Below are positions 1 through 62,374 of a stretch of 62,374 bases of DNA, one piece after another. The stretch is from positions 1 to 62,374 of IMG/VR virus record IMGVR_UViG_3300024249_000184; one strand, given 5' to 3'. Numbering within the stretch: position 1 is the stretch's first letter; each line of letters starts with the position of its first letter. The DNA comes from a virus. Its lineage: Duplodnaviria > Caudoviricetes. A model generated the notes under the pieces. The model had not been told where the DNA came from and did no database searches. It was given only the letters and a program-made list of their open reading frames with translations. The position numbers and the translations under genes were made by a program.

Positions 1-148
1 CAATTCACGTTGACGGTTATTGATATGGCTAAATTTGGCTATGATGATGAATTGGAGGACGAACCCAATGCGGCAGACTTGCGCGCCATAGAGCAGGAAT
101 TGGAACAGGAAACTCTAATGGCCGACTTGAAAAACGATTACAACGACG
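1..148. repeat. terminal direct repeat, left copy (circular overlap)
   Basis: Identical to 62227..62374 except T127 vs C62353 (synonymous TTG/CTG). Confidence 0.97.
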
Positions 149-159
149 ATGATTGGTAA
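25..159 (+). CDS. small acidic hypothetical protein (44 aa, MAKFGYDDELEDE...)
   Basis: Translated by eye; ATG lies just after the stop of the last GT2 across the circular junction. Confidence 0.6.
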   Translation: MAKFGYDDELEDEPNAADLRAIEQELEQETLMADLKNDYNDDDW

Positions 160-164
160 TTATT

Positions 165-271
165 ATCCTGTCTGTAAGCTACCGACGTTTGATTATCCCT
201 CCTACTCAAACCGAGGTTCCAAGTGAAGGCTCGTAAGCGATTGCTTGCGGCTTTCCGCTTATGGGCAGGGT
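165..271 (+). ncRNA. candidate three-way-junction small RNA
   Basis: 15-bp closing stem 165-179/257-271 with G-U pairs on the + strand; two internal hairpins; intergenic. Confidence 0.5.
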
Positions 272-295
272 TATAAATATTAAGATAAAAAGATT

Positions 296-1123
296 ATGAA
301 AGTTGAGATTGTCGTTCCCTGCATTAACCTTTGGAAAAAATATACTAAGTCGTGCATTGATTCTTTAATGGACGCTATGGTGCGCGCCAAAGCCCACGGC
401 ATAGACGCCCATATTATTTTGATAGACAATGCGTCCACCGATGAAACCAAGGTAGAGGGCGCGAAATTCAACGCCGATTTATTATTTTACCAGCGCAATG
501 AGCAACGCTGGGGTTTTCAAAAGTCGGTAAATTTCGGGGTTAAATACGGCATGGAACACGGCGCAGATTTAATGCTGATCTGCAATAACGATATTGTGAT
601 TCATCCCGAGGCTATTTGGCGCATGGCTGAACGCTTTGGCAAGGATAATGTCGGGCTGGTTTCCTGCATGGACGTGCGCGGGGAAATGCGGGAAAACGGC
701 ATACAGCCGCTAATGGTCGGGTCAATAAGCGCCAAGGAAAAGGAAAAGGTTGACGAAGCGCCGCACCCTAATTTTTCAGCGTTCATGGTGTCCAAGCAAT
801 GCTGGGAGGAAGTCGGGGAGTTTGACGAATTATTTGAGCCTGCCTATTTTGAGGACAATGATTTTCATTACCGCATGAAATTGTTAGGCGTGCCAGCCAT
901 TACCTTTCCGCCCGCCATGTTTTATCACTATGGTTCGCGGACGCAGAATGAAGCCAATGAAACTGGCCAGCCGATTGTTGCTGGCGCTCTTTTTGAAAAT
1001 AACCGTGCTTTTTACGTCCGCAAATGGGGTGGCAGTCCAGGCGATGAGAAGTATGAGCATCCGTATAATGACGAATCAAAATCATTAAAGGACACCAAGC
1101 AAGGGGTTATCCCCAACCCGTAA
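296..1123 (+). CDS. glycosyltransferase family 2 (GT-A fold)
   Basis: IVVP...IDNASTD, CNND DxD-like motif, GEFDE.F.PAYFEDND, FYHYGS. Confidence 0.9.
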   Translation: MKVEIVVPCINLWKKYTKSCIDSLMDAMVRAKAHGIDAHIILIDNASTDETKVEGAKFNADLLFYQRNEQRWGFQKSVNFGVKYGMEHGADLMLICNNDIVIHPEAIWRMAERFGKDNVGLVSCMDVRGEMRENGIQPLMVGSISAKEKEKVDEAPHPNFSAFMVSKQCWEEVGEFDELFEPAYFEDNDFHYRMKLLGVPAITFPPAMFYHYGSRTQNEANETGQPIVAGALFENNRAFYVRKWGGSPGDEKYEHPYNDESKSLKDTKQGVIPNP

Positions 1124-1152
1124 TTTGCTTATTGCCCTATTTAAGGTATTAT
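1107..1152 (+). promoter_or_regulatory. sigma70-type promoter with CCCTAT-palindrome spacer and DnaA-like box
   Basis: TTATCCCCA 1107-1115; TTGCTT 1125-1130; CCCTATTTAAGG 1135-1146; TATTAT 1147-1152. Confidence 0.6.
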
Positions 1153-1158
1153 AAGGCT

Positions 1159-1371
1159 ATGACACAAGAGAAAAAAGAAACTAAAAAGGTATTGCCGTAT
1201 GGATATGTCGCCTACAAATTAACAGGCCACGAGGATTGGCGCGTCACTTCCGCCACGGACTTTGATAATAATTTGGCCAAGCGCGAGGACATCGGCGAAA
1301 CCAAACGCTATGAGATCAGCAGAGAAACTGGCGACATGACCGCTTTCGCCGCTAAAAAGAAAACCAAATGA
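1159..1371 (+). CDS. hypothetical protein (probably leaderless)
   Basis: ORF track 1132..1371; start moved to ATG 1159, six bases after the -10 box. Confidence 0.7.
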   Translation: MTQEKKETKKVLPYGYVAYKLTGHEDWRVTSATDFDNNLAKREDIGETKRYEISRETGDMTAFAAKKKTK

Positions 1372-1661
1372 AAGGCTACGACATAGACGGCGTGCTAACA
1401 TCGGGCATCGTCCCCGAAAAAGATTCGGTTGTTATATCAGGCAGGACGTTTGCCGAGTATGATGATTTTGCAAGGAAAGCCGCGCAAATAATGCCAGTTT
1501 ATATTCGCGGCAAGGGTGCGTATGGCGATAGGCAGGCCGCGGGAGAGTTCAAAGCCGAAATGATTAGATTTTTAGGCGTCACGGAATTTTACGAGGACGA
1601 CCAATTACAGATAGATATTATCCAAAGGGTTAATCCAAAAGTTATAATAAACAAAATATGA
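1368..1661 (+). CDS. minimal HAD-superfamily phosphatase-like protein
   Basis: YDIDGVL motif I, SGR motif II, FYEDD motif IV. Confidence 0.7.
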   Translation: MKGYDIDGVLTSGIVPEKDSVVISGRTFAEYDDFARKAAQIMPVYIRGKGAYGDRQAAGEFKAEMIRFLGVTEFYEDDQLQIDIIQRVNPKVIINKI

Positions 1662-2767
1662 AAAAAGTTTTAATTACTGGTGGTTGCGGATTTGTAGGGA
1701 CGCACCTGATTGAGCAAATTTTAAAAAATACCGATTGGACTATTGTCAGCCTTGATAGGTTTGACGCCGCGGGAAACCCCAACCGCTTGTCCGACATGCT
1801 TTCCACAACTCCAGAGATAGACCGCTCACGCGTGAGGTTTGTATTTTGGGATTTAAAAGCGGAATTGAACGAGCAGGTTTATAAACAATTAGATGGACCG
1901 TTTGATTACATAATGCACCTTGCCGCTGGCTCACATGTGGATCGTTCCATTAGCGAACCTCTGCTTTTTTTCATGGACAACTGTATCGGCACGGTTAATA
2001 TTTTAAATTATGCTAAAGCTGGCGGATTGTGGTTAGGCAAAGTTATTAAAAATGGCCACGAAGTTTCTGTTGAGGACGAGAGGCCGTCAGGAAAGTTTTT
2101 GTATTTTTCTACCGATGAGGTTTTCGGACCCGCGCCGATGACCGATGACTTTTTGGGCTACAAGGAATGGGACAGAGCCAACCCGAATAATCCCTACGCG
2201 GCCGCCAAAGCCGCGGCGGAAATGGCAGTCATTTCTTACGCCAATACCTACCGAATCCCGTGCGTAATTACCAATACTATGAACATTTTCGGTGAGCGTC
2301 AAAGCCCCGAAAAGTTTATCCCGTTGATAATGAACAAAGTTTTAAACGGCGAGAAGTTATTTATCCACGCTGATAAAAGCAAAACCCAAGCGGGCAAGCG
2401 CCATTACCTCCATGCCCGCAATATCTGCGCGGCCGTGGTTTGGATATTGGAAAACGGTAAAATGCTGGACGGCTCTGGCAAGCAGGGACGCTACAATATT
2501 GTGGGTGAAGTGGAAATGGATAATCGCGCTTTGGCAGAATTGGTGGCGAGCATTACCAACGACTGGCTACAAGAGCATGGATTACCGCGGCAGGAATTGG
2601 ATTACGAATTAGTGGACTTCCATTCCAGCAGGCCTGGCCACGATTTGCGTTATGCCCTTGACGGTTCATTACTGGCCGCGGACGGGTTTGCCTATCCTAT
2701 TGATTTTGAAAATAGCTTGAGAAAAATGATTTATTGGACATTAGACCGAAAGGAACAATGGCTATGA
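1658..2767 (+). CDS. rmlB: dTDP-glucose 4,6-dehydratase-like NAD-dependent epimerase/dehydratase
   Basis: GGCGFVG, HLAAGSHVDRSI, STDEVFG, YAAAK, RPGHDLRY motifs. Confidence 0.88.
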   Translation: MKKVLITGGCGFVGTHLIEQILKNTDWTIVSLDRFDAAGNPNRLSDMLSTTPEIDRSRVRFVFWDLKAELNEQVYKQLDGPFDYIMHLAAGSHVDRSISEPLLFFMDNCIGTVNILNYAKAGGLWLGKVIKNGHEVSVEDERPSGKFLYFSTDEVFGPAPMTDDFLGYKEWDRANPNNPYAAAKAAAEMAVISYANTYRIPCVITNTMNIFGERQSPEKFIPLIMNKVLNGEKLFIHADKSKTQAGKRHYLHARNICAAVVWILENGKMLDGSGKQGRYNIVGEVEMDNRALAELVASITNDWLQEHGLPRQELDYELVDFHSSRPGHDLRYALDGSLLAADGFAYPIDFENSLRKMIYWTLDRKEQWL

Positions 2768-2847
2768 AACCTATCGTCGTAGTTTTAATAGTCGCCCTTA
2801 TCTTATATTTGGCGAATAAGCCCCCTCGCCGAAAGAGAAAATATTAG
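2764..2847 (+). CDS. 27-aa membrane peptide
   Basis: ATGA overlap with the upstream stop; MKPIVVVLIVALILYLANKPPRRKRKY. Confidence 0.45.
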   Translation: MKPIVVVLIVALILYLANKPPRRKRKY

Positions 2848-2848
2848 T

Positions 2849-3697
2849 ATGGATAAGAAACCTTTGGATAAAACACTGAACGAGTTTATGTCAGTCACGG
2901 CCAAAAGCACCGTGGCTGTTGTTGTGCCGCTATACGGTTTTTGGGCGGACATTCCTGAAAACCCCGTGAATGGGGAAGTTTTGAAAGTGGCGTTAAGCCG
3001 CTTGTATTCCAATGTCCACCACCTTTATATAATTTTTGTCGCCCACCCGCAGTCAATTCCCAATGACATGAATAATGTAAACTCGGTGGCGAATATCCTG
3101 CTCGGCCGCGCCAAGATGGGTAATACCAAAAATATCGCAATCGGCAGGGAAGCTACTTACGCCGAATATGTAGCCGAGGGGATTACCTGTGCATTAGAGG
3201 AAACCAACGCGCAATTTGTAATGGTATTCAATCCGTGGGTGATGATTCAGGAAGGCGCGGTTGATGTTTTGATAGACCGTTGCAACCGTTCAGACGATGC
3301 AAAGGTTGTATCGGGCTACGATTTAAGGTCGGTAATCGAGCCAGAGAATTTTGACAGTTATGTAAATTATACGCCAAGTGAGGAATATGATTTCTCGTTT
3401 AACTTTGTGGCCATGCCGCGTTATGTGGCGGAAATGGTAACGCTTGATCCAGCTTATAAGACGCATGTCTTTTTGGAGCGCGATATCTGGCAACAGGTTA
3501 TGCAGAAAAGTTTTGTGGTGATAGCATCGCAAAAAGTGCCGATATTCCCATTTGACTTTCCGTGGCAAGACTATGAAAAAAAAGAACAGTTTGATACCGA
3601 CAAACAACACTTCATTAGGAAATGGAGCTTTGACCCTGGACTCCTCTACCAAGACCCCCGAGGCGCAAGTCGCCGAGACAAAACAGGAGCTAGATAA
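2849..3697 (+). CDS. divergent GT2-like protein, possibly catalytically altered
   Basis: VAVVVPLY start; FNPW where NND is expected; FLERDIW and HFIRKW parallel the 296 protein. Confidence 0.6.
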   Translation: MDKKPLDKTLNEFMSVTAKSTVAVVVPLYGFWADIPENPVNGEVLKVALSRLYSNVHHLYIIFVAHPQSIPNDMNNVNSVANILLGRAKMGNTKNIAIGREATYAEYVAEGITCALEETNAQFVMVFNPWVMIQEGAVDVLIDRCNRSDDAKVVSGYDLRSVIEPENFDSYVNYTPSEEYDFSFNFVAMPRYVAEMVTLDPAYKTHVFLERDIWQQVMQKSFVVIASQKVPIFPFDFPWQDYEKKEQFDTDKQHFIRKWSFDPGLLYQDPRGASRRDKTGAR

Positions 3698-4358
3698 ACA
3701 TGGGCTAGAACCAATTTCGCAGGTGGAAGTGACTGATCCGTTTACGGGCAAAAAGAGTTTGATCACCATTGACCGCACAGGCACGCACGAGCAGAAGTTG
3801 ATAGTCGCGCTGGCCAATCCGAAGCTAAAGCAGGAACAAAAAGACCAAGTATTGTCCATGTATCTTTTTGAAAGGGGTAAAGAGAGCGCCTCTTTTATCA
3901 CGGACTTAATGGCCTATAAAGGGCAATACACCAAAGAGGGTCGCGTGTTCCAGTCCCGTATGCGCTATGACTTTGAGGCATTCGTGGGTTCATTCACGCG
4001 CTACCTTGAAAACCAGTCCCGATTGCTGGGTATTACTTTGGGAGTTGATATTGCGGAAGAAAAAACCAAATTTGAGGCATGGCTGAAATTACCGAATAAT
4101 AAGGAAAAGAATTACAGCTATAAAGATTTTAACCATAGTGCCGATGTTAGCCGCGTGGCTTTAATTGAACTGGCGCTATATGCCTTTGACGAAGCCAAAG
4201 CTTTGCGCGAGGCAATCCAAAGAATAGTGCAGGCGCGCGAAGCCCAAAAGGGCGGAGGCATTTATGTTAACCAGCAGGGACGGCCGTATAGCGTGAATGA
4301 CCCGAACTTAGACGAAATAATTAAAGCAGACCGCCAACTCCAGCAGGAGGCAGAATGA
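3573..4358 (+). CDS. hypothetical protein
   Basis: Long ORF; the first ATG overlaps the upstream gene, so the start is uncertain. Confidence 0.7.
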   Translation: MKKKNSLIPTNNTSLGNGALTLDSSTKTPEAQVAETKQELDKHGLEPISQVEVTDPFTGKKSLITIDRTGTHEQKLIVALANPKLKQEQKDQVLSMYLFERGKESASFITDLMAYKGQYTKEGRVFQSRMRYDFEAFVGSFTRYLENQSRLLGITLGVDIAEEKTKFEAWLKLPNNKEKNYSYKDFNHSADVSRVALIELALYAFDEAKALREAIQRIVQAREAQKGGGIYVNQQGRPYSVNDPNLDEIIKADRQLQQEAE

Positions 4359-4765
4359 CAAATAATATAGCCTACCATTACACCTCGCTGGCCAACTGGC
4401 AAACAATTAAGCATGTCGGGCTTGAACCATACCTAATAAAAAAACCAGAATTTCTGCACATCTTCCCCGATGGTTTCAAAGGTATATGGATGTGGAAAAA
4501 GGATTTAAAGGGTATTGAGAATTTCGGGTCAATTATTTGGCAGGTCGGCACAAAAAAAGATTTGGTGATTGTGAAACTAAAGGTTGCGTATGACGAGGAT
4601 AAGGTGCTGAAATTCAACCGCCAAAATTTGAGCATTAGCCATGAGGGAGATATCGGTGACTTAAAATTCCACCAGTCCACGGCTTCCGTTATCGTCACCG
4701 AAAGAATTTTGCCGCACAATATCCAGCTTGTAAAAACCTATGACCTATTAAAGTTAATCCAATAA
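4355..4765 (+). CDS. putative ADP-ribosyltransferase-fold protein
   Basis: N-terminal YHYT-x7-I-x3-GL-x-P, then GIWM strand and C-terminal ILPHNI. Confidence 0.5.
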   Translation: MTNNIAYHYTSLANWQTIKHVGLEPYLIKKPEFLHIFPDGFKGIWMWKKDLKGIENFGSIIWQVGTKKDLVIVKLKVAYDEDKVLKFNRQNLSISHEGDIGDLKFHQSTASVIVTERILPHNIQLVKTYDLLKLIQ

Positions 4766-4766
4766 C

Positions 4767-5051
4767 ATGCCTAATGATTTCAAAAAACCAGAGCCGAGCA
4801 AAGCAGAAAAATTGTTTTACGAATTGGCGCTTGCCGTCCAGCGGTTAGAGCAGTCGCAGTTGACCAATACCGCCACCGTAATTGCGGCCGCCATGCTGAT
4901 GAAAATTCCACCAGAGGACATGGCTAAAATTATAATTAATCAAGGATTCATTAAAGAATATGCGGAGAAGATAAATGCGGAAATTAGGAAATTAACCGCA
5001 CCGCCGCCTATTCCCCCAACCCCAAATGCTGAACAAGGAAGCGACAAATAA
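4767..5051 (+). CDS. hypothetical protein
   Basis: Tightly packed ORF in operon. Confidence 0.65.
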   Translation: MPNDFKKPEPSKAEKLFYELALAVQRLEQSQLTNTATVIAAAMLMKIPPEDMAKIIINQGFIKEYAEKINAEIRKLTAPPPIPPTPNAEQGSDK

Positions 5052-5271
5052 AGAAATACTGGACTTCCCGCTGGGCGGTCATACCATTCGCGACATAGGC
5101 TCAATGAGCTTTATGTCTTGGATGGCGAAAAAATTGGACGGCGTGCCAAGCTACAAGGCCGCCACGCAGGAACTTTTGGGGTTATTACGCAACGCTCCTA
5201 TCGGTAAAATGACCGAGGAGGAGAAAATTAGGATAGTCAGAAAATTATTAGACCTAGATATACAAATATGA
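5026..5271 (+). CDS. hypothetical protein
   Basis: Tightly packed ORF in operon. Confidence 0.6.
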   Translation: MLNKEATNKEILDFPLGGHTIRDIGSMSFMSWMAKKLDGVPSYKAATQELLGLLRNAPIGKMTEEEKIRIVRKLLDLDIQI

Positions 5272-5618
5272 AAATTGTTCAAATATCAAATACCAAATGG
5301 GGTGAGGTCGCCTACATCTACGACGAGGAACAGGGGCGAGTATTCAAGGTTGCAGTAGACGACTTGACAAATACGGGGTATAATGGGGACGACAGACCCG
5401 AAATGCCAGCGCGCCGTCCGCGGATGCCCGTAAGGCGCGTCCCCGTGAGAGCGCCAGAGGAAGGCGTTGAGGAAGAATATCCTGAACCCGAACCCCCGCC
5501 AACCCCCCAACCAATGAAACCAAGAGTAGCCCCGAAATCAATTATCCCACCTCACCTTGCTGGAGTATTTAGAAAACCTGGCACCGCTGGTGCCGCAGAG
5601 GAACGCAGGGAGATGTAA
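5268..5618 (+). CDS. Pro-rich hypothetical protein
   Basis: ATGA coupling to the upstream ORF. Confidence 0.7.
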   Translation: MKIVQISNTKWGEVAYIYDEEQGRVFKVAVDDLTNTGYNGDDRPEMPARRPRMPVRRVPVRAPEEGVEEEYPEPEPPPTPQPMKPRVAPKSIIPPHLAGVFRKPGTAGAAEERREM

Positions 5619-5632
5619 ACAGAAAAAATAAA

Positions 5633-6211
5633 ATGGCTAAGAAAAGACGAGCACCAATAGAACAGCTTCGCGCCGCAGGTAGAATGGCCAAGCAAATGCT
5701 CGTTGATAGGGGAATCCTTGCCAAAAAAAGCGTATTAGATGAGTTGATGCGAACTGAGGGCGCACCAACTTTGCCTGGCATACCCGCCTACCTCCCTCAT
5801 CAATGGACATTGAAAGCCGCCCAGCGTATTCTTTATGATTTGCTGATTATTTGGAAAGACGAATGCAAAGAGGACGAGAGGCGCGCGGAGAATATCACGG
5901 AGTTTTTTAAATTCGTGATAACGGAATTGCGCCAGCAAGAGGCGAACTACAATAAGGAAGTAGTGGATATGCCCAAGTTAATGAAGACGATGAAAAACGT
6001 CCCTGTCTTAAAGGACGTTTTTTCGCCTTTGCGGAAGAAAGAAAGCATGCACGCGATCCATAGATTTTTCGTAGACAGTTTCGCCGTGGCTATTGCGCTA
6101 AAAAACAACCACACCACCTCGGAATATGCCAACTGGTTTTTAACATGGACGCAGGATATGTATGCCCTTTGGGTCAGCCCAGAGGAGCGGAAAAAAATAG
6201 CACGCGTATGA
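5633..6211 (+). CDS. hypothetical protein
   Basis: 192-aa ORF with an A-rich leader. Confidence 0.75.
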   Translation: MAKKRRAPIEQLRAAGRMAKQMLVDRGILAKKSVLDELMRTEGAPTLPGIPAYLPHQWTLKAAQRILYDLLIIWKDECKEDERRAENITEFFKFVITELRQQEANYNKEVVDMPKLMKTMKNVPVLKDVFSPLRKKESMHAIHRFFVDSFAVAIALKNNHTTSEYANWFLTWTQDMYALWVSPEERKKIARV

Positions 6212-6480
6212 TTATTGATTTCCAATTCGTGGACTTCCATAGTTTGGAAGATACCGACATCGTCCCCGTGGCTTTCCAAGACACGATGGATAGGACATCG
6301 TGGGAGAACCTTTTTCACTCACTCCCGCAAGACCAGTTGGAAGTTTTGGTGTGTTTATTTTTGGGGTTAAGTCCCGATGAAACTGTAAAAGCCCTGCATT
6401 ATCCGAATATTGTCAGATTTTATAATGTTAACGCTAAGTTGAAAGCGTCATACAACAAACAAAAACAGCTATTTTTCTAA
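6208..6480 (+). CDS. sigma-70 region-4-like HTH protein (candidate late transcription regulator)
   Basis: SLPQDQLEVL...GLSPDETVKAL pattern; ATGA start at 6208; lies just upstream of the head genes. Confidence 0.6.
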   Translation: MIIDFQFVDFHSLEDTDIVPVAFQDTMDRTSWENLFHSLPQDQLEVLVCLFLGLSPDETVKALHYPNIVRFYNVNAKLKASYNKQKQLFF

Positions 6481-6499
6481 TATAATTAAGATAGAGACA

Positions 6500-6892
6500 A
6501 TGCCATTCAAAAAGGGACACAAAGGCTATTGGTTGGGAAAAACGAGGGTTCTTACATCTGAACACCGTCTAAAAATAGCCAAGGCCTTAAAAGGTGAAAA
6601 AAGTCATTTTTGGAAAGGTGGCATAACTGAAACCAACCAAATCATTAGGGAATCAAGTGAGTATAGACAATGGCGAGAAGCAGTTTTTAAAAGAGATAAT
6701 TATACCTGTCAGGATTGTGGGGCGAGGACAATACCTGGCAAACAAGTATTTTTACAAGCCGACCATATTAAACCCTTTTCTCTTTTTCCTGAATTACGTT
6801 TTGAGATTTCAAACGGACGCACACTCTGTTTGGATTGCCACAAATTAACAGACACCTATGCGTCTAAGATTTTTATAAAACAATATGCCTGA
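6500..6892 (+). CDS. NUMOD3-type HNH endonuclease
   Basis: RDNYTCQDCG...ADHIKP...NGRTLCLDCH. Confidence 0.9.
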   Translation: MPFKKGHKGYWLGKTRVLTSEHRLKIAKALKGEKSHFWKGGITETNQIIRESSEYRQWREAVFKRDNYTCQDCGARTIPGKQVFLQADHIKPFSLFPELRFEISNGRTLCLDCHKLTDTYASKIFIKQYA

Positions 6893-9146
6893 CACAACCA
6901 CGACAGTTGAAAAAGCCTTGCCTGAAACAATAATCAACGAACCCGAAGGTCGCACAAAGTCCGCCATGATCCCCGCGGGCTGGCCAGAGGAAGTTTACCG
7001 AGGCATCCAAAAAGGATTAAAAGACCCAGAACGCCAACGCGGTTTGGTCTTTGAAAATGAAAAACAGCGCAACGCTATGGCAATCCGCAAAGGATTGACC
7101 AAGCCTGGCAAAATCGGCTATGACACATTACGCCGCATAGCGTTTTCCGTTTATGTGGCGCGCATCTGCATTAACTCACTCAAGGCCAAAGTCACTAAAA
7201 CCAAATGGGTTATCCAGCCGATTGATCAAACCAAGCGTAAAGGCGCGGCCGACAGCGACGGGCGCATAAAAGAATTAGAGGAATTTTTTAAACACCCTAA
7301 CCAAAATAATGAGACGTTCCGCACCCTATTGGATAAAATGTGCGAGGACTTATTGGTATTGGACGCGGTGAGTTTGGAAAAAACTCGCTACCCTGACGGC
7401 ACGCTGGCTGAATTGCATTTCGTGGACAGCGCCACTATCCGCCCTGTATTTGATGAACACGGCAACCAAGATATTATTATTCCGCTAAAGACCGTCAATG
7501 GCGATGAGGAGTTGCCCGTTTCCTATTTGCAGATTTTAAATAATTCCCAATACGGCGGTCCCGAAAGCGGCGACATACAAGCCGCATGGCCGAAAAAAGA
7601 TTTTATCCATTTCCATATGCACCCGCAAGGGTCAATGGAATCGTTCGGTTATGGTTTGTCCCCGCTTGAGGGCGTGCTGTCCGTAGTTTCCAATTTACTC
7701 AATAGCGATAATTTTAACAGCACCTATTTTGAAGAGGGCGCGTTCCCGCCTGTGATTTTAAATATTGTCGGGCAAATTAGCCAGCGTGATTTGGATGCGT
7801 TCAAAGAATATTTTTACCAAGAACTAAACGGCAACTTCCATCGCCCCGCGCTATTGGCTTCCCAGCAGAAATCCGAAGTTATAAACCTCAAAGAGTTTAC
7901 CAACCGCGATATGCAATTTATGGAATATACCCTATTCCTTGCTAAAATGCTTTGCGCGGCCTATGAAATGTCGCCTGAGGATATTGGCTTGACCGACACT
8001 ACGGGGAGCAAGAGCGTATCGGAAGTGCAAAAAGATATTTCGGATCAAAAGGGGTATTCGTCCATTTTGGATTTGTTTAAACAGGTTTTCAATCAAGAGA
8101 TTATTTGGAAAGATTTCGGCTACCAAGATTTAGAGTTTGAATGGGTGGCCGAGGACACCAGCGAACCTGATATTGCCTCGCAGGTTATGGACAGGGCTTT
8201 GAAAAATGGCAGTCTGACTTTAAATGAAGTTAGGTTAAAACAGGGCGATACGCCGTTTGGAGATTGGGCTGATGAGCCGATGTTTTTAAGCACCGAGGGA
8301 TATAAGCCTTTGATGGCGCCGACTGGCGAGGACGAGGGCGAGGAGAATGACAAAATTATCGGTGGCGAAAAACCCTACAATGAGCAGGACGATGTTGAGG
8401 GTGAGGAAATCACCAAAATGAATAAATCTATTTTTACCCAAAGCGGGTATAAAGTTTGGGCAGATGACCGCGGCGTAAGTCAACCATTTATTTATATGGA
8501 CATTAAAAGCGGTTTCGGCACGGTCATAAAACCGCCCGTGGCCGTCAATTTGCAATCCCAAAACCTTGAAATTAGTTTAACAGGAGAATTGGCCGCAATG
8601 GGCTTGAACGTTCGACCTACCCACAAAATGACCTTTGTAGAGGTCACCAATTCGCTATTCACCATGCCTGAGGTGGCTATTGAGTTTAGAAAGTATTGTG
8701 AGATGTCGCCTGAATATGATTCGGAAAAATGGCGGGTGAAATTCGGTGGCTCGCGCAAATTCGCTTACTACCTTGTTTCCGACTATATTGACGGCTATAC
8801 GCTGAATAATCCTCTGTTGATTGCGGATATGAAGCGTGATCCCCAAAGCTACGCGGCCGCGGTGCAGGATTTGGCGAACCTTTGGAAAGTGGAGCGGGAT
8901 AGGGTATTGGGCGATAGGCGGGCAGACCAATATATAATTGGCCATGACAAACGCGCCTATGGTATAGATTACCAGTTTATGGGTGATGACAGCCGTTGGG
9001 AGCGCACCAAAGATGCCATCCCCGAGGCTTTGACCGCTATTCCCGAGTTAAAGGCTATGTTTGAAACGGCCATTACGGATAAGGGTTTTTCCCTAAAATC
9101 AATTTTGAGGAGGCTAATAAATAAAAAAGCCTCGCGTAGTATATAA
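6885..9146 (+). CDS. portal protein with C-terminal HipA/PI3K-like kinase-fold extension
   Basis: PN-x4-TF, YGLSP, YFEEGAFPP, D.QF.E, LTLNEVR portal motifs; acidic linker; then VIKP...LGDRRADQ...GIDY. Confidence 0.9.
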   Translation: MPDTTTTVEKALPETIINEPEGRTKSAMIPAGWPEEVYRGIQKGLKDPERQRGLVFENEKQRNAMAIRKGLTKPGKIGYDTLRRIAFSVYVARICINSLKAKVTKTKWVIQPIDQTKRKGAADSDGRIKELEEFFKHPNQNNETFRTLLDKMCEDLLVLDAVSLEKTRYPDGTLAELHFVDSATIRPVFDEHGNQDIIIPLKTVNGDEELPVSYLQILNNSQYGGPESGDIQAAWPKKDFIHFHMHPQGSMESFGYGLSPLEGVLSVVSNLLNSDNFNSTYFEEGAFPPVILNIVGQISQRDLDAFKEYFYQELNGNFHRPALLASQQKSEVINLKEFTNRDMQFMEYTLFLAKMLCAAYEMSPEDIGLTDTTGSKSVSEVQKDISDQKGYSSILDLFKQVFNQEIIWKDFGYQDLEFEWVAEDTSEPDIASQVMDRALKNGSLTLNEVRLKQGDTPFGDWADEPMFLSTEGYKPLMAPTGEDEGEENDKIIGGEKPYNEQDDVEGEEITKMNKSIFTQSGYKVWADDRGVSQPFIYMDIKSGFGTVIKPPVAVNLQSQNLEISLTGELAAMGLNVRPTHKMTFVEVTNSLFTMPEVAIEFRKYCEMSPEYDSEKWRVKFGGSRKFAYYLVSDYIDGYTLNNPLLIADMKRDPQSYAAAVQDLANLWKVERDRVLGDRRADQYIIGHDKRAYGIDYQFMGDDSRWERTKDAIPEALTAIPELKAMFETAITDKGFSLKSILRRLINKKASRSI

Positions 9147-9178
9147 TTATTATATAGCTAATTAAGGAAAGGAACTTT

Positions 9179-9262
9179 ATGACTCTTAAAGACTTGTTAG
9201 AGATTTTGTTCCTGCTTTCGGGAACAGTTTATTTTGTAGTCAAAACTTTTAAAAATAATTAA
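9179..9262 (+). CDS. 27-aa hydrophobic peptide
   Basis: GAAAGGA RBS; MTLKDLLEILFLLSGTVYFVVKTFKNN. Confidence 0.45.
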   Translation: MTLKDLLEILFLLSGTVYFVVKTFKNN

Positions 9263-9270
9263 AAAAATAT

Positions 9271-9768
9271 ATGAGAACAAGAACAAAAGACTCAATTAAA
9301 GCAGAAGGTTTTTTTCGCCTGAAAATCGGCGAACCTGATGCTAACGGTCGAGTTGTTAGAGTGCATGGTGATTCTGGTTTCCAGAAAAACACCGTGGTCA
9401 ACCTTGGTTTCCAGCACTACCTTGTAGAATTACTTGGTGGTATCGCTGGCTCTTCCCAGTTGACCCATGCCGCTCTTGGAACTGGCACCGCGCCTGGCGT
9501 AACCGACACTTCCCTAAACGGGGAATTGACCGATGCCGCTGGTTGCCGATGCGCTATCACCCCGACGGTGGTTGCTTCCAAGACCCTGCAATGCGCTTTC
9601 ACTTTAAACTCCAACGTTATCACTGCCAATAGGACTTTGCAGAATGTAGGGTTGTTCGCAACCTCTACCACTTCCGCTGGTTCTATGTTCGCGGCCACCA
9701 CGTATGCGACTTCCCAGTTGCAGACGAACCAAGCTGTGAATGGCACTTATCAGATTCGTTTCTCTTAG
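9271..9768 (+). CDS. virion structural protein (collar/fibre-subunit-like)
   Basis: N.VVN.G...THAALGTG...DTSL.GE...NVGLF pattern typical of phage collar/fibre proteins; followed by a strong hairpin. Confidence 0.6.
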   Translation: MRTRTKDSIKAEGFFRLKIGEPDANGRVVRVHGDSGFQKNTVVNLGFQHYLVELLGGIAGSSQLTHAALGTGTAPGVTDTSLNGELTDAAGCRCAITPTVVASKTLQCAFTLNSNVITANRTLQNVGLFATSTTSAGSMFAATTYATSQLQTNQAVNGTYQIRFS

Positions 9769-9795
9769 GCTATATTTTTAGGATAACCCTCCACC

Positions 9796-9821
9796 GAAAG
9801 GCAGACTTGCGTCTGCTTTTC
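9796..9821 (+). terminator. intrinsic terminator / stabilising hairpin
   Basis: GAAAGGCAGAC-TTGC-GTCTGCTTTTC. Confidence 0.7.
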
Positions 9822-9855
9822 AACGTGCTAATAGAAAAAATTAAATTTTAATTAT

Positions 9856-10068
9856 ATGACTTCAGCTACACGAGCCATAGTTACCAAGTTCGTAGAGGAT
9901 AGAAAGGGTCAAAGCCTTATTTTTGATCAGCAGGAATGGGATATAAGAGTCAAGCCGTATATTCCTATTGACCAACAGGCTGAGGCAGACGCTTTGGTTT
10001 ACGAGTTGTTCAATGCGGAGGGTTCTTCCGCGGGACAACAAGGTGAGGACACCGAAACGGATTCATAG
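9856..10068 (+). CDS. hypothetical protein
   Basis: ORF with an AT-rich leader. Confidence 0.55.
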   Translation: MTSATRAIVTKFVEDRKGQSLIFDQQEWDIRVKPYIPIDQQAEADALVYELFNAEGSSAGQQGEDTETDS

Positions 10069-10130
10069 ATTTCCCAATTATCCACATATAGGGCATTGCA
10101 CGATTTGTGCTTATGCCTTATACTCTGGTT

Positions 10131-10805
10131 ATGAGACATCAAGCCCAACCCGACGCCGTCAATAAAAAAATTCTCCAGAAACTTTTGAAACAAAAGAATC
10201 AAGGAGTTAAGATTGACATCGGTTGCGGTGCGAATAAAATACCTTCGTTTGTCGGTGTAGATATCCGACCCCTGCCTGGGGTTGATATCGTTGCTGACTT
10301 GGAAAAATACCCTTGGCCAATTCCTTCGGAAGTGGCCTCTTTGGTTTCGTGTTCCCATGTATTGGAACACATCAATCCCACAAAGGTTGATTCGCGCTTG
10401 ATCGGACTGGCAAAGTTATTGGTGGACAAAAAAGTTTTATCGCAAAAAGACATTAACAAATATTGCGGCGAGTTTGATTTTGAATCATCGTTTATAAGAT
10501 TCATGGACGAGGTCTGGCGCATCTTAAAGCCAGGCGGTGAGTTTATGTTCATGGTGCCTTACGCTGGCACTATCGGTTATTACCAAGACCCGACCCACAT
10601 CAACAACATCACCGAGGCCACCATTTACTATTTTGACCCATTCCACCCTGCCAACCTTTATAAGATTTACCGCCCCAAGCCGTGGGAAATTAAGCATATT
10701 TTTTGGGACACCGAGGCTATTATGGAAGTGTTGTTAATTAAGCGCCGTGAGGACGCGAGCTTTACCCAGCACGTTTCCCTTACGGAAAAGGGACTAAAAT
10801 CCTAA
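10131..10805 (+). CDS. class I SAM-dependent methyltransferase
   Basis: IDIGCG, SHVLEH, EVWRILKPGG, DPTH; start set at ATG 10131 after TATACT. Confidence 0.9.
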   Translation: MRHQAQPDAVNKKILQKLLKQKNQGVKIDIGCGANKIPSFVGVDIRPLPGVDIVADLEKYPWPIPSEVASLVSCSHVLEHINPTKVDSRLIGLAKLLVDKKVLSQKDINKYCGEFDFESSFIRFMDEVWRILKPGGEFMFMVPYAGTIGYYQDPTHINNITEATIYYFDPFHPANLYKIYRPKPWEIKHIFWDTEAIMEVLLIKRREDASFTQHVSLTEKGLKS

Positions 10806-10990
10806 TGGCAAACTTTGAGCTGACATTAAATCCCCATAAGTTTTTAAAGCGCAAGGATTTGGTGGCGATGACCGAAATGATGAAAAAGGCTTTTAAGGAC
10901 AAGCGCGTGGACACTTTTATTTTAAAATTGACCGATGACCGCAAAGCTGGCGAAAACGCCATGATGTTTCCTTTTAAAATCGTAGAATAA
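10805..10990 (+). CDS. hypothetical protein
   Basis: TAATG coupling. Confidence 0.6.
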   Translation: MANFELTLNPHKFLKRKDLVAMTEMMKKAFKDKRVDTFILKLTDDRKAGENAMMFPFKIVE

Positions 10991-10991
10991 T

Positions 10992-11867
10992 ATGCCAACA
11001 AAAAATGTTTATTTAGGTCCGACAAATATCCTTGAAAAAAATCCCAAAACATGGGAGAAGCGTATTTTAATTGGCATACCCTGCACGGGACTATTGCGGG
11101 TGGAATGGGTGAGTGCGCGATTCAGCCAAGTCATTCCCACCAACTGGTCGCACGTGGAAGTTTGGCAGATTATGTCCAGCTTTATGCCGATGGCCTACCA
11201 ACTGGCCGATGCCGAAAATTTGATTGCTAAAAATGTTGTTGAGGGCGATATTGAATGGCTGTTATTTATTGAAAGTGATAATATCATTCCGCAAAATCTT
11301 TTCCGCAAGTTGAATGAATATATGTTGTCCAAAGAATATCCCGTTGTGGGCGGACTATATTTTACCAAGTCCGAGCCGCCTGAACCGATGATTTACCGCG
11401 GTCGTGGCAATGCCTATTTTGACAAGTGGAAATTTGGCGACAAGGTTATGTGCGATGGCTTGCCGTTTGGTTGCACCTTAATCCACGGAAATATTATTCG
11501 TGAACTTTGGAAAGACAGCCCTGAATATCAAGTCATCGGGTCGGACGGACGGGCAACCGTCACCCGCCGCGTATTCAACCAGCCGCAAGAGGGTTGGCGT
11601 GATCCGATTAGCGGTCGCTATTCCAGCGCGGGCGGCACAACCGATTTGGCTTTCTGCACGCGCGTGATTGACGGCGGCTACCTCAAAAAGGCTGGTTTCC
11701 CCAAGCACGCCAAAATGAAATATCCGTTTATGGTAGATACCAGCATTTTCGTTAAGCATATTGACAATAACGGCATACAATGGCCGTTATCTATCCCATT
11801 AAAATTTGACCCAGGCGAAGCCAAGCTGGCCGAGCTGATGAAAGAGTTTTCGGGTCCGTATAAATAA
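10992..11867 (+). CDS. GT-A-fold glycosyltransferase-like protein
   Basis: ILIGIP, LLFIESD, VVGGLY, GCTLI, DLAFC, VKH. Confidence 0.8.
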   Translation: MPTKNVYLGPTNILEKNPKTWEKRILIGIPCTGLLRVEWVSARFSQVIPTNWSHVEVWQIMSSFMPMAYQLADAENLIAKNVVEGDIEWLLFIESDNIIPQNLFRKLNEYMLSKEYPVVGGLYFTKSEPPEPMIYRGRGNAYFDKWKFGDKVMCDGLPFGCTLIHGNIIRELWKDSPEYQVIGSDGRATVTRRVFNQPQEGWRDPISGRYSSAGGTTDLAFCTRVIDGGYLKKAGFPKHAKMKYPFMVDTSIFVKHIDNNGIQWPLSIPLKFDPGEAKLAELMKEFSGPYK

Positions 11868-11896
11868 ATTTGTAAAATTAGCCTTATAATAAATAT

Positions 11897-12295
11897 ATGA
11901 GTGAAATAACCCCTTTAACCGTCACATTAGAATTACCCGCCTCGGAGTTTTTAGACCACGAGGGTTCTTTGCTAGTGCGCTGTCCACATAATGGCGCATG
12001 GGTGCCGTTGAAAGATTATTACAGCGAAACCCAAGGCTCATTATTGCCTTTGGTCGGCAATGTTGATTTTGAGGAAGCGCCCGAACATTGGGAGCATACG
12101 GGCGAATTTAAGGAAATAAAAGACAGGGACGGCATCGTGGTTGATAAGGAGCCGATCATGGCAAAGGTTGCCAGACAGCCAATTGTTTGGAAAGAAACCG
12201 TCCGCGTTTTACCTAAAGTTGACGAACCCGCGCCAGAGGGCGGCACGCTTTCTTTCAGCGTTCAGGATAAGGTGGCTATGGAAGATAAGTTTTGA
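11897..12295 (+). CDS. hypothetical protein ending in one copy of the VxDxIxVxE repeat
   Basis: C-terminal LSFSVQDKVAMED; TAGCCTTATAAT promoter directly upstream. Confidence 0.7.
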   Translation: MSEITPLTVTLELPASEFLDHEGSLLVRCPHNGAWVPLKDYYSETQGSLLPLVGNVDFEEAPEHWEHTGEFKEIKDRDGIVVDKEPIMAKVARQPIVWKETVRVLPKVDEPAPEGGTLSFSVQDKVAMEDKF

Positions 12296-12328
12296 TTAAA
12301 TTCCTTCCATGCCTGTTATAATAAAGGT

Positions 12329-12553
12329 ATGGAAAATAAGATTTTAAAAATTCGCGTTCACGAAGTTATTAAAATTCATGACGAGGTTGTCATGGCGGTT
12401 TTTCATTTTTTACAGCCCAAACCGCAGTTAACTCCGACGCCTATTTTTGATTTTATTTTTGCCAATCCTGCCATTTCTTGGGCACCGTGTTTAGCGCGTT
12501 CGCCTTCAAAAACTGAATTATCATTAACCAAAAGCAAACAGCTTGTTTTTTAA
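12329..12553 (+). CDS. hypothetical protein
   Basis: TATAAT-N6-ATG; N-terminal LKIRVHEVIKIHD resembles the repeat. Confidence 0.5.
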   Translation: MENKILKIRVHEVIKIHDEVVMAVFHFLQPKPQLTPTPIFDFIFANPAISWAPCLARSPSKTELSLTKSKQLVF

Positions 12554-12571
12554 GCAGGCTGTTTTTATTTT

Positions 12572-13705
12572 ATGGCTACAAAATTTTTAGAACCAGGTGG
12601 GGACGCAACCTTCAATGTGGCCGCAACCACGAATAAAGGATTTTGGGCTACAATAGGTGGCACACCTACAATAGAAACCAGTCCTGTGCACGGTGCTCAT
12701 GTAAGATCTATCAAATATGCCGCGGCGACGAATACCTATGTGCAAACCGCTGGTGGAAGTGTTGCTGATGCTGGAAGCAGGATAAGTTTTTATATTTATA
12801 TTGTAACCCTACCGAGTGCGAGTCAAAATTTTCTTATAGTTGGTAATGGCATAGGTCAGACAATCGTTAAGGTTGTTATTACTACTGGGGGGGTCCTACA
12901 GTTGTTTGAGCAAACCAATCAAATTGGGATAAACGGCACTCATACTCTTGTCACGGGGCAATGGTATAGAATCTCTTTGGCTTATACAGTGACCTCTACC
13001 ATAGTAAATAGATTTGAATTATTTGTGGACGCGGCTTCGGACATTTCGGTAACAAACGCAACACTAACTCGCACAGGCAGTAGCATAATAATATTAGGAA
13101 ACCAAGGGATATCACAAGGGTTGGTTTTCCATTCCAGCGATCACTATATTGACGATTCTAACGCCTTGACCGACCCAGGCAATATTTGGGTTACGGCAAA
13201 ACGGCCATTTTCCAACGGGACGAGTAATAATTTTGCTACTCAAATTGGGGCTGATAGTTCAGATTATGGCACAGGTCACGCGCCTGAAGTCAACGAGCGT
13301 CCTTTAAGCACCACGAATGGTTGGGGTGGAGTATCTTCTCAAACTGAAGAATATACCATAGAGGCGGCATCGGTTGGTGATATAGGTATTTCAGGATTAA
13401 CTATTGTTGATTTTGTAGGTTGGGTATATTTCACCAGAGCGGGCGGCAATACAGCCACCTTTATTCTTGCTGGGGCGACATCTTCTTTTACCATCCCTGA
13501 CCCAGTTGCAATGATCACCAAAGTTGCTGGCTCAACAACTTATCCTGCGGGCAATACTGATATTGGCGTAACCACTCCTGCCGCAATTCCAGGCGCATTC
13601 AATCTTTTTGAATGCGGTATTATGATAGCTTTTATCGGTCCCCCTATTTTACCTCTTGATATAGGGGACAGCCTAATGACCGCGGGCTTAAAAATTATTG
13701 GCTAA
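12572..13705 (+). CDS. beta-rich virion protein with LamG/ConA-like lectin domain
   Basis: Thr/Gly-rich; GQWYRISL...ELFVD motif. Confidence 0.55.
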   Translation: MATKFLEPGGDATFNVAATTNKGFWATIGGTPTIETSPVHGAHVRSIKYAAATNTYVQTAGGSVADAGSRISFYIYIVTLPSASQNFLIVGNGIGQTIVKVVITTGGVLQLFEQTNQIGINGTHTLVTGQWYRISLAYTVTSTIVNRFELFVDAASDISVTNATLTRTGSSIIILGNQGISQGLVFHSSDHYIDDSNALTDPGNIWVTAKRPFSNGTSNNFATQIGADSSDYGTGHAPEVNERPLSTTNGWGGVSSQTEEYTIEAASVGDIGISGLTIVDFVGWVYFTRAGGNTATFILAGATSSFTIPDPVAMITKVAGSTTYPAGNTDIGVTTPAAIPGAFNLFECGIMIAFIGPPILPLDIGDSLMTAGLKIIG

Positions 13706-13707
13706 AT

Positions 13708-14253
13708 ATGGAAAAAATTTCCAAAAACGGAATCACTTATTGGACTGACCGTGGAGCCATCTATTCTGTTGACCCACCGACAGCGCATTTTAATATGTCG
13801 GCTTGGTGCATGCTTGTGCCTCCTTATAAACCCGAAAATATCTTATTTGTCGGTTGTGCAGGTAATACTGTGCCAAAATTGGTCAAAATTATTTATGGAG
13901 ATATCGCCATGACGGGAGTAGACAATCAGCCTGCCAATCCCATTGAGGGAATGAAGATTTTTGAAATGGATGCTTTGGACTTTTTAAAACAATGCACCGA
14001 TATTTTTGACTGTGTAGTAATAGATATTTTTGAGGGTGCCACGCTCCCTAGGATTGCACGTGAGCAGGAATTCGCCGATCTAATTGCCAAAGTATGTCGG
14101 CGAACCATTGTTTTACATACTGCTGGTGAAAATATTGAATTTTTCCAAAAGCATTTCTCAATATTCCATGAAAAAACAATCCATAATGTCAAAATTTTTT
14201 ATATGAAAAAATTAGATTGTCAGGACGACTTTAAAATCCCTAGCGATATATGA
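13708..14253 (+). CDS. spermidine-synthase-like SAM methyltransferase
   Basis: ILFVGCAG, GVD, DALDFL, FDCVVIDIF. Confidence 0.75.
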   Translation: MEKISKNGITYWTDRGAIYSVDPPTAHFNMSAWCMLVPPYKPENILFVGCAGNTVPKLVKIIYGDIAMTGVDNQPANPIEGMKIFEMDALDFLKQCTDIFDCVVIDIFEGATLPRIAREQEFADLIAKVCRRTIVLHTAGENIEFFQKHFSIFHEKTIHNVKIFYMKKLDCQDDFKIPSDI

Positions 14254-17200
14254 TCCACGACTTTTTACATCATGTCATAGGGTTTTTACACCATGCTCTT
14301 GTTTTTAAACATGCCGCTTTTGCCTTTGTGCCATTTTTTTGGGGAACTACGGCCGACAAACCTAGCGTCAGCGATAGTATAACGGTCTCGGAAAGCGTTA
14401 CTTTAGATATTAGGATTAATCCAAACGTCAGCGACACCGTTACCATTACTGAAAATTTATTTATCCAGATTGCTACCTCGTTTCCTAACGTTAGCGATTC
14501 TATTACGGTTTCGGAAAATGTAAGTTTAGTTATAGCCCAAGTTTTCAATGTCAGCGACGCTATTACGGTTGCGGAAAATTTGACCATTACTGAAATACTT
14601 TTACCCAATGTCAGTGATTCCATAACGGTCAGTGAATTTTTTGGCTATCCTACCGAACTTGTTGTTGTTACAGAATTTGTATCCCTCGTCATTACAGGCG
14701 GCGGCAATAGCCTAAGCGTAAACGTTAATGACAGTATAAGCATAGCCGAAAATATCCAAATGCAGGTCGTTGACTTTATTAATGTCAATGATGCTATTAC
14801 TGTTACCGACACCGACCCAGTAATTATAATTTCGGAGCCTGTTATCAGCGATTCCATCACCGTTTCCGAATTCACGAACATAGTTATAGTTTTTAATCCC
14901 AATGTCAGCGATTCCATAACGGTTTCCGAAGACATAAATGTAGCACCTTTGCTTGATGCCTTTAGCGTCAGCGACAGCATTACAGTTTCGGAAAATATCC
15001 AAATGCAGGTAGTGGATTTTATCAGCGTGTCCGATGCTATAACCGTTGATGACAGTTTTACCCAATTCCAAATTGTCTATTTCCTTTCGGTCAATGACGC
15101 CATAACCATTACGGAAAATACCACAATAACGGAAGTGCTTTTGCCGAATGTTTCGGACAGCATTACCATTACCGAAAATGTGGTATTTGATATCCGCGTC
15201 CAGCCAAATGTTAGTGATAGCATTACGGTGGCGGAGTTTGTCCAACTCCAAGTTGTTGATTTTATCTCAGTCAGCGATGCCGTTACGGTTGACGATAGTT
15301 TTGTGCAACTGCAAATCGTATATACGATTAGCGTTAATGATTCGGTCACGGTTACGGAAAATACGACCATAGAGGAAATTTACCTGCCGAATGTCAGCGA
15401 CAGTATTACCGTGGCTGAATTCGTCCAATTACAAGTGGTTGATTTTATTAGTGTTTCTGATTCGGTTACGGTCAGCGAATTTACCAATTTCAGCAACAAC
15501 CTGTCATTCTCGGTTTCCGACAGTATTACGGTTAGCGAGCAAGTGGCCATTCAGATTTTGGACTATGAGGTTGTCAGCGACACAATTTTAGTATCGGAAT
15601 TTGTCCAATTACAAATCGTTGATTTCATCTCCGTAAACGATAGTGTGACCGTTGCGGAAAACCTGAATATCCAAATTGCCTATTGCATCACGGTCAACGA
15701 TACGGTGACGGTTGACGATAGCTTTACCCAATTCCAAGTCATTGACTTTGTAAATGTCAATGACAGCATTACGGTTTCGGAATTCACTAACTTTGATATT
15801 CGGGTTCAGCCGAGCGTCTTTGACAGCGTGACGGTGGCTGAGGCCGTGCAAATGCAGATAGTCAATTTCGTAAATGTCTTTGACAGCATTACGGCCGACG
15901 ACAGCAATGCGGTGATTGAGGAAGTGGATATTATTAGCGTCAACGACAGCGTGACCGTGGCAGAAAATCTAAGCATTATAACCATTGCCGAGCCGAGCGT
16001 GAGCGATGCTATTACGGTCAGCGAAAGCGTCCAGCTTACCATAATCAGCTTCGTAAATGTTTACGATTGCGTGGTTGTTGCCTCGGGGTCGGAAGTTGTT
16101 AATGGTTGCCCGCGGCCGCCCAGCTTAGGCAGTAGCGCCTCATGGGGAACGCCAGAAAATATTTTGGTCAGCGATAACCTTTATGCCACCTCAAATGTGG
16201 ATACAGGTTCGGATTCGGGCGATTTAATCGGCACGGGCTTTGGATTCAATATCCCCAGCAATGCCATAATTGATGGTATCAAGGTTGAATGGGAGAAATT
16301 CCGCAGTCAAACGGGTCCCGCCAATAATATGGCCGATAGCGGCGCGTATTTGGTAAAAGACGGATCAACCCATGTCGGCACTAACCACGCGCAAGGCGAC
16401 TGGCCGACTGGTGACAGTTTTGTGTCTTATGGTGGCAGTTCCGACCTATGGGGGACGACATGGACGCCCGCGGAAATAAATAGCGCCAATTTTGGAGCGA
16501 CATTATCCGCCGTTTCCACCAGCACAAATTCCTACAACCTATTTGTGAATTTCGTGCGGGTGACGGTTTACTACCACTTTACCGATGTGGTCTTGATTGA
16601 GATTGTAAACTTTGTAAATGTTAATGATGCGATTACGGTTTCCGAGCAACCGAATATCATTACCGTTGACCAAATCTCCGTTAATGACAGCGTCAGCGTG
16701 GCGGAAAATGTTACCATAGAAATTTTCCAGCAGGAAGTTGCTTTTGATACCGTCACGGTTTCCGAATTTGTGCAGTTCCAGATTGTTGATTTTATCAATG
16801 TCTCCGACACCGTAACCGTTTCGGAGGATATTGCCCTCGCTTTTGACAAGCTGTTAATAAATGTTTTTGACGCCGTAACCATAACCGAAACGGCGAGCAT
16901 TAACATTGGCGGCGGTATATTCGTGTCAGACGATGTTACGGTTACTGAAAATGTCACTATCTTAATTCCGATTTTAGTGCCGTCCGTGTTTGACAGCGTA
17001 AGCGTTTCTGAAAGTGTCCAAATCCAAATTGTTAATTTTGAGGGCGTTAACGACACCATCACCGTGTCGGAATTTGTGGCGTTCCAAATTGTTGATTCAA
17101 TAAGCGTCAGCGATGCCATTACCGTGGCCGAAAATGTGCAACTGGTGATTGTGGATTTTGAGGGGGTTAACGACAGCATAACTGTTAGCGAAAATATCCA

Positions 17201-17783
17201 GCTACAAATAGTTGACTTCATTTCGGTTAACGACAGCGTCACAATTACTGAAAATGTTTCCCTAATCCTAATTACAGCAAACCCGCAAATTAGCGTGTTT
17301 GATGCGGTCACTATTTCCGAAGCGGTTTCGTTTATAGTGATGTCGTTTATAAGTGTCTCGGATTCGGTAAGCGTGGCGGAGTCTGCAACCCTCAAAATAG
17401 TAAATTCCGTTAATGTTTCTGACACCATTACCCTGTCCGAACAGGCCACCTTAGAAGTCTTGCTAAATATCTCCGTGGCTGACAGCGTGGCAGTCGCCGA
17501 ATTTACCAGCTTTAAGATTTCCGACCTGCAAATCAATGTCCACGACGACATTGTGGTTTCGGAATTCGTCCATTTTGCCTTTGCGGGCGACATGATTATC
17601 ATCGTCTCCGACAGCGTGACCGTGCAGGACATTTTCATCGGCGCGGTTGTGTTCCCGATTACCGCGGGTGAGTTCGGATTGCAATTAGGCTGGCACCAAA
17701 ACAATTATGTGCTGGTTGGTGACGGTGAGGAAAACACGCTATCTCGTCCCGATTTAAATAAAAACCTTAATTTAAAAGTATAA
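14250..17783 (+). CDS. 1177-aa repeat protein (~46 x ~21-aa V[SN]D[SA][IV]TV[SA]E) with one inserted globular domain
   Basis: Repeats counted by eye; non-repetitive beta domain at about 16080-16580. Confidence 0.85.
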   Translation: MIHDFLHHVIGFLHHALVFKHAAFAFVPFFWGTTADKPSVSDSITVSESVTLDIRINPNVSDTVTITENLFIQIATSFPNVSDSITVSENVSLVIAQVFNVSDAITVAENLTITEILLPNVSDSITVSEFFGYPTELVVVTEFVSLVITGGGNSLSVNVNDSISIAENIQMQVVDFINVNDAITVTDTDPVIIISEPVISDSITVSEFTNIVIVFNPNVSDSITVSEDINVAPLLDAFSVSDSITVSENIQMQVVDFISVSDAITVDDSFTQFQIVYFLSVNDAITITENTTITEVLLPNVSDSITITENVVFDIRVQPNVSDSITVAEFVQLQVVDFISVSDAVTVDDSFVQLQIVYTISVNDSVTVTENTTIEEIYLPNVSDSITVAEFVQLQVVDFISVSDSVTVSEFTNFSNNLSFSVSDSITVSEQVAIQILDYEVVSDTILVSEFVQLQIVDFISVNDSVTVAENLNIQIAYCITVNDTVTVDDSFTQFQVIDFVNVNDSITVSEFTNFDIRVQPSVFDSVTVAEAVQMQIVNFVNVFDSITADDSNAVIEEVDIISVNDSVTVAENLSIITIAEPSVSDAITVSESVQLTIISFVNVYDCVVVASGSEVVNGCPRPPSLGSSASWGTPENILVSDNLYATSNVDTGSDSGDLIGTGFGFNIPSNAIIDGIKVEWEKFRSQTGPANNMADSGAYLVKDGSTHVGTNHAQGDWPTGDSFVSYGGSSDLWGTTWTPAEINSANFGATLSAVSTSTNSYNLFVNFVRVTVYYHFTDVVLIEIVNFVNVNDAITVSEQPNIITVDQISVNDSVSVAENVTIEIFQQEVAFDTVTVSEFVQFQIVDFINVSDTVTVSEDIALAFDKLLINVFDAVTITETASINIGGGIFVSDDVTVTENVTILIPILVPSVFDSVSVSESVQIQIVNFEGVNDTITVSEFVAFQIVDSISVSDAITVAENVQLVIVDFEGVNDSITVSENIQLQIVDFISVNDSVTITENVSLILITANPQISVFDAVTISEAVSFIVMSFISVSDSVSVAESATLKIVNSVNVSDTITLSEQATLEVLLNISVADSVAVAEFTSFKISDLQINVHDDIVVSEFVHFAFAGDMIIIVSDSVTVQDIFIGAVVFPITAGEFGLQLGWHQNNYVLVGDGEENTLSRPDLNKNLNLKV

Positions 17784-17790
17784 TAAATGT

Positions 17791-18123
17791 ATGGAACCAA
17801 TTCTCATTACAACAGTTCAAGGTGACTTCGGCTTTGACTGGAAATTTACATTAACCGATTCGCAGAGTGTGGTGGTTGACCTGACCAACGCCACTGTGTT
17901 TTTTGACTGCCAATCGGTCAGCGACCCCGCCGTGCAATTCAACAACGCCATGAGCATTGTCAGCGCCGTAGCTGGCACTTGCAAATACACGGTAAAAAAT
18001 ACGGATTTTGTTGTTGCGGGGACATATAGCGCGCGCGTAGTGGTCAAATACGGATCGGGCGAAACCGCCAGTTTTCCGCCAGGCGGCATAACCATTGAGG
18101 TGGAACCGAGTTTACCTGTATGA
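17791..18123 (+). CDS. BppU-N/Ig-like adaptor protein
   Basis: QGD...FTLTD...DLT.ATV...G...Y...DF...G.Y pattern. Confidence 0.6.
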   Translation: MEPILITTVQGDFGFDWKFTLTDSQSVVVDLTNATVFFDCQSVSDPAVQFNNAMSIVSAVAGTCKYTVKNTDFVVAGTYSARVVVKYGSGETASFPPGGITIEVEPSLPV

Positions 18124-18455
18124 ATGACATAACCAATTACGGGTTGGGGGGAGTGGCGATTGCCCTGATCGCGTTGATTTGGAAAATTTGGCAGGATTCA
18201 GGCAAACGAAACGACAGGGTTTTGGAGGTCTTGGAAAAGGTTGCGATGTCGCAGGAAAAACAGGCAACCAGTAATCGGGAACTGGCGACTAATATCGCTA
18301 TCAATACCGAGGCCACCAAGCAAAGCACGGTTGCCGCAAAGGAGACGGCTGATGTTGCCAAGCAGACGGCAACGGCCGTGAAAGGCCACGCTGATGTTAT
18401 GACGAAAATGGTGATAAAAATTCTAAAGAACGGAAAAAAGAAAGATGCTACTTAA
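18120..18455 (+). CDS. single-TM coiled-coil protein (holin/BhlA-like)
   Basis: N-terminal YGLGGVAIALIALIW followed by a coiled coil. Confidence 0.5.
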   Translation: MNDITNYGLGGVAIALIALIWKIWQDSGKRNDRVLEVLEKVAMSQEKQATSNRELATNIAINTEATKQSTVAAKETADVAKQTATAVKGHADVMTKMVIKILKNGKKKDAT

Positions 18456-18783
18456 TTTTTTGATTTATTTAAACTCCTTTGTGTTTGTCCTAATAGTGAT
18501 TCCTCTCTTTATGTTGTCCGCCTTTTTATGGCAACACCGAAAGGAAAATGGTGCAACTCAAAATTTTCGCTGGGTAATTATGACGGTCACGGCAAGCAAA
18601 TTATTTTATTTTTTGATGGAATTGGCCGCCGCTTATTACATTTTAGACACCCATTTAGTCTTTTCTTTAAGGATTATTTTACCAATATTACTTGGCAGTT
18701 TGGTGCTTATGACCGTCAACTGGTGGGCATTTTATAAAGTTAAAGTGCTAATGAGGTCAGTTTCTAGTGAAATAAATAAATAA
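18445..18783 (+). CDS. 3-TM membrane protein
   Basis: Three hydrophobic stretches. Confidence 0.65.
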   Translation: MLLNFLIYLNSFVFVLIVIPLFMLSAFLWQHRKENGATQNFRWVIMTVTASKLFYFLMELAAAYYILDTHLVFSLRIILPILLGSLVLMTVNWWAFYKVKVLMRSVSSEINK

Positions 18784-18812
18784 AAACGGCTTTTTAGCCT
18801 TATAATTATTAT

Positions 18813-19517
18813 ATGAGTAAATTCACCGAGACATACAAAGGCATGTTAATGCCAAGCCTACCGCTTTACGGGCTGGGCGAAATCGTTTCCTACGCTGGTT
18901 TCCGCTGGGAAATCACGGGTTTTGAGCCAAATGAAAAGGAAGGGTGCTGGATTTATGACCTGAAAAAGGTTGACGGCACGGACGATACCGAATCGGGCAT
19001 TAATGAGCTTGGCCTAACCAAATCCTATTTAATGGAAAAATCCGCGGACGGAATGAGTGATGAGGAGCGGATAAAATACTACATGCAAAAATTGGGCATC
19101 GCAGGCGCGGGTCCCGTCCCCAACTCTTTACTGGCCATGCAGGACTTGGAGACCAGCAAATTTATAAAAGGCACGGATCAAAATAGTTTTGCGGTTTGGT
19201 ATTACGACAAATTCGGTTCACAAAAATGCGCGGTGTTCGGGAGTATCATTGACGCCGAGGCTTACGCCAATTTGGTAACTACGATGGGTTTCAACGATGT
19301 GAAAATTATGAAAGGCCAAGTGGAGAATACTGGCCAACAATTAAAAGAAGCGGCCGAGGACGCAGAGGACGCCGAGACCAGCGAGAAAAAAACATTAGTC
19401 CAAAATATAAAAGCCATTCAGGTTCGCCGACAAAAGGCCACGCTCGCCGCAAGGGTTAAAGAAACCACCAAATCCTTTAAACAGGCCTGGTCGAACCTTA
19501 ACAAAAAAACTAATTAA
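18813..19517 (+). CDS. putative internal head protein
   Basis: Upstream of the prohead protease; several KS/KG sites; F-x3-[WY] motif at both ends. Confidence 0.5.
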   Translation: MSKFTETYKGMLMPSLPLYGLGEIVSYAGFRWEITGFEPNEKEGCWIYDLKKVDGTDDTESGINELGLTKSYLMEKSADGMSDEERIKYYMQKLGIAGAGPVPNSLLAMQDLETSKFIKGTDQNSFAVWYYDKFGSQKCAVFGSIIDAEAYANLVTTMGFNDVKIMKGQVENTGQQLKEAAEDAEDAETSEKKTLVQNIKAIQVRRQKATLAARVKETTKSFKQAWSNLNKKTN

Positions 19518-19533
19518 CGCAGTATAAAAAAAT

Positions 19534-19797
19534 ATGCCTAACTATATCCCAAATGCGCCAGATATCAGCGAGATGACAACTGGCGACACGATAAATTACA
19601 AGGGGCAGTCCTATGGGATTAACTCCCTTGGTAATTACGTCAATGACGGCGGCGGCCGCGGACACAGAACCGTGACCTTGAACGACGGTCATTCCACCGT
19701 AATAACCGTCAGCACCAAAGACACCGTTTGTTCCTCATATAATATTCCTCAAGGCGGCACTCAAGTTGCCGTTTGGTCTCAAAGCGTAAACCCATAA
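19534..19797 (+). CDS. hypothetical protein
   Basis: ORF packed between head genes. Confidence 0.65.
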   Translation: MPNYIPNAPDISEMTTGDTINYKGQSYGINSLGNYVNDGGGRGHRTVTLNDGHSTVITVSTKDTVCSSYNIPQGGTQVAVWSQSVNP

Positions 19798-19799
19798 AT

Positions 19800-21443
19800 A
19801 TGGACGAAAAATCAATCACATTAGAAGCAGTTGGTAATTTCCCCTTTACTTTTTACATTGAAAAAGCAGTCCCGTTGGAAGAAGGGGACGAATTGATTTT
19901 GGAAGGAATAGCCAGCACTACCAACGTTGACCATGACAAGGAACGAATGTCCAAAGACGCTTTGCGCGCGATGGAGTCAGCTATCAACAAGGATGGCGTG
20001 CCGTTACGGGTTGAGCATCAGAAGGATTCCAATGCAATCATTGGTCAGGTTTTCAAAGCTTGGGTCGATGAGCGAAACCAATTACACGTGCGCGCGCGAC
20101 TGGATAAAAATCACCCTGTTTCCCCTGTTCTTCATCACAGCATGAAGAATGGAGTAAAAATGGGGCTTTCTGTCGGTGGTGTCGTCAAGCGTGCAATGAA
20201 GGAGTTTGTGGAATCAGTCGGCGGATTGGTGAAAACCTTTTACGACGTAGCGTTGCAGGAAGTTTCGGTAACGCCCCGTCCCGCTAACTATGATTCTTGG
20301 CTGGTTGCCAAAAGCATCGCCAAGGATAGCAAGGACGCAGAACAATATAGCGAGAGTATGGGTTTAAGAAGGGAGTTTCTGTTAGAAAATTCCCAATTAG
20401 ACTATTTACAAGCATTTGCCAAATCGGTCCCCGATAAGGCGTGGCGAAAAGTCGAATCGCCTGAAATTAACAAAAATAATGACACTAATATGGAAAAAGA
20501 TAAAGTGAAAAAAGAGACAGAGGATTCGGAGACTGAAAAAGCTGTCAGCCGCGCCGAATTCACCAACCTGTCAAAGGCAGTAAAAGACCTAATGGGCTTA
20601 ATGTCCAAAGGGTTTGAAAATGTCGGAGCGCTCATTGTAAAAGCAATGGACGGTTCGGCGAAAGACGCTAATAACCCAGATAAAGCCAAGCCAGAGGATG
20701 AAAGTCCTGCGGCTAAAATGGAAGGCGGCGACGCCAAAGAGCAGGTTAATCCTGATCAGGCCAAAGCCGACGATCCGACTCAGCAAACCGCCAAGGCGGA
20801 AGATGACGAGGACGAAACCAAAAAGGCTGACGACACCGATGAAACCACTAAAGCTGGCGACACGGACGACACCTATGATATGGAAACGGTCAACCGTTCC
20901 ATAGCCACCCTTAAGAGCCTTGAAAAAAGAATTAAGGGCGTAAAAAAGACGGCCGCCGAAACTGAGGACGAAACCAAAAAGGCGGACGAGGAAACCGATG
21001 AAACCAAAAAAGCCGACACCGAAGATGAAACCACCAAGGCTGATGACACCGAGGACGAAACAAAGAAAGCGGACGAGGAAGAAACCACAACCAAGCACCA
21101 CCCGCTCGATGTGTTCGTTGTCACCGTTACCAAAATGATGGAATCGGTTGTTGAGAAATTAGAAAAAAGCGGCAGACGGGTATTAGGTTTTGAAAAATCC
21201 TTTGTTGAGGATATCCAAAACAATCCCGAAATCCAAGCTGAAATTGCCAAAATGGTAAAGATGCCTGGGTTTAAGAAATCGGTTGCTATGGGTGTGCCGT
21301 ATATGATCACCAAAGAAGGCAAGCGCTACGCATTAACGTCAGCGCCTGAGAAGGTTGAAAAGTCAGCGGATGAAAAACCACAGGACTTTAAGACCATGTA
21401 TAAGTCTAAATATTCAAGCGTCTCTCCCGAGACGGAAGAATAA
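19800..21443 (+). CDS. prohead protease fused to acidic scaffold
   Basis: GIAST..VD...E, EH, GLSVGG, LQEVSVT.RPAN; DETKKAD repeats; directly before the capsid gene. Confidence 0.9.
   Translation: MDEKSITLEAVGNFPFTFYIEKAVPLEEGDELILEGIASTTNVDHDKERMSKDALRAMESAINKDGVPLRVEHQKDSNAIIGQVFKAWVDERNQLHVRARLDKNHPVSPVLHHSMKNGVKMGLSVGGVVKRAMKEFVESVGGLVKTFYDVALQEVSVTPRPANYDSWLVAKSIAKDSKDAEQYSESMGLRREFLLENSQLDYLQAFAKSVPDKAWRKVESPEINKNNDTNMEKDKVKKETEDSETEKAVSRAEFTNLSKAVKDLMGLMSKGFENVGALIVKAMDGSAKDANNPDKAKPEDESPAAKMEGGDAKEQVNPDQAKADDPTQQTAKAEDDEDETKKADDTDETTKAGDTDDTYDMETVNRSIATLKSLEKRIKGVKKTAAETEDETKKADEETDETKKADTEDETTKADDTEDETKKADEEETTTKHHPLDVFVVTVTKMMESVVEKLEKSGRRVLGFEKSFVEDIQNNPEIQAEIAKMVKMPGFKKSVAMGVPYMITKEGKRYALTSAPEKVEKSADEKPQDFKTMYKSKYSSVSPETEE
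20800..21095 (+). repeat. imperfect tandem repeats encoding (E)DET[KT]KAD
   Basis: GA(C/T)GAAACCA... units repeated about 7 times. Confidence 0.8.
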
Positions 21444-21551
21444 ACCCGACGGGTAATGGTCGATTACCCCCTCGCCCTAAGTGAGCAGAGAACCCGCAAG
21501 GGCTGACACGAAGGGATAAGCTGAAGGGATTAAGAAAGTCAAAGAACAACT

Positions 21552-22592
21552 ATGCGTATATTAGATTCCATTGACAAAGCCTTAGGTAGATTTGAAAAGA
21601 CCGTAAACACATCGTTTGCGGGACCTGTTCCTAGCTCCCTTTTGGCGCGTCAAGATTTAGAATCTGCTATCGTTGTGCTGTCCGACCGTATGACTCCGTT
21701 CCGTGATCGCGTTTCGCGCATCAAGGGCGAAGGTCTAGCTCACCTTTGGAACCAAAGGACGAGATTAGGCACTCTTACGGATGGACCTATGGCATTGGTA
21801 AACTTGTTCTATGCTGACGGCGATTTGCCGCCTAGCACAGACCCAGCTTACACCCAGAAAACCGCGGCCTATAAATATTTAGGAACTACCGCTGTTATTA
21901 CGGGACCGATGATTGCATCTGGTCGTTCCTACATTGACATTGAAGCTGAGATTGCGGAAGCCGCACTCCGTCGGATTATTCAGGCGGAAGAGTGGGCTGA
22001 TTTCCACGGCGATTCAAATACCAATACCCTGTCTTATGACGGGTTTGATATCCAAATCGTCACCAACGTTGTAAACAACGCTGGGGCGCAGTTAACTGCT
22101 TCAGGTGTAGTGATTCCCTCATTCGACAAAGTTATCAAACTTATTCGTTTGCAGGGTGGCAACAAGATAGACGGTATTTACCTTGGTTTTGGTTTACAGA
22201 CCCAAGTTAATGCTATCGTTTCTCCTCAAGCCCGCTATATCATCAATGTGGATAGCCCGAAGTTCGCCGCTGGCGACCATGTGGTGGCTTATATGTCACC
22301 GCTTGGTTCTATTCCAGTAATTGGCGATTTCTTCTGCAATCCTGCATTGCCGTATCCGAGCAACGAAGCTGGCTCGTCAAGTGCTCAAGGCGCTGGCCTG
22401 TCCTCTGTTTATTTCTTGCGTCACGATGACCAAGGTATCCAGATGGTAGACTTAGTGCCGCTTGGCCGCACAGAATTGGCAAAAATTGCCGATACTGTTC
22501 GGTTCTACTTGAACGAGTATACGGTTTTGGCACTAAAAGCCGAACCGTGGGTTGGTATGTTGAGTAATGTAGCTGATCCCCCATCTACCTAA
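21552..22592 (+). CDS. major capsid protein
   Basis: Position, size (346 aa), L.RQDLE..I, EEWADFHGD, HK97-fold-like C-terminus; flanked by structured UTRs. Confidence 0.88.
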   Translation: MRILDSIDKALGRFEKTVNTSFAGPVPSSLLARQDLESAIVVLSDRMTPFRDRVSRIKGEGLAHLWNQRTRLGTLTDGPMALVNLFYADGDLPPSTDPAYTQKTAAYKYLGTTAVITGPMIASGRSYIDIEAEIAEAALRRIIQAEEWADFHGDSNTNTLSYDGFDIQIVTNVVNNAGAQLTASGVVIPSFDKVIKLIRLQGGNKIDGIYLGFGLQTQVNAIVSPQARYIINVDSPKFAAGDHVVAYMSPLGSIPVIGDFFCNPALPYPSNEAGSSSAQGAGLSSVYFLRHDDQGIQMVDLVPLGRTELAKIADTVRFYLNEYTVLALKAEPWVGMLSNVADPPST

Positions 22593-22611
22593 ACTGCAAT
22601 AACATAGCAGT

Positions 22612-22650
22612 GGGGTCGGACGGTCTTGCTCTCTCAAGCCGCCTGACCTC
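22612..22650 (+). terminator. long hairpin after the capsid gene
   Basis: GGGGTCGG.CGG.CTTG...CAAG.CCG.CTGACCTC. Confidence 0.55.
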
Positions 22651-22664
22651 CTAGAGAGCCTGTT

Positions 22665-23861
22665 ATGAAAATACAAATTAAGAAAGACAAAGCCTCATCA
22701 ATATTTTTTGATGGCAAGTTCTACGATACAGGCAAAGATTTGGAACTACCTTTCACCGATGCATTCCGATTGACACGCGTCGCCAGTATTACGGCCAATT
22801 ACGATTCCGTGCCTTATGACCCCAACCTATGGAAAAATGATAAATTTATCAATTTTTTCGGGGACATAGACCAGCAAAGTGGGTTCGGGAACGTTTCCTA
22901 CTACCTTATCAAAGAAAGCCATGCACAGCTCCAGATTGCCTCAATAGGCAAAACCTACGGCGTCCGTGACCAAGTTATCTTCTCAGCCCAAAATCGCCCA
23001 CTAAGGCAAGAGGGTGCGATGATATGGCACGACCAACCTAGGGAGCAATGGCTTTATACTCCATTCAGAAAAAATATAGCCATAATCCCTTGGGAGACGA
23101 CTGTTGTCCCGAAGTCTTGGATTGGGAAAATTAACGGATTTGACGGGCTGTTAGTGCCTTGCAAACAGAATATTGAGGACTTTAAAAATTCAGGAATTAA
23201 AATACCGATAGAACTTATCCATTGGGGAATTGACCCAGACAAGTTTTACCCGCTAACCCGTCCTGACCGCCCCATATTTACTTTCGGTTCATTAGGGGCG
23301 CTAAGTATCAGAAAAGGCACGGACTTACTGATCGCGGCATTCAAGGAAGCTTTCCCGAACGAAAAAGATGTTAAGCTCATTTGCAAAACCTCCTACAATA
23401 CTTACCCGTTCGGCGCGAAGGACGACAGGATTGAAGTGCAGATGACTCCCGTGAGCAATCAAGAACTGATAACGGATTTTTTCCAAAAGATTGACTGCTT
23501 TGTTTTCCCAACGCGCGGTGAAGGATTCGGAATGACCCCATTAGAGGCAATGGCCACGGGCGTGCCAGCAATCGTTACAAGCTGGTCGGGTCCGATGGAA
23601 TATATGACTCCTGAGGTCGGCTGGCTGATTGACCACACTATCGTTCCTGCAAAGAATTTTTCGGAAATTGTTTATAAAGAAGATTGCGGGAATTGGGCAG
23701 AGCCGAGTAAGGAGCATTTAATAAAGTTGATGAGATACGCTTACGAGCATCGTGATGAAGTCAAAGCTAAGGGTGCGGCCGCGGCGGAACACGTTAGGAA
23801 AAACTGGCTTTGGAAAGATAAAATAAATATGTATGTTGAAGCATTAGGCAAATTCCTATGA
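22665..23861 (+). CDS. GT4 (GT-B) glycosyltransferase with short N-terminal extra domain
   Basis: PWET, RKGTD, DCFVFPTRGEGFGMTPLEAMATG. Confidence 0.92.
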   Translation: MKIQIKKDKASSIFFDGKFYDTGKDLELPFTDAFRLTRVASITANYDSVPYDPNLWKNDKFINFFGDIDQQSGFGNVSYYLIKESHAQLQIASIGKTYGVRDQVIFSAQNRPLRQEGAMIWHDQPREQWLYTPFRKNIAIIPWETTVVPKSWIGKINGFDGLLVPCKQNIEDFKNSGIKIPIELIHWGIDPDKFYPLTRPDRPIFTFGSLGALSIRKGTDLLIAAFKEAFPNEKDVKLICKTSYNTYPFGAKDDRIEVQMTPVSNQELITDFFQKIDCFVFPTRGEGFGMTPLEAMATGVPAIVTSWSGPMEYMTPEVGWLIDHTIVPAKNFSEIVYKEDCGNWAEPSKEHLIKLMRYAYEHRDEVKAKGAAAAEHVRKNWLWKDKINMYVEALGKFL

Positions 23862-24247
23862 CACAGGCAATAATACCCTCCAGAGGACGAGCAGGTTCAG
23901 CAAATTCCTTTTTCGGCAAACACCATTCTGAAAAAACTAAAGAAACTCTCAGGCAGAAAAGAATAGAATTAAACATTAAGGGCGAAAATCATTATAGATG
24001 GTCAGGTGGTTCGTGGAATTATTGGAAGCAAAAAGCTCTAACTCGTGACCATTATACTTGCCAAAAATGTGGACTTTATGAACCCGAAATCGTGCATGTT
24101 GACCATATCTTACCAAAGTCAAAATACCCAGAATTAGCACGGACATTATCAAACCTCATCACTCTTTGTCCTAATTGCCATGCGCGAAAAACCATTGAGG
24201 ACAGAGAAAGTGGTAGAATGAACTCAGGCGGAAGGAAAAAAATATGA
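23858..24247 (+). CDS. NUMOD3-HNH endonuclease
   Basis: FFGKHHSEKTK; CQKCG...DHI.P...NLITLCPNCH. Confidence 0.9.
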   Translation: MTQAIIPSRGRAGSANSFFGKHHSEKTKETLRQKRIELNIKGENHYRWSGGSWNYWKQKALTRDHYTCQKCGLYEPEIVHVDHILPKSKYPELARTLSNLITLCPNCHARKTIEDRESGRMNSGGRKKI

Positions 24248-25215
24248 CACAAATTGTATCAGGAAATATTGCAACAGGAAATAACACCCCGACAGGGGCG
24301 AAAATGAAAGTTGCTGTTGATAATCCATACATCTCAAAGGATGAATTTATTGCATCGTTTGAGGCGTCTGGATTGGGTCTTTCTGCCGCTTCCCCGCAAT
24401 ATGCCAGCGGTGAACTGGACAGGAAAATCCTCCAAGCCAGCGCGTGGATTAACCGCTATTGCGGCCGCTGGTTCGACACACAGACGATTGATGAACAAAA
24501 AACCAGTTTTACCGTGCGGCCTTATAACCCCCAACTGGTGACTGTCGTTCTCAAAAACCGACCGTATTCCAAAATCAATAGCATATATATTCAGGTGCTT
24601 AAATGGTTCATTCAAGTGGACGTTTCGGCGACTGGATATTTACAGGACTTTTATGACAAAGGCTTCTATAAAATTGTCCCTTTACTTTCTAGCGCTGGGA
24701 CTGGTGCTGGTTCTCCTATTCCTGCCGCGATACTTGACCATGTCCCCCTCGGAGTGTTATGGACAAACTACACTTTCGGTTTCGGCACCCCGTTAACAGG
24801 CCAAGCACTTGCGCAGGTAGGCGGGACGAAACAATACCAAGCTCCTGTCGGTAATGGCTTGTGGGCGCCAGACCAACCGACTTTGATTTATGACAACGCC
24901 ACTTTGGTTGCGTCCAGCAATTATACGATTGACCATCCTAACGGCATGGTGACGTTCATTTCCAGTTATACCCCTAATGGGGCTATTACGGCCGACTTTA
25001 CCACTAATGAAAGTATGCCGTTTGAAATCAAAGAGGCGGCAGTATTACTTACATCCCACTTAATCGGCCAAGCTACCCAAAATCCTATCGGCGCGCAAAG
25101 CATGGGCATTCAAACTTTTAACATCAACTTCGGTGAAAAAAGTAAAGTGCTTGACCGCGTGCATGAATTACTGGACGCTTACGTTAACAAAATGCCAACA
25201 TTTTTAGGATTATAA
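24244..25215 (+). CDS. head-tail adaptor with inserted beta domain
   Basis: ASAWINRYC.R.F and P..IKEA motifs; position. Confidence 0.7.
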   Translation: MTQIVSGNIATGNNTPTGAKMKVAVDNPYISKDEFIASFEASGLGLSAASPQYASGELDRKILQASAWINRYCGRWFDTQTIDEQKTSFTVRPYNPQLVTVVLKNRPYSKINSIYIQVLKWFIQVDVSATGYLQDFYDKGFYKIVPLLSSAGTGAGSPIPAAILDHVPLGVLWTNYTFGFGTPLTGQALAQVGGTKQYQAPVGNGLWAPDQPTLIYDNATLVASSNYTIDHPNGMVTFISSYTPNGAITADFTTNESMPFEIKEAAVLLTSHLIGQATQNPIGAQSMGIQTFNINFGEKSKVLDRVHELLDAYVNKMPTFLGL

Positions 25216-25216
25216 T

Positions 25217-25570
25217 ATGTTACCTATCGCCCTACTCAGCCAGACCGTTACGATCAAGCGCCGCGTATCAACGGGGCGCGACTCTTTGAATAATCCTACC
25301 TATGGCAACCCCACCAGCGGTTTGGGCTGGTCAACGGTTTATAACAGCGTGCCAGTCCGCTTGGCGTTCTCCTCTAAGGCAATCCGATTCGTGGCCGAGG
25401 GTGAGCGCGTCACCCCGAACGGCGTGATGTATTACAATACAGGTTTTATCATCAAGCCAGAGGACAGGGTGCTTACCGCGGACGGCATTGAGTATGTGGT
25501 GGTTTCCGTTGTTGAAGGGCGCATGGGAACAAGCATCAATCATTACGAAGCAATATTAGCACTGCCATGA
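25217..25570 (+). CDS. head closure/stopper protein
   Basis: VTIKR...D...NP...DRV...Y.V...HYE; position. Confidence 0.7.
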   Translation: MLPIALLSQTVTIKRRVSTGRDSLNNPTYGNPTSGLGWSTVYNSVPVRLAFSSKAIRFVAEGERVTPNGVMYYNTGFIIKPEDRVLTADGIEYVVVSVVEGRMGTSINHYEAILALP

Positions 25571-26163
25571 CCAATAAATTCAAACAACTTTGGAAAGAAA
25601 CAGCCCAAAAACGTGAGGATCTTTGGCTATGGCAACAGGGCGAGGAACACGGCGGACAGGAAGTAGAAGCAGGCGCTATGGAAGATTTATACCTTTGGCA
25701 ACAAGGCCACGCTCACGGCGGCCAAGAGGTGCAACACAAATCCTTTAAGGACTTTTGGAAAAATGCCCATGCCGCTACCTTTGAAAAAACCGCGCTGACC
25801 AAATCCGAAATTTTGGAAGTGCAGGACAGGATTACCAAATTGCAATCCAAAGGTTTGCCGTCCAGCAAAATTATTACCGCCCTACAAAAATTAAACCCCA
25901 AGCTGTCCGAACGCTGGAAAGCCGAACGAGCCTATTGGACGGAAGTTAAAAAAGATGACACCGATACCGTAGGCGAGGCAGGGGACGATTTGGGTATAAG
26001 CAAATATAAGGTAATTTTATCCCCGAGTGCCTGTCCAACCTGTGTTAAAAAAACTAATGATGGCAGTAAAATTTTTAAGAATAACGACCTTGAAAAATCA
26101 GGATATGGCCATGTCCCGCCATTTCATCCGAATTGCTACTGTATTTTGATTCCAGTTGAATAA
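25567..26163 (+). CDS. short MuF/gp7-like minor head protein
   Basis: ACPTC...PPFHPNCYC; duplicated EDLxLWQQGxxHGGQEV. Confidence 0.75.
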   Translation: MTNKFKQLWKETAQKREDLWLWQQGEEHGGQEVEAGAMEDLYLWQQGHAHGGQEVQHKSFKDFWKNAHAATFEKTALTKSEILEVQDRITKLQSKGLPSSKIITALQKLNPKLSERWKAERAYWTEVKKDDTDTVGEAGDDLGISKYKVILSPSACPTCVKKTNDGSKIFKNNDLEKSGYGHVPPFHPNCYCILIPVE

Positions 26164-26202
26164 AACCCTGCTTTAGAAGGTATAATTAAGGTAAGGACAA
26201 AT

Positions 26203-26661
26203 ATGCAAAAGGGCGGTTTAACATTTAGAATAAACACCGATAATCTGGAGCGTTTGGCCAAAAAAATCGGCAATCAATCGGTCAAATACGACAAGGTTAT
26301 GAAAGAAAGGGTCACGCGCGCGACCGAGATGGTTTGGCGGGTTGCCCACGCAAGACGTCCGATGATTAGCAAAGCCCAAATGAAGTATGAGGGCAGAGCC
26401 AAGCGGGTATCCGATCCCGATGCCAAGGCTGGCGTGCCAGTAGATACGGGAGCATTGCAGGCGAGTATCACACAAAGAGTCACCAAAACAAAGTCAATGA
26501 GTTATCAGGGTGAAGTTGCCACAAGGGGAATTCCTTACGCAGGCTACATAGAATTTGGCACCTCTAAGATGTGGCCAAGACCATTTATCCGCCCCGCCGT
26601 CAACCTGACAAAAGACGCTATCAAGCGGGTATTCGGATTAAAGGTTGAGGCTAACATCTAA
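26203..26661 (+). CDS. HK97 gp10-family neck protein
   Basis: PVDTGALQASI...YA.YIEFGTSKM.PRPFIRPA. Confidence 0.9.
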   Translation: MQKGGLTFRINTDNLERLAKKIGNQSVKYDKVMKERVTRATEMVWRVAHARRPMISKAQMKYEGRAKRVSDPDAKAGVPVDTGALQASITQRVTKTKSMSYQGEVATRGIPYAGYIEFGTSKMWPRPFIRPAVNLTKDAIKRVFGLKVEANI

Positions 26662-26663
26662 AT

Positions 26664-27071
26664 ATGCTGGAAATATTCCAAAAAATTATAGGTATACTTG
26701 TTGCGGACAGCACCCTTACGGCTATGGTTCCCGTTGGAAATATCTTTGTAGGCGCGGCCGACGTGGTTGTAGAAAAACAAGCCGATTTGTTATCACCGTC
26801 AATTATCCTTACCCAAACTTCCGAAGCTGTTAGAACCGTGCCATTGGGAGTGAGAGATACCGTTGTGCAACTGGATATCTGGTCGCGAAATTCCCAGTTG
26901 GAACTTGAAACCATTTATGAGCGTGTATTGACTCTGTTAGATTTTCAGTCAGGTAGCAAAAATTCCGCCCACGTATTTTGGGAGAGATTAGGCGGTGCGG
27001 TGGACTTGTTTGAAACCGACAGAAGAATCTTTCACCGTTCTTGCACTTTCATAATATGGTCGATAAAATAA
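26664..27071 (+). CDS. tail terminator/completion protein
   Basis: L.AD..L, VQLDIWS; position. Confidence 0.7.
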   Translation: MLEIFQKIIGILVADSTLTAMVPVGNIFVGAADVVVEKQADLLSPSIILTQTSEAVRTVPLGVRDTVVQLDIWSRNSQLELETIYERVLTLLDFQSGSKNSAHVFWERLGGAVDLFETDRRIFHRSCTFIIWSIK

Positions 27072-27094
27072 TTAACTAAAGAAATAAAACTACT

Positions 27095-27562
27095 ATGGGA
27101 TTTAATCCTAATGGAACAAAAATCTCCTCTCGGATTACTTTTAATTCGGGTATTATAGATTTCGGCAATTCGCAAATTGTCCAAGTGGACAATGTCAGCG
27201 TTTCGCTGGAATATACAATAGCCGACCTGTTTGTGCTTGGTTCCATCCGCCCCGCGGACAAAGTAAGGCACAGCCAGAAGGTAATGATGAGTGGTAAAAT
27301 TAAGTCGTATGCCCCTGAATTGGAAATGGTGGCTTTTGGTTCTTCCTCCATAAGCACCCAAAATACCGCCAATACCATTGACGGCCAGCCGACTTTGCAA
27401 AGCCCTGTTGTAACTCTGTTCGACAGGAATAATAAAGAAGTCCAGTATCAACTTTCTGGCGCTTTGTTTAAGAGCACCAAATTGACTTCCCGCCAAGAGG
27501 ATTTCTCGGAATGGGATTTTGAATTGGAAGCCTTGGACATTGTAGAAGTCTATACACCATAA
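27095..27562 (+). CDS. tail tube protein
   Basis: Position, beta-rich 155 aa, C-terminal FELEALD. Confidence 0.7.
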   Translation: MGFNPNGTKISSRITFNSGIIDFGNSQIVQVDNVSVSLEYTIADLFVLGSIRPADKVRHSQKVMMSGKIKSYAPELEMVAFGSSSISTQNTANTIDGQPTLQSPVVTLFDRNNKEVQYQLSGALFKSTKLTSRQEDFSEWDFELEALDIVEVYTP

Positions 27563-27566
27563 ATAT

Positions 27567-27950
27567 ATGAATGACGGAGAAATTCTGACAAATGCTGAGT
27601 TTGACTATCCCTTTGGTGGGAAGAGTTTTAAGCTCAAAAAAGCAAGCCTCCAGCTAGTCATTCTTTTCCAGCGGAAAGCCGCGGAGATTGGTAAAGAAAA
27701 TGACCCTGCTGGCGATTTGCGTATTGCCGCCCATGCTCTTTATTTGGCACTTCATAATGCGGACACAACCGTGACCGAGGAATGGGTGACGGAAAATGCG
27801 CCTGGCGACATTAACGTTTTGGAAGTCTTGGGACAACTAGGTTTTCTGAACCAGCAGAAGGTGGCGTTAATGAACAAGATGACGGACTCGCTGGTGAATC
27901 AAAGCCTGAACCCAAGCCAACCGACTGGCGAAAACTCTTCGGTTTCATAA
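27567..27950 (+). CDS. tail assembly chaperone (G)
   Basis: Lies between tube and tape measure; ends ...PTGENSSVS. Confidence 0.7.
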   Translation: MNDGEILTNAEFDYPFGGKSFKLKKASLQLVILFQRKAAEIGKENDPAGDLRIAAHALYLALHNADTTVTEEWVTENAPGDINVLEVLGQLGFLNQQKVALMNKMTDSLVNQSLNPSQPTGENSSVS

Positions 27951-28135
27951 CCAACCGCACAGCGTGGACACCATCGCAGATTAGCGAACTCACACTCGGT
28001 CAGTTGCGAGTGTATCTTGAATATTGGTCAGAAGGCGAAAAAGCCCAAGCTGAAAACGTGGATGGCGGTCAGTTTGACAATATCGGCCTATTCAACGCCA
28101 CGTCAGGGATTGAACGTAAACCAAAAAATAAATAG
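27923..28135 (+). CDS. tail assembly chaperone -1 frameshift extension (GT)
   Basis: ATG-less -1 frame DWRKLFGF...WTPSQISELTLGQL...; exact shift site uncertain. Confidence 0.7.
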   Translation, partial: DWRKLFGFITNRTAWTPSQISELTLGQLRVYLEYWSEGEKAQAENVDGGQFDNIGLFNATSGIERKPKNK

Positions 28136-28138
28136 CCT

Positions 28139-29950
28139 ATGTCTGTAATTGATAATCTACAAGTTTTAATTACGGCGGACGCGCGCGGTATTGATTCGGT
28201 CTTAAAAAGAACTCTGCAAACCGTTACAGGCACCGTAAATCAGATTAACAAACAAGAAGTAGACTGGACATCAATATTTACCCGAAGCGTATCGCCAGCA
28301 GTTATTGGAGCGGTGGCTTCGGTTTTTGCTTTTGCCATTTCTAATGCTATCCAGTTTCAAAGTGCCTTAAACCAAATAGGCACGGCGGCTGGTGAGAACG
28401 CGGGACAAATTGGGCAGTTAGGCCAAGCGGCATTAGGGCTATCTAACCAAGTCCCCTCCTCGGCCATAGACTTGGCAAATGCGATGGCACAACTGTCGGC
28501 TATTTTTCCCAACCTCAATGACCAACAAGCCGTGGCACAGGCTATGGCACAGTTAACAGCGGCAGGCTTTGGCAACTTAAACGACATTGTGGCCGCCACG
28601 CTTCCATTATTTAAACAATGGGGCGTGACCACGCAGGATCAGGCTATCTCTGTCCTAACCGACTTAATGCACGGTGCCGAAGCCGCAAAAGAGTCTATCC
28701 CCTCTTTAATCGGCCAGTTTATCCAATTTACGCCCGCCTTAGTTGCCAGCGGTGCTACGTTAAATGACTTTAATAAAATTTTGTCTGTTTTTTCCGCCGA
28801 GGTTAAAGACCTTGGTGTTCAAGATGCCCAGGCGCAATTCCAGGCGCTTACCGCCTCTTTAACCAGCATTACGGGTCCGATGGAATTATTGTTGGGCAAA
28901 AGTAGACAAGGAATTATTCAATCATTTTTGGGTGACGGCGGGTTAACCCTATTAACGGAAACTGCCGACAAGTTAAAAAGTTTGGGTGGGTTGGCACAAA
29001 CACTCGGGACCGCATTTGGTTTTACTGGCGATCAGGTAAACCGCTTTGTGGCCGATGCCAGCAAGATGCACAGCCAGGTCGCGCCCGATGCCGCGTTAAT
29101 TGCCACTAACTTACAAACTATAAAACAAGCCTCTGACCAAGCCCAAGGTTCAGTGGGTAATTTGCGTTTGCTGTGGAATCATTTCCTTAACGACATGACC
29201 CAATTAGGTCAATTATTCTTGCCGTTAATAAATGGTTTTGCAGGCGTGGTCAATAGCTGGCTAGGAGATATCGGCAAGTTTATTAAGGGTATGGGTGATG
29301 GTTTGGGTCAAATTATTTTTGATATCCAGCAGGGTAAAATCGGCCAGGCAATATTAGATACTATAAAATCAGGCTGGTCGTTAGCCCAAATCTTTTTAAA
29401 GGCCTCGCCGCTTGGGTTCCTTTTTAACTATGGAAACCTTTATGATATTTTGGGCAAAGTGGTGACGGCTATTCAAAGTGCTATGGCAGGAGTGCTTAAT
29501 AAAATTAACAGCGATGTGGCTGGTATAGTTTCTAAAGTCACCAGCCAAATTTCTGGTATTACTAACCAAGTCAGCAACTCGGTAAGCAAACTGCAAAGCG
29601 TTTCCAACAGCGTGTATAACAATGTGACTAGCAGTGCTTCAAAATTAAGCTCCGCACTTCAAGGCAAATATACTTCTTCCAACCCACAGCAGGAAGCTAT
29701 TGCCGAAAATTTATATAATTCGGGTTTGGGTTTTACCAACCCCATGATCTCAAAGATTGAAAGCCAGGCCTCAAGCAATAATTTATTGCAACAGTTGTTA
29801 AACGCGTTATCCCAAAATATTAGCGGCAGTTCTACTACCTTTGCCCAGCTAAAAAATACTTTTAACATTTCCACCTCCGCGGGACATACTTACAGCACCG
29901 CACAGGATATCGCTAAACAACTTTATCAGCAATTCCAAGGAGTTCAATAA
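28139..29950 (+). CDS. tape measure protein
   Basis: L.V.ITAD start; Ala/Gly/Gln-rich helical composition; position. Confidence 0.88.
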   Translation: MSVIDNLQVLITADARGIDSVLKRTLQTVTGTVNQINKQEVDWTSIFTRSVSPAVIGAVASVFAFAISNAIQFQSALNQIGTAAGENAGQIGQLGQAALGLSNQVPSSAIDLANAMAQLSAIFPNLNDQQAVAQAMAQLTAAGFGNLNDIVAATLPLFKQWGVTTQDQAISVLTDLMHGAEAAKESIPSLIGQFIQFTPALVASGATLNDFNKILSVFSAEVKDLGVQDAQAQFQALTASLTSITGPMELLLGKSRQGIIQSFLGDGGLTLLTETADKLKSLGGLAQTLGTAFGFTGDQVNRFVADASKMHSQVAPDAALIATNLQTIKQASDQAQGSVGNLRLLWNHFLNDMTQLGQLFLPLINGFAGVVNSWLGDIGKFIKGMGDGLGQIIFDIQQGKIGQAILDTIKSGWSLAQIFLKASPLGFLFNYGNLYDILGKVVTAIQSAMAGVLNKINSDVAGIVSKVTSQISGITNQVSNSVSKLQSVSNSVYNNVTSSASKLSSALQGKYTSSNPQQEAIAENLYNSGLGFTNPMISKIESQASSNNLLQQLLNALSQNISGSSTTFAQLKNTFNISTSAGHTYSTAQDIAKQLYQQFQGVQ

Positions 29951-30828
29951 TGGACTTAGCAACTTTTATAGCGACATACAATGGGACGTTCGTAAATTTT
30001 AATGGGACGACCCATCAATGCATGGATTTATATCGCAAGTATGTCCAGCTTGTTTGGCAATTACCGCAAACGCCTGGGGTCGTGGGTGCTTATCAAGTTT
30101 TTAATACTTTGGGTTCGGATTATATAAAAATACCTTATACGGCAGGGGCGTTCCCTTTGCCTGGCGACGTGGTGTGCTGGAATCAAAGTTTTTCAGCATT
30201 CGGGCATATAGCGATAGTCAATACGGCGAATGCATCCACTATGCAGGTATTCGAGCAGAATGACCCTATCGGCGCGCCAAGCCAATTAGGAACGCATGGA
30301 TATAGCAATGTCACTGGTTGGTTTCGGCCAGTCGGCGGCGTATCTCCAACTCCTCCTGATCCAATTCAGCCAATTACCTCACTTAGGTATATAATTTTAG
30401 ATGGACACAAATATGTAATTCAGACGGACACTTACAATATGAAGTGGACGCGCTCTTTTTCATCACAATTAGCAGGCAACATTATTAGATTAAATTTTGT
30501 TGACCGCGGTGCGGGTATTAGGGTCTTTGATTTTACATTAATCTTGGAAACTTGGGCGGTAAATTCCTTGCCTTACAAAGACGGGGTTACGGAATCTTGG
30601 GATACTCAATTACAAAATTTGGAAGCCAGCTACGCCTTGAAAGCCCGCATCTTGCCCTTCCAAGACCCAACAGGCCGCTCGCCAGGCCCATCTGCACAAA
30701 ATGGCGTATTCTTTACCAACCTTACTGAGATAATTCCAAAATATGCCACTCCTTTAAAACCGATTGTATTAGCTCAGATTGAATTGACCGAAGCTACTCA
30801 ACTAATTAACGGCGGACAAAATCAATAA
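29950..30828 (+). CDS. CHAP domain fused to distal-tail-like domain
   Basis: QCMDL...PGDVVCW...GHIAIV...FEQN; C-terminal half paralogous to the next gene. Confidence 0.85.
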   Translation: MDLATFIATYNGTFVNFNGTTHQCMDLYRKYVQLVWQLPQTPGVVGAYQVFNTLGSDYIKIPYTAGAFPLPGDVVCWNQSFSAFGHIAIVNTANASTMQVFEQNDPIGAPSQLGTHGYSNVTGWFRPVGGVSPTPPDPIQPITSLRYIILDGHKYVIQTDTYNMKWTRSFSSQLAGNIIRLNFVDRGAGIRVFDFTLILETWAVNSLPYKDGVTESWDTQLQNLEASYALKARILPFQDPTGRSPGPSAQNGVFFTNLTEIIPKYATPLKPIVLAQIELTEATQLINGGQNQ

Positions 30829-30829
30829 T

Positions 30830-31288
30830 ATGTCATTACCATTTTACAGATACATAATTTTAGACGGGAAAAAATACGTGGTGGCCTCGGACACTTATAG
30901 CATGAAATGGTCGCGCGCGTTTACTTCCCAACTGGCTGGCAATATTATCCGCTTGAATTTTATTGACCGTGGTCCAGGCATTCGTTTGTTTGATATGACT
31001 TTAATTTTACAAACTTGGAAGCCTGGCTCTCAGCCTTATATTGACGGGATAACCGACCCGTGGAATGTGCAGTTGCAGAATTTAGAATCTAGTTATGCAT
31101 TACAGGCCACGGTGCTTGATTTCCAAGATCCGTTCGGCCGCCACCCTAATCCAACAACAGGCGGTGCAGGCGATTACGGCGTATTTTTTACCAATCTGAG
31201 TGAAATTATCCCCAAATACTCCACCCCGCAAAAACCTTTTATGTTATGTGAAATTGAATTAACAGAAGCGACCCAAGTGGTTGCCTAA
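30830..31288 (+). CDS. distal-tail-like protein
   Basis: Position after the TMP; near-duplicate of the upstream C-terminal domain. Confidence 0.6.
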   Translation: MSLPFYRYIILDGKKYVVASDTYSMKWSRAFTSQLAGNIIRLNFIDRGPGIRLFDMTLILQTWKPGSQPYIDGITDPWNVQLQNLESSYALQATVLDFQDPFGRHPNPTTGGAGDYGVFFTNLSEIIPKYSTPQKPFMLCEIELTEATQVVA

Positions 31289-31832
31289 GAATATGCACTC
31301 TCCCTTTGTCACAATCCGCAGTAAAAGCGCACCTTACCAAGTTATTACCTCGGTGGCTTATACCATGTCCGCGCTTGGCGGCAACCTGCTCCCCGTTAAG
31401 GAGGGGGAAAATTCCACGCTTGTTTATTTTCGTATTTACAATAATTGGAATGGCTCGGGTAGCGTGGCAACTATGAACAATGTCCGTATTACGGTATTTG
31501 ATGACGCTGATTCCAATTCTCATACGGCCGCCAAATCGCCAGTTTCGCAATCATGGGTCAGGATTTTTGAAACAGGTTTCGGGGAAGGTTCTACCACTCC
31601 AGCATTGCTGACACAATTTATTGGGGAAGATACCCCGATAGGCAGATCGGGAGTAGATTCCTATTTGCCTGAATACGGCAGTAACGGTCAACCCATACCA
31701 AGTTTGCGAGCAGGAACGGACGGCAATGGTGTGGGTTTTATTGAATTTGCCACTTATGTGGAAGCGCCCGATATGATAGGTTTCGGGAATTATACGCTTG
31801 CTCTTTCATTAGATTATCAATGGTCAACATGA
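31281..31832 (+). CDS. tail-associated hypothetical protein
   Basis: ORF in the tail operon (ATG at 31293 is the likely start). Confidence 0.65.
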   Translation: MPKNMHSPFVTIRSKSAPYQVITSVAYTMSALGGNLLPVKEGENSTLVYFRIYNNWNGSGSVATMNNVRITVFDDADSNSHTAAKSPVSQSWVRIFETGFGEGSTTPALLTQFIGEDTPIGRSGVDSYLPEYGSNGQPIPSLRAGTDGNGVGFIEFATYVEAPDMIGFGNYTLALSLDYQWST

Positions 31833-32248
31833 TTGCCGACAATATCCCAAAAACTGAAAATACTTTACAGGAACGCGGCTTGCCCGATGATTCTTATTTT
31901 GAGGTGGTTTTTAAAGACGGTTCTTCTGTCAGTGAAGTTAATACCAACTGGTCAGCTTTTTCCAAACGGGAAATAATAGATTGCTTCGGACACAAGCAGG
32001 CCTGTTTTATTTCAATTTACCCTATCCGAAGCATTAAAATAAAACTCAATGGCTTGGAAGCTTTTATTGATGAAGTGCCTGACGGGGTTGAGGTTTACCA
32101 ATTCATGCGCTCGGAAAGGGTGCTGGCCAATAATATAGATAAAGATTCGGTGATTGGCCGAGGTATAGGTATGATTAAGGACGGCGCGGTGATTGAGGAG
32201 CGATTTATTAACGCCTACGAAAATAAAGTGCAGGGAATGAGAATTTAA
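31820..32248 (+). CDS. hypothetical protein
   Basis: ORF in the tail operon. Confidence 0.65.
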   Translation: MVNMIADNIPKTENTLQERGLPDDSYFEVVFKDGSSVSEVNTNWSAFSKREIIDCFGHKQACFISIYPIRSIKIKLNGLEAFIDEVPDGVEVYQFMRSERVLANNIDKDSVIGRGIGMIKDGAVIEERFINAYENKVQGMRI

Positions 32249-32249
32249 T

Positions 32250-35200
32250 ATGGCCGATTTAAATATAAATGTTAATGATGCAATAACCGTAACCGAAAGT
32301 CTTTCGGCTATGGGTTCTGCCGTGGCGTATAAAATAACCAGTATCGGCTATTTTCCTTTTACCCTTGACGCACCCACCACGGTTTCTTTGGTTCACAATA
32401 GCGTGTCGGCAGGTATTAACATTCCGTTTGACCTATTCTTTTTTGGAGAGGAATTACTGGTCTCCGATGGCTGGCAGTTTTATATCGGTAGCAATGGTCT
32501 TGTGGGCTTTGATTCCACAAGCATGGACACCGCACTCCCCACGGGAACAATTCCAAATAATACTACCCCCGATTACCAAATTTTTGGTTATTGGCACGAC
32601 CTTGATCCGAGCGCGGGCGGCGTTGTTAGATACCAAGTTATTGCTGGCCAAGTTTTGGTTATTGAATTTAACAATGTGCCTGAATTTGGAAATCCCGAAA
32701 CTTCCAACACTTTCCAAATTTGTATTTTTAATAACGACCCAGGCAACGATAACAGGATAGAGATATTTACGCTTGCCACCTCTAACGAGTTGGGGGCTAA
32801 CAGCGTTCAGGGTTTGCAAAATGGTGACAGCACGATTGCCTCCGCATTAGGAAGCAGGAACTACCAGCCATTTACCTTGGCTAGTGATGCCGTGCAGTTT
32901 TCATGGGATTATGTTCGGTTAATAAATGTCGCCGATGCCATTACCGTTTCGGAAGATATTACGGTAAGCATGAAAAGGCGCATCAATGTTTTTGACGCCA
33001 TCTCGGTTACGGAAAATGTTACTTTCCATACTTCCCACCTTAACATTTTCGTTTTTGACAATGTCACGGTTAACGATACGGAAGATTTGTCCGAAACAAT
33101 CCCATTAAGTATTTTTGACAGCGTATCGGTTTCGGATTTAATTACGGGCATGGACATATTCAGGAGTTCAATGGACTTGCCCGCCACTCTAATTACTTCA
33201 GGCTACAAATGGTTGACCCAAAGTTTGCTGGCCGCGCAACAGCAATTCACTACCCAGCCATATTTTACCGCCCAAATAATTGACGATTCTATTAAGCCCA
33301 CGGGGGTATCGTCCAGTCCCGTTGCGCCCTACTCCCGCGGCGCGGCCGCCACTACGCCAGATGACTACATTGTGGCCGCTGGGTTTGGTAATGCCGATAA
33401 CCACATTCATTTTTACAAAACCCGCAATTTGGCCAACGGCTGGGATATTGATATTACCTTGGACACAGACCCCAGCATATTGACCGCCTACGCTAATAAT
33501 CAGGTCGCCATAGCCGTTTCCGACCCCGTGAACGGCAGTTACCACATTGACGTGGCTTATTTTGCCAATTTTGACGGTTCGCAGGGCGGAAACCCGAATT
33601 TGATAGTCCGCCTGCAACGCTCCGAGGACGGCGGTGCTACATGGACGCTAATCACCGTCACGCCCTCAAATCTGCCTTGGGTGACCTATAACGCGGCCGA
33701 TCCGCCTAATTTATACATAGCTTTGATGAAACCGCGACTGGAGCTTGGAATTATGACCAGCGCGTTCATTTACCCGCAAAGGAACACCAGCATCGTTTCG
33801 TCTGGCTATACCACCTACAAATTGACCTATTTCCTATTCCAGCCCTCAGGCGGGTTCTATGTGGACTGGGGCTCTAACGTGGACAGCGGCGACTGGACGA
33901 TCCATTCTTTTGACAGCTATTTCCTGAACGGTGTTGACTACCTGATTTTTTCGGGCTTTAGAAATATTATTGATGTGCCTAATGCCAAATCCGATAAACA
34001 AAACCCCAACTATGCATTATGGATAACTGCGGCTTTGCGCCGCGCCACCGTGGCCGCGCCGACCGATGACTTGTGGTTGCCGCCGATAAATATTATCCCC
34101 GCGGACTCCGCAACCTTTGTAAATCAAAACCAATACATTTACCCGCGCGCGAGCGTGCAGAATGGTTTTGTTGATGTGCTGTTTAAAGCGCTGACGGTTG
34201 ATTCGGTTTCCCAATCCGCCCAAGGTGCCAACGCCTCCACAATCACCACGCATGAAAATTACATGCTAATGCGGTCAAAGGACGGCCAGAATTTCCAATA
34301 TCCGCAAATCATGGTGGACTCTAGCGCAAATGAAATTTTGGAATTCAGCCCGACAAACCAACTCCAGTCTTTCGTTAAGCAGGATAATCTTTATTACATG
34401 TGCGGCGGTAGCCAGTCAATCCAATTTATTTTCAACGATACCGTGGCGGATATTACCACGGACGTTATCGGTTATACCATTGCCGAGGTCGCTGGCCAGC
34501 CCTCGTCCATTAACTTGAAATTGGCCAACCAAGACAATCAATGGGTCGGAGCCTCACCAACCAACCCAGGCGCTTCGGCCATAATCAAAAATAGTAAAAT
34601 TGTCATCTGGCAAGGATTCTATAACTCTGACGGCGTTGCCGAGCTTGTGCCGCGCAATATTTATTATATTGATGACATCAATCAGCAGGTAACCTCCAAC
34701 CAAAACGATGTGCAGATTATCGGTCGCGATTGGTTTAAAAAACTGAAAACTTTAATTACCCGTTTCTCCCTGCAATGGGTGGGACCGTATTTCTATTCGG
34801 ATATTTTTGATGGCACAACCCTAAGCAACTGGAATCAACAGACAAACTCTTGGATTGAGGACAGCGACCAAATCGTAACGAGCGATGATTTTGAGGACGA
34901 CAGCATTATTACTTTTGCCCGCTCGGCGCAAGTGCCGTTCGGCTCAACTATGATTGTGAACGCTACCAATCCGTTCGTTAACCCGACTGGCGGTAGTATG
35001 TATATTTACGCGTTTTACATTGATCAAGACCATTTCCTGCGGTTGAATATAACCTATACTGGCGGCGGCACATATTCGTGGGCGGTGGAATTAGGAATAG
35101 CCACGGGTAATATCACCGTATTGGATAACGGCATTTTCACATGGACGGGTGACGGCTATTTGTCTTTTATGGTCAGGCAATACGATTACTATAAATGGAA

Positions 35201-36620
35201 TTTCTTATTTACGGCTGTCCCCGCTTTTGTCGGCAATCCTTTGGCCTCATGGAATAGCGCAACCTTATTAAAAAATACCACCAACGGGGAATTTAACCCC
35301 TCGCAATTCCTCAGCACCGCGGATTTCCAAAAACCGTGGGCTGTCGGCCTTGGCTGTAAAAATATCCAAGTGCCGTTTGGTTTTTTCCGCTATTCGCAAT
35401 TCGGACCCGTGACCAACATCTTGTCAGTCATTAAAGCCTTGTCCGCCCGTGCGGGAATATTTGACAGCAAAGTGCAGAATAATTTTACCGAGCCATTGAT
35501 TGACCCGCAGTTTAGCGGTGACTTTAAAATTTATAATCGGCGGTTGGTGGTTCAGCCTGACGGCACGGCTATTGATATTAACCCTGACTTGCAAATCGGT
35601 AACGGCGAACTGATTTTTACCGCCCGCGTGCAACCTGCCGTGACTGACGAAAATGCCGAGTTTGGTTTTTCCTTTATCTTCCGCGCTGATGACGATGTGC
35701 CTGACAATGCTTACCAATTCAGGATTCAGCAACATCATGACGGCAACGGCTTTGTCTCCTGTCGCTTTGAACGCGTGGCGTTAGGCACAACTTATATTTT
35801 CCCCAATAGCTCGGCCGATGACCAGTTTAGCAGTCCGATGCTTGGCTCTTTGAATATTGATCTTACTAAAAACCATGTTTATAAAATTACGATGGTTGAC
35901 GGTTGGATGTATGCGTATATTGACGGGGTTATGGTGGCGGTTTGGAATGACAACAATACCGACTTGGATTTCCTTACGGACGGCTTCTGGGGTTTCAAGT
36001 CCAATGACAGCAACTCCACGGTTTTTGTGAAAGATATCTACTCCCCTATTTTCTGGAAACCCGTGCAGACTTTTTCCTTTAACCCAGGCGATGACGCTGA
36101 AAATGCCGTGCTGTCGCTGGTGCAAAGTATCCGCGGCTGGGTATTCTCGGACTTAATCGGTCGCATGAAAATTATTTTATTGTCCACCAATGACACCTCG
36201 GAATACACTTACGAAAACCAGCTTTGGAATCAAAGTGTGGACAGTTCGGATAAGGAATATGTCAGCCAAGTTACGGTTTATGGCACGGGCGTGGCGGCCA
36301 CGGCGCGGGACACCACGCTGATGTCAGGCGTGAGCGTCCGCGATGCCATTGTGGTTGATTACAGCATTACCACCCAAAGCGATGCCCAAGTGCGCGCCAA
36401 TAATGAATTACTGAACATCAACCAATACCGCAACCAGTTTTCACCCAAGCAGGTGATCAATGTCGGTGCGGAATTGTTTGACGCGATAACGGTTATCAAT
36501 ACTGGCAATAACACCACGGGCGTGGATTCACCTAGCCGCGTCTATGCCCAAACCATTAACGAGGGGGGCGGTAATAACACCAGCGATTATTCTCTCGTGC
36601 TACAAACTGGAAATCTTTAA
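32250..36620 (+). CDS. large tail tip/hub protein with inserted propeller-like and lectin-like domains
   Basis: 1456 aa; SEDGGATW Asp-box; GRD..K.L hub motif; five VxDxIxVxE repeats near the N-terminus. Confidence 0.75.
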   Translation: MADLNINVNDAITVTESLSAMGSAVAYKITSIGYFPFTLDAPTTVSLVHNSVSAGINIPFDLFFFGEELLVSDGWQFYIGSNGLVGFDSTSMDTALPTGTIPNNTTPDYQIFGYWHDLDPSAGGVVRYQVIAGQVLVIEFNNVPEFGNPETSNTFQICIFNNDPGNDNRIEIFTLATSNELGANSVQGLQNGDSTIASALGSRNYQPFTLASDAVQFSWDYVRLINVADAITVSEDITVSMKRRINVFDAISVTENVTFHTSHLNIFVFDNVTVNDTEDLSETIPLSIFDSVSVSDLITGMDIFRSSMDLPATLITSGYKWLTQSLLAAQQQFTTQPYFTAQIIDDSIKPTGVSSSPVAPYSRGAAATTPDDYIVAAGFGNADNHIHFYKTRNLANGWDIDITLDTDPSILTAYANNQVAIAVSDPVNGSYHIDVAYFANFDGSQGGNPNLIVRLQRSEDGGATWTLITVTPSNLPWVTYNAADPPNLYIALMKPRLELGIMTSAFIYPQRNTSIVSSGYTTYKLTYFLFQPSGGFYVDWGSNVDSGDWTIHSFDSYFLNGVDYLIFSGFRNIIDVPNAKSDKQNPNYALWITAALRRATVAAPTDDLWLPPINIIPADSATFVNQNQYIYPRASVQNGFVDVLFKALTVDSVSQSAQGANASTITTHENYMLMRSKDGQNFQYPQIMVDSSANEILEFSPTNQLQSFVKQDNLYYMCGGSQSIQFIFNDTVADITTDVIGYTIAEVAGQPSSINLKLANQDNQWVGASPTNPGASAIIKNSKIVIWQGFYNSDGVAELVPRNIYYIDDINQQVTSNQNDVQIIGRDWFKKLKTLITRFSLQWVGPYFYSDIFDGTTLSNWNQQTNSWIEDSDQIVTSDDFEDDSIITFARSAQVPFGSTMIVNATNPFVNPTGGSMYIYAFYIDQDHFLRLNITYTGGGTYSWAVELGIATGNITVLDNGIFTWTGDGYLSFMVRQYDYYKWNFLFTAVPAFVGNPLASWNSATLLKNTTNGEFNPSQFLSTADFQKPWAVGLGCKNIQVPFGFFRYSQFGPVTNILSVIKALSARAGIFDSKVQNNFTEPLIDPQFSGDFKIYNRRLVVQPDGTAIDINPDLQIGNGELIFTARVQPAVTDENAEFGFSFIFRADDDVPDNAYQFRIQQHHDGNGFVSCRFERVALGTTYIFPNSSADDQFSSPMLGSLNIDLTKNHVYKITMVDGWMYAYIDGVMVAVWNDNNTDLDFLTDGFWGFKSNDSNSTVFVKDIYSPIFWKPVQTFSFNPGDDAENAVLSLVQSIRGWVFSDLIGRMKIILLSTNDTSEYTYENQLWNQSVDSSDKEYVSQVTVYGTGVAATARDTTLMSGVSVRDAIVVDYSITTQSDAQVRANNELLNINQYRNQFSPKQVINVGAELFDAITVINTGNNTTGVDSPSRVYAQTINEGGGNNTSDYSLVLQTGNL

Positions 36621-36641
36621 TTTTAGCCTTATACTTTAGAT

Positions 36642-38924
36642 ATGAGTTTAATCCCCATAAACCAAACTTTCCAAAGCCAGCAGAGCAAGCTTGTCAAAGC
36701 TTCGGTTAAGCGCGCCGTGATTAACAATATCAATGTCGGGACGCGCACGGCCGATGTTTATTTCGTGGAAAATCCGCAAACGGTTATCCGTAATATCCCG
36801 ATTGCCAGCGGTATTGATGTCGCCTCTATCTCCGTGGGCATGCAGGCGCGCGTAGACACCTTTGACGAAACCAACCCCAATAATATGGTCATCAGCTATG
36901 TTATGGGTCAGGCCAGCCCGAAAACGGTTGCACAGAAAAGGTTTATTGACCTTACCGATGTGCCGCAGTCTTATGTTGGTGCGGCGGGGAATTTTGTAAA
37001 AGTTTTGGCTACCGAGGACGGTTTGGAATTCGTGGCGGGCGGCGGCGGAGGCAATATTTTTGCCCGAACTGCAACCTTTGTAGTTGTCGCTTCCAATGCC
37101 ACAGATTTAGTAGACGGAGATTTCTTTTGCACTGGCACCTCCGATGAACTGGTTATCCAGCAGGCCTTAGATGCCTTACCTGCCAATGGCGGCCGTATTA
37201 TTTTAAGCGACGGGACATTTAACATCTCCTTTGACGCCATGGACGGATTCAGGATAAAAATCCAAAAGCCAGGCATCACCATACAAGGCCAAGGGCAAGG
37301 CACTATAATGAAATTTGACGATGGGTTGATTGGTGATCAGACCATGATTTATAACGGCGACCAAGTTCCTTATTTAAAAATTAGAGATATCTTTTTTGAC
37401 GGCAACTGGCGCAACATTAGCGTAATTGAAGCCACCGACGGCGGATTGGTAAGACTGGGACCGAAAGCCGAGGTCAGCGGGTGTGTATTTTATAATTCCT
37501 GCGGCTATGCCATTGTGACGGGATTGGTTGACGGTGGAGAAACTTCCGCAAATACGGGCGGGGATTTTATTCACCACAATGACTTTTTGGAATGCCACCC
37601 TGAAATCAACGAAAATACCAGCTACATAATTGCTTTAAATGACGCCTATGAGGGCGCGGTTATTTCGGATAACTTTTTTGAGGAAACCACTAATCCCGAG
37701 GGTATCTGGATTGCCGACACCGCCCGTTTTGCCAGTGTGGATTTTAATAAAGTTACCAATAACTATTTTCACAGCACCTCGCCTAACGCTTCCATGTTAT
37801 TTGTTTCAGGAATTCAAATTACTTCCCATAACACATTTTTGATTGAAGGTGACGGCTTTGAGGGGACGGCAATTACAGGTGATAATTTGGATTCTATAAT
37901 TGACGGTAATTATATTGAGCATTGGTTTGTCCCCGTGGCAGGGTCAATCGTGATGTTTTACGGCTGGAATATTATTAACAATTTTATAACTTTCGCGGCC
38001 GAGGCCATTGACGGCAACCAAGCTAACATAATTGGTAACCATATCTATGGTTACTACTTGGGCATTTCCAGCTCAGGGCTTGACCAAGGATTTATAAATG
38101 ATAATTATCTTTATTATTTTAGCGGGTTTGGCTACTACGAGGATTATTCTTTTGTCCATGTCGGGATTAACATAACTTCCAGCGGTGGCTCGCGCATGAA
38201 TGTAGTCGGTAATGTTTTGGATTTTGACGGCAACCATACAAAAACAACGGCTGGCCATTTGACCGTGGGTATAGCGGGTAATGCTAACCAAAGTAACATC
38301 TCCAATAATATTATTAGCGATTCCAATATCGGGATTACCTTTGGTTCTCCGTGTATAGTTGCCAATAATGTTTTAGTCGGCAATTTTTATGGCATATGGT
38401 CTGCGTATGTTGACCCCAGCGGTAGTGGTTCTGCTACGGGCGTAACAGGGGCAAAATCCGACCATTCCATTATTTCGCATAATTTTATTTATGGGCAATC
38501 GGGAAGTTTCCAAGTTGGATTTTACGCCTTTGCCTTGACGGTCGGTGACGAAATTAGCGGCACCTCCTTGGGGAATGTGATTGAAGGCAATATTATACAG
38601 GAGTATGGCTGGGAAGGAATTAGGCTATTGGATTGTAGCTATGCTACGATTAACGCCAATGTTCTCCAAAATGTGGGTAAGGTCGCAAATAATGCTTACG
38701 CCGCAATTTTGATTACCAACGGGGTGCTTAATTCAACTTACAATACCTTAAATGGGAATACGGTAAGGTCGTCGTATTCCAATAAGCACAGATACGGCAT
38801 TCGCGAAAATAGTTCAAGCGATGGACCAAACATTATGCTGGGAAATATCCTGCGCAATGCGGTCACCGCCAATTTGTCCACGCTAAATGCCTCAACAATT
38901 AAAGCTCATAATATAACTACATAA
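36642..38924 (+). CDS. tail spike with right-handed beta-helix (pectin-lyase-like)
   Basis: F..LTDVP.SY.G linker; IQQALD.LP..GG.I.L..GT; repeated I..N.I strands. Confidence 0.85.
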   Translation: MSLIPINQTFQSQQSKLVKASVKRAVINNINVGTRTADVYFVENPQTVIRNIPIASGIDVASISVGMQARVDTFDETNPNNMVISYVMGQASPKTVAQKRFIDLTDVPQSYVGAAGNFVKVLATEDGLEFVAGGGGGNIFARTATFVVVASNATDLVDGDFFCTGTSDELVIQQALDALPANGGRIILSDGTFNISFDAMDGFRIKIQKPGITIQGQGQGTIMKFDDGLIGDQTMIYNGDQVPYLKIRDIFFDGNWRNISVIEATDGGLVRLGPKAEVSGCVFYNSCGYAIVTGLVDGGETSANTGGDFIHHNDFLECHPEINENTSYIIALNDAYEGAVISDNFFEETTNPEGIWIADTARFASVDFNKVTNNYFHSTSPNASMLFVSGIQITSHNTFLIEGDGFEGTAITGDNLDSIIDGNYIEHWFVPVAGSIVMFYGWNIINNFITFAAEAIDGNQANIIGNHIYGYYLGISSSGLDQGFINDNYLYYFSGFGYYEDYSFVHVGINITSSGGSRMNVVGNVLDFDGNHTKTTAGHLTVGIAGNANQSNISNNIISDSNIGITFGSPCIVANNVLVGNFYGIWSAYVDPSGSGSATGVTGAKSDHSIISHNFIYGQSGSFQVGFYAFALTVGDEISGTSLGNVIEGNIIQEYGWEGIRLLDCSYATINANVLQNVGKVANNAYAAILITNGVLNSTYNTLNGNTVRSSYSNKHRYGIRENSSSDGPNIMLGNILRNAVTANLSTLNASTIKAHNITT

Positions 38925-38928
38925 TAAT

Positions 38929-39246
38929 ATGGAAGCAACTTACACAGTTAAATCAATAGAGGACAAAGGCACGCGCCTGATAATTCATTTCCGCGTGGAC
39001 TTTGACGGCAGGTATAGTAATTCTATTCTTATCGTCAGGTCGGACACCACCGAGGACGAATTAAAACAGCGTTTACAGCAACGCGCCGAGGTGGTTAAGG
39101 CCATGCTTACCCGCACGCCTCAAGACCTCACGGGAGAACAAATCGTAAGCCAGGCCAAAGCCCAAGTTTCCAACATAGACGGCTTGCGCCAACTGATTGA
39201 CCAAAAGTTTGACCTCCCCAGTAATCCTGACGCGGAAGCAGTATAA
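38929..39246 (+). CDS. hypothetical protein (possible spike chaperone)
   Basis: Position after the tail spike. Confidence 0.55.
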   Translation: MEATYTVKSIEDKGTRLIIHFRVDFDGRYSNSILIVRSDTTEDELKQRLQQRAEVVKAMLTRTPQDLTGEQIVSQAKAQVSNIDGLRQLIDQKFDLPSNPDAEAV

Positions 39247-39283
39247 TATAATAAAGGTCGTTAATTAAAAGAAACAAACAAAC

Positions 39284-39544
39284 ATGCAAAGTATATTGGT
39301 TTTTGGCGTAGTCAGTGCGGCAGTTTCATTACTGGTGCAATGGCTAAAGAATTTTAAATCCGACCGCCCGTCTTGGTTCAGCCAAGCGATTCTTATCGGG
39401 GTGTCTTTGGTTGGCGGGGGAGTATATCTTTATTTCCAAGCACATCAGGACTATTGGTTGCAGGTGGTCAAGGTTTTGGCTGGCGCGGACGTAATTTATT
39501 CGTTCGTGATCTCCAAATTTGAGCCGCCAAGCACGCCAGAATAA
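39284..39544 (+). CDS. putative holin
   Basis: 86 aa, 2-3 TM segments, VSLLVQWLK motif. Confidence 0.65.
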   Translation: MQSILVFGVVSAAVSLLVQWLKNFKSDRPSWFSQAILIGVSLVGGGVYLYFQAHQDYWLQVVKVLAGADVIYSFVISKFEPPSTPE

Positions 39545-39575
39545 AAGTCCATAGCGCTATTGTCTTTTCAAAATT

Positions 39576-39601
39576 GAGGCCGCTATGTCGGCCTCTTTTT
39601 T
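39576..39601 (+). terminator. intrinsic terminator
   Basis: GAGGCCG-CTATGT-CGGCCTC-TTTTTT. Confidence 0.85.
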
Positions 39602-39613
39602 GAGAGGAGGATT

Positions 39614-39757
39614 ATGGTGACGAACTTTTGCTGGAGGTTCTGTCATGCGTGCAAAAAGAAAACCCGCTGGTTAACTTTTTGCGATTTATTCTCAATGTGC
39701 GAGGAGTGCATTCGCGCCGAGACGGCTGATTTGGTAGCAGATAGAAACGAGGACTGA
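39614..39757 (+). CDS. 47-aa CxxC...CxxC zinc-binding protein
   Basis: GGAGG RBS; MVTNFCWRFCHACKKKTRW...MCEEC. Confidence 0.65.
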   Translation: MVTNFCWRFCHACKKKTRWLTFCDLFSMCEECIRAETADLVADRNED

Positions 39758-39767
39758 AAGGGGAAGT

Positions 39768-39962
39768 ATGGACAACGTGAAGAAAGTTTTAGGCGGCGGT
39801 CGCTTGTGCAATAGCTTGCAATGCAACCTCCGCTTGGCACCAGGAGAAGAAGCGCTGGAGGTGGACGGGAAAGTTTACCACTTGCGGTGCAACCCGCTGA
39901 AACAAAAACCAACCGTCAGAATTAAAGCGCTCACAGCGCCAGTCAATCAGTTTTTGCAGTAA
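39768..39962 (+). CDS. small Cys/His zinc-finger protein
   Basis: C-x4-C...YHLRC; AAGGGG RBS. Confidence 0.65.
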   Translation: MDNVKKVLGGGRLCNSLQCNLRLAPGEEALEVDGKVYHLRCNPLKQKPTVRIKALTAPVNQFLQ

Positions 39963-40092
39963 GGGGGTGATCTCAATTCTTGCTGGCCTAAACCGCCAGC
40001 CACAAGCTGACGCAACTGGACAAAAGCACCCACATAGAGGTGTTGTAAGCAAGAGGAGGCGTAGCCAAACAGCACGCCTCTTCTCCATTAAG

Positions 40093-40180
40093 AGTGGATA
40101 ACTTGAATATAGGCCGATAAACTGGCTTAAATAGGCCTATTGCGTAATTCCCCTATATAGGGCTATAATATCTTTGAAAG
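40093..40180 (+). promoter_or_regulatory. early promoter with perfect palindrome and boxA-like motif
   Basis: AGTGGATAA 40093-40101; TTGCGT 40140-40145; CCCTATATAGGG 40151-40162; TATAAT 40164-40169; ATCTTTGAAA right after. Confidence 0.7.
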
Positions 40181-40301
40181 CACTCGGAGGTCGAGGTGCA
40201 TTCACACCAAACTATATTACCACTAACATCATGCAAAACAATACGATGCAAAAAAATATTGTTAGAAATTAAAACCCTTATTTAAAATTGGGTTTTTTAT
40301 T

Positions 40302-40625
40302 ATGATAAATACACTTAAGTTTCAAGTAGAACAAATCCTCAGGGATTTTCCCGAATCGCGCAATAGCGATATTACTCTAATGATTGAATTGTGGAAGAGA
40401 TATTTTCCGCACTATATCAGAACAGGGACATCGGGCGAATTAGGTATTTGGCTTCAGGGGCTTTATGACCTGCCGCGGGAGGATGGTATCAGCAGATTGC
40501 GGAGGCTGATACAAAATGATGAGACTCGCATTCCCGAATTAAGGTTCTTGCCTACCTCTTGGGAAGTAGCACGCCAGCGGTCTATCAATGAAGAGACGTG
40601 GCGAATAGCAATGAGGCAACACTAA
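40302..40625 (+). CDS. hypothetical protein
   Basis: First ORF of the early operon. Confidence 0.7.
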   Translation: MINTLKFQVEQILRDFPESRNSDITLMIELWKRYFPHYIRTGTSGELGIWLQGLYDLPREDGISRLRRLIQNDETRIPELRFLPTSWEVARQRSINEETWRIAMRQH

Positions 40626-40634
40626 AATTAACTA

Positions 40635-40838
40635 ATGCAAAAAAATATGCAAATTGAAGAAATAATAGTACGTTCCTTGGATAACGGCTACACGGTCAAA
40701 GTTCATTCCAAGGAAGATAATAATTGGGGAGATATAAAAAACTTTATCGCCCCTAATATAGAAGCTGTCTTAAAAATAATTAACGAGTGGTGTTCAAAGG
40801 CGGAAGCCAGCAAGCCCACGGAACAACCCCCATTCTAA
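40635..40838 (+). CDS. hypothetical protein
   Basis: ORF in operon. Confidence 0.65.
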   Translation: MQKNMQIEEIIVRSLDNGYTVKVHSKEDNNWGDIKNFIAPNIEAVLKIINEWCSKAEASKPTEQPPF

Positions 40839-40839
40839 T

Positions 40840-41970
40840 ATGGAAAATAAAACATTATTCCCCCGCTCTAACGCTTGGACTATGGCGGGCGTATGGAATG
40901 CGGCGCTCGTTAGCAAAGAGGATAGACCAGCACAGGAACGCAGTCGGGTATGGGCAAGTGAGCTTGGCAAACCCAATATAGAGATATTCCTTAAAATGCG
41001 GGGCGTGCAACCGACCAACCCGCCAAACCCCCGCAGTAAGCGTAAATTTGAGGCAGGCAATATGTTTGAGTGGATAGTCGGGCTTGTCCTCAAGCGCGCG
41101 GGCATATTAAAGGAAAATCAAAAGTGGGTGGATTATACCTACCCTGGGCTAATACAGGTAACGGGCAAAATAGACTTCATAGCGGGTGGCGTGCCTGATT
41201 ACGAACATTACCGCGCCAATTTAGAGGCCTTGGAATTACCCGAATTCTTTATGACCGCTTCACAAGCGATTGTCGAACACTTCCAAAAGAATTATCCCGA
41301 TGGATTAGGCGACCTATTTTTGGAAATCAAAAGCTGTTCATCATTTATGATGGATGCTATGGAGCGAACGCAAAATGCTTCTAAAAACCACCGCCTACAA
41401 TTATTCCATTACTTAAAGGCTTGCAACTTTCCGAGAGGCAATATAGTTTATATTTGCCGAGACGACCTTAGAATGTTAGAAATTCCTGTAATCAATTCTA
41501 CCGATAATCCCGAAATGGCATCTGTTGAATCCGAATACAAAGAAGCGATTGAGCAGATCAGTGCATTCTATACTGCCCACAAGAATACGCCTTTAGAAAA
41601 GTTTTTACTTAAGCCCGATACATCGGACGAGCTTAAATGGAAATGGGTGCAATTAGATGGTCTGCCGACTCTAGAGCCTGTCATAGTATGGGATAAGGAT
41701 TTAAGAAAGTTCTCCCGTAATTGGGGTGTGGAATATTCTAGCTACCTTACAATGCTATACGGCTTTGAAAGCCAAAAACAATTTGAGGATATGGTTATGC
41801 CGATAGTAGCACGCTGGAATAGGGTTTTAGGCAGAGTGAAAGATAATGCCAAAATGACACCAAAAAATATTGATGTCATTAAGGAAATGCAATTTAACGG
41901 GTTCAAGGTCGAGGAACTCGCACCGCAGTATTCGGGAGGCGAAAAGGAAGAGGAAGAGGTGGCTGTATGA
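40840..41970 (+). CDS. Cas4/lambda-exonuclease-like PD-(D/E)XK nuclease
   Basis: WASELG, G..FE, GKIDF, LEIKS, QL.HY. Confidence 0.8.
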   Translation: MENKTLFPRSNAWTMAGVWNAALVSKEDRPAQERSRVWASELGKPNIEIFLKMRGVQPTNPPNPRSKRKFEAGNMFEWIVGLVLKRAGILKENQKWVDYTYPGLIQVTGKIDFIAGGVPDYEHYRANLEALELPEFFMTASQAIVEHFQKNYPDGLGDLFLEIKSCSSFMMDAMERTQNASKNHRLQLFHYLKACNFPRGNIVYICRDDLRMLEIPVINSTDNPEMASVESEYKEAIEQISAFYTAHKNTPLEKFLLKPDTSDELKWKWVQLDGLPTLEPVIVWDKDLRKFSRNWGVEYSSYLTMLYGFESQKQFEDMVMPIVARWNRVLGRVKDNAKMTPKNIDVIKEMQFNGFKVEELAPQYSGGEKEEEEVAV

Positions 41971-42110
41971 GTAAAAATCCTTATATCCGCAAACACGAAA
42001 GTTTGTCGAAAGGCGGACGCTCTAAATTCTTTTGCAAGCTTTGTCCCAAATGGTTTTACCGCAAGGACGAGGTTAGGTCGCATGTATTAACTCATAAAAG
42101 AAAGGTGTAA
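41967..42110 (+). CDS. 47-aa classical C2H2 zinc-finger protein
   Basis: F-x-C-x2-C-x3-F-x5-V-x2-H-x3-H; ATGA-coupled; below the ORF-track cutoff. Confidence 0.7.
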   Translation: MSKNPYIRKHESLSKGGRSKFFCKLCPKWFYRKDEVRSHVLTHKRKV

Positions 42111-42111
42111 T

Positions 42112-42246
42112 ATGGGATATGGACCCGATGACACGCAGGAAATGGAGGTCAGCATTACCTGCCCGCATTGTAAAGAAGATTTTGACCAAAAAGTAGAGGT
42201 CGGCATTTACTACAAGACCGATGTAGATGTCACACCAGTAGATTAA
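42112..42246 (+). CDS. 44-aa acidic CPxC protein
   Basis: RBS AAAGGTG; ITCPHCKE. Confidence 0.55.
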   Translation: MGYGPDDTQEMEVSITCPHCKEDFDQKVEVGIYYKTDVDVTPVD

Positions 42247-42263
42247 CTAACTAAACTATCAAT

Positions 42264-43088
42264 ATGCAAAATGATGTTTCAAGCAAGACGGGCGAAGGCA
42301 TTTACCGCCGAGCCGCTATGTCACTAAATGAAATTACCTTTAATGGTAATGATGGTATCTTTTTTGAAAGGGATAAGGATGCCAAAAAGGACGATAAAAC
42401 AAATAAATATCCTAAGACCCAAATTACTCAAGAGGGCGAGTCTATAAGCGTTGTATTCCTAAAAATTCGCCGTGTGCTGGCTTCATTCTCTAAAAAGGCT
42501 AGTATGAGGACTAACGAGCATAACCACAAAAACGAAACGGTTACGCTTTATAAGGCCGATGGCAAAGAATTTGGGCTGGCCAAGGACTTGCGCGATAAAT
42601 ACCCGCAGTTAAAAACCCAGCAAGTAGTTTATTGCTGGATACCAGGCGACAAGAATTTGACTGACGGCAGGATAGTTAGATTGGTGGTAAAGGGTTCATC
42701 GCTCGGTTCGGATTACAAACACGGCACGGAAGTTCTAAAATTTTACGATTATCTGCAATCATTCGCTAATGACGAACACTCCCACGAGTTTATAACAGAA
42801 CTCAAGCCCGTGAAAGAAGAAGGACCACAAGGCGATTATTACGCTATATCATTTGTTAAAGGTTGGAAATTGGATGAAGCTGAAGCCGAGTTTGTGGCCA
42901 CAACTATTGATGATATCCATGAAAGAATTACGGCTATTGATGATAGGCTTAAAGCCAATTTTGGTAAACCTATGGATGCGGCCGTGCCAGCGGATGCAAC
43001 AGTAGATGAGGACGTGGAAGATATCCCGACAATTCAGCAAGGCGATGATACTGGTTCTGATGTAGACGTTGACTCAATACCATTTTAA
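42264..43088 (+). CDS. putative single-stranded DNA-binding protein
   Basis: Next to the exonuclease; acidic tail ending DSIPF. Confidence 0.65.
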   Translation: MQNDVSSKTGEGIYRRAAMSLNEITFNGNDGIFFERDKDAKKDDKTNKYPKTQITQEGESISVVFLKIRRVLASFSKKASMRTNEHNHKNETVTLYKADGKEFGLAKDLRDKYPQLKTQQVVYCWIPGDKNLTDGRIVRLVVKGSSLGSDYKHGTEVLKFYDYLQSFANDEHSHEFITELKPVKEEGPQGDYYAISFVKGWKLDEAEAEFVATTIDDIHERITAIDDRLKANFGKPMDAAVPADATVDEDVEDIPTIQQGDDTGSDVDVDSIPF

Positions 43089-43103
43089 GTTTAGAATGGT
43101 ATT

Positions 43104-43475
43104 ATGTATAAAAGGTCTACTCAAGGCGAACTAAATAGACTGGCTTCACTACCGAAAGGTAAAAGCCATTGGCGTTGGTCGAAAACGCCTACTGTGTCTG
43201 CCATTCACCGATGGTTAAATAGATGGTATGGGCGAGCGAATAAATGCGAAAATAAAAAGCATGATAATAGTAAGCCTGTAAAGAAATTTGACTACGCACT
43301 TATTAAAGGCAAGCCCTACGCTAAAAATCGTAAGCATTTTAAAATGCTTTGTAGGGCTTGCCATATAAAATATGATTGGACAATACAGAGACAAAAAAAG
43401 GTTATCAAAAATCTTAATCGTAAGGGGTATATAAAAAAATATGGACGAACAATCGGAAATGTGGTCAGAGCATAA
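43104..43475 (+). CDS. HNH-like endonuclease
   Basis: H.WL...G.A..CE...D.A.I...LC..CH..YD. Confidence 0.65.
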   Translation: MYKRSTQGELNRLASLPKGKSHWRWSKTPTVSAIHRWLNRWYGRANKCENKKHDNSKPVKKFDYALIKGKPYAKNRKHFKMLCRACHIKYDWTIQRQKKVIKNLNRKGYIKKYGRTIGNVVRA

Positions 43476-43710
43476 AAAAGAACGACAGGCCAAGCGGTGG
43501 AGTAATGTTGAACAATCGCTTGGCCTCCTCGCCCGCAACGACATTGAATATGAAACCCTCAATGCCGACATAGCCCATTACAGGGTGGGGACGATTTCCT
43601 TTTGGCCAACCACGGGAAAATACTTTGATCCGAAATCTGGCATATCGGGTCGGGGCGTGCAAAATCTAATCAATATAATAAAAAACCATGACCATAAAAA
43701 AGTTTCTTGA
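43441..43710 (+). CDS. hypothetical protein
   Basis: FWPTTGK...GRGV..L motif seen in small phage proteins. Confidence 0.7.
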   Translation: MDEQSEMWSEHKKERQAKRWSNVEQSLGLLARNDIEYETLNADIAHYRVGTISFWPTTGKYFDPKSGISGRGVQNLINIIKNHDHKKVS

Positions 43711-43826
43711 AGAAAAATTAGAAAGTGCAAAAACTATGGTATCTTACCATGAAAAAAATCTGACCAAAGCTAAAGAGGAATTGTTCATGCTTGAGCAATT
43801 ATATTCACAATTAACGGATAAATAAA

Positions 43827-44015
43827 ATGCCGAAATTGGTAATAGACGAATATGTCCAAAAAGTCCAATGGGCTTTAAACGACTTAGAAAGTTTTGCTAC
43901 GGACTTAGAAAATCAAAATATTCAATTAATGGATGAAAATAAAAGTCTTCAAAAAGAATTAGACCAAGCCCAAGATGAAATTGAAACTTTGGCGTTTGGA
44001 GAAAAGGAAAAATAA
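43827..44015 (+). CDS. coiled-coil hypothetical protein
   Basis: Heptad pattern. Confidence 0.6.
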   Translation: MPKLVIDEYVQKVQWALNDLESFATDLENQNIQLMDENKSLQKELDQAQDEIETLAFGEKEK

Positions 44016-44019
44016 ATTT

Positions 44020-44208
44020 ATGGGATACCAAATTGAACAAGACCAAAAAGTTATAGAGGCGATGCACAGATACGGCGGTAGTTTTGTAAAATCTATTGCC
44101 ACCGCATTTGACCACGCCGACCATGTAAATTACGCAAAATTAAAAGCGGCTTTCCCCGAATATTGGAAACAATATAAGGCGATGGCAGAAAAGGCTGATG
44201 TCGTATGA
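44020..44208 (+). CDS. hypothetical protein
   Basis: M..YGGSF...IA.A...AD..N..KL..AFP.YW motif; ATG 44020. Confidence 0.7.
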   Translation: MGYQIEQDQKVIEAMHRYGGSFVKSIATAFDHADHVNYAKLKAAFPEYWKQYKAMAEKADVV

Positions 44209-44270
44209 ACTCGGAAGATTATAACAATTTAAGCACTGCCGAATTAGACGCTGAGGATGAAGACGAATCT

Positions 44271-44317
44271 TTATCCACAACCCCTTAGTTGCTTAATAAC
44301 CCTATATAAGGCATAAT
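44271..44317 (+). promoter_or_regulatory. DnaA box plus palindrome promoter of the replication operon
   Basis: TTATCCACA 44271-44279; TTGCTT-17 bp-CATAAT; CCCTATATAAGG 44300-44311. Confidence 0.7.
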
Positions 44318-44342
44318 AGCCTTATACATTAAATACAAAAAT

Positions 44343-45089
44343 ATGGCTCAACGTAGAATGTTTAGCTTGCAAATAGTGGATACCGATGCCTTTCTAGAGA
44401 TGCCGATGTCGTCCCAGCTTCTTTATTTCCACTTCGCAATGCGGGCTGACGATGAGGGATTTGTCGGCAATCCAAAAAAAATAATAAAAATGGTCGGCAG
44501 TAATGAGGACGATTTCAAAGTATTGATAGCCAAGAGGTTTTTACTGGCCTTTGAAAGCGGGATTGTGGTTATAAAGCATTGGCTTATCCATAACAGTATT
44601 CGTTTGGATAGGTTTAACCCAACCTCCCATCAAAAGGAAAAAGCCCAAATAAAGACCGCAGAAAATAAGGCTTATACCGAGGTGGATACCACTCGGCAAC
44701 CATCTGGCAACCAAAGCCTGCCTCAAGTTAAGTTAATTGAAGGTAATATAAGTGAAGTTAATTCAACCTTTGCTAAAGCAAAGGGGCGCAAGCGCCCTAG
44801 TGTGAAAAATCCAATTATTCAAAGTTTATGGGATTTTGGAAGAAACTTAGGATTTTCCACGGTCAATGAAAAAATGAATCGCTATGCTTTAAACCGCCTG
44901 CTTAAAAAGAAGAACTCCGAACAGTTAAAGAAGGCCGCCGAGTTTTCCCAAGAGATTAGGGAACAACCTTATGCGCCGCAAGTTAATAATTGGATTGACC
45001 TTGAACAGAAGTATTTAAAATTAAGGGACTTCGTGCAAAGGCATAACCGCAAACAGCAAGAGGTTTCGGAAAGGCATTTAAAGTTATGA
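44343..45089 (+). CDS. phage replication initiator (replisome organizer)
   Basis: MAQRRMFS..IVDTDAFLEMP.SSQLLYFH..MRADDEGFV N-terminus. Confidence 0.88.
   Translation: MAQRRMFSLQIVDTDAFLEMPMSSQLLYFHFAMRADDEGFVGNPKKIIKMVGSNEDDFKVLIAKRFLLAFESGIVVIKHWLIHNSIRLDRFNPTSHQKEKAQIKTAENKAYTEVDTTRQPSGNQSLPQVKLIEGNISEVNSTFAKAKGRKRPSVKNPIIQSLWDFGRNLGFSTVNEKMNRYALNRLLKKKNSEQLKKAAEFSQEIREQPYAPQVNNWIDLEQKYLKLRDFVQRHNRKQQEVSERHLKL
44684..44713 (+). repeat. three 8-mers at 11-bp period (candidate origin iterons)
   Basis: GGATACCA 44684, GGCAACCA 44695, GGCAACCA 44706; AT-rich stretch follows. Confidence 0.5.
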
Positions 45090-45358
45090 GTTTTTTGATA
45101 GTATTTTGGGATAAGTCTAAAATACAGATCAGCGATTCCACGGCCGAGAAGTTGAAAGAAGCGATTGGCGCGGAAAAAATTAAAACCTTTGAGATTGGTA
45201 GAAACCTTTACTCGGTATCGGCTGTTGAAAAAATAATCACTAAGGAAGATGCTTATGACACGTTCCCGAAAGAATGGGATAAATTACAAACAATGAAAGA
45301 CGAAGTCTTGCCGAAGGTATTGGATATCGGCGAAGGTAAAACATTAAAATTAAAGTAG
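45086..45358 (+). CDS. hypothetical protein
   Basis: ATGA-coupled. Confidence 0.7.
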   Translation: MSFLIVFWDKSKIQISDSTAEKLKEAIGAEKIKTFEIGRNLYSVSAVEKIITKEDAYDTFPKEWDKLQTMKDEVLPKVLDIGEGKTLKLK

Positions 45359-45362
45359 ATTT

Positions 45363-45581
45363 ATGAAAAAAGACATTTTGGAAAAGGCAACTGACCTGAA
45401 ACACAATATTGACCAGCTCGGCGGTATGATAAAAGCACTTGGAACTGGCGATCAATCCAATGATTCATTCTTTGGCACTATCGGAAGTTTTGCGGATATG
45501 CCCGAGGAGTTTAGAATTGAAGTTAAGGAATTGTGCGCGAAATATCAAACTAAATTAGAAAAGGAATTGGAGGCACTATAA
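45363..45581 (+). CDS. hypothetical protein
   Basis: ORF in operon. Confidence 0.65.
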   Translation: MKKDILEKATDLKHNIDQLGGMIKALGTGDQSNDSFFGTIGSFADMPEEFRIEVKELCAKYQTKLEKELEAL

Positions 45582-45964
45582 TGGCTTACAAAAGACATTA
45601 CGATGAGGAAGTAATATCTTCGCCGATTAACTGGCCGACCTATACTCGGGACGACTTGGATGCTTTCGCCGAGTTCCTGAAGAAATATAAAAATATTAAC
45701 GACGCGCGGGTAGCCGTGGGCGCTATGTCAAGGAAAATGCATTACGGCACGGTTATATACTGCGTGCTTGTAACTAAAACGGGCGAATGGCAAGGCCGTG
45801 ATGTTTATAAAAATCCGACTGAGTATGAATTGTTTGAGCATAAATTAAAGGCTTTGGAGCAAAGGGACGGCAAGCGCGAATACGCTCAAAAAATGGAAAT
45901 GGAAGGATTGAGTCACGCCGAACCGCCGCCGCTTAAATCTGAAGATTACGGGATACCTTTTTAA
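45581..45964 (+). CDS. hypothetical protein
   Basis: TAATG-coupled. Confidence 0.7.
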   Translation: MAYKRHYDEEVISSPINWPTYTRDDLDAFAEFLKKYKNINDARVAVGAMSRKMHYGTVIYCVLVTKTGEWQGRDVYKNPTEYELFEHKLKALEQRDGKREYAQKMEMEGLSHAEPPPLKSEDYGIPF

Positions 45965-45973
45965 TGATGCATT

Positions 45974-47101
45974 ATGAAACATTTAGATTTATTCAGCGGA
46001 ATTGGCGGATTTGCCTTAGCAGTAGATACCGTCTGGCCGAATAGCGAACACATATTTTGTGATAATGATTTATTTTGTCAGCAAGTATTAAAAAAGCATT
46101 GGCCTAATTCAAAAATTTATGGAGACATCAGACTTCTTGCCAACACCGAAGACCAACAACGAGAACTGGCAATGGAATGGAAGCAGGACGAGAAAAATTC
46201 CGTCTTTGGGGGAAAGGATACGATCCTCACGGGAGGATTCCCCTGCCAGCCTTTTTCCCACGCTGGGCAAAGAAAGGGCATTGATGATAATCGCTACCTC
46301 TGGCCAGAAATGCTTAGGGTTATACGAACTTTCTCGCCGACATGGGTCATTGCTGAAAACGTGCGTGGATTACTTACTCTCCAGCAAGGCGTGGTATTCG
46401 AGCAAGTGTGTAGTGACTTGGAAAGCTCAGGGTACGAAGTTCAGCCGTTTGTTATTCCAGCTGTTGCCGTTAACGCTCCGCACCGAAGAGACAGGGTCTG
46501 GTTTGTTGCCTACCGCAGACAGCAGTCAGAGGGGAACGAGAAAATCGGATTTAGTAACGGGCAACAACCAAGTAATGAGGCGAGGGAGCAAACAATTAAG
46601 GGGAATGGATTTGCAAACCAAGATATCAATGCTTCCGACCCCACAGGCCATAGACGGAAGCGGGAAAGGCCGAGCGTTGAGAATGAAAAAGGACACACCA
46701 CGAGATCCAAACAAAAAAGGAAGCTGGCGGGGCGATTTGAAAGACCACATAGCGATGTTGCCGACTCCAACAAGCGTGGATTACAAAAGTCGGGGGCCAA
46801 ACAGCAAGCAGGGCGGAATAGACCAGACAATAAAAATGCTTCCTACTCCGAGAGCGGCCAACCCAGGAAGCAGGCCGAATCAAAAGGGCGGGAAAATTTT
46901 GAACGAGGAAGTTGGGATCAAGAATGGCTTGAAGTTGCAACCCGCCTTTGTGGAATGGATGATGGGCTACCCGTCAGGCTGGACGGACTTGAACTTACCA
47001 AAGCAGGCCACCGCACTCAAAGGTTAAAGGCTTTAGGAAATAGCATCGTGCCACAAGTGGCAATAGAAATAATGAAAGCTATAAAATATGCAACTAACTG
47101 A
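45974..47101 (+). CDS. C5 cytosine DNA methyltransferase, alpha-type chain
   Basis: DLFSGIGG (I), GFPCQ (IV), ENV (VI), R.R.W (VIII), LGNSI (X); no recognisable TRD or motif IX. Confidence 0.92.
   Translation: MKHLDLFSGIGGFALAVDTVWPNSEHIFCDNDLFCQQVLKKHWPNSKIYGDIRLLANTEDQQRELAMEWKQDEKNSVFGGKDTILTGGFPCQPFSHAGQRKGIDDNRYLWPEMLRVIRTFSPTWVIAENVRGLLTLQQGVVFEQVCSDLESSGYEVQPFVIPAVAVNAPHRRDRVWFVAYRRQQSEGNEKIGFSNGQQPSNEAREQTIKGNGFANQDINASDPTGHRRKRERPSVENEKGHTTRSKQKRKLAGRFERPHSDVADSNKRGLQKSGAKQQAGRNRPDNKNASYSESGQPRKQAESKGRENFERGSWDQEWLEVATRLCGMDDGLPVRLDGLELTKAGHRTQRLKALGNSIVPQVAIEIMKAIKYATN
46119..47027 (+). CDS. nested +1-frame C5-MTase beta-type chain
   Basis: 302 open codons inside the MTase; repeated LPTP modules; C-terminal LQPAFVEWMMGYPSGWT (motif IX-like). 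Confidence 0.75.
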   Translation: METSDFLPTPKTNNENWQWNGSRTRKIPSLGERIRSSREDSPASLFPTLGKERALMIIATSGQKCLGLYELSRRHGSLLKTCVDYLLSSKAWYSSKCVVTWKAQGTKFSRLLFQLLPLTLRTEETGSGLLPTADSSQRGTRKSDLVTGNNQVMRRGSKQLRGMDLQTKISMLPTPQAIDGSGKGRALRMKKDTPRDPNKKGSWRGDLKDHIAMLPTPTSVDYKSRGPNSKQGGIDQTIKMLPTPRAANPGSRPNQKGGKILNEEVGIKNGLKLQPAFVEWMMGYPSGWTDLNLPKQATALKG

Positions 47102-47597
47102 AACAAAACGCCATCAAATTTGTGAAAAAGCCATAGAGCTTAAAAAGGATATTGAGTTTCGTTTTATTGAGCTAGGCGCATTGCTTTACCAGATTAGAGA
47201 GGAGCGTCATTACGAAGCGGGCTGGAGTTCATGGGAGGAATATGCGATGGAATTAAAAATGCGGACATCAACCATTTCGCGCCTTATCTCCATTTACGAG
47301 GAATTTGTGCTAAGGTTCAAAATTCCGCATGCGGAATTAGCTTCGGCTGGCGGCTGGTCGGTATTGGCTGAAATATTGCCTGACATCAATGAAACTACCA
47401 CCAAACAAGAGATTACGAGCTGGTTGGGCGAAGCAAGCCAGTTAGCCCGCCCCGACCTGCGTAGGGCAATAACTGAACGCAGGAGGGGCGTGGATATGGC
47501 TAAGTGCGCCCATAAAGATACTTATACCATTAAAATATGTCGCACTTGCGGCGAGAAATGGACAGAGCATGGTAACCAAAATAATAAAAAAGGATGA
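47088..47597 (+). CDS. hypothetical protein
   Basis: G..L..IR....Y...W.SWEEY pattern; C-terminal C.H...C..C. Confidence 0.7.
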   Translation: MQLTETKRHQICEKAIELKKDIEFRFIELGALLYQIREERHYEAGWSSWEEYAMELKMRTSTISRLISIYEEFVLRFKIPHAELASAGGWSVLAEILPDINETTTKQEITSWLGEASQLARPDLRRAITERRRGVDMAKCAHKDTYTIKICRTCGEKWTEHGNQNNKKG

Positions 47598-47719
47598 CGA
47601 CCCCATAGCATTACGTGCCAGTATCGGCGGAAAGCCTGAAATTGGTTTCTACTGTGTATTTCGGGGTAACAAGCCTGATGTAATAGAAATGCTGGAAAAA
47701 GTAATTAACGATTTAAAAA

Positions 47720-47911
47720 ATGGAAGTTAGAGAATTTGCTTTTGGCACAAGGTCAATTATTAGGGTCTTGCCCGAAAGTTTTGGGGAGAAAATTTGGTGG
47801 GAAAATTCTTTATCAAACCGCCAAAGAAAAATGGCCATTGATAATATGCTTAGACAATATTACCGCTATGGAATTAAAAAGTTTTCCAATGATAACCTCA
47901 ATAACCGCTAA
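47720..47911 (+). CDS. hypothetical protein
   Basis: ORF in operon. Confidence 0.5.
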   Translation: MEVREFAFGTRSIIRVLPESFGEKIWWENSLSNRQRKMAIDNMLRQYYRYGIKKFSNDNLNNR

Positions 47912-48021
47912 ATGTCGGCGTTGTCAAAAAATCCATACTTGGACTCATTTTGCAAGCTATGAAATGTTGCAAAGGATAATCAGAGAAGGTCATAAAATAT
48001 TAACCATTAATGGAAAAGTTT

Positions 48022-48366
48022 ATGAGAGAAATAAAATTTAGGGCATGGAATAAAGAACTCAATGTAATGATTCGTCCTGAAGGAGTGATGATGCTTCCTA
48101 AAGGCGATGGGGGTCAGCAAATGTCTGCGGGTGCGGGTTGGCAATATGAATTAATGCAATTCACAGGTCTCAAAGACAAAAACGGCAAAGAGATTTATGA
48201 AGGGGATTTAATTAAAATTGTAGATAGTCCGCTTTATACAGTCATTTGGCATTTTAACCGATTCATATTAAGAGGACATTCTACTCACGAATTTAGAAAA
48301 ATTGATGTTGATCATTTTTATCAGGTTGTCGGCAACATTTACGAAAATTCAGAATTACTAAAATGA
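48022..48366 (+). CDS. YopX-family protein
   Basis: MREIKFRAW...MQFTGLKDKNGKEIYEGD...VGNIYEN.ELL. Confidence 0.92.
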   Translation: MREIKFRAWNKELNVMIRPEGVMMLPKGDGGQQMSAGAGWQYELMQFTGLKDKNGKEIYEGDLIKIVDSPLYTVIWHFNRFILRGHSTHEFRKIDVDHFYQVVGNIYENSELLK

Positions 48367-49001
48367 ACGAAATTATCAAAGCCTCCGACTTGGAGCATTT
48401 GCTATCAAAAAAATATAGCTGGCCAGCGTGGATATTCCTGCCACAGGTTAGAAGCACAACAGGTTTCGCCAGTCCTATAAGGACGGCGGACGGCATCGCA
48501 ATCAATACTTATCCCAGCCGAGGTTTTGAAGTAAATGCCTTTGAGATAAAAATATCCCGCTCTGATTGGCTGGTAGAATTAAAAAATGTAGAAAAGGCCG
48601 ATGAGATTTTTAAATTCTGTAATAAGTTTTGGATAGTAGCGGCCAATAAAGATATCGTAAAAGTCGGCGAACTACCCCCAGGCTGGGGATTGATGTATCC
48701 GCGGGCTAACGGCCTCGGCACAGCCGTTCAATCCCTAAATCACGAAAGCATTGTTAACATGGGCTTTGTCTGCGCTTTACTCCGCCGTGCCACAGAAGGT
48801 ATGATATCGGCCACTACGGTAAAGCAGGAATTATCGGAGCAATACAGGCGCGGGCAGAAAAGTCGTGATTATGAATTTGAGGCGGCTACTAAACGGCGCG
48901 ATGAACTTTATGAAGTTATTAAAAACTTTGAGGAAGCTTCAGGGATAAAGATTGAGAAGTGGAACGGCGATCATGATGCGACAACAGTCGGCATGCTTTA
49001 A
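48363..49001 (+). CDS. MmcB-like PD-(D/E)XK nuclease-domain protein (C-terminus continues in the -1 frame to 49132)
   Basis: R.ADGIA...PSRG....FEIK.SRSDWL.EL...ELPPGWGL. Confidence 0.75.
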   Translation: MNEIIKASDLEHLLSKKYSWPAWIFLPQVRSTTGFASPIRTADGIAINTYPSRGFEVNAFEIKISRSDWLVELKNVEKADEIFKFCNKFWIVAANKDIVKVGELPPGWGLMYPRANGLGTAVQSLNHESIVNMGFVCALLRRATEGMISATTVKQELSEQYRRGQKSRDYEFEAATKRRDELYEVIKNFEEASGIKIEKWNGDHDATTVGML

Positions 49002-49118
49002 AACGAGTTCTGGCTGGGGAGAAGTTTGATATCAAATGGAATTTAGAAAATGCGGAATCAACTTTACAGCACGCCATAGACGACATTAACAAAACGCGCA
49101 ATGCGTTAGGGTATAAAA

Positions 49119-49298
49119 ATGCAGGGCAATAAAGGCGAATGGAATAACAGGAACTCGGATGTGCAGGGAGTGTTCGCGCGCAAAAGAGCCATCTGCCAAG
49201 ACTGCCGCAAAAAATTTGATGTGCGCCCTTGGGATGATAAATTTAAGCGCGAGCATTGCCCAAAATGCAGGAAAGATTATAAAGACGAAATATTATGA
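49119..49298 (+). CDS. 59-aa CxxC zinc-ribbon protein
   Basis: CQDC...CPKC. Confidence 0.6.
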   Translation: MQGNKGEWNNRNSDVQGVFARKRAICQDCRKKFDVRPWDDKFKREHCPKCRKDYKDEIL

Positions 49299-49486
49299 CC
49301 GAAAAACAATTAAAATTAAAAGCATTTTATGAGGACAAGGCGAATTGGCGGCCGCCGTCATATTCGCAGATAGCAAGATATATGGGCTGGAAATCAAAGC
49401 GCAGTGCTTCCGAGATGCTGAAAAGAATTTACTCCGATGAAGATTTGTCCAAAATGCGGCATGGAAGTGGAAGCACTGACCTATGA
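49295..49486 (+). CDS. LexA-like DNA-binding domain protein
   Basis: MTEKQ...PPSY.QIA..MG.KS. Confidence 0.7.
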   Translation: MTEKQLKLKAFYEDKANWRPPSYSQIARYMGWKSKRSASEMLKRIYSDEDLSKMRHGSGSTDL

Positions 49487-49709
49487 CCACCGCGTGCCGA
49501 AATGGTTTTTAAGCCGAATGTCCTACTTTGGATTTTCCAAGCTGAAAGAAAGCAAACTGCGAAAACACAATATTGAAATGCTAAGGCAGATGATTTGTGT
49601 TAAATGCAATACGGCCAAAGGTGGTAAAATAGATTGGGACGACCCTTTGGTAAAACAATTTATGTTTGAATTGGTGCAAGCAATAATGGATAAATTAAAT
49701 ATCTTATGA
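49437..49709 (+). CDS. small HNH-type protein
   Basis: CPKCG...T.DH.VP...C.KCN..KG. Confidence 0.7.
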   Translation: MKICPKCGMEVEALTYDHRVPKWFLSRMSYFGFSKLKESKLRKHNIEMLRQMICVKCNTAKGGKIDWDDPLVKQFMFELVQAIMDKLNIL

Positions 49710-49912
49710 CAAGTTTTGGATTGGAAGTTTACAATCAATGGATAGCGAATTTTGCTGGCGGATTTAATTTTTTACAATTCAGCATTTTTACCTATGAAAG
49801 GTTTAAATGCGGAAATTGTGATAAAATCCACGAGATGATGAGCAGTAGCCTAATAATTTTGGGAGTGGGGTTAAGGTTCTCAATTTTATACGAAGGCGAC
49901 GATGCTAAGTAA
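49706..49912 (+). CDS. hypothetical protein
   Basis: ATGA-coupled. Confidence 0.55.
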   Translation: MTSFGLEVYNQWIANFAGGFNFLQFSIFTYERFKCGNCDKIHEMMSSSLIILGVGLRFSILYEGDDAK

Positions 49913-50267
49913 TCCGTTTCCGCCACGGGTTCGTTCCATGTATCTTTACGTCTTTGCCTGTTTTAACTGCGGGCGTTCAGATAAGGGACTAGAACTCCAT
50001 CATATTTTCGGCCGCGAAAGCCCTGCGGCTTTTAATGCTTGCCCCCTGTGCAGGGTTTGCCACGCGGCCGTTACCAACAGCAATGAGGAACGGGCGCGTT
50101 TTTTCTTTAAGAATGTGGAATTTTTGCTGGACAACCACTACGAATTACAGCCCGATGATTTGGCGGTGGTGGCCAAGCACCCATTTTTAATTGAGACCGA
50201 AGCCTACAAAAGAATCTTTGATACGAACGGCGATGTGGATAAGAACCTATTAAATTACCCAAAATAG
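49902..50267 (+). CDS. HNH-like zinc nuclease
   Basis: CFNCG...ELHHI.GR...N..PLC..CH. Confidence 0.7.
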   Translation: MLSNPFPPRVRSMYLYVFACFNCGRSDKGLELHHIFGRESPAAFNACPLCRVCHAAVTNSNEERARFFFKNVEFLLDNHYELQPDDLAVVAKHPFLIETEAYKRIFDTNGDVDKNLLNYPK

Positions 50268-50281
50268 GGGTATAATATAAT

Positions 50282-50620
50282 ATGGGTATAAATATCTCGC
50301 AGAACAAATACCACAATGTCCGAACGGAGTATAACGGCCGTTGGTTCGCCTCAAAATTAGAAGCCAGCCACGCCAGAGATTTGGATTTAATGCGCCGCGC
50401 GCAAGACCCAACTCAAAAAGTCGTGGCCGTGAACTATCAGTATCGGATACCCGTTAAAGTTAATGGGGTGTTGATTTGCCATTATGTCGCCGACTTTTAT
50501 GTAATGTTTGAGGACGGGCATAAGGAAATTCACGAAACCAAAGGCGTCAGGACAGCGGTATATTTAATTAAGAAAAGATTAGTTGAAGCAATTTACGGAG
50601 AAAAGATTTTAGAATTTTAA
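50282..50620 (+). CDS. DUF1064-like endonuclease/resolvase
   Basis: NKY.N....G..F.SK.EA...Y.ADF...E.KG..T.VY..K. Confidence 0.85.
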   Translation: MGINISQNKYHNVRTEYNGRWFASKLEASHARDLDLMRRAQDPTQKVVAVNYQYRIPVKVNGVLICHYVADFYVMFEDGHKEIHETKGVRTAVYLIKKRLVEAIYGEKILEF

Positions 50621-50694
50621 CGCGGGGTGGAGTAGGAGTCGCTCGGCGGTCTCATAATCCGCACACGCAGGTGCAAATCCTGCCCCCGCCACCA
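50621..50694 (+). tRNA. tRNA-Met(CAU), initiator-like
   Basis: Cloverleaf: CGCGGGG/CCCCGCC, GAGT/GCTC, GCGGT-CTCATAA-TCCGC, GCAGG-TGCAAAT-CCTGC, ACCA end. Confidence 0.85.
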
Positions 50695-50698
50695 AACT

Positions 50699-50935
50699 AT
50701 GGCCAATAAAGCACAAAAAGCAATAGTGTCCCTTGATCACCCTGTTCGGAGAGAAATCCGCAGGGGTTTAGTTAAACATGGCAAAGTTAAAGTAGTGGGC
50801 TTGGGTATTTTTGAAACCCGCAAGATTCCCGCACGTCGCGGTCGCAATCCGCAAACCAGCAAAATAGTTATGATTCCTAGCTATCTTAAAATCAAATTCC
50901 GTCCTACTAAGGCGTTAAAAGAAGCTGTCTGCTAA
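50699..50935 (+). CDS. HU/IHF-like DNA-binding protein
   Basis: V...GLG.F.....AR.GRNPQT.....I......KF.P.K.LKEAV. Confidence 0.9.
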   Translation: MANKAQKAIVSLDHPVRREIRRGLVKHGKVKVVGLGIFETRKIPARRGRNPQTSKIVMIPSYLKIKFRPTKALKEAVC

Positions 50936-52146
50936 TGCAACAAATTTCTTACCTCCCAACCGAACAACTTAAATTGCATCCGCAAAATCCTCGGCGTATT
51001 GACGAGAAGCAGATGCAAATTTTGTGCGACAGCATTAAAGCTAACCCCGATTATTTTGAAACCCGCCCTATCCTTTGTAATAAGGATATGGTGGTATTTG
51101 CAGGTAATATGCGTTTACTGGCCGCCCAGCGATTGGCATTAAAAGAAGTGCCTGTGGCCGTTATGGATATATCGGAAGAACGACAGAGAGAGCTGATGAT
51201 TAGGGACAACCGCTCTAACGGATTATGGGATTTTGATTTGCTTGGTAATAATTTTGATGTAGACAATTTACTTAAATGGGGCTTCAACGAGAAAGAATTA
51301 CTCGGAAGCCCTTTTGATTTTTTTCCAAATTCCGACAAGGATGAGAAAATGCCCGACATGCCCAATACCCCCCCCATTGCCCAATTAGGTGATGTGTATA
51401 TTTTAGGCAACCATAGATTGATGTGCGGCGATAGCACCAACCTAGATGATGTGCAAAAGTTAATGAACGGGCAAAGCGCCGACATGCTATTTACAGATCC
51501 GCCTTATAACATTGCTTATGAACAGCTTAATATGATGAGGGAAGGTGCTAAGGATTGGTCTAAAGAATCTGAATGGAAAGATAAAATGACTGATGAGCAG
51601 TTCCAGCAATTTTTGATAACTATATTAACGAATGCCAAAACGGTATTAAAAGAGTTTGCCCATTTCTATGTATGGTTTGCATTTAAATTTTATAAGGAAT
51701 TAGTGATAGCTTTTGATTCTAACGAAATTCATTACGACAAAGTTCCATTGATTTGGAAAAAGCAAACCGTGCCATTAAGCTGGGCGCGCTACCACAGAAA
51801 TTACGAACCCTGCTTATTCGGGGGCAAGGAAACTATCACGGCCAAGAACGGCGGTCGTTGGTTTGGTCCTAATAATGAAACCACGGTTTGGGAAATAAAT
51901 ACTGATAGCAATATTTCTTACGTTCATCCGACACAAAAGCCCACGGCACTTGCCGAACGTGCTATTAAAAATAGCAGTCAGGAAAATGAAATCATTTTAG
52001 ATTTATTTGGAGGCTCGGGATCCACATTAATCGCCTGTGAAAAAACTAAGCGTATTTCCTTTACAATGGAATTAGACCCTCACTACGTGGACGTGATTGT
52101 AAAAAGATGGGAAGAATATACCAAACAAACGGCGATAAAGGCATAA
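50935..52146 (+). CDS. ParB-like domain fused to N6/N4 DNA methyltransferase
   Basis: NPR...AGNMR; HRLMCGDST; TDPPYN; HPTQKP; DLFGGSGST. Confidence 0.92.
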   Translation: MQQISYLPTEQLKLHPQNPRRIDEKQMQILCDSIKANPDYFETRPILCNKDMVVFAGNMRLLAAQRLALKEVPVAVMDISEERQRELMIRDNRSNGLWDFDLLGNNFDVDNLLKWGFNEKELLGSPFDFFPNSDKDEKMPDMPNTPPIAQLGDVYILGNHRLMCGDSTNLDDVQKLMNGQSADMLFTDPPYNIAYEQLNMMREGAKDWSKESEWKDKMTDEQFQQFLITILTNAKTVLKEFAHFYVWFAFKFYKELVIAFDSNEIHYDKVPLIWKKQTVPLSWARYHRNYEPCLFGGKETITAKNGGRWFGPNNETTVWEINTDSNISYVHPTQKPTALAERAIKNSSQENEIILDLFGGSGSTLIACEKTKRISFTMELDPHYVDVIVKRWEEYTKQTAIKA

Positions 52147-52225
52147 GGAGTGGATAACTTTAAAAATTCCGCTTGAACTTACAAGAAAATCTTTGAGAAA
52201 ATCGGCATATTTTGGTCTATTTTGC

Positions 52226-52254
52226 TTGCGTAATTACCCTATATAGGCTATTAT
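52226..52254 (+). promoter_or_regulatory. palindrome promoter of the cassette/RNA unit
   Basis: TTGCGT-17 bp-TATTAT; CCCTATATAGGC 52237-52248. Confidence 0.7.
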
Positions 52255-52266
52255 ATATGTAGGGTA

Positions 52267-52551
52267 TGTTCTTTAACAACTTAAGCCGATTGGAAAGGGA
52301 AAATATGAACGTCAAAAAAACACAAATGAGTGTCCTAGAGGTTTATAGAATGGTTTTAGAACAAGCAGATTTTTGGAGGGAGCAGGCAAAAAAAAGTCCT
52401 GACGATAGATACACCACTTCAGAAAGGGGATTAAGAGAAGCGATGGCGGGAGAATTATATGCGGTTGCCGCCAATTTAGAAAGAACCCCCGAAGTTAATC
52501 CAACTAAGTAAACTAATTTATCGGCTTAAGTTGCTAGGGTGAAAATCCTAG
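52267..52551 (+). other. gene cassette wrapper 1 (boxA-like, 14-bp IR, GNRA hairpin)
   Basis: TGTTCTTTAACAA; CAACTTAAGCCGAT 52277-52290 / ATCGGCTTAAGTTG 52520-52533; CTAGGGT-GAAA-ATCCTAG. Confidence 0.8.
52305..52511 (+). CDS. hypothetical protein (cassette 1 cargo)
   Basis: GAAAGGG RBS then ATG 52305. Confidence 0.75.
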   Translation: MNVKKTQMSVLEVYRMVLEQADFWREQAKKSPDDRYTTSERGLREAMAGELYAVAANLERTPEVNPTK

Positions 52552-52553
52552 AT

Positions 52554-53017
52554 TGTTCCTTAACAACTTAATAAGCGGATTGGAAAGGGAAAAATGAATT
52601 TTATTGAAACCAATTTAAATCCAACAGGCAAAAGAGTTAACGATTGTGTGGTGCGAGCTATAATGAAAGCCACAAATTATACTTGGCGAACGGTTTATGC
52701 GGGACTAACGGGATTAGGCAATGATTTATATCGGTTGCCTAATGAGAAAGAAGTTTACCACCTTTATTTAAAACAACTCGGGTGGGAAAAACAACCGATG
52801 CCAAGACACGAAAATCGCAAACGCTATACCGTAATAGAATTTGCCGCAGAGAATCCTGTAGGCACATTCGTAATATCGGTTGCCAATCACTTAACGGTAT
52901 TGGTTGACGGCAATCTATATGATACATGGAATTGCAGTCGCAAGTGCTTAGGCAATTATTGGAAACGAAAATAAACTAATTTATCCGCTTATTAAGCTGT
53001 GAGGGTGCAAACCTTCA
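52554..53017 (+). other. gene cassette wrapper 2
   Basis: TGTTCCTTAACAA; CTTAATAAGCGGAT 52567-52580 / ATCCGCTTATTAAG 52983-52996; TGAGGGT-GCAA-ACCTTCA. Confidence 0.8.
52594..52974 (+). CDS. small putative papain-fold (Cys-His-Asp) protein (cassette 2 cargo)
   Basis: DCVVRAI...H...DG..YDTW. Confidence 0.65.
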   Translation: MNFIETNLNPTGKRVNDCVVRAIMKATNYTWRTVYAGLTGLGNDLYRLPNEKEVYHLYLKQLGWEKQPMPRHENRKRYTVIEFAAENPVGTFVISVANHLTVLVDGNLYDTWNCSRKCLGNYWKRK

Positions 53018-53340
53018 GAGGTGGCGAGTATTTGGCAAGATAGCTCGTGATTGCCTTTAACAGCGAGGTTATTGGTAATATTCGCCCCCTTTCCAAAATA
53101 AGGTTCGTTGATTTGTTGCTCTCTGGATAAGCTCGTAAAACCTAAGGCCGAAAGGCTATGGAGATAGCGAGATGCAGACAAAAATGCGAAGTAGCCGTTA
53201 AGGGGCGAAAGCATAGAGTTGCCTTAATCAACTCTTCCCGACGACAGGGAGCAGGGAATCAGCGAACCGCAAGGTGTATAATAATTTGGGAGTATGGTGT
53301 GCAAAATCGGTAGCCTTAAAACCATCCGACTTCCCACGTT
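53018..53340 (+). ncRNA. large structured RNA of unknown family
   Basis: Long-range helices with G-U pairs, GNRA loops, and the CCUAAG/UAUGG tetraloop receptor at 53141-53161; ends approximate. Confidence 0.75.
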
Positions 53341-53396
53341 CGGCCTGATGGCCAAAGCGTCTGGAAATAAAATGTGCCAGCTCTCACGTAAAATCT

Positions 53397-53534
53397 ATGA
53401 AGGAAATTTTTAAAGAATGGAGTTTGTATGTATTTGCTGTAGGCATTATTTTACTTGCTATCGGTATTGAGATTTTTAGATACAAAGTTTGCATGAGTTT
53501 TGCCCATAATCACCTATACTGCTTATTACATTAA
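53397..53534 (+). CDS. 45-aa membrane protein
   Basis: One TM segment. Confidence 0.5.
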   Translation: MKEIFKEWSLYVFAVGIILLAIGIEIFRYKVCMSFAHNHLYCLLH

Positions 53535-53612
53535 TCCTATTAAATTCAGTCCTCACAGAGTATAATTATATTGTAAGGTTAACCTTAATAATTAAGCGAA
53601 AGGAATCTTCCT

Positions 53613-53762
53613 ATGCCTATTGACTCTGCCGCGTTTAACGCGGAATTGCAGGCCTTGGCAGACAAATACCAAGTTCATATCACGGGAAAAGCGACACCTG
53701 TCAATCCCGATGAAGATGACTTTGATATTACTGCACAAGCGGTCACGCCTCCTGCGGCCTAA
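53613..53762 (+). CDS. 49-aa hypothetical protein
   Basis: GAAAGGA RBS; followed by a terminator. Confidence 0.65.
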   Translation: MPIDSAAFNAELQALADKYQVHITGKATPVNPDEDDFDITAQAVTPPAA

Positions 53763-53768
53763 AAGGTT

Positions 53769-53803
53769 GGGGCTGTTTAACAACAGCCCCTTTCTATTTT
53801 TTT
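53769..53803 (+). terminator. intrinsic terminator
   Basis: GGGGCTGTT-TAAC-AACAGCCCC-TTTCTATTTT. Confidence 0.8.
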
Positions 53804-53813
53804 AAATAAAATT

Positions 53814-54257
53814 ATGTTCTTATCTTATTCACAACGTGATCCCAAGTGGGCAGATACAAAAATGGGCAGTAGTAATTTAACTATTGGTCGCTATGGTTGC
53901 ACCACCACCAGCATTGCAGACCTGTCTACTTATTTTGGCGACAACTTAACCCCTTATCAAGTTTCCCAAACTATAAGTTATATTCAAGGCTTAGTTATCT
54001 GGACGACCTGTAAATTTACAAAGTTTCATTTTTTAAATCGTGAACGACTCCGAAGCGATATCAATATCAAAGCCGCATTAGATGACCCGAACAGAGCGGT
54101 AATTTTAAACGTGGCCAATGGTTCACATTGGGTAGTGGCAACGGGCTGGGATAATATCAATAAAGTTTTTAAAATCGCAGACCCGTGGATCGGGGACAGA
54201 AGCGATATGCGCCGATATAATAACAACATTACTGGCGCGGCTTATTTTGGGAGATAA
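53814..54257 (+). CDS. peptidase C39-like protein (candidate endolysin)
   Basis: YSQRD..W...GC..TS...HWVV...IADPW. Confidence 0.85.
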   Translation: MFLSYSQRDPKWADTKMGSSNLTIGRYGCTTTSIADLSTYFGDNLTPYQVSQTISYIQGLVIWTTCKFTKFHFLNRERLRSDINIKAALDDPNRAVILNVANGSHWVVATGWDNINKVFKIADPWIGDRSDMRRYNNNITGAAYFGR

Positions 54258-54425
54258 TATGGCACACGAACAACCAGAACGAATAAAAGAATTATTGGAA
54301 AAAGAAAAAAACGGCACGCTAAATGCCGCCGATTTTGAAGAGCTGAAAAGATATCGTGAAAATCCGCAAGGACACGGATAACATTATAATTAAGTGCTAT
54401 AAAATCGTTTAGAGGGCGGAGGGGT

Positions 54426-55109
54426 TTGAGGGAACGTAAACGACTGTCAGCATTTGAGGCAAAATGTATAAACTTTCTTAAAAAGCTCCTGCTGTTCTTG
54501 CTTATGAGCCTGTATTTAATAGGCTGGTTCGCGATAAGAACCGCGGCTGACGCTCCAACTCAACCACCTCAACAATTAGATTTTTTACCAGACATCTTAC
54601 AAAATGCATCAAGCACTATATGCACAAGTGGGGGAAATGACCAGCCTGCGACTGGATGCGCAAGTCCCGTTCATTTGGAAGTTCCTAAACATGCCACCAC
54701 GACAGCTAAAAGGCTACCGACTGGACATTCTACCCGTTCCGAAAAAACGGTATCAGCCGACTCTTTACAGCAATACCTCCAAAGGAATAATAGCCCTCTT
54801 GCGGACTATGCGCCGCAAATCGCTAGTTCGTCATATTCCAGTCTCATCATCGGGATCTGTGCGATTGAACAATATAATTGCACCCGCGCGCCGAACTACA
54901 ACTATTGGGGACTTATGGGCAAAACTGGATTACAGAAGTTCTCAAATATGGGACAAGGTATTCAAGCGATAGATAGTTTTTTAACCAAGGCCGAGAATAA
55001 TGGGCGAACAACCGTAGAATCTTTCCGCGGTTGGTATTGCCAATCGGCCTGCACAAATTGGGAAAGCACCGTATTGAAAGTAAAAGCTCAGGTTGAAGCA
55101 CTACCATAG
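54426..55109 (+). CDS. membrane-anchored glucosaminidase/lysozyme-like protein
   Basis: N-terminal TM; L..YL...NSPLA.YA...AIE...NYWG...Y....NW. Confidence 0.6.
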   Translation: MRERKRLSAFEAKCINFLKKLLLFLLMSLYLIGWFAIRTAADAPTQPPQQLDFLPDILQNASSTICTSGGNDQPATGCASPVHLEVPKHATTTAKRLPTGHSTRSEKTVSADSLQQYLQRNNSPLADYAPQIASSSYSSLIIGICAIEQYNCTRAPNYNYWGLMGKTGLQKFSNMGQGIQAIDSFLTKAENNGRTTVESFRGWYCQSACTNWESTVLKVKAQVEALP

Positions 55110-55164
55110 CGGCGTGGCCGCCTAACTTTATAAAACCAAAACAAACAGGGTATCTCCCAGCAAC

Positions 55165-55218
55165 AACAGGCTTTAATGGTAGCCTGTTTTTGCTTTACTC
55201 CCTATTTAGGGTTATAAT
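55165..55218 (+). promoter_or_regulatory. terminator overlapping a palindrome promoter
   Basis: AACAGGCT...AGCCTGTTTT; TTGCTT-17 bp-TATAAT; CCCTATTTAGGG 55200-55211. Confidence 0.7.
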
Positions 55219-55224
55219 ATGCCT

Positions 55225-55692
55225 ATGATTCCCGAAATAGAAAAAGAATTTTTGTTAGAAAGCAACGCCATTGAGGGCGTATTTGACCATACCAGCTTTT
55301 TACAAGCCCGCTATGCGTGGGAGTATTTAAAAAGTCAAAAGGAAATGTCCTCGCATGTTGTTTTAAAGACGCATAAAATTTTAATGCTCAAGCAACCTTT
55401 ACAGCCTGATGAAAAAGGCTATTTTAGAAAAGTGCCTGTATATATCGGCGGCCACCAAGCATTAAACCATAGCGCGGTAAAAGAGCGTATGCATATTTGG
55501 TGTCTCAATGCTTTTATCCACCCGCAATATTGGAAAGAGCATCACGTTGAATATGAAAAAATCCACCCGTTTGTTGACGGCAACGGCCGCACGGGTAGAA
55601 TGTTTATGAATTGGGAACGCTTAAAAGCTGGTCTCCCAATTTTGGTAATTAAGGCTGACGAACGCCACGAATATTATAAATGGTTTGCATAA
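55225..55692 (+). CDS. Fic-domain protein
   Basis: Canonical HPFVDGNGRTGR; N-terminal SNAIEG inhibitory-type motif. Confidence 0.93.
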   Translation: MIPEIEKEFLLESNAIEGVFDHTSFLQARYAWEYLKSQKEMSSHVVLKTHKILMLKQPLQPDEKGYFRKVPVYIGGHQALNHSAVKERMHIWCLNAFIHPQYWKEHHVEYEKIHPFVDGNGRTGRMFMNWERLKAGLPILVIKADERHEYYKWFA

Positions 55693-56245
55693 TATGGATC
55701 AATTAGCAACAACCGAAATAGAACCCGCTTACGAACCCGATTACGAGATAACGGATATAGTTTTTTCCGAGCCTTTTGTTTTGCTAAAACCGTTATCGGA
55801 AGGTCGTCCGCACTGGTGGAGCGATAGAGGAAAAGTCCTGCAACTTATTGACGCATTCAAAATGGACTTAACTATATCAGAAGCCTGTGTTAAAGCGGGA
55901 ATTTCCGTAGACCAATATAAATATTTTTGTAAGATACATCCTTACTTTTCTACCGTAAAAGCTAGGTGTAAAAGTTTCGCTCCGATACTCGCTAAAGAGG
56001 GGCTTATAAGCGATTTGAAATCGCCTGATGGCGCGCGTTCCCGCCAATGGTATTTGGAACGCAGACAGCCGCATTTATATGGCCGTGATATAGGAGCATA
56101 CACTCCGCCGCCGCCTGAAGCCGCCACTAAGGTAACGGCCGAGGCTTTCCTTGATAATGAGGGCAAGTTATTAGTTTCACGTCAAACAGCCGAAGTATTA
56201 AAACAAGAATATGGAGACGAGGACGATAGAGATAAAACAGAGTAA
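55685..56245 (+). CDS. terminase small subunit (putative)
   Basis: HTH (I.EAC..AGIS...Y), W.LERR....YG; directly before TerL. Confidence 0.7.
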   Translation: MHNMDQLATTEIEPAYEPDYEITDIVFSEPFVLLKPLSEGRPHWWSDRGKVLQLIDAFKMDLTISEACVKAGISVDQYKYFCKIHPYFSTVKARCKSFAPILAKEGLISDLKSPDGARSRQWYLERRQPHLYGRDIGAYTPPPPEAATKVTAEAFLDNEGKLLVSRQTAEVLKQEYGDEDDRDKTE

Positions 56246-58007
56246 ACTCGCCAATGTTTACGATATCTATAACCGCCACTTCCGCCTATTCGTGCGGGAT
56301 ATTTTAGGTTTGATTAATGAACCGTTCCACGATGAACTGGACGATGAAATAAGCCAGAAGTTTGATGCCGAAAGCCCCACCTATAAAATGGTTAAGCGGT
56401 TTTTTGCCGTATTTACCTACCCGCGCGACCACGGCAAGAGCAAACATCTATCGGTAGCCTACCCGCTTTGGCGTATGGCAAAAGACCATAATGTTAGGAT
56501 ATTGTCAATCTCAAGGACTGGTGCGGTTGCCGAGTCCTTTTTATCTGAAATCGTTTCAAACATTGAACGTAACGAGCTTTATAAAGAATGGGCGGAAAAT
56601 ATAGACCCTATGCGTGAAGGCGTGGTGCCGCGCATGAAACCAACCCGCAAGCAGACTGAAGATTGGAGTGGAAAGTCCATTACTATTGAGCGCGAGGACA
56701 TCGGCTCGAAAGACCCGACAATTTGGGCAACAGGTTTGTTTGGCCAAATATTAGCCCGCCGTGCGGACGTAATTATTCTTGACGACGTGGTTGACCAGCA
56801 AAATAGTATGACCGAGCTTCAGCGCAAAAAGGTTATTGACTGGATAGAGACAACCGTTTTGCCTGTATTAGTGCCAGGCGGCACGCTTATATATCTTGGC
56901 AATACGTGGCACCAAGACGACGTTGTTTCTAAGTTTATGACTGACCCGCGCTTTGTGGTGCAGAAACGGCAGGGTGCGATAATCCACGAGGCCGACCGCC
57001 AAGACCTTTGGCAGAAGTGGGGGAGTATTATGTTAAACATTACCGTGCCGCCAAAGGAAAGGTTTAAGGCCGCGGACGAATACTACCAGCAGAACCAAGC
57101 CGACATGGACGCTGGCTCACAAGTGCTTTGGAAAGAGCGCTATCCCTATTCGCGTTTGTATTTGGAGCGATTACTCAACCCTTACGTCTTTGCGCGCATG
57201 TATCAGTGCGACCCGAGCAATAGGCCTGACCAAGTTATCAAGGACGAATGGATTGAGGCGGCTATGAAAAAGGGTAAACATTTACGCTTTCAGGACACGC
57301 CGCACGAAAAAAACTTTTTGGAAGTATCGGCGGCTGGTATGGACTTGGCTATCAGCCTTGAAGAGGCGGCAGATGATACCGCACTTATTTATCTTGACCT
57401 TGTTAGGCAGGGCTATGACGGCGTAGAGGACGGGGATTATATTATCCGCCAAATCCACCGCGGGAAGTTTACGCCTAATGAACAAAGGACTAAAGCCAAG
57501 ATAGCTTGGATGAGCCACGGCATGGCCACCGTCCGCGTGGAATCCGTGGGCTATCAGGCCTCATTAACCATTGACCTTAAAAATGAGGGCGTGCCAGTTA
57601 CGGCTTACCATACGGGCGGGGAGAAGTTTGACCCTGAAATCGGTATCAACAGCTTGGCCGTGGCTATGGAATTGGGGCAGGTAGTAATCCCCAGTGACCC
57701 GACAGACCCGCGGACAATCATGTTGGCCAGCCAGTTGGCTAACGAAATGCGGGCGTTTCCTGACGGCCACACGGGAGACGCGCTAATGGCGCTATGGTTT
57801 GCATATTCCGAAATTCGTGCTTTAATGGGATCAAGGGTTGGTTTCCCCAAAGGCGGCTTAAGCTTTATCAAAGACTCCCCGCCTGTGCAAACCAAAGAGC
57901 AAAGAGTAGACTTAGAGAAAGTGGCCGACATTGAGGCTATTAAGATACAAGAGAAAGAGCGAAGCGGCTTTGACCGCATGGTGGGCGTATTCGGAGAAAA
58001 AAAATAG
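56211..58007 (+). CDS. terL: terminase large subunit
   Basis: PRDHGKS Walker A, IILDD Walker B, GNTWHQDD, MYQC.P, GMDLAIS nuclease, FP.G..GD..MA. Confidence 0.95.
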   Translation: METRTIEIKQSKLANVYDIYNRHFRLFVRDILGLINEPFHDELDDEISQKFDAESPTYKMVKRFFAVFTYPRDHGKSKHLSVAYPLWRMAKDHNVRILSISRTGAVAESFLSEIVSNIERNELYKEWAENIDPMREGVVPRMKPTRKQTEDWSGKSITIEREDIGSKDPTIWATGLFGQILARRADVIILDDVVDQQNSMTELQRKKVIDWIETTVLPVLVPGGTLIYLGNTWHQDDVVSKFMTDPRFVVQKRQGAIIHEADRQDLWQKWGSIMLNITVPPKERFKAADEYYQQNQADMDAGSQVLWKERYPYSRLYLERLLNPYVFARMYQCDPSNRPDQVIKDEWIEAAMKKGKHLRFQDTPHEKNFLEVSAAGMDLAISLEEAADDTALIYLDLVRQGYDGVEDGDYIIRQIHRGKFTPNEQRTKAKIAWMSHGMATVRVESVGYQASLTIDLKNEGVPVTAYHTGGEKFDPEIGINSLAVAMELGQVVIPSDPTDPRTIMLASQLANEMRAFPDGHTGDALMALWFAYSEIRALMGSRVGFPKGGLSFIKDSPPVQTKEQRVDLEKVADIEAIKIQEKERSGFDRMVGVFGEKK

Positions 58008-58008
58008 G

Positions 58009-58056
58009 TTATCCACAACTCCCGCCCTTGTGGTATTACCCTATCTAAGGCATAAT
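58009..58056 (+). promoter_or_regulatory. DnaA box plus palindrome promoter
   Basis: TTATCCACA 58009-58017; TTGTGG-17 bp-CATAAT; CCCTATCTAAGG 58039-58050. Confidence 0.65.
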
Positions 58057-58062
58057 ATCTTT

Positions 58063-58410
58063 ATGATGACAGCAATGGAAACCCAAATAAAAGAACGAGT
58101 ATGTGACCAATGCAATGGTCACGGCACGCCGTATGTAGGCATGGTTTCTGCTTATGGTTCGGCCTACCGATACGGATACGAGGAGAGGTGTTCCAAGTGT
58201 TTAGGAACAGGCAGGATTAAGGAAGCAACCTTTAATCCCGCAATGCCGTCATTTGAAAAAAAGGTCGCTTCCGCTAAATATAGCGCGGAGGGTTTGAGTT
58301 TAAGAAAATTAACAATTTATTCTGCGCTGGCCTTACTTGCAAAAGTGGTCAACGACAGAGCAGGAGAAAAAGAAAATGGGATTAGAAAAGTTGGAAGCGA
58401 AGTTGGGTGA
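58063..58410 (+). CDS. DnaJ-type CxxCxGxG zinc-finger protein
   Basis: CDQCNGHG...CSKCLGTG; ATG six bases after the -10 box. Confidence 0.7.
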   Translation: MMTAMETQIKERVCDQCNGHGTPYVGMVSAYGSAYRYGYEERCSKCLGTGRIKEATFNPAMPSFEKKVASAKYSAEGLSLRKLTIYSALALLAKVVNDRAGEKENGIRKVGSEVG

Positions 58411-58522
58411 GATGCTAGACAAATTGGAAGATAAGCCGATTGAGTCTTTGCTGAAATTCTTAATCATTTATGTTGTTTTTAAGCAGTTGTTTAAAAATAA
58501 GAACAACAATCAGGGACAATAA
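58376..58522 (+). CDS. small membrane protein
   Basis: GGAG RBS; one hydrophobic stretch. Confidence 0.5.
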   Translation: MGLEKLEAKLGEMLDKLEDKPIESLLKFLIIYVVFKQLFKNKNNNQGQ

Positions 58523-58523
58523 T

Positions 58524-58832
58524 ATGTTCAATTCCTTCTTGATGTTAATCGGATTAGGAATTTATGAACTATTTAAATTCCTGAAACGGCAGGTTGTGTG
58601 GATACCGCTATTGGTTGTTATCTGGTTGGTGCGGCATTACGACTTAATTGAAAAGGCGCGGCCGCTGTTTAGGCAGTGCAATACAAGCGGTGGTAATGTA
58701 GTCCTCATAATCGGATGTGTGCTGGCGGGCATTGCCCTCGGCTCGTTGTTTACGGGAATTATTATGGCGAGCAGGGATCGCAGTAAAATACGCGCGGAAT
58801 ATCAACGCGCATACGAAGCACGACATTATTAA
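58524..58832 (+). CDS. membrane protein
   Basis: Several hydrophobic stretches. Confidence 0.6.
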   Translation: MFNSFLMLIGLGIYELFKFLKRQVVWIPLLVVIWLVRHYDLIEKARPLFRQCNTSGGNVVLIIGCVLAGIALGSLFTGIIMASRDRSKIRAEYQRAYEARHY

Positions 58833-58847
58833 AAAATTGAAAGCCGC

Positions 58848-58877
58848 GGGGTTTCCTCTTGCGAAACCCCCTCTTTC
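58848..58877 (+). terminator. hairpin, possible terminator
   Basis: GGGGTTTC-CTCTTGC-GAAACCCC-CTCTTT. Confidence 0.55.
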
Positions 58878-58892
58878 AAAAAATAAAAATAT

Positions 58893-59084
58893 ATGAATGA
58901 TTTAAAAGTAGCCAGACTTAGCGTCTTATTCTTTAGCGTTATCGCCATCTCATTATCGGTTTACGCTTTTTTCTTTGAGAAAGCTGACCCGCCGTGGTGC
59001 TTGGTGCTTAAAATTGTTGCCGCCTTTATTTTCGTTCTTGCTATGACGGCGATTTTTAAGGTATCAAGGAGCTTTGGCAAATGA
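58893..59084 (+). CDS. 2-TM membrane protein
   Basis: Two hydrophobic stretches. Confidence 0.65.
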   Translation: MNDLKVARLSVLFFSVIAISLSVYAFFFEKADPPWCLVLKIVAAFIFVLAMTAIFKVSRSFGK

Positions 59085-59917
59085 AACTCGCAATTATATT
59101 TCCAACATTAAACCAGCAGGATTTGACCCACACGGCCGTGGATTGCGCTACCAGTAATTTAAACGCGCCGCGCGAGGTGATTGTGTTGGACAATAATTCC
59201 GAAGTTCCGTATGAGACGAGGGGTGAGATTCTAGTTTCGTTAGGTAAAAATATAGGCGTGTATCCAGCATTTTGGGAAGCATTAAAACATACCGATGCGG
59301 ATATCCTCGCCTTTTTTCATACCGATTTATTGATTGCGGAAAAGGGCTGGGACGAGCGCATGATAAAACAATTTGAGGACAACCCTAAGCTGGGGCTAGT
59401 AGGCTTTATCGGATCAAACGAAATTGATTCTGGTGGCGGCCGCGGTTATGGCACGACCTCAAACTTTCAAGGCTTAACCACGGGACACCGCAATAAGCAC
59501 GGGGTAGACAAACAATGGATAGGCAGTCCCGCAAAGGCGCACGGCAGGTCAGACAGCGGGTTTAGCCCAGCGGCCGTGGTGGACGGTTGCGCTATGATAT
59601 TTCGCCGTGCCGTATTGGAGCAAATTAAACAGCGAGAGAATTTCCCGCCGCACCATTTCTATGACCGATTGTTATCCAGCGAAACCCGCGAGGCTGGATG
59701 GACAATGGGCGTGCTGGGAATTGCTTGCGACCACATTAGCGGCCAAACCGTAAACCAAGAGCCAGCTTATAACGCTTTCGCCGAGCAATGGGCAACCACG
59801 CACGGCTTTGCCAAAGGCGATTTGCATAATTGGGATAGTGTGCTTTACAAAGAGGCCGAGCGCCAATGGTTGACCGAATACCGTGATGTTAAACATTTAG
59901 TCCCCTGCCATGTATGA
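59081..59917 (+). CDS. glycosyltransferase family 2
   Basis: IIFP, VLDNNS, FFHTD, VDGC, HFYDR, CDH. Confidence 0.85.
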   Translation: MKLAIIFPTLNQQDLTHTAVDCATSNLNAPREVIVLDNNSEVPYETRGEILVSLGKNIGVYPAFWEALKHTDADILAFFHTDLLIAEKGWDERMIKQFEDNPKLGLVGFIGSNEIDSGGGRGYGTTSNFQGLTTGHRNKHGVDKQWIGSPAKAHGRSDSGFSPAAVVDGCAMIFRRAVLEQIKQRENFPPHHFYDRLLSSETREAGWTMGVLGIACDHISGQTVNQEPAYNAFAEQWATTHGFAKGDLHNWDSVLYKEAERQWLTEYRDVKHLVPCHV

Positions 59918-60105
59918 AACCAAGACAACTGTTAAGGAAATGCAAACATTCAGGCAAACTTTGCTATGATAAAAAGGGCGCGCAAACTGTTATGAATAAG
60001 GACAGGACGAAACGCCTACTCGGAAAAATTTTAAGAATTTACTGGTGTAAGATGTGCAACTTTTGGCACCTAACCACCCAAGCCGTTTATGAGGAGAGAG
60101 TATGA
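59914..60105 (+). CDS. small zinc-binding protein
   Basis: C..SGK..Y...R.Y.C..C..WHLT. Confidence 0.7.
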   Translation: MKPRQLLRKCKHSGKLCYDKKGAQTVMNKDRTKRLLGKILRIYWCKMCNFWHLTTQAVYEERV

Positions 60106-60229
60106 ACGATCCAAAGGGTTTAAAAAAATTAAGGAATAATTGGCCAGCCTGCGGGCGTATACCAAAGCACAAATGCAAAAACTGCAAATGCGTCAGGTAT
60201 AATCCTTGCGGTTGCCAAAAGAAATAACT

Positions 60230-60640
60230 ATGAAAACTATTGGCATGACTGGCAAGCACCATACCGAAGAAACTAAGAAAAAAATTAGTTTGAAAAATAG
60301 TGGAAAGGGCAATGGAAGGTATGGGGTTGCTTGGTCAAATAGTCAAAGAAAAGGAATATCCTACAGAACTCGTGATGAGAAGAATCCAGCATGGAAAGGC
60401 GGCACTGATAAATGGTTTAAGAAGCGTGTGCTTAAAAGGGATAACCATACTTGCCAAATATGCGGATTAAAAGATGATGAGATTATGGTTATGGATCATA
60501 TAAAACCAAAATCTATTTACCCTGAATTACGACACGAGATTACTAATTTACAAACGCTTTGCCCTAATTGTCATGCCAGAAAAACAAATGCCGAAAAAAA
60601 GGAAATTATTAGAATTAAAAAAGCTAGAATAATTATATGA
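60230..60640 (+). CDS. NUMOD3-HNH endonuclease
   Basis: GKHHTEETKKKIS; CQICG...DHIKP...NLQTLCPNCH. Confidence 0.9.
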   Translation: MKTIGMTGKHHTEETKKKISLKNSGKGNGRYGVAWSNSQRKGISYRTRDEKNPAWKGGTDKWFKKRVLKRDNHTCQICGLKDDEIMVMDHIKPKSIYPELRHEITNLQTLCPNCHARKTNAEKKEIIRIKKARIII

Positions 60641-61614
60641 AAATTGCAATTTGCGCCCCATGCCATATACCGCCGACCAAGGACTGGATTTACGCTTTGG
60701 AACGTGAAGCCAAGTTAGGTAATGCCGATGTTTTTATTGTTGATGACAGCGATGGTAAATTAGGCGAATTGCCAGCCAGTTGGCGCGTATATGGCTATGC
60801 CAGTCAGGAAAAAGAGCTAGGCGAATTATATCCCGAATTTGCCAGCATGTTCCATAAGAGTTCGGCCTGTCGCGTATTCGGTCATATTGTGGCCTACCGC
60901 GAGGGCTATGATGTTATTATTGGACTGGACAGCGATTGTGTCGTGCCGTTCTTTTTTGTGCAATCACACCTTTCAACCCTCAATGCCAAAAAAGCCTATG
61001 GCTGGGCAAACCCGCTGGGCAGTTCAGGCTGGTATACCCGCGGCTATCCGTATTCCATGCGGGACTGGCGCGTGGTGGCGAACATGGGTATGTGGGAAAA
61101 TGTCCTTGATCTTAATGGCAAGGACAGGAAAAAGGAAGAACCGAAACGCATTAACGTGGCTGGCTCAAATATCGCTCCCGCGCCGTTGCCGTTCTCTGGT
61201 ATGAATTTTTCCATGCTCCGCGAGGCAATCCCAGGCTTTTTATTCCTACCGAATTTCAGATACCAAGAGGCGGACTTTCGCCGCATTGACGATGTTTGGG
61301 GCGGCTACATTTTCCAAATGCTAATGCGTAAGCGCCGCGAGGCCGTGCTTTACGGGCAACCGATTGTATTTCATGATACAATAGTTATAGCTGAGGAAGA
61401 TGCGGCGGAAGAAAAAGCCATGTATGAATTTGAGGACAGGTTTTTAAGCGCCATAGACAATGCGATGAATTTCAACACTATGGTGGCGCCGCAGTTTATG
61501 TCCTATTATGATTTATATAATTTGTTTGTAGATAAGTTTCGTTCGGAGGCAGGAGCATTTGGCGCACTCGTCCCCGCAATGGACTGGTGGCTAAAAGCAT
61601 TGAAACCAAAATGA
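60637..61614 (+). CDS. RGP (reversibly glycosylated polypeptide / UDP-arabinopyranose mutase, GT75)-like protein
   Basis: SACR.FG, LDSDC, RGYPYS.R, G.W, GMN, R.DDVW.G, V.H. Confidence 0.75.
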   Translation: MKIAICAPCHIPPTKDWIYALEREAKLGNADVFIVDDSDGKLGELPASWRVYGYASQEKELGELYPEFASMFHKSSACRVFGHIVAYREGYDVIIGLDSDCVVPFFFVQSHLSTLNAKKAYGWANPLGSSGWYTRGYPYSMRDWRVVANMGMWENVLDLNGKDRKKEEPKRINVAGSNIAPAPLPFSGMNFSMLREAIPGFLFLPNFRYQEADFRRIDDVWGGYIFQMLMRKRREAVLYGQPIVFHDTIVIAEEDAAEEKAMYEFEDRFLSAIDNAMNFNTMVAPQFMSYYDLYNLFVDKFRSEAGAFGALVPAMDWWLKALKPK

Positions 61615-62249
61615 AATTTGACATAATACTCACATCATGGAATCGGTTAGAATATTTAAAGCGGACGATAGCCTCGCTGATTAGTTCGGGTGCTTTTGAA
61701 GCGGCGGATAGATTTATCATTGTGGACAATGGCTCAACAGAGGAAGGCGTCCATGCCTTTTTGGAAGATTTGCGGCGCGAGCGCGGCGCTTTTTTAGTAT
61801 TGCTCCCGCATAACCGCGGCTGGGGGACGGCGGTGAACGAAGCTCTTGGCTTATCCCGCGCTCCCTATTTGTTTGTTTCCAATAATGACGTTGACTATAA
61901 TACGCCAGATTTTCATAAAAAAATGCTGGAGATTTTTGAGGCTAATAAAATCCAGTCCCAAAGCCCCAAAGAAATCGGCATATTGGGTGTATGGCGGCAT
62001 ACCTCGCACGGCTTTGTCAGGGGCGGCGTGCAAACAGCCTCATTCAGGGAAATGGACAACGTGCCTGCCGTGGGTTGGATGATGCCTAAGTCTGCTATGG
62101 AAAAGGTGGGTATGCTCCCCGAACATGGACCGTGCTTAACAAAGGGTGGCAACGGCGAGGACACCAGTTATGTTAACCGAATGAAAGAAGCGGGATACTT
62201 GGTCGGTGTCCCGAATGAAGATATTGCAATTCACGTTGACGGTTATTGA
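61611..62249 (+). CDS. glycosyltransferase family 2
   Basis: SWNR, VDNGST, N.G...A.N, SNND, GED. Confidence 0.88.
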   Translation: MKFDIILTSWNRLEYLKRTIASLISSGAFEAADRFIIVDNGSTEEGVHAFLEDLRRERGAFLVLLPHNRGWGTAVNEALGLSRAPYLFVSNNDVDYNTPDFHKKMLEIFEANKIQSQSPKEIGILGVWRHTSHGFVRGGVQTASFREMDNVPAVGWMMPKSAMEKVGMLPEHGPCLTKGGNGEDTSYVNRMKEAGYLVGVPNEDIAIHVDGY

Positions 62250-62374
62250 TATGGCTAAATTTGGCTATGATGATGAATTGGAGGACGAACCCAATGCGGC
62301 AGACTTGCGCGCCATAGAGCAGGAATTGGAACAGGAAACTCTAATGGCCGACCTGAAAAACGATTACAACGACG
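62227..62374. repeat. terminal direct repeat, right copy
   Basis: Matches 1..148 at 147 of 148 positions. Confidence 0.97.

Follow-up and report, generated by a model that had tools for sequence, protein, structure and literature searches.

Two small genes stand in tandem in a 62,374-nt phage record (the window, analysed here at its full length), and each is flanked by the same set of short elements. An initial annotation had read these flanks as wrappers resembling those of rRNA operons, with a boxA-like motif, an enclosing stem and a GNRA hairpin around each gene. We asked whether the flanks pair around the genes as RNA, whether they occur with other genes, and what role they may play.

Shared elements around two tandem genes

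The elements described in the initial annotation were all found in place when read from the sequence. TGTTCYTTAACAA starts at 52267 and 52554, GATTGGAAAGGGAAAA at 52288 and 52578, and TAAACTAATTTAT at 52509 and 52972; each has two exact copies and no more in the 62,374-nt record. The features are listed below.

52226..52254, + strand: putative weak promoter TTGCGT-N17-TATTAT, read from the sequence
52235..52266, no strand: palindrome TACCCTATATA / TATGTAGGGTA covering the −10 region and ending at boxA 1 (inverted-repeat pair I16)
52267..52279, + strand: boxA-like 13-mer, copy 1, TGTTCTTTAACAA
52277..52290, + strand: cassette 1 5' arm, perfect 14-bp complement of 52520-52533
52288..52303, + strand: first copy of the shared ribosome-binding context GATTGGAAAGGGAAAA, with the same sequence in cassette 2 and in the third cassette (L040) described below
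52305..52511, + strand: cargo ORF1, 68 aa, orphan
52509..52521, + strand: shared stop context TAAACTAATTTAT, copy 1
52520..52533, + strand: cassette 1 3' arm
52534..52551, + strand: hairpin 1 (7 bp, GAAA loop), immediately after the cassette 1 3' arm
52554..52566, + strand: boxA-like 13-mer, copy 2, TGTTCCTTAACAA, 2 nt 3' of hairpin 1
52567..52580, + strand: cassette 2 5' arm, perfect 14-bp complement of 52983-52996
52578..52593, + strand: shared ribosome-binding context, copy 2
52594..52974, + strand: cargo ORF2, 126 aa, phrog_3754 (E 2.6e-25)
52972..52984, + strand: shared stop context, copy 2
52983..52996, + strand: cassette 2 3' arm
53000..53017, + strand: hairpin 2, 7 bp with a GCAA loop and without a U-tract

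The promoter that the annotation had placed before the cassettes is readable, but only as a weak site that the consensus scan did not flag. The palindrome that overlaps it could be an operator, or a boxB-like hairpin in read-through RNA. The same scan found no promoter-like site in 52512-52593, ahead of cassette 2; only the first unit of each array sits behind a promoter. Neither did it find an antisense promoter facing into a cassette.

ORF1 had no Pfam, PHROG or NCBIfam family and no tblastn match in 50,697 phage records, and a search of 5.8 billion proteins returned only ORF1 itself. ORF2 gave tblastn matches in 174 phage records at 33-42% identity, some of them annotated 'putative peptidase'. 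Six ORF2 homologues in other phages were not enclosed by a stem, their flank duplexes reaching −9.4 to −19.3 kcal/mol. A Pfam scan of 29 window ORFs, taken from outside the 1-40 kb part, revealed no phage RNase III or Nus-like protein.

A third cassette in a second phage

A third cassette was found in a second phage contig, L040/G156; the two unrelated phages are both from soil. Its 5' flank is the same at 41 of 43 nt and its arm allele is that of cassette 2, while its cargo is a different ORF of 50 aa. The stop context differs from TAAACTAATTTAT and consists of TAA plus ATAAATCTTT. A sigma-70 promoter at 4612-4640 of this contig scores 11/12 and ends 15 nt before the boxA-like motif. The two phages share no protein by tblastx at E<1e-4, their terminases are unrelated, and only pieces of the wrapper match in blastn. 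Since the third cassette sits in a phage without a shared protein, the wrapper is portable and its cargo varies. The proposal that the flanks are a reusable wrapper for exchangeable genes is thus borne out, and the pattern that the annotation had proposed to look for in relatives, varying cargo with conserved arm pairing, is seen in the L040 cassette.

The wrapper is rare, being present in three contigs of the collections searched: this phage, L040 and a relative of 61,925 nt (G001). The relative is 99.15% identical over 49924-55685 and 75-86% identical elsewhere; because 52003-53872 is unchanged, it gives no covariation. A terminase search from this phage found only G001. Terminase matches were to phages of many hosts at 22-38% identity, which gives no host assignment. 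No wrapper was found at four loci of methylase relatives or at six of ORF2 relatives. A blastn search with the region and the L040 leader against the 50,697 phage records returned nothing, or a 35-nt chance match. Collections were also scanned with the exact motifs and with a gapped boxA...TGGAAAGGG pattern; among the matches listed, those besides G001 and L040 were coding sequences or rrn spacers. L040-like variants would be missed in the metagenome and genome collections, because the gapped pattern demanded a canonical boxA.

The flanks might instead act chiefly at the level of DNA, as shuffling cassettes comparable to the PeSLs of T4-type phages: short regulatory repeats would provide homology for recombination, accessory ORFs would be exchanged through them, and their inverted-repeat character would be secondary. 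Three cargos in one wrapper, in two phages with nothing else in common, are in keeping with this reading, as are the mosaic L040 wrapper, which joins cassette-2 arms to a hairpin of the cassette-1 type, the scattering of the ORF2 family over phages of many hosts (Pseudomonas, Bacillus, Prevotella and others), and the absence of any wrapper motif from all 14 terminase relatives of G156. PeSLs are short conserved non-coding cassettes that flank variable ORFans, and they plausibly drive modular shuffling (PMC2839356; PMC4122927; both as far as the available parts describe them). A PeSL as described there combines a terminator stem-loop with a strong sigma-70 promoter in every repeat and lies between genes, whereas here the two flanks of one gene pair together, cassette 2 has no promoter-like site upstream, and most hairpins lack the T-tract of a terminator. 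Direct repeats would suffice for recombination, so the complementarity of the flanks, the cassette-specific arms and the compensated changes described below would be left unexplained. We consider shuffling unlikely to be the main role of the flanks; it can coexist with a role in RNA.

Predicted helices that enclose the genes

The perfect 14-bp arm duplexes reported around each gene were confirmed by reading the complementarity directly. In an inverted-repeat search of the genome (seed at least 11, spacing up to 2 kb), the extended arm pairs were the two longest of 14 pairs, 34 nt at 74% and 28 nt at 82%. For the 50 nt preceding the ORF and the 50 nt following it, the predicted duplex was −33.5 kcal/mol in both cassettes; the other 64 genes had a mean of −12.4 kcal/mol (sd 4.1), and the next best was −24.9 kcal/mol. 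The pairing was specific to each gene, with cognate arms at −32.1 and −30.2 kcal/mol versus −13.0 and −17.9 kcal/mol for non-cognate arms. Complementary sequence lies on both sides of the cargo in all three cassettes, and the ORF fills the loop end to end in each. The ribosome-binding site lies 13-17 nt inside one helix strand, and the stop codon 8-10 nt inside the other.

An integron cassette with an attC site was tried as a candidate and rejected: here the ORF separates the two complementary halves, local pairing between the 3' arm of cassette 1 and the 5' arm of cassette 2 reaches only −11.6 kcal/mol, and no integrase occurs in the ORFs scanned.

Extension of the helix into the boxA-like motif, as had been suggested, was also supported, with 24, 25 and 24 pairs and 1-3 interruptions in the three cassettes. 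The core helix alone has 14-17 bp, and its extension to 24-25 bp competes with the hairpin. The helices contain 2-3 G-U pairs, and the sense strand is 1.7-3.6 kcal/mol stabler in 3/3 cassettes; across the whole module, it is favoured in six of seven helices. This bias argues against DNA shuffling as the sole explanation. The helices of cassettes 1 and 2 were both present in the MFE and centroid folds (z = −3.4), and the L040 MFE fold contains a 24-bp enclosing helix (z = −5.6). Helix pair probabilities were 0.88-1.0 in transcripts ending at 52560, 53020 and 53280, and the cassette 2 5' arm paired at 0.9-1.0 at all transcript lengths tried. In a 1,535-nt transcript model, the enclosing helix of cassette 1 dropped to a probability of 0.06, local pairs being preferred, but it was still in the MFE fold.

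Arm pairing appears to be kept between the alleles, as had been claimed: they differ by one compensatory exchange of C-G for G-C and by a 3-bp insertion matched in both strands. An A.C to U.G change also occurs among the three cassettes, the only sequences compared. The covariation evidence is thin, because only three distinct cassettes exist.

Both hairpins have seven pairs and a GNRA loop as described, but the covariation between them is not significant, since 61 of 500 shuffles do as well. In the three known hairpins 19/19 cells pair, and two of the seven pairs change on both sides. Hairpin 1 has a pair probability of 0.97-0.99. The consensus scan scored it as terminator-like together with the T-rich start of boxA 2, and it is listed so because TTGTTCCTT follows; this would fit shuffling cassettes of the PeSL kind. 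A T-tract is absent after hairpin 2 and after the L040 hairpin, and its lack in two of three hairpins counts against them. Hairpin 2 has a pair probability of about 0.6 and competes with the helix extension. The switch between extension and hairpin that the annotation had envisaged is energetically plausible and is predicted by the folds for cassette 2 and L040, but not for cassette 1.

The arms could in principle be DNA inverted repeats for a recombinase or transposase, which would make the cassettes invertible, or passenger elements with terminal inverted repeats. Whole genes are indeed flanked, and the same repeats surround different passengers in unrelated phages. The homology between the phages, however, passes the arms on both sides, taking in the boxA-like tract, the hairpin and a downstream 21-nt block; because it runs past them, the arms are not element ends. 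Flanking direct repeats were found in neither phage. The 29 window and 8 L040 ORFs scanned include no recombinase, integrase or transposase, and the extensions depend on G-U pairs, which would be mismatched in DNA. One DNA contig set, possibly from the source sample, contained a single identical contig with no joints; the lack of an inverted or deleted form in that one contig is weak evidence, since contigs drop rare variants. We regard a role as recombinase or transposase repeats as highly improbable.

A translated leader peptide in the 5' flank seems equally remote. It would have 14 codons (M/L-F/Y-F/L-NNL..LERE..) and be in frame with the cargo in cassette 1 and L040, ending in cassette 2 at a TGA that overlaps the start codon. 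Open frames do run from ATG 52266, from TTG 52553 to the TGA overlapping ATG 52594, and from TTG 4655 in L040, and the arm alleles differ in length by 3 nt. Coding and RNA constraint cannot be told apart in sequences so alike, though; no ribosome-binding context precedes the starts, two of which are TTG, and a leader peptide leaves the complementary 3' flank unexplained.

The boxA-like motif, the downstream RNA and a proposed role

The annotation had equated the motif before each gene with the boxA of rrn operons. Against the consensus GYTCTTTAANA (PMC5725501), from which the host's own boxA may differ, copy 1 matches at 11/11 positions, copy 2 at 10/11 (mismatch at position 5) and the L040 copy at 9/11 (mismatches at positions 3 and 5). 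The identity is weakened, in that only one of the three copies fits the consensus, yet the 13-mer equals the 16S-23S spacer boxA of several Burkholderiales. TGTTCTTTAACAA lies between tRNA-Ala and 23S in an Ottowia genome (G002), in two tandem operons of G044 and in two Candidimonas scaffolds. It was present in 17 of 151 Pseudomonadota genomes, overall no more commonly than a reversed control, and is informative only within rrn operons. The motif lies in a predicted transcribed leader, strongly so behind the L040 promoter and weakly in this phage.

A Nus-factor boxA as in suhB or rrn might be the main role of the flanks, with the stems as accessories. Bound by NusB/NusE 25-31 nt before the start codon, it would repress translation of the cargo, or let the polymerase resist termination as it reads on into the untranslated RNA and the late genes downstream. 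According to part of one source, a boxA within 50 nt of the start codon represses translation of suhB and other genes (PMC5725501). Copy 1 is the sole match to GYTCTTTAANA in this genome, yet 0.44 are expected and 39 of 100 shuffles have one, so a single match is not rare. Its 13-mer is found in real operons, and the spacing of hairpin 1 from boxA 2 (2 nt) resembles the G002 and G044 spacers, in which a hairpin stands 4-5 nt before boxA. About 380 nt of ORF-free RNA (53018-53396) follows the cassettes, as such a role might use. On the other side, copies 2 and 3 are off consensus, and sites of the C-variant TGTTCCTTAACAA in G078 and G070 lie outside rrn operons. In L040, where the operon has a single copy behind the best promoter, that copy is the most degenerate. 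The variable boxA positions keep or improve pairing with the 3' AGGGU; since the substitutions in L040 make the fit to the 3' strand better, the motif may owe its conservation to its part in the helix and not to NusB/E binding. We judge a principal Nus-factor role improbable, less so than either DNA repeats or a leader peptide.

The first 250 nt of the ORF-free RNA fold into two elements, and a terminator-like site lies further downstream.

53018..53101, + strand: conserved hairpin H3 (inverted-repeat pairs I17 and I18)
53102..53271, + strand: structured RNA without ORFs, closed by helix P1 (23 bp)
53769..53790, + strand: first strong intrinsic-terminator-like site downstream (9 bp, 6 GC, T-tract)

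The 3' side of H3 is a 21-nt block (53081-53101) that is identical (21/21) in L040. It contains CCCTTTCCAA (53087-53096), a perfect complement of the shared ribosome-binding motif and its only + strand copy in the genome. The basal stem of H3 has 11 pairs, with one compensatory and one one-sided change; when the downstream RNA was aligned with MAFFT/RNAalifold, the strands of P1 came out misaligned and the H3 base was the only usable part. P1 reaches −40.1 kcal/mol in sense versus −25.3 kcal/mol in antisense. In L040 it has 22 bp, with the same outer bases and a different inner sequence. An Rfam search gave only a tRNA at gathering thresholds, sub-threshold matches appearing only at E<=10. Two boxes are complementary to the ribosome-binding motif, 6 nt in the boxA-like tract and the 10 nt at 53087-53096; neither is favoured in ensemble folds, and for cassette 2 pairing of the motif with its downstream complement was not predicted (probability about 0.01).

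We propose a portable wrapper that acts in cis as RNA, in which the flanks would close every small ORF into a separate loop. The specificity of pairing, its conservation between alleles, the bias to the sense strand and the occurrence of three unrelated cargos in two phages point to such a wrapper, to which we give roughly an even chance. In the sense transcript, the 5' flank (boxA-like tract and arm) would pair with the 3' flank (arm and 5' half of the hairpin). The helix may then be a substrate of the leader-trailer type for a double-strand RNase such as RNase III; in its extended form of 24-25 bp it reaches the length of about two turns, roughly 20 bp or more, expected of such a substrate. 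Alternatively or additionally, 5'-3' closure might shield both ends and gate translation. The pyrimidine tracts that complement the ribosome-binding motif (boxA-like upstream, CCCUUUCCAA downstream) could act as alternative partners. The boxA-like tract may recruit NusB/NusE, probably at copy 1 only; the polymerase would then retain the 5' arm while the 3' arm is still to be transcribed, a mechanism suggested for 16S rRNA. The flanks, both being conserved over about 40-70 nt, would also offer co-infecting phages the homology for swapping cargo.

The closest parallel is the rRNA operon (PMC4807359; PMC10250234, from part of the source; bioRxiv 10.64898/2026.03.17.712431). In it a boxB hairpin and boxA accompany a leader-trailer helix that RNase III cuts. 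The order of (hairpin), boxA, 5' strand, cargo and 3' strand, the tandem arrangement behind one promoter and a different helix for each unit are common to both, as is the 13-mer itself. The phage cargo, in contrast, is a translated ORF with its own ribosome-binding site rather than a structural RNA; the phage boxA abuts or joins the helix, whereas that of rRNA lies about 200 nt upstream; and two of three phage copies are off consensus. The P1-closed element does fit the structural-RNA cargo of leader-trailer systems. In these, the leader-trailer helix is described as essential for 30S formation (PMC10250234, in the part available).

Three further systems share some traits. In suhB-type regulation (Baniulyte et al., 2017; PMC5725501), a boxA-like element lies at most 50 nt upstream of a coding start codon; the known cases act by translational repression and Rho termination and have neither a gene-enclosing helix nor a shared wrapper. 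The hok mRNA, with its tac/fbi elements, has a long-range 5'-3' stem on a small-ORF mRNA and complements of the ribosome-binding site up- and downstream (PMC9841398, as partly available). Unlike its membrane toxin, the phage cargos are hydrophilic, one being a 126-aa enzyme-like protein; no antisense RNA was found, and the wrappers are tandem and interchangeable.

In phage T7, early mRNAs are cut at RNase III sites, separating promoter-proximal small genes into discrete mRNAs. The present locus would resemble T7 in that small promoter-proximal genes would be split by double-stranded RNA elements, but the T7 sites are local hairpins between genes and not helices spanning a gene.

More speculatively, the locus might be a horizontally mobile RNA expression socket, in which boxA and the leader-trailer helix derive from rrn and are joined by a fixed ribosome-binding site and a matching anti-site downstream. 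With it, unrelated phages would express small accessory genes, excise them and regulate them singly, with host Nus factors holding the 5' arm so that the helix closes around a translated ORF, and with the flanks as crossover points for cargo exchange between phages. This fuller scheme is a doubtful one. No precedent for a leader-trailer helix around a phage ORF was found in the open-access literature searched. Should the helices form and undergo processing, genes for proteins would be handled by a logic considered exclusive to rRNA, a boxA followed by a leader-trailer helix, and the 'RNA looping' model of Nus action could be tested on a substrate that is small, non-essential and easy to mutate. 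The flanks, about 45 nt plus about 45 nt, would then be a compact natural insulator for arbitrary ORFs, of interest for operon design. For phage evolution, the cassettes show a route by which accessory genes can be exchanged between phages without other common sequence.

Flank pairing in the window cassettes

The initial annotation had described two cassettes, with ORF1 at 52305-52511 and ORF2 at 52594-52974, and all the elements that it listed were found in place. A boxA-like 13-mer, a 5' arm and a 16-nt pre-ATG motif precede each gene; a stop context, a 3' arm and a hairpin follow. The genome has exactly two copies each of the 13-mer, the 16-nt motif and the 13-nt stop context, and the gene-enclosing pairs were the two longest of the 14 inverted repeats found in it. 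We folded 50 nt upstream against 50 nt downstream for each of 66 ORFs. The flank duplexes of both cassettes reached −33.5 kcal/mol each, compared with a mean of −12.4 kcal/mol (sd 4.1) for the other 64 ORFs, the next best being −24.9 kcal/mol. Cognate arm pairs gave −32.1 and −30.2 kcal/mol, versus −13.0 and −17.9 kcal/mol for crossed pairs, and the local alternative between 3' arm 1 and 5' arm 2 only −11.6 kcal/mol.

Both enclosing helices and both hairpins were retained in the MFE and centroid structures of a 766-nt fold (z = −3.4). Pair probabilities of the helices were 0.88-1.0 in transcripts with the 3' end at 52560, 53020 or 53280. In a 1,535-nt model reaching the terminator, local pairs displaced the cassette-1 helix and its probability fell to 0.06; thermodynamic support for cassette 1 thus varies with transcript length.

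The promoter proposed before the cassettes was present as a site, but it is weak and was not flagged by a promoter scan. The same scan scored hairpin 1 followed by TTGTTCCTT as terminator-like. An 11-nt palindrome (52235-52266) covers the putative −10 region and stops at boxA 1. Its role may be that of an operator or, in read-through RNA, of a boxB-like hairpin. A minus-strand promoter-like site (52250-52279; 10/12, TTGTTA-18-TATAAT) overlaps boxA 1 and is directed away from the cassette.

A third cassette in an unrelated phage

A near-identical copy of the cassette region occurs in the only close relative, a phage of 61,925 nt (G001), and this copy was therefore uninformative on covariation. 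The G001 genome is a mosaic: identity to the window was 99.15% over 49924-55685, with zero changes in 52003-53872, and 75-86% elsewhere, including the terminase, implying that the 5.8-kb cassette-bearing block was recently exchanged.

Re-screening the loci retrieved with the 16-nt motif identified a single cassette on another phage contig (L040, also G156; a 15,925-nt fragment, 37% GC), with the following features.

4612-4640: predicted sigma-70 promoter, 11/12
boxA-like tract: TGTACCTTAACAA, then the 5' arm
pre-ATG motif: GATTGGAAAGGGAAAA, identical to that of the window cassettes
cargo ORF: 50 aa, unrelated to ORF1 and ORF2
3' side: TAA stop, 10-nt spacer, 3' arm
hairpin: 5 bp, 6-nt loop

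A tblastx comparison of the window phage with this contig returned zero matches at E<1e-4, and their terminase types differ. By blastn, matches were confined to three stretches: 43 nt in the 5' flank at 95% identity, 67 nt in the 3' flank at 79% and a 21-nt block at 100%. The cargo therefore varies while the flanks are retained, the outcome that the initial annotation had named as supporting. The wrapper is rare, being found on three contigs across the collections searched, and none of the 14 phages related to G156 by terminase carries any of its motifs.

Two arm alleles were distinguished: a single C-G to G-C swap and a 3-bp insertion on both strands separate allele 1, in cassette 1, from allele 2, in cassette 2 and L040; an A.C mismatch in cassette 2 is U.G in L040. 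As had been proposed for the two window cassettes, the helix can extend into the boxA-like tract, and it can do so in all three, the tract pairing with the AGGGU that opens the 3' hairpin. The extended helices of cassettes 1, 2 and L040 comprise 24, 25 and 24 pairs (−29.7, −30.9 and −31.4 kcal/mol). The extended helix is the MFE structure in L040 (z = −5.6), competes with hairpin 2 in cassette 2 (0.3-0.6 versus 0.6), and yields to the hairpin in cassette 1. Each enclosing helix contains 2-3 G-U pairs, and the sense strand was more stable than the antisense in 3/3 cassettes and 6/7 helices of the whole module, which makes a function in the transcript more likely than one in the DNA. Reading the arms as the ends of an element bounded by terminal repeats does not fit, since the inter-phage homology extends past the arms on both sides.

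These results showed a conserved, sense-biased and cassette-specific long-range complementarity around variable, promoter-proximal ORFs in two unrelated phages.

One frame is open through the 5' flank in all three cassettes. In two cassettes this frame continues into the cargo, whereas that of cassette 2 stops at a TGA overlapping the ATG.

window 52266-52304: MFFNNLSRLEREN
window 52553-52597: LFLNNLISGLEREK, then the stop
L040 4655-4699: MYLNNLISGLEREKH

ORF1 (68 aa) is an orphan. ORF2 (126 aa) is a phrog_3754 member; tblastn matched it to 174 records of phages with diverse hosts, and 'putative peptidase' is the annotation of some of these. The homologues of ORF2 in six other phages were unenclosed (flank pairing −9.4 to −19.3 kcal/mol), indicating that enclosure belongs to the wrapper and not to the gene. 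One of these homologues, 40% identical and from an AT-rich phage (L282), has a boxA-like TGTTCTTTGAAAA (2962-2974) 28 nt upstream of its ATG and an extended −10 promoter upstream, without an enclosing stem; such a motif preceded 0 of 5 other homologues.

The boxA-like tract and working models

BoxA copy 1 matched the consensus GYTCTTTAANA (PMC5725501) at 11/11 positions and was the sole match in the genome. At least one match also occurred in 39 of 100 shuffled genomes, so the weight of copy 1 lies in its position, not its existence. A gapped-pattern genome scan returned, by chance, the exact 13-mer between tRNA-Ala and 23S in rRNA operons of Ottowia (G002), of a second bacterial genome (G044), where two tandem operons have it, and of Candidimonas, on two scaffolds. 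The spacer 13-mer is preceded at 4-5 nt by a small hairpin in both genomes read, the same order as hairpin 1 and boxA 2 in the window. Weighing against the Nus interpretation, copy 2 is off-consensus (C at position 5), as is L040 (A at position 3, C at position 5), and these changes maintain or strengthen pairing with AGGGU. None of the C-variant bacterial sites examined lay within rrn operons. Copy 1 is likely a real NusB/E site, and it is doubtful that copy 2 and the L040 tract are.

A separate, unrelated instance of a boxA-like motif was seen on the minus strand of a 1,212-nt metagenome contig (L290), where T(G/T)TTCTTTAA(C/T)AA lies 10-40 nt before each of three consecutive small genes.

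The interpretation offered in the initial annotation is supported in part. The strongest evidence is for a portable wrapper with exchangeable cargo and an enclosing helix that would act at the RNA level; the Nus boxA reading is weaker, and cleavage and circularisation of the cassette RNA, also proposed, found no support. Three known systems come nearest as working models: the leader-trailer helix of rRNA, in which looping is tethered by boxA and RNase III takes part (PMC4807359, PMC10250234, bioRxiv 10.64898/2026.03.17.712431), the tac/fbi closure of hok, whose boxes can pair with the ribosome-binding site (PMC9841398), and translation control by a suhB-type boxA (PMC5725501). The conserved flanks would permit double-crossover cargo exchange. 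PeSLs of T4-type phages likewise allow cargo exchange but lack pairing across the gene (PMC2839356). The parts are known; their combination was not found in a search of open-access literature. A scan of 29 window ORFs, lying beyond 40 kb, and of 8 L040 ORFs revealed neither a phage RNase III or Nus-like protein nor an antiterminator or recombinase.

Downstream module and genomic setting

Downstream of the region that the initial annotation covered, a hairpin, H3, follows the last cassette in both phages, and beyond H3 lies an ORF-free structured RNA with GNRA loops, closed by a 22-23-bp helix, P1.

window 53018-53101, L040 4896-4978: H3
window 53102-53271, L040 about 5013-5216: P1-closed RNA

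The base of H3 is conserved, with 11 pairs, of which 1 shows a compensatory and 1 a one-sided change, and its top is unrelated. Its 3' side is the 21-nt block identical between the phages, which includes CCCTTTCCAA, a perfect 10-nt complement of TTGGAAAGGG from the pre-ATG motif of every cassette. CCCTTTCCAA has a single + strand copy in the window genome, and its pairing with the pre-ATG motif was not favoured in ensemble folds; conservation of the block hints at a role. At the H3 top, ATTGCCTTTAACAGC (53040-53065) resembles a decayed third boxA-like tract, one base short of consensus.

The outer bases of P1 are common to the two phages and its inner pairs wholly different. The P1-closed RNA, which had zero Rfam family matches, may be a third, non-coding 'cargo'; the operon would thus be a row of units each closed by a stem, the first one or two coding and the last non-coding.

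The window is a complete IMG/VR virus record (62,374 nt) of soil origin, with an estimated completeness of 96% and a GC content of about 44%, and every large ORF lies on the + strand. The cassette region is located between a ParB-N6/N4 DNA methylase (50935-52146) and genes for a C39-like peptidase, a Fic protein and the large terminase (56211-58007, +). Most genes of the phage lack a Shine-Dalgarno sequence. The motif TAGCCTTATAAT had 17 window matches at ≤2 mismatches versus 7 expected (sites include 11879, 18795 and 36624), and three of these end exactly 6 nt upstream of an ATG, a pattern suggesting phage promoters that may yield leaderless mRNAs. A tRNA gene (50621-50691) is flanked by DUF1064 and HU-like genes, and a free-standing HNH endonuclease with a NUMOD3 motif (60206-60640) lies amid glycosyltransferase genes.

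Follow-up and report, generated by a model that had tools for sequence, protein, structure and literature searches.

A compact candidate RNA with an 11-nucleotide tetraloop receptor follows two stem-enclosed genes in a phage that likely infects Patescibacteria

Background

The window analyzed here is the whole of the IMG/VR virus record IMGVR_UViG_3300024249_000184 (62,374 nucleotides; Caudoviricetes), a phage genome of 62.4 kb that is complete or nearly complete. On the plus strand, positions 53017-53268 hold two adjacent domains, D1 and D2, which we tentatively read, with a probability of about 0.45, as a genuine, independently folding RNA of no described family that is processed from a transcript whose payloads are enclosed by long-range stems. 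The RNA is an unclassified structured element, so far confined to one phage lineage. Structure prediction indicates that D1 and D2 very probably fold into a compact RNA held by a contact between a GAAA loop and its 11-nucleotide receptor, and it is probably processed from its transcript as the third of the payloads enclosed by stems. To our knowledge, phages have so far yielded very few structured non-coding RNAs. In full-text literature searches, no such RNA, and none from Patescibacteria phages, surfaced in the result listings and the opening parts of abstracts. A preliminary description of this DNA had called the region 53018-53340 a large, ribozyme-like RNA and possibly the functional partner of the two gene cassettes that precede it.

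The phage is densely coding, with plus-strand genes occupying 93% of the window (greedy choice of plus-strand open reading frames (ORFs) of at least 45 aa). It has a portal and a large terminase of phrog_38, which has many relatives in metagenomes at 50-84% identity. Because relatives at 46-50% identity sit inside Patescibacteria (Parcubacteria-type) genome assemblies (contigs L151-L156), with two copies on one 993-kb Patescibacteria chromosome, the host likely belongs to the Patescibacteria group (candidate phyla radiation). Two terminase homologues, P0028 and P0043, are ~920 aa long, P0043 with Hint/intein-type Pfam domains. A variable part of the genome separates a ParB-N/DNA-methylase gene (50935-52146) from the terminase genes and holds the RNA region; in the relatives L128 and L142 these genes are nearly adjacent. 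The tRNA gene of this neighborhood is a tRNA-Met at 50621 (ARAGORN, Rfam), and small palindromic TTAAC-type motifs recur near the RNA region.

Results

Folding signal and domain structure

The folding signal of the region is specific to one strand. Over 52975-53400 the plus strand has a z-score of -4.20, with none of 100 shuffled sequences folding as well, against -1.47 and 9 of 100 for the minus strand, a bias that arises because 13 of the 82 predicted pairs in D1 and D2 are G-U, which the opposite strand cannot form. D2 (folded as 53100-53270) reaches -5.83 and D1 (folded as 53016-53095) -3.74, in each case with none of 200 shuffles as good, and by GC-adjusted folding energy the D2 window ranks second among 4148 windows of 171 nt on both strands. 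The minimum free energy (MFE) of D2 is -68.8 kcal/mol, and the MFE structure makes up 9% of the ensemble. A z-score from folding a single sequence is no proof of function. At the top of the GC-adjusted scan stands 39451-39710 on the plus strand, where an 86-aa ORF ends and a hairpin resembling a terminator (GAGGCCGCTATGTCGGCCTC, then a T run) is present; 39380-39760 has a z-score of -3.61.

D1 (53017-53092, plus strand) is predicted to be a long irregular hairpin of 28 pairs, 5 of them G-U. Its outer part, described previously as a hairpin at 53018-53032/53077-53091, pairs at 14 of 15 positions (two G-U, one mismatch); the inner stem proposed at 53040-53047/53064-53072 was placed roughly right, the predicted helix being 53044-53048/53063-53067 with partial pairs on its flanks. 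D2 (53102-53268, plus strand) is the core element, with 54 predicted pairs (8 G-U) and a fully nested predicted topology of a rod followed by three arms. The rod, 53102-53125/53245-53268, has 23 pairs and one G-G mismatch, closes a four-way junction and encloses a non-coding core of 120 nt. Both of its segments had been recognized beforehand, and both hold: all 12 positions pair in the long-range helix 53102-53113/53257-53268, as do all 9 in its continuation 53117-53125/53245-53253, with one G-U in each.

Two of the arms, Pc and Pe, carry the elements of the predicted tertiary contact. Pc (53132-53171) consists of a 5-bp helix, an A-rich internal loop, the 11-nt receptor, three pairs and a GAAA loop at 53150-53153. 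The canonical receptor hairpin CCTAAGGCCGAAAGGCTATGG, in which CCTAAG and TATGG flank GCC-GAAA-GGC, is present without a mismatch exactly where it had been reported (53141-53161); the receptor itself is formed by CCUAAG (53141-53146) and UAUGG (53157-53161), with three pairs above its G-U. Pe (53196-53243) is predicted to run from a 4-bp helix over an AA bulge and a 3-bp helix into a three-way junction with two hairpins, one being the short GC-GAAA-GC hairpin GCGAAAGC at 53205-53212 and the other a 7-bp hairpin at 53215-53235 with the loop CCUUAAU, whose strands AGAGTTG and CAACTCT (53215-53221/53229-53235) had likewise been noted and are found in place.

With one mismatch allowed, the receptor-hairpin pattern is expected 0.01 times by chance in the window. 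Among the matches listed from viral contigs, 91 of 115 have complementary N3/N3 segments, compared with ~5% by chance, and since the pattern thus occurs mostly in hairpin form among them, we take it as a reliable mark of real RNA. We infer that the GAAA loop of Pe (53207-53210) docks into the receptor (53141-53146/53157-53161) on the neighboring arm. In the predicted fold, loop and receptor are at similar heights, each some ten stacked layers above the four-way junction, so that the contact would clamp Pc and Pe side by side. The GAAA loop that caps Pc is three pairs away from the receptor on the same arm and so cannot reach its own socket.

Other parts of the earlier structural picture fared less well. 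The 8-bp kissing interaction between the loops CCTTTAAC and GTTAAGGG (53054-53061 with 53197-53204) is no better than chance, 388 of 2000 shuffled loops matching it, and it also competes with predicted helices. Complementary TGGGAG/TTCCCA hexamers do exist in the third domain proposed at 53287-53336, but that stretch folds no better than chance (53284-53340, z-score +0.12, 105 of 200 shuffles folding as well; 53284-53365, z-score -0.06) and is probably not part of the structured RNA. The folding signal is confined to the ~250 nt of D1 and D2, the third domain contributing nothing, and the epithet "large" is dropped accordingly. A TATAAT hexamer at 53277-53282 (plus strand), immediately behind D2, might be an internal promoter; it lacks the phage-specific upstream motif, resembles 53551-53569 (repeat D8) and counts as weak evidence. 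Because of this hexamer and the chance-level third domain, the 3' boundary of the RNA is provisional.

Absence of coding potential

The RNA region is non-coding. In agreement with its description as gene-free, it holds no plus-strand ORF longer than 51 aa, and no long frame opens under translation table 4 or with TAG read as glutamine. A 77-aa ORF on the minus strand had been named as the possible objection to a non-coding RNA, and it has no coding conservation in Pfam or in word-indexed and exhaustive homologue searches. Specifically, the 77-, 51- and 43-aa ORFs have no Pfam match at E ≤ 1, and the word-indexed search returned no homologue of the 77-aa ORF. The sole match from the exhaustive search, a 2332-aa protein, was rejected as an artefact, since it aligns in 23 weak stretches made of identical tandem repeats. 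Between 52152 and 55246, tblastx against 28 related phage loci gave no match.

A probable transcription unit with stem-enclosed genes

The RNA appears to belong to a transcription unit that starts well upstream. A promoter-like motif specific to this phage (TTGCGT, 17 nt, TATTAT) lies at 52226-52254 on the plus strand, from which we infer a start near 52260. It overlaps one of five copies in the window of the 23-nt motif TTGYGKWATTNCCCTATNTARGG (up to three mismatches) followed by an ATAAT-type -10 element, where 0.03 would be expected; the copies (1124-1146, 40140-40162, 44289-44311, 52226-52248 and 58028-58050) are all on the plus strand, and every one of them falls between ORFs. The first canonical intrinsic terminator downstream, a 9-bp G+C-rich stem followed by a T run at 53769-53790 (plus strand), is likely the end of the unit.

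Between these points, the RNA is preceded by two cassettes on the plus strand. In cassette 1, a 14-bp long-range stem (52277-52290/52520-52533; inverted repeat I1) encloses a ribosome binding site and a 68-aa ORF (52305-52511) that belongs to no family in Pfam or PHROGs and for which an Atlas search gave no lead. A terminator-like GNRA hairpin with a GAAA loop (52534-52551; z-score -4.98, none of 200 shuffles as good) closes it. Cassette 2 has a 17-position stem with one A-C mismatch (52564-52580/52983-52999; inverted repeat I2, direct repeats numbered D2-D4) around a 126-aa ORF (ORF2, 52594-52974) and is closed by a GNRA hairpin with a GCAA loop (53000-53017; z-score -3.69, 1 of 200 shuffles as good). 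The leaders (TGTTCYTTAACAACTTAA...GATTGGAAAGGGAAAA) of the two cassettes are nearly identical, as are the trailers (TAAACTAATTTATC), and the stems differ by a compensatory swap, GCCGAT/ATCGGC in cassette 1 being replaced by GCGGAT/ATCCGC in cassette 2. The cassette-2 protein matches phrog_3754, a family found at no fewer than 530 viral loci; its residues Cys18, His99 and Asp110, invariant in the 10 sequences compared, suggest a hydrolase of the papain-like kind.

The proposal that the RNA is the functional partner of these cassettes did not hold up. At 79 other viral loci with a cassette-2 homologue, the RNA is absent, as are the flanking stems and repeats, and the RNA is no more complementary to the cassette leaders than chance would have it, so that adjacency alone remains.

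Behind the RNA, a 45-aa ORF with a hydrophobic helix occupies 53397-53534. A 49-aa ORF follows at 53613-53762, with a TATAAT-type element upstream at 53561 and a strong terminator after it, whose stem-loop again contains TTTAACAAC. Further on lie likely cell-wall or peptidase genes, at 53814 (Peptidase_C39_2) and 54426.

Comparison with known RNA families

No curated family claims the RNA. Scanned with Rfam 15 at gathering score, the whole window yields only the tRNA-Met at 50621, and at E ≤ 10 the sole match in the segment 52100-53700, of 11.6 bits and without meaning, is to a human lncRNA family. As for group II introns, none of the intron models in Rfam reaches E ≤ 10, and neighboring ORFs have no reverse-transcriptase domain in Pfam or PHROGs. 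RNase P RNA and tmRNA have no cmscan match, ARAGORN again reporting only the tRNA-Met. The families ROOL, GOLLD, HEARO, OLE and raiA, whose models we take to be included in Rfam 15, are not found at gathering score in the window or at E ≤ 10 in 52100-53700. The catalytic core of a known ribozyme class is likewise not found with Rfam, and the designation "ribozyme-like" is unsupported. What stands is an RNA that bears a tertiary motif and lies outside the curated families, a conclusion strengthened by a positive control (described below for group I introns) that was detected.

Distribution

The only other copy of the RNA is on a sister phage contig (L002, the same as L160), to which it is 100% identical. 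Identity to the sister is unbroken over 52003-53872, within a shared block of 5762 bp (49924-55685) that is 99.15% identical, all 49 differences falling outside 52003-53872, and flanked by sequence of 75-86% identity. The block looks like a recent exchange or recombination tract. As the sister copy is identical within this exchange, it supports no base pair by covariation and carries no information on selection. One DNA sequencing run, possibly of the source sample, contained one identical contig and no variants.

Searches for more distant relatives were uniformly negative. The RNA has no relative in public phage records by blastn and is absent from the loci with a related terminase (28 viral ones and 6 from Patescibacteria), from loci related through the ParB-methylase gene and, as judged with the covariance model R1, built from the single sequence, from the five whole genomes that hold those six loci. 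With the same model, 151 Patescibacteria genomes gave no match. BLAST against 401 Patescibacteria genomes returned only matches of 19-29 nt in five genomes, with per-genome E values of 1.8e-4 to 5e-3 that are at chance level over 401 genomes. Exact and degenerate scans of viral contigs for the receptor hairpin returned the sister copy or nothing among the matches listed, and a motif scan of metagenomes gave, besides the sister contig, 24 loci that resemble tRNA group I introns by eye. In an nhmmer search of 260 loci (2.0 Mb), all 69 hits fell inside or just around ORF2 and none beyond 53005.

Discussion

A possible processed RNA payload

The reading that we put first, at somewhat below even odds, draws on the layout of the transcript, in which three tandem payloads are looped out of long-range stems: ORF1 from a 14-bp stem, ORF2 from a 17-position stem and the D2 core from the 23-pair rod. 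Such stem-enclosed tandem units recall the design of rRNA operons, in which the 16S and 23S rRNAs sit in processing stems, and suggest processing by a double-strand-specific RNase. The RNA would be transcribed within the one unit that starts near 52260 and ends at the terminator at 53769-53790; a host enzyme of the RNase III type would then cut the stems, releasing two mRNAs and a stable, compact RNA that may act in trans as a scaffold or decoy. The phage window does not itself encode RNase III, and all five Patescibacteria genomes with prophages bearing a related terminase do.

The D2 rod, with 23 pairs, reaches the ~20 bp of double strand expected of an RNase III processing stem, and the ORF stems, with 14 and 17 positions, are shorter. 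Since the E. coli enzyme prefers roughly two helical turns, the short ORF stems would be a point against processing. The stems of rRNA operons and of the phage T7 early transcript likewise loop tandem units out of double-stranded RNA; the present case differs in that two of the three stems have only 14 and 17 positions and that what they and the rod enclose is small, two short ORFs and one RNA.

A possible cis-acting element

Of the alternatives, we consider it unlikely, though deserving of serious attention, that the structure acts in cis within the operon, either as a 3' barrier that protects the upstream mRNAs or as a leader of riboswitch or thermometer type that controls the small membrane ORF at 53397 and the cell-wall hydrolase genes. 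The RNA does sit between ORFs of one apparent transcription unit, followed by the 45-aa ORF with its hydrophobic helix, the Peptidase_C39_2 protein and a 227-aa protein whose N-terminal part includes a hydrophobic stretch, and large riboswitch aptamers typically have architectures of the same junction-plus-receptor kind. However, no known riboswitch class in Rfam matches at E ≤ 10, and a closing rod of 23 pairs does not resemble the P1 helix of riboswitches, which is short and can switch. Moreover, 128 nt of chance-level sequence separate D2 from the next start codon, and no alternative pairing that would form a terminator or anti-terminator, or sequester a ribosome binding site, is seen next to D2. 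For 3' protection, simple hairpins would suffice.

A possible new class of assembling RNA

A bolder version of the processed-payload reading, which we think quite unlikely, would see in this element the first member of a new RNA class, compact and tertiary-folded, in Patescibacteria phages. It would be carried as a payload by a modular transcript whose units, ORFs and RNA alike, each loop out of a processing stem and are set off by GNRA hairpins, and it would use a free contact to link copies of itself or other RNAs. Because the plug on Pc is unable to reach its own socket, one contact would be left free for higher-order assembly. The comparison that suggests itself is with ROOL and GOLLD, which are also phage-borne, non-coding, multi-helix RNAs of unassigned function, and the tRNA gene near the present RNA adds to the likeness. 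They differ in being roughly 600-800 nt long and in forming a wide family, compared with ~250 nt, a single lineage and no Rfam match here. One study reports that ROOL and GOLLD form homo-oligomeric RNA-only complexes (PMC12286853).

The likeness to the packaging RNA (pRNA) of phi29-type phages lies in size and layout: a phage RNA of ~170 nt has paired ends that form a rod, a junction of several helices on top of it and loops that might pair, and D2 too is located a few kb upstream of packaging genes. However, no Rfam family matches D2 at E ≤ 10, the pRNA family presumably being among the models; this phage has a classical large terminase (phrog_38) and a portal, and the loop pairing is at chance level.

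A possible relic of a group I intron

An improbable origin is from a group I intron or other mobile RNA, of which the element would be a decaying remnant that has kept a P4-P5-like arm and lacks a present function. The pattern CCUAAG-N3-GAAA-N3-UAUGG is a signature of the group I introns of phages and tRNA genes. Indeed, those in phages and bacterial tRNA genes carry the same 21-nt hairpin in P4-P5 or P8, with the GAAA after three pairs, and likewise have an A-rich internal loop on the arm and a second GAAA hairpin ~40 nt downstream, so that the order of helix, A-rich loop and receptor hairpin on Pc resembles P4/J4-5/P5. Many of the viral pattern matches carry strings of the group I core by eye, among the matches listed, and 24 of the 25 metagenome loci with the receptor hairpin plus GCGAAAGC look like tRNA introns. 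The GNRA loop and the 11-nt receptor are, however, common to other RNA classes and insufficient for membership.

Several results argue against such descent. The group I intron model RF00028 is silent on 52100-53700 at E ≤ 10 on either strand, yet in the same permissive mode it detected four of five control loci with the same hairpin at 22.4-52.5 bits, the fifth intron being cut off by the end of its locus; the silence on D2 is thus informative. D2 differs further from group I introns in its nested topology, without a P3-P7 pseudoknot, G-binding helix or exons. Manual threading of P3' and P7', by inspection and not with a pseudoknot-aware program, gave alternatives of at most 4 bp. No interrupted gene is apparent, as ORF2 ends at the same C-terminal motif as nine homologues, and ARAGORN and Rfam find no split tRNA at the RNA region. 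Finally, the very well-defined fold of D2 (z-score -5.8, MFE frequency 0.09) is unlike a product of decay. Among 18 scanned metagenome loci with tRNA-type group I introns and the same hairpin, only 2 reach the gathering score of RF00028, other such introns scoring 22-27 bits in permissive mode, so the curated threshold misses many of them.

Other explanations

It is very improbable that the signal does not come from an RNA at all but from the DNA itself (cruciform-forming repeats, or a site for replication or packaging), from a small protein gene missed by annotation or from a fold that arose by chance. The variable location between the ParB-methylase and terminase genes, nearly adjacent in L128 and L142, the recurrence of TTAAC-type palindromes nearby and the restriction to a single lineage speak for it. 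Pairing at the DNA level is opposed by the strand asymmetry and the 13 G-U pairs, a chance fold by the perfect RNA tertiary motif (chance expectation 0.01), and a protein gene by the lack of homologues and of any sign of coding in three genetic codes. The last alternative is a ribozyme of a new kind that cleaves or splices itself and so processes the polycistronic transcript. It would share its packing device with the large ribozymes and would fit a position between coding and non-coding parts, but we regard it, too, as very improbable given that no catalytic core of a known class is found, that the sequence gives no hint of a cleavage site and that most tetraloop-receptor RNAs are not catalysts by that token alone.

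Conclusions

At ~170-250 nt, the RNA is small enough to be probed, crystallized or imaged directly, and the textbook tertiary contact that it carries lends itself to clean mutational tests. Should homologues never appear, it would be a well-folded curiosity of one phage lineage. If, on the other hand, it is indeed a stable RNA processed from a longer transcript, it would represent a new RNA family and, with it, an unusual operon design in which ORF and RNA payloads are each bracketed by stems.
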